Assembly (NCBI RefSeq): GCF_000315625.1
Contig: NW_005434673.1
Location: 1,346,818 to 1,383,042, forward strand
DNA: 36,225 bases
Origin: Guillardia theta CCMP2712
Lineage: Eukaryota > Protista > Cryptophyta
Reading direction: 5' to 3'
The position numbers were made by a program, and so were the translations under genes. The notes beneath the pieces were generated by a model, which saw only the letters and a list, made by a program, of their open reading frames with translations, was not told the DNA's origin and made no database searches. Below are positions 1-36,225 of this stretch, in pieces; the first letter of the stretch is position 1, and each line of letters opens with the position of its first letter.

Positions 1-29
1 TCCTCCTCCTCCTCCTCACGGCCTAGCAG

Positions 30-849
30 GGAGAAGTTCTGGGCATCACACGGTTCGGGTTAGCCAAGATGAAGGAGTCAGTGATGATGCTTGCGTCCTT
101 TGAGAAGGTTTGCCATCCTCCTCCTCCCTCCTCCCGTTGCCATCCCTCTCCTCCCTTCTCCTCCTTCTGCCTTCCCGCCCTGCCTCTTCCCTCCTCTCTT
201 TCTCCCTCCCCTCTCGATCTCCCTTCGCTCTTCCTGCCTTCTCGCTCCCTCCTCTCCTCCTCTCCATTCCCGCCTCTCCTCTGAGCATGGAGCAGACGGT
301 GGATCACCTCTATGACGCTGCCATCCACGGTCGATCGGATCAGATTAGCGGAGTGAGCGAGTGCATCATCATGGGGACACCCGTCCAGGTTCTTCTCAGC
401 TCCTCCTCCCTCCTCCCTCCTCCCTCCTCCCTCCTCCCTCCTCCCTCCTCCCTCCTCTCCCCTTTGGCTCTCCTCTCCCCTCCTCTCTCCTCTTCCCTCC
501 GCTCCATTCCTCTCCCTCCCTCCCCCTCCCTCTTCCCCCCTTTTTGTCTCTCATTTCTCTTGCTCGGCTCCTCCACCAACTTGCTTGTTCCTCCTACCTA
601 CATCGCTACCTGTGCTCTCCCACTATCCTGCGCTCTTCCTCGCTGTCGCTTCCTCTTGTAAAATCCTGCACACAGATCGGGACAGGATCCTTCAAGGTGC
701 TGCATCAGACGGACCCGCAGGACGCGGTCAGGCCGAGGAGGAGGTAACATGGCGATGTATCGCTTCTGCCCGATGACAATCATTGCAGGATGCCCCTAAT
801 GCGACTAACGGCAGAGGAGAAGCACTTGGACTTCTTGAGCTCACTCTAG
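30..849 (+). CDS. RPC1: RNA polymerase III largest subunit (RPC1/POLR3A), C-terminal exons; gene begins upstream of the window
   Basis: Exons 30-107, 296-388, 676-743 and 789-849 are joined by GT-AG introns. They give [68 protein letters not shown]...[20 protein letters not shown]. [23 protein letters not shown] and GVSECIIMG are diagnostic of Pol III, and there is no CTD heptad tail. Confidence 0.93.
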
Positions 850-1077
850 AGCAGAGGACGGGGAAAGGGGGCAGGGAGGGGAGGGGGGGGAAAGGAGAAG
901 TGAATGAAGGTCTAGACCAGGAGGATGGAGGAGGAGGATAGTCACTTGGTAAGCCCCGTGAGCAATCTTAAGTTCAAAAACAAACAAAATGAGTTGAAGG
1001 CTTCCGAGTTTTTGAGCCTTTTGTTCTCTCTCAAGGGAAAAGCAGCGGGGGAGGCGGAGGAACGTAGATCTGCTCCC

Positions 1078-1269
1078 TCACTTCTTCAAGTTCCTGCTGT
1101 AAAGGTTCGGGTTGGCGTTGCTGAAGCTGGAGCCAACCTGACAAGAACTCAGCCTTTCCCCTCATCCACCTCCAAACCTGCTCATCCCTTCCCATATTGC
1201 CCCCATTCTTTCCCTTCTTTTTCAACAACCTCCCTCCTCTTCCTCTTCCTCCTCCTCCTCCTCCTCCTT

Positions 1270-1321
<52 letters not shown>

Positions 1322-2571
1322 GACTTCAGCTTACCGCACACTGGCTCATCTTGCCAACGCCAACACCCCTGCAAGCACATGAGACGAGAGGCGGAGGAGA
1401 GGAGCAAACTTCACTTCTTGCACTCCGGGATCGCTCCAACACCCCAGTCATCGGAATCAAGACCTGTCCCTCCCTTGAGCATCTCTACACGCGCCTGTCT
1501 CCTCCTTTACCTGCGGGCTTGCCGGCAGACCTGTAGGCCAGCAGTGCGCTCTATGAGCAAGAGGGTCAGGGTTGAGAGAGAGGCAAGCGCCAGCGCATGC
1601 CTGCATGGACTTGGCGATGCTGACTGCCTTGGACGAGTCCTTCTTGCTGACTGCCTGCATGCCATCTGAGCAAACGTCGGCTTTTTCACACCATCCCACC
1701 TGCTTGAAGTCCTTGTAGTCACGGTCGTACTCGTCAGCCGCCTTCCCCATCGCCTCCATGAACTTGGACTGGATGGAGAGACCGCCTCCTCCCAGCGCTG
1801 AGACATAGAGCTTCATCGCTCCTGTCACGTCAGCTGGGCCCTGCGTATTCTTCAACCCTTTCCTTCCTGCAGGAACTTGGGCTACCTTGGCGAACTGCTC
1901 CACCGTCTTCCAATCGGGGGATGCCTCCTGGATGGTTTGAATGGTCTCCTGGAGGCCGTCATAAGCTCCCTTCACCCTCGGAAGGTAGCGCTTGCGAGCT
2001 GTTGGAAACTGCCAGAGGCCCTTGAGCTTGAGAACCAGATGAAGAAATTCACTCACATAGTAATCACCACGAAGGTTAGATCCCATCTCCACTTGCACAG
2101 GGCCATTCTCCTCCTCGAAAGCCTTTGCCTTCTGGTCGAGCTCTTGCCTCCTCTTCTCCATCTCCTCGCGCTCTTTCGCTATCCTTGCCTGCACCCCAGT
2201 CATCGTGAACCTCTCCAACCTACACTGTTTGGTACCTTCCTCTCCTCAATTGTCTCTACAGTTCCATCAGGAGCCACCAAGGTGCTCCTTGCCTTCTTGG
2301 CCGCAGCAGGATCTGCGTGCAACAAGAAGCTGCCGGTGGTGACAGCAGCAGCCAGCAGCACATTCCTCCTGCTCGTGGTCTCCATACTCATCTTACAGCT
2401 GGAGCTGCGGGTAGAACCCTTCCCTCCGACCAAGGCTGGAGAGAACCCGGCGAAGGCCATCGGGGGAGATGACAATGAGGAGGATAGTGCCATCGAGGAG
2501 CATGTAGGGAGCTCAACGCCAGCGGCTGAAGCCACGGAGGAGAGAGCAGCGATAGCTAGTACCCGCGCCAT
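1078..2571 (-). CDS. Nucleus-encoded plastid thylakoid-lumen protein (helical, PsbQ/Psb31-like character), multi-exon
   Basis: Leader comprises a signal peptide (MARVLAIAALSSVASA), an S-rich transit-like stretch and a twin-arginine lumen signal (SRRNVLLAAAVTTGSFLLHADPAAA). In-phase spliced exons continue through ARIAKEREEMEK..., FPTARKRYLPRVKGAYDGL..., GAMKLYVSAL..., SALLAYRSAGKPA-GLDSDDWGVGAIPECKK-GVGVGKMSQCA-VGSSFSNANPNLYSRNLKK*. Family assignment and the exact last exon are uncertain. Confidence 0.7.
1232..1320. repeat. (CCT)n-(CAT)n compound microsatellite inside an intron
   Basis: Directly visible. It explains the spurious poly-I/H/D ORFs here. Confidence 0.9.
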
Positions 2572-2999
2572 GGCGAACGACCGTGTAGCACCACCCCACG
2601 CAGGATGCTCCATCTGTACATAAAAGGGGTACTTTAGACTGTTTATTCCTCTATTTGGTAGTGGTGGGTGGGATAATTCGCAGGGGTAGGGTAGAGGGGT
2701 CGTTGTTATAAAGGTCTGTAATAAAAGTTTTAGTCACTACACTGAGGGAAGCCCACTTCCCCGCGGCGCTCAGGCGCGCGGCACCCGGCGGCGGGCGGGC
2801 CGGCCCGGCACTGTGGCACAGTGACCCAGCCTGCGGACCGTACAGTGACACGACTGACAGTGACGGACAGCGGGGCCTTCCGAGTACGGGTGGCTTCCAG
2901 GCTTATCCGAGCCTCCGCGAGCCTCGGAGTCCGACCGTCCGACTCCAGGCGGCCAGGCGGCACTGAAGCTTCCCTAGCAAAAGATGAGTCCGCCGCAGT

Positions 3000-3290
3000 G
3001 ACGGAATACAAGTTTGTTAGACTTGTACTAGTCCAAAGTCACGCAGATATCACATCGACCTTAGTTGTAACAAGACAGTTTTTGCTCAAGACCGAGTTTA
3101 ATGACAGTGCCGCGTGACACAAAACCAGACTGAGAATTGACTCAGAGGAGCACATGAGAGATAGACTGTATGCTAGGCCGTGATGTGAAACCCAAGCATC
3201 CAGACATGAGAGGACCTTAGCAAGAAAGCTAGGAAAGCCCCCTCTTCGTCCCACACGCTACATTGGCCGCCTCGCCACGTAAGTCGTCTT
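3000..3290 (+). repeat. Direct repeat, copy 1 (~290 bp)
   Basis: Near-identical to 4203-4484 (gacggaatacaagtttgttagacttgtactagtcc ... cgccacgtaagtcgtctt), apart from small indels. Confidence 0.93.
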
Positions 3291-3576
3291 AGTTTCCTGA
3301 GACAGTACGTTACATCGGACGTCAGAAAGTCCGACAAACAAGAGAATGTCAGCAGAGTTCCAAGTCGAGATACGATAAGATTGTCTGCGTCAAGTTCACA
3401 GTTATGCTGAGCGGGCAATAACCATTCAAAGATTGTCCATTCTGAAGAAGATTTTCATGCAGGGCTATTAGATGTGCAGTAAAGAGATAAGGGAGACTCT
3501 TCAGATGCCTGGCGAGCTGATGCAATGACGAGAGAAGGAGGATAAGATAAGAGAGTCTGAGGAGAGAACTTCAGAT

Positions 3577-3579
<3 letters not shown>

Positions 3580-3619
<40 letters not shown>
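3580..3619. repeat. (AG)n dinucleotide microsatellite
   Basis: About 20 AG units, visible directly. Confidence 0.95.
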
Positions 3620-3624
<5 letters not shown>

Positions 3625-4202
3625 GTGGCGGCCCGCCGGCATTTGAAGACCAAAAGATAAATTTTTGAACCGTAAAGAACTTGTGACCAGAGATTGCTGC
3701 CGCGAGATTGGAACATCCGTTTCAAGGCATTTGAAGATTGTTGTGCAGTTGTACCTTGTTCGCCGATCCAGAAGTAGCTCCAGTTATGCATGATGCCACA
3801 GCCTAGCTCCATCATCGGACATGAAACTTCCGCCAGATCTCCTGGGCCCTGAGTTCGGCCATTTGATCCTACTCAAAGATCAAGAAAATAAGAATCGAAT
3901 ACTAGCCGCTCCACGTGTGTTTCCACAGTTCGAGTCAGATATTCGACCGACCAATCTGGCTGGGGAAGGCTTGTTTTTTCAATTCGAAGGAGGCTGCGAT
4001 AGGCCTAAACAACTTGCGGCTAGAGAGAGAGCCTGATTGAAGAGAGGAGTCATCCGAACTTGATGTGTAAGGCTTGATAGAATTGCATGAATTTTCGACA
4101 GCAACGAAACACTGATACCAAGAAAGAAAAAACTCCAGTAAACAATTCAACTAACCAAACATAAGATCAACATGATTGAGCATGTAATCGAGGCTCATAA
4201 CC

Positions 4203-4484
4203 GACGGAATACAAGTTTGTTAGACTTGTACTAGTCCAAAGTCACGCAGATATCACATCGACCTTAGTTGTAACAAGACAGTTTTTGCTCAAGACCGAGT
4301 TTAATGACAGTGCACACAAAACCAGAATTGACTCAGAGGAGCACATGAGAGATAGACTGTATGCTAGGCCGTGATGTGAAACCCAAGCATCCAGACATGA
4401 GAGGACCTTAGCAAGAAAGCTAGGAAAGCCCCCTCTTCGTCCCACACGCTATATTGGCCGCCTCAGCGCCACGTAAGTCGTCTT
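4203..4484 (+). repeat. Direct repeat, copy 2 (~280 bp)
   Basis: Matches 3000-3290. The minus-strand ORFs 3039-3254 and 4242-4445 are nearly the same peptide. Confidence 0.93.
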
Positions 4485-4740
4485 GGTTTACATGAGAGTT
4501 TTTGTTAACTCGGCGCTATCTGACTGGCACGGCTGCCTCGCGGCCGGCGAGGCTCCGAGTTTTGGGGTGGCACTGGCTTTCGGGGACTCGGGAGGGGGTG
4601 GGTATCATGGCAGTCAGCTCAGGGCCGGGTCCGCTCGCGGAGTCCGACCGGAATCAGGTAGCCTAGTAGGCCCGGCTCAGTACGCCGGGTATTTGCTGGT
4701 ATTGGGTATGAGGGGGATGATCGCCGTCGCTAATACAAAC

Positions 4741-5598
4741 ATGTCGGCTGCGGGCGGCAGCAGGTCGAGCAAGAGGAGGAGGCTGGAGGGATCAGACGAG
4801 GCGAGGGAGGAGGGAGGAGAAGAAAGGAACGCAAAGGGAACGAAGAAGAGATCGCCAACACGAGGAAGTACTTGCGAGCATGGACGGCAGCGATCGGTCT
4901 GCAAGGGATGCGGGGGCAGTGGCATATGCGAGCACGGGCGGGTCAGATCGGTCTGCAAGGAGTGCGGGGGGGGCAGCATATGCGAGCACGGGCGGATCAG
5001 ATCGCAATGCAAGGGATGCGGGGGGGCAAGCATATGCGAGCACGGGCGGATCAGATCGGTCTGCAAGGAATGCGGGGGCAGCAGCATATGCGAGCACGGG
5101 CAGCAGCGATCGCAATGCAAGGGATGCGGGGGCAGCGGCATATGCGAGCACGGGCGGCGGCGATCGCAATGCAAGGGATGCGGGGGCAGCAGCATATGCG
5201 AGCACGGGCGGGTCAGATCGGTCTGCAAGGAGTGCGGGGGGGGCAGCATATGCGAGCACGGGCGGATCAGGTCAAAATGCAAGGGATGCGGGGGCAGCGG
5301 CATATGCGAGCACGGGCGGATCAGATCAACATGCAAGGGATGCGGGGGCGGGAGCATATGCGAGCACGGGCGGGTCAGATCGGTCTGCAAGGGATGCGGG
5401 GGCAGCAGCATATGCGAGCACGGGCGGCGGCGATCGCAATGCAAGGGATGCGGGGGCAGCAGCATATGCGAGCACGGGCGGATCAGATCCATATGCAAGG
5501 AGTGCGGGGGGGGCAGCATATGCGAGCACGGGCGGGTCAGATCGAGGTGCAAAGAATGCGGGGGAGGGAGCAGCAGGTACAAGCAGGGGAGGAGCTGA
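4741..5598 (+). CDS. CEHG-repeat protein: basic NLS-like N-terminus plus 13 tandem 18-aa CxH-x6-CxxC putative zinc-binding modules
   Basis: ATG at 4741 gives MSAAGGSRSSKRRRLEG...KKRSPTRGST, followed by 13 units of CEHG-x2-RS-x-CK[GE]CGG-x2-I. It may splice onward at cag|gtacaag near 5577. Confidence 0.75.
   Translation: MSAAGGSRSSKRRRLEGSDEAREEGGEERNAKGTKKRSPTRGSTCEHGRQRSVCKGCGGSGICEHGRVRSVCKECGGGSICEHGRIRSQCKGCGGASICEHGRIRSVCKECGGSSICEHGQQRSQCKGCGGSGICEHGRRRSQCKGCGGSSICEHGRVRSVCKECGGGSICEHGRIRSKCKGCGGSGICEHGRIRSTCKGCGGGSICEHGRVRSVCKGCGGSSICEHGRRRSQCKGCGGSSICEHGRIRSICKECGGGSICEHGRVRSRCKECGGGSSRYKQGRS
4873..5574 (+). repeat. Coding minisatellite, 13 x 54 bp
   Basis: Unit tgcgagcacgggcgg...ggcagcata. 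Units 2 and 7 are identical, as are units 6 and 11. Confidence 0.95.
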
Positions 5599-5767
5599 TC
5601 AGGTGCGGACAAGATGTTGCTGTGTAGCAGGATGACTGGTTTGCAGGATCAGGAGGTGGGCGCCGGGAGGTTGTTGGGTTCGTGCCAGTCAGATAGCACC
5701 CAGAGTTGTTTAATTGAGTTGAACTATCCAGTCGGGAGCATATGCTCATGTGAAGTTTATGATATCT

Positions 5768-7500
5768 CTACTCTTCACCTTTGTGTGCGATCCAGCGGAG
5801 GTGCCTTGAGCACTTGCTACGGTAGACGTCTGCAGCCCGTGTAGCTTCGGGGGTACGGGTGGCTTCCCTCATCCTGATAGGAAGAGGAGCAGACGCTTGT
5901 GAGAAGCGAGAGCACGCGCCAGGGGAGTCCTCCCGTACAGCAAGGAGCACCATACCTTGCCCTTCTCTCAGCCTGCAGAAGGATCAGCTGAGCTACAAGA
6001 GTCTGTTCTCTCCTCTGAAGCCCTCGAGGTCTAGTGCAGCGATGGCTACCATCTCCGATGTACTCCTTCACTTCCGGTCCTACTCGCAGCTCCTGAGCGC
6101 CGCCGGGCTGTCAGAGCTACAAAGGATACTCCACTCCAGTGTGAACCTGCTGAAAAGAACCACCTCTTGAGGTCTTTGTAGCAGGACTAGTGTACCCCTG
6201 GGGAGAAAAGGTTGTCAACTTCCAAGCAGAGGACCACTGCTTCCTCCAGCAAGGAGCACTACCCCTAGTGCTTCCCTTAGCCTATATAAGGATCAGCCTC
6301 TTCAGCTAGAAGGGCGCTGATCTAGCATCGCTAGCAGACTCGACATCACATCACTTTACCTCTATGTGCGATCCAGCGGACCTGCCTTGAGCATTCGCTC
6401 TAGACGTCTGCATACCGTAAAGCTTCGGGGGGTGGCACGAGGCATGCCGACGGGTCGGCGGTAGGAGCTGCCTGGAAGCTCCTCTCCTCGCGTCATCGCA
6501 AGCTGACTCGCCGCTACTGCCGTTGCTCCAACCGCGAGCAAGGCGGAGAGTGGTCGTGCTTATGCTTGCGACTCGTCTCTCAGTCCGTCGCGCTTTCTAC
6601 CTTGCGGCAGCCATCTCTGGCAAGAGCGTCTGTACAGCTTCATATTTGTCCTGTCTAGTTTCTGTCTAGAAGTAGTGCAAGGCCCCTGCTAAGGTCACTC
6701 TGCCATACTACAGTGCTACACCGGCCTGGCTCCTGATTCAGCTACACTTCCACACTGCTACCCACGGCACGGGAGTGGAACTACCCGGGTACGGCCCTGG
6801 AACTGACTGTACACTGCGCCCTCGGGATCTGCCGCCATGACCGTAGGCTACCGTAGACAAGTCTCCGGATGTCCAATCTTTGGTTCTTTCGCCTGATCAC
6901 GCAGTTATCCAGCACCTGCCGATGAGTCTCTGCTCCAGCTGATCAGCGGCAAGTCATCAACTTCCCCCTGTTGACTTTCACTGTGCAGACTCAACGGTCC
7001 CCCCGAGGACGTGGCAGTGACAGCACAGTGAAGGATGAGGAGGCTGGGCGAGCACAAGAGAAGGTCGGACGGCACCATACCGGACACACCCACACTGACT
7101 CGGCTACCAGAGAGAACGCAACGTGACTCTCGAGGTCAAGATGCTTGACAGCCAGTCCTGGCCGCAAGGCTTCTGCCATGTTTGATCCTCTCCATCGCAC
7201 CATCATGTCCCTTACCTGTAAGACGCTCAGCGTTGGTCTCCTCCCGTCAGCCAACTTCTGTTTCCTCCTGTGTGCAGACACAAGCAAAAAGACGTCCTCA
7301 TTGTCTTGCCATCGCCGCTCTGACTCCACCGCTCCTCGCGTAGACGGATGCTCCTACTAGCTCTCTTACTCACATGAGGACTAAGCTGCTTCCTTCCGTG
7401 CTCCCATCATGATCTCTGCCTCTCATACACGCTCCTCAGCCGTCTCAGATCAATCTTCCAGCAACCGCCGACACTCTATCCCAGACTAATCATGCAGCAA
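5768..7500 (-). pseudogene. Decayed coding sequence or repeat remnant of unknown identity
   Basis: One minus-strand frame reads as protein-like (…SEMVAIAALDLEGFRGENRLL*LS*SFCRLREGQGMVLLAVRED…) but is broken by TAG/TGA stops. It contains an internal diverged duplication (~5773-5853 vs ~6354-6432). Boundaries are approximate. Confidence 0.35.
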
Positions 7501-10333
7501 ACACTACCACATGGCTTCTCCTTCTTCTCCTTCATCACCTCTCCAGGTGCTCCCTCCCCGCTATCCGCCCTCCCTGGATTTCCTCGCTTACAAATCCAGC
7601 AGATACCCTCCAAGTGGTCTCACGTGGACCTCCCGAAGCGACCCCCTTATATGAAGGCTGCCAGGAGTTCTAGGACAGCCGAGTCGGAGTGGACGGCGGC
7701 GTGCCGCGGGCCACTGTGACGGCCCGGTCTGCGGCGGGCCCATCAGTCACGCCGGCAGGCCCGGGCCCCGGCCGGGCCACCCGGGCGGCCGGCGCTCAGC
7801 CGCGCCGGCGGGCGGTCTGTCGGACCGTGCCATCACTGTCCACCACGTCACTGATGAGTCACCGCCGGCGTCCTGACGAAACTTTTCTACCGATCGACCT
7901 TGACGGTCATGCAAGTCACGGACGGCCCGCGCTGGTTACACCAGGGGAGGGCTCTAGAAGTTCCCAGACGCCGCGACAACTTCGGAAAACAGCCGACCAA
8001 GTCAGCATAAGGGCGGAGACGACCTGTCTCGAATAATCGAGAGGAGTGTAGAAGGGGCGAGAGGTGGGGCAAGTTTTTTAAAAAAGGCTGGTACTAAACT
8101 AATCCCTTGAAAAGATTCATTTTCAACAGAAACACTTCTAAATTGTTTTATTTATAAGACACAGAACGTCTCGGCGCATCTGGAATGGGACCCCTCAAAG
8201 AGCCCTCTACGGGAGGGGTGGACTCGGACAAGGTTCACAATATCATGATGGCAGGGTGGGAGGAGCAAGAAGGATTGAAAAAGTCAGTAATTTGGGGGTA
8301 TTTGGATGCTAATCAAGGGGTGGGGGGTGGAGTCCCCCAGGGTAGTTGCTCAGGGTTCCTTTTTGAGATACTACGACCCACCCTCGTTTGACCTTTCAGA
8401 TACACCGGTGCTTCCTATGCGTACTCGGACTCGCATCCCGATACGTACTTGAAGGTCCTAGGAGGCTAATAGTTTACTTTTAGGTCCTATAACCCACCCA
8501 CCTCTGGCTGACCATGAACTTGTGCGTTCATATCACCCCAACCCCTATATTCCCTGTTCCTAATACCCCTGTGATTGGACTGAGGGTCTCTTTGGTAGCA
8601 TTGTGATACTCTTCCTACGAGTTCCTATGACCACATAAAATGTCTAAATTGATTTTATTTCATCCCCCTACTGTCGCGCGACTACTCCCAAACCTTCCAG
8701 AAGAATTTTGGCCCCCCCGCCCTCCACCTACCCCTCGAAAAGAAGTTTCCACTACCCACTACCCCATATTTGGTAGATGTTTGAGATGTCACCCTTCCAA
8801 ATCTCACTTTGTTTTCAATGTACCCGTTAAAATACCCAAAATATATCATCTCTACATAGGTAGGGTTGTACTGGAACCCTTGAATCTGATCAATTTTTGT
8901 ACACCCCCCCTTCTTCAAACTCATCTAGTACCCCCTACCCTAGCCATTTCGTTTCTGTTCGCTCGTTCTTTTACACATCCATCGTGTTACCACCACCTCC
9001 CACACACACCCCTGCTTACTGACAAAATACCCACCCTCAGTTTGACAACCCCAGTAAAATCTATTATGGGTTTCTAGTGTCCTGTTGGAGCCCTTGGGGA
9101 AATATATCCCCCTGAATACTATTGTCACACTTATATTTTCTTCCCTCTTCACACATACCTCTGGCAAATTCATCCCTTGGTCTCCAGCACCCCCCGGAAA
9201 AACACCAATTCTCAAGTAATTCATCTAAAGGACCGGTACATAAGTACCCCCACCAAACCTTTTTCTCCCCTTTCAACACTTAAGTCCCACCCTTTAATTC
9301 TTGCCCCTGCACACCCCACCCCAGATAGAGACACGTCATGACCCCCACCCTACTTCTTTACCTCAATTTACCCACCCTCCGTAGTACCATCATTACCAGT
9401 ATAGAAGGCCCCACCCTCGATTCAGACATGCACCCCATTGGGGGCTGTACCCACCCCACTATCCAGTCGTTATTGAGTACCATGCTTGATCCGGCTGAAA
9501 GGACCGGTTCTGTGCATACCACCCCCATGTTTTTCCCCTGTACTGATCTTCCGACCCACCCGCCCATGGCGCGCTAGCGGTCGTGTAGTTCATTTATGCA
9601 GGGTCGCGTCACTTGGGCATGCTGACAAGTGCGAAGTGATTGTGTGATGTAGTGTTCGTGTTTGCACCAACATCATTCATCATTTCCACATGATACATTA
9701 CGATTGATTGTAATCCATCTAAAAAACGTTCCCATGAGGAAGGAGTGACAAATTGGAGAGGTGTACAGCCGCGTGCTTGATGAAGAGGTTCATTGTTTTC
9801 CCATCTTCCATCGTCCCATTTCGTGATTCCTGTCTGTTTCTGCCCCTTACGCTCGTTTCCCATATTGTTGTGAGATGAAAGTAGTCACAAACAAAAATAC
9901 TCGGCCAAGTAGAAAGGGAGCGAACTGTTGGTTAGGATCAGACTTGTGTGTATGATAAAGAACTTCCATAGTCTTGTGTATCTTTTTAGACAGATGCTGC
10001 GGTGCTCGTTACTGCACATGTAAGGAGGGCTTCCAGTACGAGATCCTGCATGAGAGAAGAGAGTTCGCGTTTGGGGATGTTGATGGAGGAAGGAAAAGGA
10101 TCATGTTGCACTTTCATACAAAACTTCTCTGACACCTGGTTTACCCAGACATCCTTCATTTGCAATTCATCGTTAAACATTACCATTGGACAAAACGTAT
10201 CGGCAGTGAATGGGTGGTGTTGAGCACTGCTACATGACGACATACATCGGTTTCTACCTTGCCAGATCTGAGGCAATTACATCAACTTGTTAGATCGATA
10301 AGTCAAGCGCTTTAATAACAGCGCAGCTCAACG

Positions 10334-12805
10334 ATGGGCGGTTCTTCTAGAAGACGAGCGGCAGCCCTGGTTGGCAAACAAGGAAGGGATGTGGCGGTTC
10401 ACCAGAAGTCAACTTCCCCATCCAAGGCCTCTACTAGCGCAGGGTCCTCGGAGAGCGGAGACTCGCAGAGCAAGTCCTCAGCTCTCGTGGATGGCTTTGC
10501 GCTGTTTGCTCTCGCGATCCAGGATCACCTGCGGTCGAAGCTCAAGGCCACTGCTGGAGGAGATGGAGTGCCCGATGAAGCTGTGTACAAGGAACTTAGA
10601 CGCTTGTGGAAGGAAATGGGCGAGAATCAAAGATTGGAGTGGCAGAGTCAGGCGGCAATGGTGCCACCTACACAATCGCAAGACAGCAGCTCGCTGAACG
10701 AGGATGAGGATGACTCGTCGCAGGACTCCTCGGGTGCTTCCTTATCGGCCAAGGCAGATACCAAGAGCGAGGCATCGGAAGAGGTTTCCGACAAGAATTC
10801 AGAAGCAGCGAAGGCTGCTGCCAACAACGATGTGAAGGGAAGTGACAACGTACAAGTTGCGGCAGCTCCACCTCAGCTGCCCAAGATCTCTACCATCGAA
10901 GAAGGCCTACAAGGGCAAGGATGCATCGCGGTGGGACAGCTGACCAACTCTGCGGACGTCGCGAGTATGGCTGGGAAGACCGAGGGTTTTGGAAGCGTCG
11001 AAGGTCAACGCAGGCTACCGGACATCGAGCAAGTTGTGCGTGGGGAGATGATGAGCAATCTCATACATACTCTCGCAAGCAACAATGGCCGGCCCGTGGG
11101 TCTGGATGCCCGTCTGTCGGGGCTGATGCACATGAACAATGGATGTCAGTCGCAGTGCCCTCAGAGAGATGAATTATTCTTTCCGCAGACGACGCAGGCG
11201 GCTGCAAACATGAGCAACATGCTGCTGGATTCAAGATTCCTGCAGCAGTCGCAGATGAATCGGTTCTACAACACGGGACTGCTCCCTGGGCCGTTCCAGG
11301 ACAGCAAACCTCTCCCTTCCATGATGCTTCCTTCAGCCAACGTGTTCATGTCGCGAAATTCCTTGGGACAAGGGAGCTCTGATCCTTCCTTCTCCTCCTT
11401 CGCAGCTGGGCAGCAACTGGCGGCGTCTCAAGCCATGGGCTCGCCACACTCCTTCCCTGTTTACATGCCTTTCTCCATGAACGCAGACAAGGGTCTAAAC
11501 GGAAATGCGATGGGGAGGATAAGTGGGGGGATGAACATGCAGGCCCAGGGGCCGAGCAGGATGATGGCTGGGGGCTGGCAGGGGAGGGAGGAGTACAAGG
11601 CGATGCCTTACTCGCTCAAACGAGGAGCAGACGGCAAGTCCCGGCAGCCCGTCATGCAGGGGCCGCGGCCGCAACCGGAACCGCCGCAAGTGAGGACGAT
11701 GACGTTTGTGTGCGACCTGTTTTCGCCCTACGAGGGTCAGATCTCCCTCCAAGTGCTGGCGGAACAGTGTAAGATCGTGGACTCGGGCTTCGGCATCGTC
11801 GGGCTGTCCTGCCAGCTGTCGACGCCTGAGGGAGCGAAGGTGGTGAAACGAGGGCAAGTGAAGGACGCAAGGAGACACTTCGCGTACGTGCATGAGAGGA
11901 TGGGAGACGGTGGCAACTGACTTTGACCGCAGGCATCAGGCCCAGCTACGGTTGTCCCTCGCCAGCTCCCCCAACCTCAGCGTGAAAGTTTTCTCTACTG
12001 GTCGCCTTCAGATCGCCGGCTGTCACGACGAGACGTCCTGCATGGAGGCAGTCAGGATCGTCGCGCACGCGCTCAACGATATCTTTGAGCGATCGCCTTC
12101 CATCATGAAGCGCCAGGTCAAGGCTGGCCAGGACCCAGCTGGGGTCAAGCTGGATGGGAAGATCGACATCAACAAGCTCCCTCTCCCCAAGATTGTGATG
12201 ATTAACTGCTCCTTCGACTCGGTAAGATTCTTACTTCTCCCCCTACCTCTCCTCCTCAGCCTCATCTCAAGACGATCACGATACTGTTTTCCTAAACCTC
12301 ATCCGTTATCCTGTAGGGCATGGCAGCGCTTGGTTACGGATTGGACCCGCACAAGCTGACTGAGCTGCTTCACAAAGTGCAGGAGAGCAGCGCGAGTGTG
12401 GAGGAGGTTTCCTACAACCCAGACCAGGTACATCTACATCTTGTTGTAACTCTCCTCTCCTTCCTCCTCCACCTCGTCCATCTCTCTCCCCCTTGTCTCG
12501 TCCTCTCCCCTGATTTCCAAGTTTCACTTTGTCTGTAGCGCTACACTGGAGTCAAGGTCAAGTTCAAGCCTACGGTGGTTGGAGCCAACGGGCAGAAGGC
12601 GGCGCTGTCGGATCGAGAGATCTTCATTGGGATGTTCCCATCCGGCAAGGCAGTGATCACGGGGGCAGTGCGGTGGGAGGAAGTGAGCGAAACGTACGAG
12701 TTTGCCAAGTCAATCTTGTGCGATAACTTCGACCTCCTCCGGGTGCCCCTGTCGCAGTCCGAAGTCTCGTCGAGGAAGAAGCAGCGCAAGGCTGGACCAG
12801 GTTGA
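10334..12805 (+). CDS. HMG-box + low-complexity linker + TATA-binding-protein-like (NCLDV-type) fusion protein, ~738 aa
   Basis: Exons 10334-11883, 11933-12221, 12317-12427 and 12539-12805 are joined by GT-AG introns, all in phase. N-terminal HMG-like segment: DGFALFALAIQDHLRSKLK...VYKELRRLWKEMGENQRLEWQSQA. C-terminal two-repeat TBP fold: VRTMTFVCDL...HFAHQAQLRL...NLSVKVFSTGRLQIAGC and IVMINCSFD...YNPDQRYTGVKVKF...IGMFPSGKAVITGA...YEFAKSIL. It ends in RKKQRK. Confidence 0.85.
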
Positions 12806-13106
12806 GGAGGAGGAGAGGAGGAGGAGAAGGCGGGTATTCGTGTACATGATGTGATCCTAGTGTATAGCTCAAGTGTTGCAATTTGTTCATCCAGCCATGT
12901 GTCATAGCATTAAATCAAAGAACTCCTTCTTGTTTCCCCGTCTTCTTTGTTGTCCCCCTCCTCATCTTCCGCCTTCTCCTCCTCCTCATCATCTCAACGC
13001 TGTCTCTTCCCCGTGTTTTCTTGCTCCTGCAATCACTGTCTCGTTGGTTCTCCTGCCTGATCGAGCCAGCCGCTTTCATACACTCATTGATCGTTGGTCC
13101 CTTCCG

Positions 13107-14968
13107 CTACTCTTCCTCCTCTAGCGTATGTCGAACGTATTTCTTCCGCAGCTCCTCGATGTTCTTGATCGTCACCTGCTCCAGATTCTTTCTGTTCTTC
13201 CGCAGCTTCACAACCTGCCAACAACATCTCAGTCTCCTTACTCCCCTCCCCCCTCTCCCTCCTCCTTCGCTTCTCTTCGCGTTTTCTTTTTCTCACGTCA
13301 GACGGGGACATGGTCTGCTGCTTCCTTGTCTTCCTCAGAGACAGGACGATGCTCAAGGCCGTTCCCTGCGACACGTCAGGCCTCGTCGAGAGAAGTGCGC
13401 GGAACCAGGAGGAGGAGGATGGCAAAAGGAATCCCGCCAGCAGCCTGCGTGATGATGAGAGCGAGCAAACGGGGGGGAGGGAGAGAGGGAGGGAGAGAGG
13501 GAGGGAGAGAGGGAGGGAGGGAGGGAGGGAGAGGAGGGAGAAGAGGGAGAGGAGGGAGATAGTAGGCAGGGAAGGGAAGGGAAGGGAGGGAACAGCACCT
13601 TAAACGCCATGCAGTAGAAATTTTTGCGCGCCTGCCACAAAGTTGAGATCAGGCGTATAGCAGGAAGATCGGGGAAGGAGGATGAGGGGAGCGAGGATGT
13701 AGAGCAGGAGACGTGGCATTAGAGTAGTGTCAGTTGAGCGGGAGGGGAGGGGAAGGAGGGGCCGGTGGATGGTGGGGAGGAAGGGGGGGAAGCAGATAAA
13801 GGAGGACGAGGAGCAGGAGTTGACCGGAAGTCGCTCCTCTTCTATTGTGTTGTCTGCATATGTCCACTCGATCGTTCGCCCGTGCTGAAGTGAAACGTCA
13901 TGGGGAGCGAGTGAGAGACGGAGGAAGTTTGGATGACATTCGGAGGAGGGAAGGGGAGGTTGGAGCTCGTAGGAGAACGAGGAATGAAGGAGGGAGAGGG
14001 CAGGGAGGGAGGGCAAGGAGGAACGAGAGGGAAAGCAAAGGGCCAAGTGAAGATAGCAAGGAATTTAGCAGAGTAACAAGCAAGAGAGGACGAGAACGAG
14101 GACCAAGAAGATTAAAAGGAAGGATGGATGGGAGGGAGGGGAGAGGGAGGGAGGGAAGAAGGAAGAAGGCAGGAAACGGGAGGGGAGGAGGAGGAAGGGA
14201 GGAGACGAGAGGAAGGGAGAAGAGGAAGGGAGGGAGGAGGATATCAAGCAGGGGCAGGGAAGGAGGTGCGGCGGGGAGGAGGAAGTAGAGGGGCNNNNNN
14301 NNNNNNNNNNNNNNNNNNNNNNNNNNNNNNNNNNNNNNNNNNNNNNNNNNNNNNNNNNNNNNNNNNNNNNNNNNNNNNNNNNNNNNNNNNNNNNCCTCCT
14401 CCTCTCCTCTCCTCCTCCTCTCCTCCTCCTCTCCTCTCCTCTCCTTTCTCTCGTCCTTTTCCCCCTCCAGATCCTCCTTCCTCCCCTCCTCCCCCTCCCC
14501 TTCGCGCGATCTCTCTCTCTCTTCTCCCCCCCTCGATTCTCATGCTCTCTCACCGCAGCTCGTCGAAGCCACGGAAACGCGCTGCTCGTCTGCCTTCCTT
14601 TCCATCGCGCTCGTTTACCTCCTTTGCGTATGAGACAGAACCCGGCTGTCTCCATGGCGACGCTCTCGACCTGCACCTTCTCTCCCACATACCAGTTGAC
14701 CTGGACGAGCTCGTCACATGACGAGGACGGTCATAAGGACGCCATGGCATCAACGGCTGGAGCACGATTGTAGTGGAGGAGGAAGCGGTGGAGAGAGACG
14801 CTCGAGGAGGAAGGCGCGAGGTCGCAGGTGAGAGGTCAACAACGCAAGCAGGTGACTTACGAACGATGACTTCCCCGCTGAGTGGTTGCCGATGAGGAGA
14901 CAGGTGGTCCGATCCTTTCCGAGGTCTGCCCCATCCTCTTCATCGCTTCCATGGTCCTCCTTCGACAT
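13107..14968 (-). CDS. P-loop GTPase (dynamin/EHD-like, GNHSAGKSSF-NWY type) with a C-terminal hydrophobic segment; interrupted by an assembly gap
   Basis: Exon 14861-14968 gives TCLLIGNHSAGKSSF (Walker A), and exon 14554-14700 gives VNWYVGEKVQVESVAMETAGFCLIRKG. Small downstream exons (ARKNFYCMAFK, AAGGIPFAILLLLVP) end in VVKLRKNRKNLEQ...HTLEEEE* at 13107. The middle of the gene falls in the N gap, so linkage of the two halves is inferred. Confidence 0.65.
14295..14394. other. Assembly gap (100 N)
   Basis: Run of N flanked by GA/CT low-complexity intron sequence. Confidence 0.99.
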
Positions 14969-15588
14969 ATCGCCGCCGACTCTTTGCCTCGCATCCTATG
15001 GACGAGGTGAGAGGAGGGGCGGGAGGAGCATGAGACTATCTTTGTCCCTCTTACCTGAAGCTCTTTCCTCATCCTCTCCCTCTCTTCCTTCATCTTCCCC
15101 ACCTCCTCCCACCATGCTTCTTCGCCCATGCTGTGTGTGCCCAATTTCCCAACCTCACCCCCCTCAATTCGTTACCTACCCAACCTTTTGACAAAAGTAT
15201 GACCCTACCCTGATAAATTCCTTTGAGATTTGTTCTGTGAAATTACTTTCGTACCCCTACTACAAGTACCCCTGGGATACCCACCCACCCTTATTCATCA
15301 TGACCCCTGCCGGCCTCCGTGCATGTGATGTCATGATCGGAAGGAAGCAATGACCAGCAAGACAAGATTGTATGACATGCAATGAGAACAAGAAGGAAAG
15401 ATCCAACAAACAAGCACAGTTCCAACAAACAAGCATAATTCCAACAGGACATCTGCTCTCTCTTCTTGTAGACCAACATATCTACAACCACCTCATTTCT
15501 TGACCTGCGATGAAAGAATTTAATAAAATTATGAATAGAGTCTATTTACACATCGATAAGAAGAGAAAGAGAGCATGAGGAAGGATTT

Positions 15589-16212
15589 TTATCTATCGAA
15601 TGAGGGATCATCTGTTGGTGCATATGATTTCGGCGGTGTTTCATCCAGCATAACATCATTGCCACCGACTTCACCTTGATCGTCTTTGGTCGCTTCGACC
15701 TCTGTCAGGTAATCTGATATCATGGCTTGAGCTTCTTCTATGCTCTTGAACACTTTGTCCACATCCTGACCAATTTCTCCACCCGTTTTTTCCAAATCCT
15801 TCCTCGCTTGCTCGAATTTTGCTTGTTCTCTTTCAAAGTTGTCCAGCAATGTTGCGTAATCTTCGGTGGTTTCATTCAAAAACTCTGAGAAGTTCTCTTG
15901 TATCGATCTCAATTCAAGCATCTCCTCGGTATAATTCTTCCACATTTGAAGCTCATCCAAGACACTTGTTGCCTCTCTTTTCACGCACAACTCCTTCTTC
16001 ATCTCTCGCAGCTCATTCTCCATCCTCTTCATCCATCCTCGAAGCTCTCTCGGCTTCATCCCCTCCACGAAGCCAGCTGAGCTTGCTGAGCTTGCTGGAA
16101 GAGGAATCTGATCAGGACTACGAAGAGAATGCGGAGAGTTCACGCCATCCTGTGCCGAAGGAGCCGACTGCATGAGCGCACAAGCGACCAGTAGCGCTCC
16201 CCATCTCGCCAT
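15589..16212 (-). CDS. Hypothetical secreted coiled-coil protein
   Basis: 207-aa ORF with a signal-peptide-like start (MARWGALLVACALMQSAPSA) and an E/K/L-rich heptad region. Confidence 0.65.
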   Translation of the reverse strand: MARWGALLVACALMQSAPSAQDGVNSPHSLRSPDQIPLPASSASSAGFVEGMKPRELRGWMKRMENELREMKKELCVKREATSVLDELQMWKNYTEEMLELRSIQENFSEFLNETTEDYATLLDNFEREQAKFEQARKDLEKTGGEIGQDVDKVFKSIEEAQAMISDYLTEVEATKDDQGEVGGNDVMLDETPPKSYAPTDDPSFDR

Positions 16213-16331
16213 TCCTTTCGAAAATCAAAAATAAAAACTTTTACGCATTCAAAAAACAAATAGCAGTTGAGGCGGACTCGATCAAGAAAAAAAACAAAAA
16301 AAGAATGGGGAATACATAATAGATTTCCCCC

Positions 16332-17778
16332 ATGGGCTGCGGGGAGTCCAAGGGGGGGGGATGGAGCGAACAAGATGCGGGGAAGCTGCGGGCAGCAGAG
16401 CAGACAGGCAGCTCTCTGTCCTTCATAGGAAGCTCTCTGATCATTATCACGTACCTCTCCTTTCCCTCCCTCCGAAAGTTCGCCTTCAAACTGGTACTTG
16501 CTGGGAGAGGGACATTGGATAAGGGCTGTGGAGGGAGGGTCATGGCTGTATGGTTGTCACTGACATGGTCAATCTGTGCGCAGGTAGCTTTCCTGTCACT
16601 GAGTGATGCCCTTGCTTCGTTTGGTGACTTCATTCAACCACACGAGGACTCTTGTGAGCGCGGAGGAAGTGGAAGATGTTCAACTTGTGCTGAGAGACTT
16701 TGGAATGTTGATCCTTTGATCTTGTTATTGATGTCGCATCAAGTGATCTTTCTCTTGTCTTGTATCTTCGGCAACCTACTTGTATCGTCGGTTTTCCTTG
16801 TGTATTTTTGAATTGCTGCATCGGCAGGTGGGGTGTGTCTACTGCAGTCGTTCATAGTTTCCATCTTCGACCTGTCGTCGGTCTTGTGGACTGCATGTAT
16901 CGCCCACTGTCTTGTCCGTGCGATCCGTTATCGGGATGGAGACGTCCAGCGTTACGAGATGAGGTAGAGATGCTGCGAGTATCCCGATCAGGCAATGACG
17001 ATGTTGAGCAGATACCACGCAATAGCATGGGGGATACCTTTTTTCCTTTTCCTCCTGCCCCTCTTCTCCAAGTCCTATGGTAAACAAGGTGTTGGTTGAC
17101 AGCTCGGGTCGATGTGACACCATGATGTTGTAGGGTATGAGTATGGTGCATGCTGGATCCTGTCAACAGCGCCTGTGTTGAGATTCGTGCAGGTTTCGAC
17201 GGCGTGTTCCCAATGTTGCAAACTGACTGGTCGGCAGTTCTACATCCCTCTCTGGATTGTGATAGGATACAACGTGTGGAACATAAGTACTCTCATCTTC
17301 CATCTCCGCGGACTCGTGTTGTCAACGCAGGATGATTCGCAGGTAGGTCTTTCTGCAATAGAGGCGTTGTGTGAGCTTGCGGCAGGCGAACACAGACCTC
17401 CAAGTGTTTTGGCGGCTCGCCTTGTACCCTGTCATCCTCATCATCTGCTGGTTCTTTGGCACTATGTAAGTTCTCTGTCTTCATTTCCTTCTTGTTCCTG
17501 TGTGACAGCGCTAACCTGCTGGAGACAGTAACAGGATCTACAACTCCCTGCATCCTGATGAGCCCATCTTCGCTCTCTACTTCCTGCACAAGTTCTTCGG
17601 CTCCATGCAGGGCTTCTTCAACTTTCTGGTCTACGGTATGAGCACAGCCGTGCGAGCGAAGCTCTATGAGGTCTTGTCTTGGACCCTCAGTCTTGTCGGT
17701 ATCAAACTCCGGGGGGCGAATTCCGAAGAGATGGAGCTTACCAAGTATTCCATCAGCCGTGAGGAGGGAGAGAGCTAG
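16332..17778 (+). CDS. Seven-transmembrane receptor, GCR1/Dictyostelium cAMP-receptor-like family
   Basis: Spliced segments: SSLSFIGSSLIIITYLSFPSLRKFAFKL-VAFLSLSDAL, FYIPLWIVIGYN, RLALYPVILIICWFFGT, NRIYNSL, HKFFGSMQGFFNFLVYG. These are typical GCR1/cAR motifs. Stop TAG at 17776-17778. Confidence 0.88.
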
Positions 17779-17802
17779 ACAGTCTGCTCGCTGTTCGCTT
17801 GT

Positions 17803-20480
17803 CTACCATGGCGTTGGGTCTTCGATCTCGTTCTCCTTGATGTTCCAGTTGTCAAGAGCCGCAAGCTTCTTCTCCTGCTGGACTTCCCATTCCTGCTTGG
17901 CTTTCTCTGATTCCTCAGGGATGTAACTTGAGATGAAGATCTTGAAGATTATCAGCAAGTGCTCGAGAACGGCTGTTGCCCACAGGCAGTCGACCTGTCG
18001 AACGGGTGGATCAAGAGGAGAATTGAGGGCAAGATCGAAGAAAACTCTTCATCAGAGACTTACGTCAGTCATCGTCGGGAAGTAGAAGTACAGAGAGAAG
18101 CTACAAACACCCACCACACCGGCGTTTGTGATGATGGAGAGGGTTGATAATGTGTCCAAGACAACTTGGTAAGAGCCTATGTCAGCAGCAGTAATCGCGT
18201 CCGGTCGTCGATTCTTGGTCAGCAGTTGAAGGGCCTGATAGACGATCAGCTCGGGGGTGTTGGGCAGGACAAGGTAAACGCGCCTTTGAACGAAGGTCAA
18301 CCAGCGACGATATCAGGCACACGAAGGACATGAAAGGAGACACGATGCCAAATAAGGAAATGTAGCCGAACTGGTACACCCTGTCCTTGTAAAAGTCGAT
18401 AACTGCACGGAGCGAAATGAAGTCAGTGAAATGAATATATCTGTTTCACCAGCCCACCTGGATTCGGGACCAGCCATTCATACTGCTCCTCCTGCGGAGT
18501 CAAGTGCACTTTCCCCTGATTTGCCGTGTTTGGACTGGCACAGCCAATTGTCAATGCCTTCCAAGGGATCTCAACGAAAACAAATCATCTCTTGTACCTG
18601 CGCAAGTTGTCGAAATACTTGTTGATCAGAGGAAACAAGTAGGCAACACTGGCCCCCCAGACCAGCTCCGTTGTGAGGATCGAGATATAGACGACTTCTA
18701 GAACAGGCATGCACTGCCAGTGTGGACATCGGCAAGGTCCTCCAAAGCAATCGACAAAGTTCACCCCAAACGCGATCATGATGAGCGCGAAATATTTGTT
18801 GAGGATTTTGAAGTAGAACGTCTTCATGATGATTGCATCCTCATGCTCTGTGAATGTCCTCCAGTTCTCTCTGGCAACAAGATATCTCATGAGCCCAGTC
18901 AGTTCCAGTTCAGCCACTCCGTCTAAAATCGAGTCGAACACAATGGATACCACCGAGAAACAGATCCCACACAGCATTCCCCCGAACAGAACGTCTCCAG
19001 GCCGCATCATCGGTAGAGCAAAGTCTTCCCAGATGATGAAGAACAGGATGACTGCGATCAGATTGAAAATCACGATGACTGTGAAAGTAACCAGCTGATC
19101 CCTTGCTCGACCTGTTGGAGGGAAATACGTGCCTTCATCGTAATAAAAGTCGTCAACCTCATCTGTGATCTCATTGACGTGTGTATCCTTCTCTGTGTTG
19201 TCATTCTCTTTGAATTCCTTCCTGATTTCTTCAAGATTTTCGAAATCCAGAGTATCCCACTTATACTTGAGCGAGCTTTCAAGGTTCTTCCAGAGCTGTG
19301 AGAACATGTTGGACCAAATTGCGATCACGACTGCAAAAACGACATTGTACGGATTGCTCAGATGCAATGAATCTCTGTAGAAGTTGTAGTCTTGAATAGT
19401 TATGTACAGGCCAATCAGAGCTGGTATCCACAGCATAGTGCAGTAATATCCCATCCATGTGAAGAATAGAGCAAGCTTTTCACCGAAATATTCGCGGACC
19501 AACTCGAGGGGCTGGGGTTTGATTAAAGCTCGCGCCCATTCATTCAGAAGCCGCAGCCTCATTCGATCATGATGCAAAGGAAAATAGGCGGCGACGATCG
19601 GCAGGCCGGGAACCGGATCTTCCTGCTGCAGCTTAGCAAAGGAGATCTGGTTCTGCGCGGCTTCGAACGGGTCGTCAACGCCATACGGCTCACTGTGACA
19701 AACCTCGTCATGATCTTCAGCTGCTGTGCGCTGCAGAACAACTCGAAGCCGTCAAGCGGCTTGTCGAACGCTTGCTTGCTCTCGATCTCTCTCGAGTATG
19801 CGCAAAGTGCCCCTCCATAGACCTCTTTCAGCCGCAACCGAATTCGTCGCTCCTCTGCCTCATACCTCAAAACTGTATCTGGTGCGCTGATCTTAACAAA
19901 CAGTAGCGTGTTGGATTTGTTCACAAATTGATCGACGTTTAAATTCAAGGCCCGCAGCTTTCCTATCACCCATTCTCTCTTCTGCTTGTAGTATGCCTGC
20001 TCTTCCGGAGGAGTCTCGTCTTCATCCGGAATGTTGAAAACGACACACTGAGCGGGGGGACCAAGGGAAGCCTGTTGTTACATGATCAAGTTCTGACACG
20101 ATCAACAGGGTTGCGATATGCTATGGAAGATTTATGAATAGTCAATCCAAGTGAAATAAATAGATCACGACAACATGTCATGGACGATTCCATTCAATCA
20201 GTGCAGTAATTACACGATCATACAGAAGAGAGAATTGATGTTGTGTGGCAGCAGGTAGAAAAATATGATCTATTTGACTCGCAGTGCACAGCAGCTACAA
20301 CAGCAGCAACAACTTGTGGTATCGAGTCAAGAGAGCATGGTTGTGGCCAACAAACATCGAGGCAACTGAGGGAGGAGCAGATAGTGTGAGAGGTACCGCA
20401 AGTAGAGCTGAGACACCATCGTCATCGTCGTCTTCTGTTCGATGCCGCGTCGCCTTCACCCGATCCTTCAGCGACGGCAT
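17803..20480 (-). CDS. Anoctamin/TMEM16 family Ca2+-activated chloride channel or lipid scramblase
   Basis: AAYFPLH, QPLELVREYFGEKLALFFTWMGYY, ENWRT..EHEDAIIMKTFYFKILNKYF, QFGYISLF, DLRSK-ALQLL..RRP...DIGSY, VLEHLLIIFK. Stop at 17803-17805. The start exon is inferred. Confidence 0.92.
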
Positions 20481-21300
20481 CCCGAACCGTCACCGCAGCA
20501 CCCTACCCCTCAATTTCATGTGTCCTCTTTGGTAGAAAAGGGGGGTCCCCCACCCCTGGATGTAGTGTACGGGGCTCTTTCAGTCATAATGAGGGGTATG
20601 TCTCATTTTTGCAAGGTTGCTGCTACCGTTCCGAGTTTCAATAAACGACGGTCTCGCCGTCCGCCCGGGGCCGGGAACGGCCTGGTCCGCCGGAGTCCAC
20701 TGACTCGAAGGTATCACTGAGTTAAGTTTGGGGTACAGCAGTTGGCCAGGATTGGGTTTGATTCTCGCTGTCTTTGCTTCAAAGTTAAATTACAACTTGA
20801 TCAGTACCGTAGCCTAGTAGGACAATCAGGAGCTTTGCTCTTCTCGCCGTTTGGCCTGCCAGTGCGTGACACGGTCCTCAGTGGTACTGATTTTTGACTT
20901 ACTTTTGAGCAAAAAGGTCCGGCCCAGTCCGAGCCGATCCTCCGCCCCGGGCCCGCCTGGGCCTCGGAGTGTCTCGGAGTCGGACGGCCACCGCGGCCCC
21001 CCGGGCCCCCGGCCGCGCGGTGGCGGGGCCGCTCAGCCGAGTCCTGAGGCTCGCCCGGCCCGGACTCGGGACACTGACAAGCGGCCGGGCTCGCCGGACG
21101 TCAGGCCGGACCGTACGGCGTCAGTTGAAGTGGGCACTGAGGGGATGCGGCACAAGGAGGCTGACAAAGGAGGGTGAATTTTTAAGGACAGCAGTGGAGG
21201 GGGAGCAAGGTAACACGAACGACCAGCTGAGGAGGGAGGAGAGCGAGAAGTAGGCAGGTCACCTCATAGATCCACCGTCTCTGCTTCTAGCTCGACAGGG

Positions 21301-21834
21301 ATGAAGTTTTCAAACCATTTCTTTAAGGTTTGACCCTGCCAAGTGTCGCTGCTGCGCATGATGACACACGTTGCTTACTTCAGGTCGGACTCCCTTTCTT
21401 CTCTTTCATGGTCTTGGGCTCCTTCGGCCTCCAGCAGGGACTCAAATCGAAGTATTTGGACTATGACAGGCGGACCAAGGGATCAAGTACGGAGGACCCC
21501 AACGCTATCCTCGAGGTGAACGGGAACTGCGCAAGCCTACGGCCTGTTGGTTGATCTGTGCTGCAGCAAATCAACAGCACCCAACTAGAAAAAGAGTTTG
21601 AGATGAAGGCCGTTCCAGGCAAGATCCAGTCTACGCATGAATCTGCGGATTTGTTGTACCTGAGGAAGGAGTTGGAGAGCCTGCGAGAGTCAGAGGTAAG
21701 TTTGCGCAGCGTGCGATGATAGAATACTTATGGGATGAACGCAGAAATGGACGGGAATTCCTCTTGACAAGCAGAAGCAAGAAGTCAAACAAAAGATCAG
21801 AGCCCTGAAAAGGAGGGGTTTCCTTCCCTTCTAA
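21301..21834 (+). CDS. COX16: Cytochrome c oxidase assembly protein COX16-like
   Basis: Four exons give MKFSNHFFK-VGLPFFSFMVLGSFGLQQ..., matching the COX16 signature FGLPFxxxxVxGSFGL, and end in KIRALKRRGFLPF*. Confidence 0.65.
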
Positions 21835-21969
21835 GTTTCTCATGTTGCGTGAAACAAAACTAATGCCGAAAACAACAAATGGAAGAAGCTTCTACTGGAA
21901 TGGAAGAAGCTTCTACCCTTCCGAACGAAACTCTTAGATGTTGTCTTCTTCTTTACTTGTAACAGAACC

Positions 21970-23690
21970 TTATTCGACCTTCGGCTTGAGCTCTGCACTC
22001 CTGGGACGGAGGCAAGTCCACAAGACGATTCCCAGCAACGACCAAAGAGCAGCAAAGGCTCGAACATAGAGCAGAACCCATTCTGGTTTCTCTTCCAGCA
22101 GAGGCTCCCAGAAGGGAACATATGGGAGCTTATCGGTCATAGAAACCTGCAAGTGTATGGCAGAGATTTTCCGGTCTTGCCCCCTCACCAAAGCTCCGTC
22201 CTCATTCCGCAAGTCAACCAGTCCGGAGACTTCTTCTTCCATCAAATCGCTGTAGACAGTGATTTAAGCAATGGAAATGTCAGACGATTTTCGGCCTTAC
22301 CTCAACAATAATTCAACTTTCCCAACAAACTCTCCCTTCCCTACTCTGTCCCAGTCCCACACTTCGACCTGCGAGGAGTGAAGTCAGTATCATGATTGCT
22401 GTCCCTTCCATGGGATATTACAATCAGATTAGTTGGCGTCGTCTGAGTCTCGTTGTAAGTGAGCACAAATGACTGATCCCACTTAGGGTTGTAGGTCTTC
22501 TTGATCACTTTTGACTTCTTTGAAGTATCCCCAAGCTTCACGATCACGAAGGGATCGCATTTTGTGTGCAGATCCATCTTCGGCAAATGCTTTGCTTCTA
22601 CCAGAGTGATAGAGATGGTTCCCTGCTTGGGAGGGGGCTTCACCGGGTCCTGCCCTGACTCCGTCTTAACCTTGATACAGATAGCACGCTTTGGGTCGAT
22701 TTCGTATCCTTTCCTGCACACGCACTCATTGTTACCATCAAATCTTGACCCGGCTATGATAGAGCCACAGATCTATAAAGCTTGTCAGAGACGATGATAG
22801 TCAAGATGAACGATATGACTACCTTGTTGCTACCCCTGAAGCACTCTCCATCAGCATAAACAAACCCTTTCTTGCAGACACAGCTATTTTGCCCGTTGAA
22901 GGCTGTGTTCGGTCCAAACCACTGTTGGCAGACTGTATCGTTTGCTTCTACACACGTTCCGTTGCTATCAGGAACTGATCCTGTCTGACATGTGCACGTG
23001 TTGTTGACGGGTTCATACATAGCCAGTGGGCCATACATTCCCTGACAGGTCGAGTTTCCGCCGGTGATACATTTACCGCTTGCATCTGGTATGAAACCTT
23101 TCTTACACTGGCAGTTGTTGATGCCGTCAAACTCGGCGGAGGGTCCAAACTGACTAGCACATACTTCGTTGTTTCCCACGATGCAGGTGCCGTTCACATC
23201 GGCTGTATATCCCTTGACGCATTTACAGCTCCTGACGCCGTCATACTCAGCAAACTCGCCGTACAACTGCTGGCATTGTTCTTCTGGGGAGCGAGGAGCA
23301 GTCATTTCCTCCAAGGAAACAAAGCCATCTTTGTCAAGGTCTGCCCGCTCAAATGAATTGCGCGACTGGGCCTGCCAGCATGTCAGCTCAACATAACGAG
23401 AGCGTGAACAACATGTAAAAACATGATATCACCTCATCAAAATCTTTCCCCTGCTCATCTGCAATGACCTTGTCTTGCTTCAAGTTCTCCTCCATGGAAA
23501 TAAGCCCGTCCATATTCTCATCGTACTGCATGAAGATCTCCTTGAAGTACTGGATTTGCTCCTGGCTCACCTCCTCCTCGACGACATTCATGCCTTTATC
23601 TCCATATACAGTTGTGAGGAGCATCAGCATCCCTAACAGCGCCAAGGCGCGCGCGCTCCTCCACCTCCCCCCGTCTCGCTCTGACACCAT
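21970..23690 (-). CDS. Type I membrane protein: signal peptide, EF-hand pair, five 4-Cys EGF-like repeats, C2 domain, C-terminal TM
   Basis: Signal ALALLGMLMLLTTVYG; EF loops DENMDGLISMEE and DLDKDGFVSLEE; repeats C-x15/16-CxC-x10/12-C; C2 domain ISITLVEAKHLPKMD...CDPFV...KTYNPKWDQSF...VEVWDWDRVG...FVG; TM LLYVRAFAALWSLLGIVLWTCL. Confidence 0.85.
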
Positions 23691-24144
23691 TACTCGGCCT
23701 CCACGTTCGCTAACCGTTACAACGGTTCTCTTTTACAAGTGGGCTGAGCGGCACTGCGGCAGGGTCGGGCCGCCGGCCGGCCCGGGCCGCCGCCCGCGGT
23801 GACTGGCCTCAGACCGGGTGATCGGCCGGCGAGTCACTGAGTCACTGGCTCACCCGAGTGGCCCGCCGGGCACAGGCTGACAGTGACCCGGCGCGGGGAC
23901 TGACTGAGGTGACCGATTCGGCGTCCGATCGCCGCAGCAGTCACTGCCCGGCCCGGGACTCAGACGGCGGCGGTCCGACGGTCAAAGCCTGTTGTGAGTC
24001 TAGACGAGCTACATTAGCACTACAGTAATCTTGTCCAGTTAACGCCCAGTGGGGCCCGGTGGGGAAGGAATAGCTTGAGGATCAGGAAGCGCCTAGCTGG
24101 GAAAGAAGCTCCAAACTGTCCATACTCACTAGGAAGCCTTCCTC

Positions 24145-25537
24145 CTAGTTGTACAACTACAGTCAGAAGCATCAACGTCGCTTGTCAGGAGCTCACGTAC
24201 CTGATACAGAGATCTCTTTCCCAGCACGCTGCTCGCGTTCTGGTGCCCAAAAATTTTGGCAACACGGATGGCGGTCGCCTGAAGAGCGCGACAGTGAGGA
24301 GGAGGAGGAGGAGGAGGAGGACAGAGTGGAGAAGGAAGGAAGGAAGGAAGGAATGAAGGAAGGAGGAGAGGAGAGGAGGAGAGGAGAGGAGGAGGAGGAG
24401 GAGGACAGGGCGAGGAGGAGGAGGAGGAGGAGGAGGAGGAGGAGGAGGAGGAGGAGGAGGAGGAGGAGGAGGAGGAGGACAGGGCGAGAAGGAGAAGGAG
24501 GAGGAGGAATAGAGTCTCACGGATGTCAGTAAGTTGTCGCCGACAAGAACTGCACACTTTCGCTCTCCTTCAGCTTCATCAGCCTCCTTCCAAGGAGGCG
24601 CCTCCTGTCTCTCCATGGCCTCAGCCTGTCAGTGTGTCAGCGGCAGGCACGAGCAGCAATCAGCTACTTTCACCATCTCCATCACCACCCTGTTGGTCCT
24701 CTCCTCCACGTCTCCAGCTCCACTCAGCAGCTCCCTCTGCTTCTCGTAGGTTGCCTCCTCCTCCCAGTCCTCCTGCTCCTGTGGGCTACACCACTGCATC
24801 CCCTCCAGGACCTGAAGGAGAGTGAGCTGCTAGCGACAAAGTGACTGTGTTACATGCTGCACGTGAGGGCCCAAGATCCAGTCTGCTGTTTCTTGACATA
24901 TCCCTGCTCCTGCGTGAGAGCATGGCAGGGAGGCTGTGGGATGTGCAAAATACAATGATACTAGAAACGAGGAGAGAGGGGAGGAGGAGGAGGAGGAGGA
25001 GGAGGAGGACAGAGTGGAGGAGGAGGAGGAGGAGGAGGACAGAGTTGATGATGATGATGATGAGGAGGAGGAGGAGGAGGAGATCGAGGGGGGTAGGCGG
25101 AAAGAGGAGGAGGAGGTCGAGGAGGTCGAGGTCGAGGAGGAGGAGGAGGAGGAGGACCCATCTGAAGCGGATGGGAGCTAGAGCTGGATTTCTCGCACCT
25201 CGCGGAGATGACAAGACGAGGGTCACGCGAGGGAGGAAGCGAAGCTTCTGCTTGATCAGCAAGCATCGTTTCTTGCCTTGCTGTGACAAGCTGCCCGTGT
25301 GCTGCTGCTGCAAGTCAGGACACGCCACTGTCGCTCCTCTGCTCAAAGACACCTCTTGCTGTTGGTGGGAGAGAAAGAGGATAGCGCCGAGCCCTTTTCT
25401 TCTCCTGCACATCACGTGAGGAACAAACGCCCTCTGCTTCTCCACCCTTCTGACAGCTTCTCCAAGAACATCCTAGGAATCTCCTCAGGCGTCTGACTCA
25501 GCGTGGCGATGGCAATCCTCGGACTGCCCAGCAGCAT
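24145..25537 (-). CDS. Hypothetical multi-exon protein
   Basis: Splice-flanked protein-like segments (VLEGMQWCSPQEQEDWEEE..., AEAMERQEAPPW..., ATAIRVAKIFGHQNASSVLGKRSLYQ) lie between GAG-microsatellite introns. No recognisable family, and the ends are uncertain. Confidence 0.35.
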
Positions 25538-25573
25538 CTTATCAGGCACGCTAAGAAAACAGCAGCAGCAGCA

Positions 25574-25944
25574 TCACATCCTCCTCATTGATAGCAGGAG
25601 GGCTCGCAGCCCTACTCGACCCGTTCATGCTTGCGAGCGAACAGCAAGTGGTTTCACCCGTCAGAAAGCTCTCATCCAACCCTCCTCCACATGTTCCCTT
25701 GCAGTTCTTACAAAAGTCTGCTCAGAGTGCAGACTGGGATACAACAGCTCTCTTCACCACATTCCCAAAGTCGATCAGTTTGCAAACCAGACCTTGTCTC
25801 CCCCCATCCTGATGCACCATATGACCCGCCTCCTCAAGATTGTTGAGGGAGAAAGAGCATGACTTACTTGCGTATCGAAGGAGAGAAGCAGCGAAGATCC
25901 GTAAAATCTGCACGGTTCTGTAGAGTCAGCTTTCATCATCATCG

Positions 25945-25979
<35 letters not shown>

Positions 25980-27347
25980 GTCATCGTCATCGTCATCGTG
26001 CAGAGGGGGATCACATACTCAAATTCTGTCTGCGAGGAAAACCAATCATACAGCTCCAGGAAGTATCGCTCAGCCTGACGCACGCAAGTGAGTCCATGGA
26101 GGAGAAAGGAGGGAGTGTACCTCTTGACGTAAAGAGTCCGTGGACAAGAATCGGAGGAGGAGGTCGCTGAAATCTTGCTGGAGTACACCAGCATCCGAAC
26201 ATCAGTTGCATGTATGCAAGAGAGAAGGAGCAAACACCAAAGTCTTGGGCTCATCTTTGCTGTATTTGTACCCAGCTTGTATGAAATCATCGCCGCTGGC
26301 AATATTCCTTCTTATCATCGTCATTGAGGAAGTTGAAGCCTGATACCTCTCGTTGAGCATGTGGGCTCCGATGACCCTCGCTCCTATCGATCCTTGTGTG
26401 CTCTGCCCTCTAACGTCACCGGCGCTCTCGATCACTCGGCTGAAACCTCCATCGCCTTCTGCGTCTGCTCGTCAATCTTGGCTGGCGACGCCTCCACCCC
26501 GTAGGTTCTTGTTCCTATCTTGACATCCTGCATGCAGGGTGAGAGACTTGGAGCAGCAGGACATGAACACACGCACAGCGATCGCTGGTTTCGCAAGCCC
26601 CTTGATCGCGTTCTCCATCACGATCCATTCTTGCTTCTCTCCGGATTTATCGTCTACAATCGTGCGCGTTCTGATCGCCACGTCACTGCACATGCCAACG
26701 GAGGAATGCGTCTTGCCCGTGAAATTTCGGAACGAAGCGAGAGAGGAAGGGATGATTGACAGCATCCTGAGGGCAAGCATTACACATGCCACGGCAAAAT
26801 CAGCGTGTTGGCGCTTGCTAGCAAAGAGAGGAGAGGAGAACCTTGAGGAAATCGATTTCTTTCCTGCCACGAGCACCGGACTGCACAATCTTCAAGACAA
26901 CCTTCGAGCAGCATGGAGCATGTTACTAACAGTTTTGAATACCCTTCTGAAAGGCTTCAGGTCCCTCCATTCCACCCTTCTTCGCACCATCTAATGTCCC
27001 CGACAACAAGTGGACAACAAGATTCTTTCACCGGGATCCCTTCACCAGTCAATCTCTCACACACTTCTCTTCTTCCTCGCCCAAGGCTATCACTGTATGC
27101 CACCTTCCTTTTCGCTTTCGTTCCGCATCTCCCTCTTCCAGCACATACCCCCCGAAACCTCCTGACACTCCGACGACTTGCTCCGACTGGCTTCTAGCTA
27201 CCTCCGCAGTCCCCCCCCCCCCCCCTTCCCTCCCATCAGTCGCACCCTCTCTCACTCTCCTCCTCCTCCTCCTCTCACCTCCCCATCGGGCTTCACGCCC
27301 TGGTCATGTCCGCCCACTGCGAAGCCATCGAACTGTTTCTTGGGCAT
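25574..27347 (-). CDS. Inositol polyphosphate kinase (IPK/IPMK family)
   Basis: Motifs in the expected order: AVGGH, RGRKEIDF, IVMENAIKGLAKPAIA-DVKIG (PxxxDxKxG), FYGSSLL, KLIDFG, DESFLT-GLRALL. Confidence 0.88.
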
Positions 27348-27453
27348 GCCACGGGATCCGAAGGAGCGTGGTAGCACAACGGACCGGTCTTTTCTCCGCC
27401 TTTTCAATCGAATTGAAGGGTAGGGTGCAAAATGGGATATGAGGGGTATGAGT

Positions 27454-30400
27454 TCAAAGGCGCTGGGAATCAGGTGGAGAAGAGCAACTCAAGTCTTTCG
27501 TACCACATCCTGCTGCTGGTGCTGCTGGTGCTGCTGGTGCTGGTGCTGGTGCTGGTGCTGCTGCTGCTCCTCCTCCTCCTCCTCCTTTTCGCCTTGCTAT
27601 CCTGCTCTTCGCTGGGCCAAATCTCCCTTCCTCCTCCCCTGGCACTGCATCCTTCTACTTCACCTGCCTGACTCGCCTAGCCAGACTAGAGTTACCAGGC
27701 CCAGTTGCGTCAGCACCTGAACTTCGCTCCCTTCCTCCTTCATATTTCTGCTCCTCATTCTCCCCGCCCATTTGCCTCCTACAATCAGCCCGGCAGGACC
27801 TCGAAGGGCAGGAGGAGCTGGGCAATCTCTTTATTTCATCTCGAATCTCACTGTACAACACCCGCCCCCTCCATCCCTCCCCCCTCCTCCTCCTCACACC
27901 GACTGCCAGCAGCAAGTCAGCAGTCAGCAGCAACTAAGTCTGCGGCGAATCTTGACGCTCACCTCCTCCGTCTCCGAGCTGGTGAAGTGCTGGGTAACTC
28001 CCGCGCAGTAGGCGTCTCCCAGCACGTTGACCTGGAGGTCAGGACGGTTGTCAGACGAGGACCAGAGAGCGAGCACAAGGACCGTCGTTCTGAGTCGATC
28101 CAACGCCCAGTCGACCGTGAAGATCCTGCAGGGGGACACTGAGTGGAGGAAGGAGAAGGGGAGAAACGAGGCGAGCAGCTTGAGGAGTGTGAAGGTTTGG
28201 CGAGATTCTTCGGAGCGAGAGGAGGGAAGGAGAGGAGGAGTAGAGGAGTAGGAAGAGGACGAGGAGTGGGATGAGGAGGCGGATTTACAGGGAGAGATCT
28301 CCAGTGTACTCGTCCAGGCCGGCAGCCTGCAGGACCATGACCTGATCGATGACTGTCAGCGGCACAGGGGCGGAGTCCAGCTGGGCTCACCATGGTCACG
28401 AGCCCAGCTGACGGGATCGCAGCAGCTCCGACGGCTGCTAGGGTAGAAGTTGCAGCGATGACTTGACAGGGTGTCAAAGTGAGTTCTCAGGTCACAGGAG
28501 TTTTTGGGGGGGGGAGCGGAGGTTACCGATCATGTGCCCAGCTGACAAGGGGACCTGGTGCAGCTGGACAAGTCGTGAGGGCTTGCAAGGCACGCGGCTC
28601 AGGTAACGCTACCTGGGCGATGAAGATGACGGTGAGGGCCTCGTAGAGCGCCGTTCCTGCCACTTCATGACAACAAGGAGGGAGGGATGGTAGTCAAACC
28701 ATTCATGTTGACCGTCGCCCCGAGCGGGAGAACAAACTTGCAGATCTTGAAAAGTTCTCTCAGACTCCCCGTCAACAAGGGCCAGCGAGAACTTGAACCT
28801 GCGGGGAGACGCCGTTCCTCTCGCAGCAAAGGATAGTGACGGGCCTTGCATACAGTCAGCTACCTTCTTCAGTCAGGACCGGTCAGTACAGAGTGGCCGA
28901 GGACGAGTCAGTCCCGAAGGCAGTTGCCAGGGCAGGCAAGAGCCCTGCAGCTGCTCAGCACAGCGAGAGTGTCAGGTATTGTAGTTCCCACCCTTTGTGA
29001 AGGTCCACGGGTTGGTCTTGGTATTGAACCAGAAGATGGCTGAAAAGATGTCAGCCGAAAGACAAACGAGCAACGATGAGTCATGAAAAGAAATTTCTCC
29101 ACCTGGTAGCAAGATGAGGCCATGGATGCCCAGCGCTATGGTGACTGCGAAAATGTACATCACCAGTGACTGCCAGGCAAGTCAATGGCAGTGGGAGATC
29201 GAGACGGTAGCAAACAGTTACCCGGAACTTGTTTCCCAAGTCGTCAGACTCGCACATTTGTGATGATATCAGGCAGCAGATGCCCAGGGGTGAAAGCCAA
29301 AGGATTGCTTCCACCATCTTCATCACCACATGGTTGAAGATGGTAATAAGATGGATCATAGAAGCCTGGAACGCTCGTTGTCATGTCGTTTCCTACTACT
29401 GCAGTTCTCACCGTTTCACTGGAGTCCAATCTTGACAACATTATGCCAAAGAAGACCGAGAAGACAAGCACGCCTAGGATATTCCTACTCTGCCACTCAG
29501 ATGCTGTTGACAGAGTTCAAAGTACTCCCGACATGTTCGCCGCTGCCTCAACGATGTTGGGCGGACACATCTTTAAGAAGACATCTGCATCAACGGTTGT
29601 CAATCCTACTTGCTCCCGACCATCACGCATGACAGGACAGAACCTAGAATAGTGTCGAGCATGCCCGCGTTAGACCCATTCTTGGAGCTTCATCAAATTT
29701 TCAGCATTATCTCTCAGTAGCGGAAAAATTCAACCTCGTCGTTGTGTTGGTCCAGGTCGACACGGCTGATGAGCAGAACAGTCAAATTCATCTCATGATA
29801 ACGTTGTCAAAGATGAAACTTTGTGACAGATCCGCCTGAAGAACACATCTACTGCACCGACCTCCACTACCAATTTCCACAATTTCTCTCACCTGAACCG
29901 GGCTGTACCGTTACTACGACGACAAGACCGACAATGACCTGGAAGTCATCATCATCGCTTGAAGTTTGATCTCAACATCCTCCACCGCAAGAAAGGTAGT
30001 TCCAGCCATGAAGGAGATTGCAATTCTGATATCATGTCAGCGACGACGAACAACCTACGCGTCCCTGTCTACTTGGCCAGTCGCTTGGTTGAGGACCCGG
30101 CCTTGGAACAACGACCGTCAGGAGTCACAGCGCGAGAAAGGTTGAGATCACCTCCTTCAAGGCACAGACACCAGCAATCATGCTTCCAGATATCAGTGGT
30201 AGAACCTGTCAAAGGGAGCCACGAGCTCAGAAATCAGAAAACCTCCTTTCTCCCCAGTCACCATCATCTTCAGGAGATTCAAGAAAGCTCTTCCAGGAAA
30301 GCCCACTTGTGACATACGATCAGGAACCTTGCAACAACGACAGCTGATCATGTTTCACCTAACTTCGTCACAATGTATCTCGGCTGTGTACCAGAACATT

Positions 30401-30964
30401 AGCATGCGATCAAGGAAGGGTTGTCAGAGCTCACCGAGTCCTTTCCTGTACCAGGTGGGAGACTGGAAGTCAAGATGATCCCCAGGACTATCCCGCAAAG
30501 AACTCCTGCAGAGGAGAATGTTTAACAACCCAGATACCAACACAACACCTTGCCATCACCACATACTGTGTAGAACAGGAGGGGATCTCTCCTCCACGCC
30601 CTGTGCATGCAATCCCACCGGCTGATCCTCCGATTCCTGTTGGTCCTCATCACGGGCGTGCTGGCAGGAACTCACGTCAGAGCTTACATCTCCTCTTCAT
30701 CCATCGAGTCTTCCACGAGCAGCTTCTCGTGCCCGTGCGAGCGATTGCGATCCTCATCCACTGGGGGCAGCGACTCGTCAAAAGACTACGCGGATCCCCT
30801 TGCGCTTACCCTCCTCTTCCATTTCTCGCTCATTCTCAGAGCTCCACCTTCGCTCGAGCTTGACGGACATCTTGATACGCACCAGTCAGAACAACGGACC
30901 CCATGCCACTTGTCAGATCGTTCGTATGCTCGCCATGGGCTGTTAATTGCAGACTCCGTACCAT
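27454..30964 (-). CDS. Dicarboxylate/amino acid:cation symporter (DAACS/SLC1, EAAT-like), many exons
   Basis: GVLVFSVFFGIML, LSPLGICCLI, ATAFGTDSSSATL, GATVNMN-GTALYEA, GAAAIPSAGLVTM, VDWALDRLRT, VNVLGDA. Both termini are approximate. Confidence 0.9.
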
Positions 30965-32357
30965 GAAGCTCACCAACGGCAACGAGCACGCTCAATGCTG
31001 ACATCATCCACTAGATGTTAAGTACTGAGTTCGGATACAAGTTATAGATCTTGACGAATTTTTCTGGAGCTCAATCTCCTTTCAAACCTGCAGCTTTCCT
31101 AGATTTTCACACTTGCAACTCGATTATTATCGAAGGGTGGCATACAACCTTTTCCTCTTATCATGTTACCATGGTAGAAACATCGATCTGCTCATCCCCC
31201 CTCGTCAATCTTTCGCTGCTCTCTTCCTCTCTTCCTCTCACCTTCCTCTTCCTCCTCTTCTTTCGTCTACTGCCCTTCGTGTAAAAGCTTCATTGCCATT
31301 GCTCCTCATGTTTGGAGAGATCCACCCCACCCCCACCGGGGCCCCCACCCCCATTGAACCATCCCACCCCCACATTCTACCTTTTAATCACCCCATCTTG
31401 AGCTTTCTGACTACCCACCCTGTGGTGCAAGTGCCTATGGCTGCCCCACCCCTACCCTTTTCTTAGTCCATATGAAGGTGCCACATACACCCCGGCAAGA
31501 AGTACCCCCACCTGCTCTCAACAAACATTCTGGTCAACACACCCTCGCAATCAGCATTGATAACAGGGGTCGTTGCAGGCCTTGTGAACATTCGCGGACA
31601 AAATTTTATCCCCTACCCCCTATTAAACTGGAGTTTTCATGGCCACATGGAATTACGGTAGGGTCCATGGGCTTTGGATGGATCGGGCCAACCCTGGAAA
31701 ATTCAGTACCCTACCCTGTTCTAACCATATTTTCGTACTAAAGGACCCCTACTCAGGGGCTACTAGGAATCCTTGGGTTATAGCGGGGATGTGGTCTCAA
31801 CGCACATAAACGGACATGATGGCGCGAAAAAAATAGGCGTGAGGGAGGAGGAGCCGGGGGGGAAGAGTGGAGGAGGAGCGGAGGATATGCAAGCAGAAGG
31901 ACGCAGAGAAGAGGACATAGTTGAGACAAAGAGCAAGAGACAGATGCGGAGAGGACGATGGGAAGAAAGAATGATGATGAGAGATAGAATTTCGAATTGA
32001 ACGATCGGGAAAGGAGCCAGAATTCTCAAGAAAGCTTGATGAAGAAGAAGATTGAAAGACGACAGCGAGTCAGAAATGTTACGATGATGCAGAGAAAAGG
32101 TCTCACCTGTTAGTTTGAAACACATCAATTTAGATCGGTAGGGGTAATACCTCTCACACGCGCAAATTGCATAGGGATGAAGTAGAAATCTCTTACGTTG
32201 AGCTTATCGTATCACCCTGTTGCATTCTTTGCAATTGCCTTCGTAAGAAACTCAACACATTTCCAGCTATTTTGGTTTTGCAAGTGCTTTGTGTCTTGCA
32301 GTAGCACTTTTGTTGCTCCTGATGAATCTTGGGTAGGGTTTTCTATAGCAAGCCAAA

Positions 32358-33774
32358 ATGCCATCTCCAATGGACTTCATGGCACACGAATTGCAACAGC
32401 CGGGATCAGGAAAGGAGATTTTCGAATTGAAGGACATGCTTGATGCGGTAAGAACTCTATGCGCTCCTTTCTTAATCCAGAGGATCTTTAATTCCACATC
32501 GCCAGGCAGAAAAGCAAGAGAAGGAGAGAGAAGAACAGAAAAGGAAGAAACTGGTGAATGCCGGCAGTGATTTTGTATGATGCTGATGGTTTGAATTCAG
32601 GTTGGGGAGATCTTCGAGGATCAATCTACTGACGTACTTGAATTTGTTGTTCTGGATCAGCTCTAATCCTCTTCTTCAGAAAGATGAGAAGCAACAAATC
32701 GACGATTGGCTCGACGAGATCTCAAGGAAGGTAACACCCGAAGATCGTCTCGAAACTTCAGTGGTACATTTTGAACTTATCCCAGGATTCTCAGCTGCGA
32801 AAACAAACGCAGACCACCAAGAAGGAGGAGGCCTTGCCTCCGATCCGGAACAGCAGCAAGCAAAAGAAGATGATACAATCGGGCCCCAGTGAAGTTGAGA
32901 AGCAGAAAGAGAACCATCCTGACAGAAAAGCCGAAAATGCGGACAAAATGAAGAAAAACCAGAAATACTATAGTTATGATTACTTTCGAGAATGGGACAA
33001 GTTTGATGTATGTCACTGAAACGGCCGCTTGGGGGAAGTTCGTTGACCTCTCCATCAGGTTGAGGAAGAGCTGAAGAGGATTGAAGAGGAGGAGAAGCAG
33101 CAAGAGCAATTCAGGTAGAGCGAGCTCTCAGACTGCAGCACCTTGCTGATTGCCCACTTGAATCAGGACTTTCAAGAAGAAAGCGGCCGATGTCTCCGAT
33201 CCTTCCGAGGTGCATGACTCCAATGTCTCCTACAAGATCGAGAAGATGACCAAACTGGAGAGATGTACGTCTGTGCATGTGTCAAGATCGTCTTGTTGCT
33301 GATCACGATGTTTCAGCGATGGCCTCCAAACGAGAGAAGGAGAAGGGGAACGAATGTTTTCGGTGCGGAGAAATCAATGCTGCCATCGGGTTCTACTCCA
33401 AGTCCTTGGAGCTCTGCCCTGATGACCACCTCGTGCTCGGAAATCGTGCTCAAGCTTACATTGCATCCAACTGCTTTTATCAGGCTGAGTTGGACTGTGA
33501 CAAGGCGCTGTCGATCGAGCCGAGTTACCACAAGGCGCGTTACAGGCGAGCGGTAGCGCTGGAGAAGCAGGGCAAGTATGAGGCTGCAATGGACGATATT
33601 CGAGCTCTGCTGGAGCAGGAGCCGGAGAATCAGGCTGCAAAAGTTTTGATGAGAGATTGTGAGTACCGACTCAAGGACAAGAGGGAGCGAGAGGAGGAGA
33701 AGAAACGCATAGAGGAGGAGAAGCGCAAGTACGACGCAGCCCCTCGTCGCAAGATTCAGATCCAGGAGCTTGAT

Positions 33775-33814
<40 letters not shown>

Positions 33815-34521
33815 GGATGAATCTTCAAGCTCTGAAGAAAGCAAGAGAATCCGTAAAGGAGAAGGAGAATGCCAAAAGGAATGCGGTAGATGTTCCCAAG
33901 CAAGAATTGTCGCAGGACGAGGAGTCCAAGAGATTGAAGCAAGCGGCGGAGGAGCGGCTGCTGAAACTGGAGGCAGCGAGGAAGGAGAAAGATTTGGGCA
34001 ACGACAAGTACAAGGAGAAGAAGCTGCAGGAAGCTCTTGTTCACTATACTCGATCACTCGATCTCCTCCCGCGAGACAACGAGCTGAGTCACTTGGTGCT
34101 GTCTAACCGAGCTCTCGTACACATCGAGCAGCGCAACTTTCTCCAGGCAGAGAAAGATTGTTCGGATGCTATCGAGATCCACTCGCGGTGGGCGAAGGCC
34201 TGGCACAGGAGAGGAGTGGCGCGATGTAAGCAAGGGAAGCTCGAGGAGGCGATGAAGGACCTTGAGGAGGCTCTCAAGATTGAGCCCAACGCGAGCACGA
34301 CGCTAGATGAATTGAAGAATGTTCACTCGCTGATGGCGAAGAAGAGGAGCGAGAAGCAGATGGAGGGGAGGTCGCATCCCGTTGGAATGAGCAGCAAGAT
34401 CCAGATCATTGAGGAAGATGAGGATGACGAAGACAAAGATGATGACTTTGTCTTCGTGGACAGAGTTGGACAGGAAGAGACCAAGAATTCTTCCTCACGT
34501 GTGAAGATTATTGAAGTAGAG

Positions 34522-34565
<44 letters not shown>

Positions 34566-36114
34566 ATCAGCGCCGGTCTCGTCAGGCTCGAGGGGTGAAG
34601 GATCAGTCAGGGAGAGCGATGCTCGCAACGAAACTTCACCTTCGCAGGATGGTGACTACGACCAGGTTGAAGCTGCGGATGTTGGTACCGAAGACTCGTT
34701 GAAGATGCTCAGGAAGTTGGCAGAGGATGATGCTGAAGTGATGGAGGACGAGGAGGGAGGTTCTAACAGCTCTCACAATAGTCACCGCGAGCATGGAGGT
34801 TCCCCACTAGAAGCCAACGAGGTGAATGCTGAGAGAAATTCGGAGGAGGTGGGGCAGACGGAAACAAAGGCAGCCATGAAGACTTCTGAGGACAAGAAGG
34901 AGGAGAAGAAGGAGAGAATACTATGGGATCCCACGGGACGAGATGCTAAGACGATAGAGCGAGCGAAGAAGCTGAAGGAGGAAGGAGACTCAAAGTTCAA
35001 GCGATCTCTGTTCGAGGACGCCATGCAACTGTATTCTGATGCGCTGGTGACCCTGAGTGAGGACATTGGGTACGAGGAGGAGCGGCTGGTATGCCTGTCC
35101 AACAGAGCTGCTTGTGGCATGCAGGTGCGGGACTACTCGCAGGTGGTGAGGGACTGCAGCCTTGTGCTCGAGGACGATGAGAAGAACCTCAAGGCGCTGG
35201 CTCGTCGCTGCCTCGCCTACGAAGGGCTCGAGAAGTTTGCGAGAGCTGCTGAGGACGCAAGGACAGTGTTGAGCATCGAGTACGCGAGCGGCGCTCCTCT
35301 CTCGGCCTTGGGCATGCGAGTGAAGGACTGCCTGCAGCGATGTAAGCGACTGTGCCCTGAGCTCGAGGGCGTCAAGATCCCCTTGCTGGATCCCAAGAGC
35401 TGCACGGCAGGAGGAGGCTCAGGCTCGCAAAGAGCAGCTCAGCAGGAGGTGGCAAAGACAGCAAGAAGCAGCGAAACAAAGGATGACAAGCAAGCGAACG
35501 AGGAGGCCAGGAGGGTGAAGCCAGAGGAGGGACGAAAGGGTGGGAAGGCAGCGGAAGAAGGGAGGAGCAACAAGAGAGTCATCGAGGAAGACACCAGCAA
35601 AGAAAAAGAGGAGGGGAAGGGTAAGAAGATAGAGGAGGAGGGGAAGGGTAAGAAGGTGGAGGAGGAGGGGAAGGGTAAGAAGATAGAGGAGGAGGGGAAG
35701 GGTAAGAAGGTGGAGGAGGAGGGGAAGGGTAAGAAGGTGGAGGCGGAAGGAAGGTCTTCCAAGTGGAAGGAGGCGGAGGACAGCAAGGTCAAAGGCAACC
35801 TCGCCTTCAAGGCTGGGAAGTATCAGCTGGCCCTGATGCATTACTGCGCTGCCATTGAGCTGGTCGGCCATCATCCCACGTACTCCACCAACCTTGCAGC
35901 CACCTACCTGGCGCTCAAGGACTATGAGAACGCTCGCGTGAGCTCGGAGGCGGCGATGGCAGTGGACGCTTCCTACCCCAAGGCCTTCTACCGCCATGCG
36001 CAGGCGCTGGAGGGACTGGGAAGGCTGCCGGAGGCCCTTGAGACGATCGAGAAGGGGCTGCGGCTGCTGCCGGAAAGCGAACAGATGAAGGAGATGAAGG
36101 AGGTGAGACGGTGA
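32358..36114 (+). CDS. SPAG1/RPAP3-like TPR co-chaperone (R2TP/R2SP type); probably continues beyond the window
   Basis: N-terminal YSYDYFREWDKFD-VEEELKRIE motif resembles RPAP3/SPAG1. Four carboxylate-clamp-type TPR clusters start KEKGNECF, KDLGNDKY, KEEGDSKF and KVKGNLAF. A gag|gtgag donor near 36103 leads into a GGGA-repeat intron. Confidence 0.78.
35605..35745 (+). repeat. Coding 27-bp tandem repeat (EEEGKGKK[IV]) x ~5
   Basis: gaggaggaggggaagggtaagaag(ata/gtg) repeated within the TPR gene. Confidence 0.92.
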
Positions 36115-36125
36115 AAGGAGTCAGA

Positions 36126-36225
36126 GAGGAGGGAGGGAGGGAGGGAGGGGAGGGGAGGGGAGGGGAGGGGAGGGAGGGAGGGAGGGAGGGAGGGAGGGAG
36201 GGAGGGAGGGAGGGAGGGAGGGAGG
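36126..36225. repeat. (GGGA)n microsatellite, intronic
   Basis: Visible at the window end. Confidence 0.9.

What the first reader, a model, noticed from the sequence alone, without database searches (positions are those of the whole stretch)
10334..12805. Intron-containing giant-virus-type TBP-like domain fused to an HMG box
Seen: four in-phase exons encode an HMG-box-like N-terminus (~10484-10657), an acidic S-rich then Q/M/G/P-rich linker, a two-repeat TBP fold (from ~11681) and a terminal RKKQRK. Established: canonical eukaryotic TBP has LQNIV...YNPKRFAAVIMR...LIFxSGK...IQNIV...YEPELFPGL. This protein instead shows RTMT...FxxQ...VKVFxxGxxQIxGC...IVMINxxF...YxGVKVKF, with inserted loops. 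I recall that pattern from nucleocytoviral (Mimiviridae/Phycodnaviridae) TBP-like proteins. Inference: a viral-type TBP has been domesticated (spliceosomal introns, host-like codon usage) and joined to a second minor-groove DNA-bending domain and an activation-domain-like linker. It could be a promoter-selective transcription factor or an antiviral decoy. I know of no described HMG-TBP fusion.
Basis: partly seen in the sequence, partly recalled or inferred. Interest (0 to 1): 0.88.

Follow-up and report, generated by a model that had tools for sequence, protein, structure and literature searches.

The report
Algal gene with giant-virus-type TBP
A spliced, expressed gene of a cryptophyte alga encodes a TATA-binding-protein domain of the kind found in giant viruses, joined to a likely shortened HMG box; it is conserved across cryptophytes and was likely captured from a virus long ago and would act as a second, non-standard promoter-recognition factor.

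Summary
Four exons give a 738-aa protein; contigs from five runs of five studies skip all three GT-AG introns. The C-terminal domain is a two-lobed TBP (Pfam above cut-off in orthologs) whose nearest look-alikes are Nucleocytoviricota TBPs. It groups with viral TBPs at 100/100, and grouping with canonical eukaryotic TBP is rejected (p 2e-5 and 7e-5). It is not a one-off: the fusion is conserved in Hanusia, Rhodomonas and environmental relatives, and cryptophytes hold at least two further paralogs. The cellular clade is sister to, not shown nested in, the sampled viruses, so virus-to-host transfer is likely but unproven. The N-terminal module is HMG-like by fold, with weak statistics; it is shortened, neutral in charge and lacks the usual intercalating residues, so DNA bending by it is doubtful. 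The TBP saddle keeps three of four kinking phenylalanines but has a viral-type base-reading face and an altered TFIIB stirrup. Best reading: a domesticated viral-type TBP serving as a promoter-selective nuclear factor. Ten literature searches found no description.

The parts
10334..11883 (+). Exon 1: start codon, basic Ser-rich N-terminus, HMG-like module, acidic segment, linker and first half of TBP lobe 1 (aa 1-517)
   Evidence: Open frame; 3' boundary from spliced contigs. ATG chosen by agreement with the Hanusia phi ortholog P0035.
10481..10657 (+). Shortened HMG-box-like module (aa 50-108); predicted helices about 54-74, 81-94, 97-108
   Evidence: 51-88% identity in 7 of 7 homologs compared; model pLDDT 75; first 41 of 46 listed Foldseek rows are HMG proteins, E 0.5 or higher; VIA best Z 8.0, rmsd 3.0-4.4, 63-70 aligned.
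10658..10738 (+). Conserved acidic Ser/Asp/Glu-rich segment after the HMG-like module (aa 109-135)
   Evidence: 37-96% identity in 7 of 7 homologs; composition.
10739..11683 (+). Fast-evolving, predicted disordered linker rich in G/S/Q/A/M/P (Q-rich in other orthologs)
   Evidence: 14-22% identity in 6 of 7 homologs, 67% to Hanusia; pLDDT under 50.
11684..12736 (+). Two-lobed viral-type TBP domain (aa 451-716), across exons 1-4; Phe516, Phe537, Tyr652, Phe683 at the four kinking positions
   Evidence: Pfam PF00352 in exons 2 and 4 and above cut-off in full orthologs; Atlas; alignment and trees.
11884..11932 (+). Intron 1, 49 nt, GT-AG, phase 2
11933..12221 (+). Exon 2
   Evidence: Pfam TBP E 1.7e-4
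12222..12316 (+). Intron 2, 95 nt, GT-AG, phase 0
12317..12427 (+). Exon 3
12428..12538 (+). Intron 3, 111 nt, GT-AG, phase 0
12539..12805 (+). Exon 4 coding part to the stop; includes basic NLS-like RKKQRK at 12773-12790
   Evidence: a basic tail is kept in most family members
12806..12928 (+). 3' UTR to the poly(A) site at about 12927
   Evidence: poly(A) loose ends in raw RNA reads of X22

Best explanation
This is an intact, spliced cryptophyte gene whose TBP domain is of the giant-virus type, likely acquired from a large DNA virus before cryptophytes diversified, and it likely works as a promoter-selective nuclear factor beside, not in place of, ordinary TBP. Shown: gene structure, splicing, conservation of both modules, viral-type sequence. 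Inferred steps: (1) the basic C-terminal tail takes it to the host nucleus (no N-terminal signal peptide is apparent, so not the nucleomorph); (2) the saddle binds and kinks the DNA minor groove through Phe516, Phe537, Phe683 and Tyr652; (3) its base-reading face is viral (Thr455, Thr457, Met606, Asn608 where canonical TBP has Asn, Val, Asn, Val), so it would prefer an element other than the canonical TATA box; (4) the TFIIB stirrup has lost its first glutamate and a 30-residue insertion replaces the opposite stirrup, so it would couple poorly to host TFIIB and TFIIA and would instead act through the disordered linker and the HMG-like plus acidic module, which more likely contacts chromatin or partner proteins than bends DNA.
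For: Splicing. Conservation pattern: TBP lobes 70-99% and HMG-like module 51-88% identical, linker 14-22% beyond Hanusia. Atlas: 30 of 30 feature hits are TBP clusters, the top three 96-100% viral, score 0.96; structure TM 0.75 to a viral cluster. BLAST bits of the domain: viral contigs 68, archaeal 38.5, canonical eukaryotic 30. 11 sites shared with viral and not canonical TBP against 1 the other way; 7 of the 11 lie outside the motifs used to collect rows. Two insertions shared with viral TBPs: L462-F516 spans 54 residues (viral 41-91, canonical 23-28); G546-I607 spans 61 (viral 41-131, canonical 35-37). Tree 100/100, stem 1.86; AU tests. PMC7221094 (passages): viral TBPs keep DNA-contact positions but diverge at the TFIIB-binding glutamates and form orthogonal systems. 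PMC2275077 (passages): free HMGB proteins assist TBP at promoters.
Against: No binding or functional data. The cellular clade is sister to the sampled viruses (viral side only 84/86), not inside them; no close viral donor was found in IMG/VR. In the careful tree the whole viral-type branch attaches inside the canonical eukaryotic rows, whereas the quick tree kept those rows together, so its root is unsure and long branches are in play. HMG statistics are weak (Pfam below cut-off; Atlas 0.88; Foldseek E 0.5 or higher; VIA Z 8, under the tool's caution level for helical folds). Three clade members come from records without an organism name (P0083, P0089, P0164), so the range may be wider than cryptophytes. 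A canonical TBP in the host was not checked because no genome was held.
Confidence: 0.55

Rival explanations
1. The clade is an old cellular TBP paralog, kept in cryptophytes and a few other lineages, that shares an ancestor with or gave rise to the viral TBPs; no virus-to-host transfer took place.
For: Best trees put the 17 cellular-type rows as sister to all 30 viral or virus-like rows; at least three deep paralogs exist; P0083, P0089 and P0164 are only 30-35% identical and unnamed; no viral contig carries the clade's motifs.
Against: A profile search of 1.84 billion representatives returned only a handful of full-length clade members before reaching virus-like proteins, and every named member is a cryptophyte, so this needs loss in nearly all eukaryotes; the same TBP type is named in Mimiviridae, HaV, Marseillevirus, Pithovirus and asfa-like viruses; nesting among viruses is not rejected.
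Confidence: 0.2
2. The protein is a repressor or chromatin-architectural factor: the saddle occupies AT-rich DNA without recruiting polymerase, and the HMG-like plus acidic module binds histones or folds back to gate the saddle.
For: First TFIIB-stirrup glutamate absent in 8 of 8 fused-group and 4 of 4 short-paralog rows; the module is neutral and followed by a conserved acidic tract, as in HMGB1 and SSRP1 (recalled); SSRP1 is the top PDB profile hit, E 0.43.
Against: Second stirrup position stays acidic in 12 of 12 rows; the Q/M/P-rich linker resembles activation regions (composition only).
Confidence: 0.15
3. It is an antiviral decoy that binds giant-virus promoters or viral TFIIB and blocks infection.
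For: Viral-type DNA-reading face; viral TBP and TFIIB co-evolve as orthogonal pairs (PMC7221094, passages); an NCLDV marker was reported in Guillardia theta (PMC5294986, table passage).
Against: 97-99% identity of the TBP lobes to Hanusia and 70-84% to distant full-length orthologs looks like housekeeping constraint, not an arms race; transcripts are present in several ordinary data sets; an NLS-like tail points to the nucleus while many such viruses transcribe in the cytoplasm (recalled).
Confidence: 0.07
4. It is a fast-evolving duplicate of the host's canonical TBP (TRF/TLF-like), drawn to viral sequences by long-branch attraction.
For: Long stem (1.86); the joint viral-type branch attaches within canonical eukaryotic rows in the careful tree; TRF/TBPL1 and dinoflagellate TLF were not sampled.
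Against: AU rejects the cellular clade plus canonical TBP under LG+G4 (p 2.2e-5, 38 rows) and under the mixture model (p 6.8e-5, 26 rows); specific shared residues and two shared insertions.
Confidence: 0.03

Closest known systems
Nucleocytoviricota TBP-like proteins (Mimiviridae and relatives, HaV, Marseillevirus, ASFV B263R)
   Same: Two-lobed TBP fold; shared residues (Thr455/457, Gln519, Lys535, Gln543, Cys547, Met606, Asn608, Phe611) and two shared insertions; Tyr/His in place of the third Phe; variable TFIIB stirrup.
   Different: Host gene with three spliceosomal introns and GC3 0.69 (viral loci fetched are 18-48% GC); only about 25% identical to the nearest viral proteins; carries a 450-residue N-terminal extension with an HMG-like module; no viral neighbours in the window.
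Canonical eukaryotic and archaeal TBP (PF00352)
   Same: Fold, both L5.1 phenylalanines (Phe537, Phe683), Phe516, the SGK-x-x-ITGA end of lobe 2.
   Different: Core about 255 residues against 165; both central Asn and both flanking Val replaced; Tyr at the third kinking site; first TFIIB glutamate lost; separated by a stem of 1.86 changes per site.
HMG-box proteins (HMGB/Nhp6, SSRP1, UBF, SOX)
   Same: Predicted three-helix L-shape; aromatic core Phe55, Phe58, Trp92, Trp103; acidic tract following the box.
   Different: About 59 residues; no basic Pro-containing N-terminal strand; third helix about 12 residues; 8 basic against 9 acidic residues; Ala56 and Asp81 at the usual intercalating positions (roles of those positions recalled); covalently joined to a TBP domain, whereas Hmo1/Nhp6 act with TBP as separate proteins.
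Metazoan TRF2/TBPL1 and dinoflagellate TLF (recalled, not compared here)
   Same: TBP paralogs with altered DNA contacts that serve gene subsets.
   Different: Those derive from canonical TBP; this clade groups with viral TBP.

Membership tests
TBP family (PF00352) | Pfam score above the curated cut-off, two lobes | tested here: met
   P0002 33.2 bits against 22.9, two stretches; 10 of 10 further clade members above cut-off. Single window exons score 21.8 and 16.5.
TBP family (PF00352) | Saddle fold | tested here: met
   Atlas model of P0035 aligns over 240 residues, TM 0.75, to a TBP cluster. My own single-sequence model was poor (pLDDT 41), though its top PDB hits are all TBP.
Canonical TBP | Four intercalating Phe | tested here: not met
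   Phe516, Phe537, Phe683 kept; Tyr652 in 12 of 12 cryptophyte A/B rows. Four-Phe role from PMC5809078 (passages).
Canonical TBP | Asn/Val base-reading motif in both lobes | tested here: not met
   Thr455/Thr457 and Met606/Asn608; functional role of these positions recalled.
Canonical TBP | Two TFIIB-binding glutamates (C.L3.2, C.L3.4) | tested here: not met
   Asn647 and Asp649 by my alignment; definition from PMC7221094.
Canonical TBP | Clade with canonical eukaryotic TBP | tested here: not met
   AU p 2.2e-5 and 6.8e-5.
Nucleocytoviricota-type TBP | Groups with viral TBPs to the exclusion of cellular canonical TBP | tested here: met
   100/100; shared residues and insertions.
Nucleocytoviricota-type TBP | Nested inside viral diversity (viral donor) | tested here: inconclusive
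   Sister position in best trees; three nestings not rejected, p 0.106, 0.328, 0.10; viral sampling biased to one motif class.
Nucleocytoviricota-type TBP | Partner TFIIB of viral type in the same genome | not testable with these tools
   No host genome held.
Endogenous giant-virus element | Neighbouring viral genes, foreign composition, silence or decay | tested here: not met
   Window ORFs scanned gave TPR, anoctamin, C2, TIL/EGF and PAP2 matches and no viral hallmark (50 window ORF stretches other than the gene's own exons); gene is spliced, polyadenylated and intact.
HMG box | Pfam score above cut-off | tested here: not met
   5 of 8 members match HMG_box or HMG_box_2 weakly, best E 0.0057; window 13.9 bits against 22.4.
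HMG box | Three-helix L-shaped fold with aromatic core | tested here: met
   Model pLDDT 75; first 41 of 46 listed rows are HMG proteins, rmsd down to 1.3-2 A over 58-59 columns; Z 8.0. Statistics modest.
HMG box | Basic DNA-binding face, intercalating residues, full third helix | tested here: not met
   Net charge -1; Ala56 in 8 of 8 and Asp/Asn81 in 8 of 8 rows, register; helix 3 of 12 residues.
HMG box | Binds and bends DNA | not testable with these tools
   Needs a binding assay.

The most novel reading that the evidence does not exclude
Cryptophytes captured a giant-virus TBP early, expanded it into at least three paralogs and fused one to an HMG-like module and activation-type linker, giving a eukaryotic lineage a second, virus-derived promoter-recognition system orthogonal to TFIID.
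Probability: 0.35. Interest if true: 0.88.

Novelty: new variant of a known kind. Interest (0 to 1): 0.72.

Why it matters
TBP is among the most conserved eukaryotic proteins and the known paralogs derive from the cell's own gene. A lineage-wide, strongly conserved family of viral-type TBPs in a host nucleus would show that a core initiation factor can be domesticated from a virus. It also gives a culturable, non-viral system in which to ask what DNA element and which partners giant-virus TBPs use, which is open. The HMG-TBP fusion would hard-wire a partnership known only between separate proteins.

Tried and rejected
Single-sequence fold of the full-length ortholog was unusable (pLDDT 41). 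A whole-protein profile found no HMG in PDB; P0039 found nothing relevant. Scans of viral contigs with cryptophyte-type motifs or single divergent proteins found no relative; these are exact-pattern scans and weak evidence of absence. No match in the phage collection. The 68-row mixture AU test did not finish and was replaced by 38-row and 26-row subsets. The look-up of sequencing runs listed no holder on record as RNA. Run X12 (organism C) covered only scraps and gave no cross-species splice data. Earlier-findings look-ups returned nothing. Rejected: separate genes (one open exon spans both modules), pseudogene or recent viral insert (intact, spliced, conserved, host neighbours), alternative intron 1 boundaries listed (contigs show only 11884-11932).

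Full report
Gene structure. Exons 10334-11883, 11933-12221, 12317-12427 and 12539-12805 give 738 residues and one stop. The three introns (49, 95, 111 nt; GT..AG) are skipped in contigs of runs X1 and X2 and X4, X6 and X9, five study codes; the tool marks these as guessed RNA. X15 holds the unspliced sequence. The one recorded RNA run, X22, gave 443 reads at the 3' end with poly(A) at 12927/12928, and none over the junctions. Exon 1 runs open from the HMG-like part into the TBP domain, so the two are one gene. GC3 (0.69) is in line with two neighbouring ORFs (0.68, 0.59). The neighbourhood looks like host DNA: TPR, anoctamin, C2, TIL/EGF and PAP2 matches, no viral hallmark in the ORF stretches scanned.

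The family. Three searches of the large protein set found 7, 29 and 7 relatives. Named ones are all cryptophytes: Hanusia phi, Rhodomonas, Proteomonas, Baffinella, Hemiselmis, Cryptomonas, Guillardia theta. The window is closest to Hanusia phi (TBP lobes 99 and 97% identical), so the host is likely a close relative of it (inference). Complete HMG-like plus TBP fusions: the window, P0035/P0002, P0066, P0080 and the P0005/P0050 cluster; four more clusters hold both modules but are cut at introns. Of 7 relatives longer than 569 residues, 6 carry the HMG-like module; P0081 does not and lacks a start Met. Four shorter records of the same group (P0007, P0009, P0010, P0025) lack it and may be 5'-incomplete; this was not resolved. 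A second paralog of about 350 residues (45-49% identical, including G. theta EKX39231) and a third (P0114, P0138) have no HMG module in their records. P0083, P0089 and P0164 are deeper members with no organism given. Identity to the window is 70-99% in complete TBP lobes, 51-88% in the HMG-like module, 37-96% in the acidic segment and 14-22% in the linker beyond Hanusia: both modules are under constraint.

The TBP domain is viral in type. Pfam PF00352 passes its cut-off in full orthologs. The Atlas returns 30 of 30 TBP clusters, the top three 96-100% viral, and a structural match of TM 0.75. A profile search of 1.84 billion representatives (693 hits at E 0.001, best 150 listed) passes from the cellular clade to virus-like proteins; an alignment of 28 of these found 581 relatives among 600 viral stretches. 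Against rows collected here, the domain scores 68 bits with viral contigs, 38.5 with archaeal and 30 with canonical eukaryotic TBP. Eleven sites are shared with viral and not canonical TBP, one the reverse. Rows were collected by motifs, which fixes four of the eleven columns and also the Glu, Glu, Phe of the canonical second stirrup; seven sites (T457, Q519, M606, N608, F611, K658, I680) are free of that bias. Two insertions are shared with viral TBPs.

Trees. From 274 rows I used 90 (quick tree) and 69, less one gappy row (careful tree, 68 rows, 179 columns). The 17 cellular-type rows form a clade (98/96) that joins 30 viral or virus-like rows at 100/100 on a stem of 1.86. Cellular clade plus canonical eukaryotic TBP is rejected (p 2.2e-5, 38 rows; p 6.8e-5, 26 rows, mixture model), as is grouping with archaea (p 6e-7). 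Against a simple story: the clade is sister to the viral rows (84/86), three nestings are not rejected (p 0.10-0.33), and in the careful tree the whole viral-type branch attaches inside the canonical eukaryotic rows. Mirusvirus, poxvirus, asfuvirus, TRF and TLF sequences were not knowingly sampled; mirusviruses carry TBP genes (PMC10132985, passages) and many spliceosomal introns (PMC12768974, passages), so they are a donor candidate and introns alone do not prove host origin. The narrow named range against the wide viral range favours virus-to-host transfer; I put it near 0.7.

The N-terminal module. Sequence evidence is weak: Pfam HMG E 0.088 for the window, best 0.0057 among 8 members; SSRP1 and PMS1 HMG domains appear at E 0.4-1.3; Atlas 0.88. 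A model from the 8-row alignment has three helices (pLDDT 75); the first 41 of 46 listed Foldseek rows are HMG proteins though all have E of 0.5 or more, and the re-alignment of those hits gives Z up to 8.0. NCBI's annotation calls one fragment an HMG-box protein. I accept the fold at about 0.85. It is atypical: no basic N-terminal strand, a 12-residue third helix, 8 basic and 9 acidic residues, Ala56 and Asp/Asn81 where HMG boxes usually intercalate (roles recalled), and a conserved acidic tract behind it. DNA bending by this module is therefore doubtful.

How it would work. All steps here are inferred. The saddle keeps Phe516, Phe537 and Phe683, with Tyr652 at the fourth site; the four-Phe kink is described in PMC5809078 (passages), and PMC7221094 (passages) reports that viral TBPs keep DNA contacts, diverge at the TFIIB glutamates and likely escape host regulators. 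Here those positions are Asn647 and Asp649, and the base-reading residues are viral. The protein would thus bind a non-canonical promoter element in the host nucleus and act through its linker and HMG/acidic module rather than through ordinary TFIIB recruitment. Free HMGB proteins assist TBP in yeast (PMC2275077, passages), which makes the fusion plausible. A repressor or architectural role remains open; the very high conservation argues against an antiviral decoy.

Prior description. Ten full-text searches (listings and abstract starts seen) found no paper on cryptophyte viral-type TBP or an HMG-TBP fusion. PMC7221094 has no mention of Guillardia or cryptophytes in its text or in four supplementary files (one scanned file not searchable). 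PMC5294986 lists an NCLDV marker in G. theta but does not mention TBP (passages). PMC5825884 and PMC8400408 were seen as passages. The library lacks most subscription papers: a large virus-eukaryote gene-transfer survey (not held) and a review of protist TBPs (recalled, not seen) may list the gene in their tables.

Verdict. Real, conserved and apparently undescribed; a new variant of a known protein kind. Interest 0.72.

Noticed in passing
P0005 cluster (42 members, contigs to 20 kb): The whole 822-aa fusion is called as one ORF, i.e. an apparently intronless ortholog; other orthologs are cut at the positions of intron 1 or intron 2, so intron content varies. One fragment (P0039) is deposited in an archaeal MAG, probably mis-binned.
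   Followed up: partly
window 4765-5712: 54-nt tandem array whose ORF (4477-5598) encodes about 14 Cys/His-rich CEHG..C..C repeats; no Pfam match of note. I recall similar repeats in algal and giant-virus proteins.
   Followed up: partly
window 13100-15140, minus strand: Multi-exon gene with a P-loop motif (GNHSAGKSS near 14880), convergent with the TBP-like gene; transcript contigs run through both 3' ends. It spans a 100-base N gap.
   Followed up: partly
window 3000-3273 and 4203-4464: Near-identical dispersed duplication of about 250 nt, 1.2 kb apart.
   Followed up: no
P0083 residues 400-536: A deep clade member carries an extra C-terminal domain with no Pfam match; viral-type TBPs in cells may have fused more than once.
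   Followed up: no
window 8100-9600: Long lower-GC stretch without genes upstream of the gene, with a similar-looking segment near 15150-15300; possibly repeat-derived.
   Followed up: no
L036 and L040: Archaeal-type TBP motif in genomes labelled as bacteria; L036 translates to an archaeal-like TBP, likely bin contamination.
   Followed up: no
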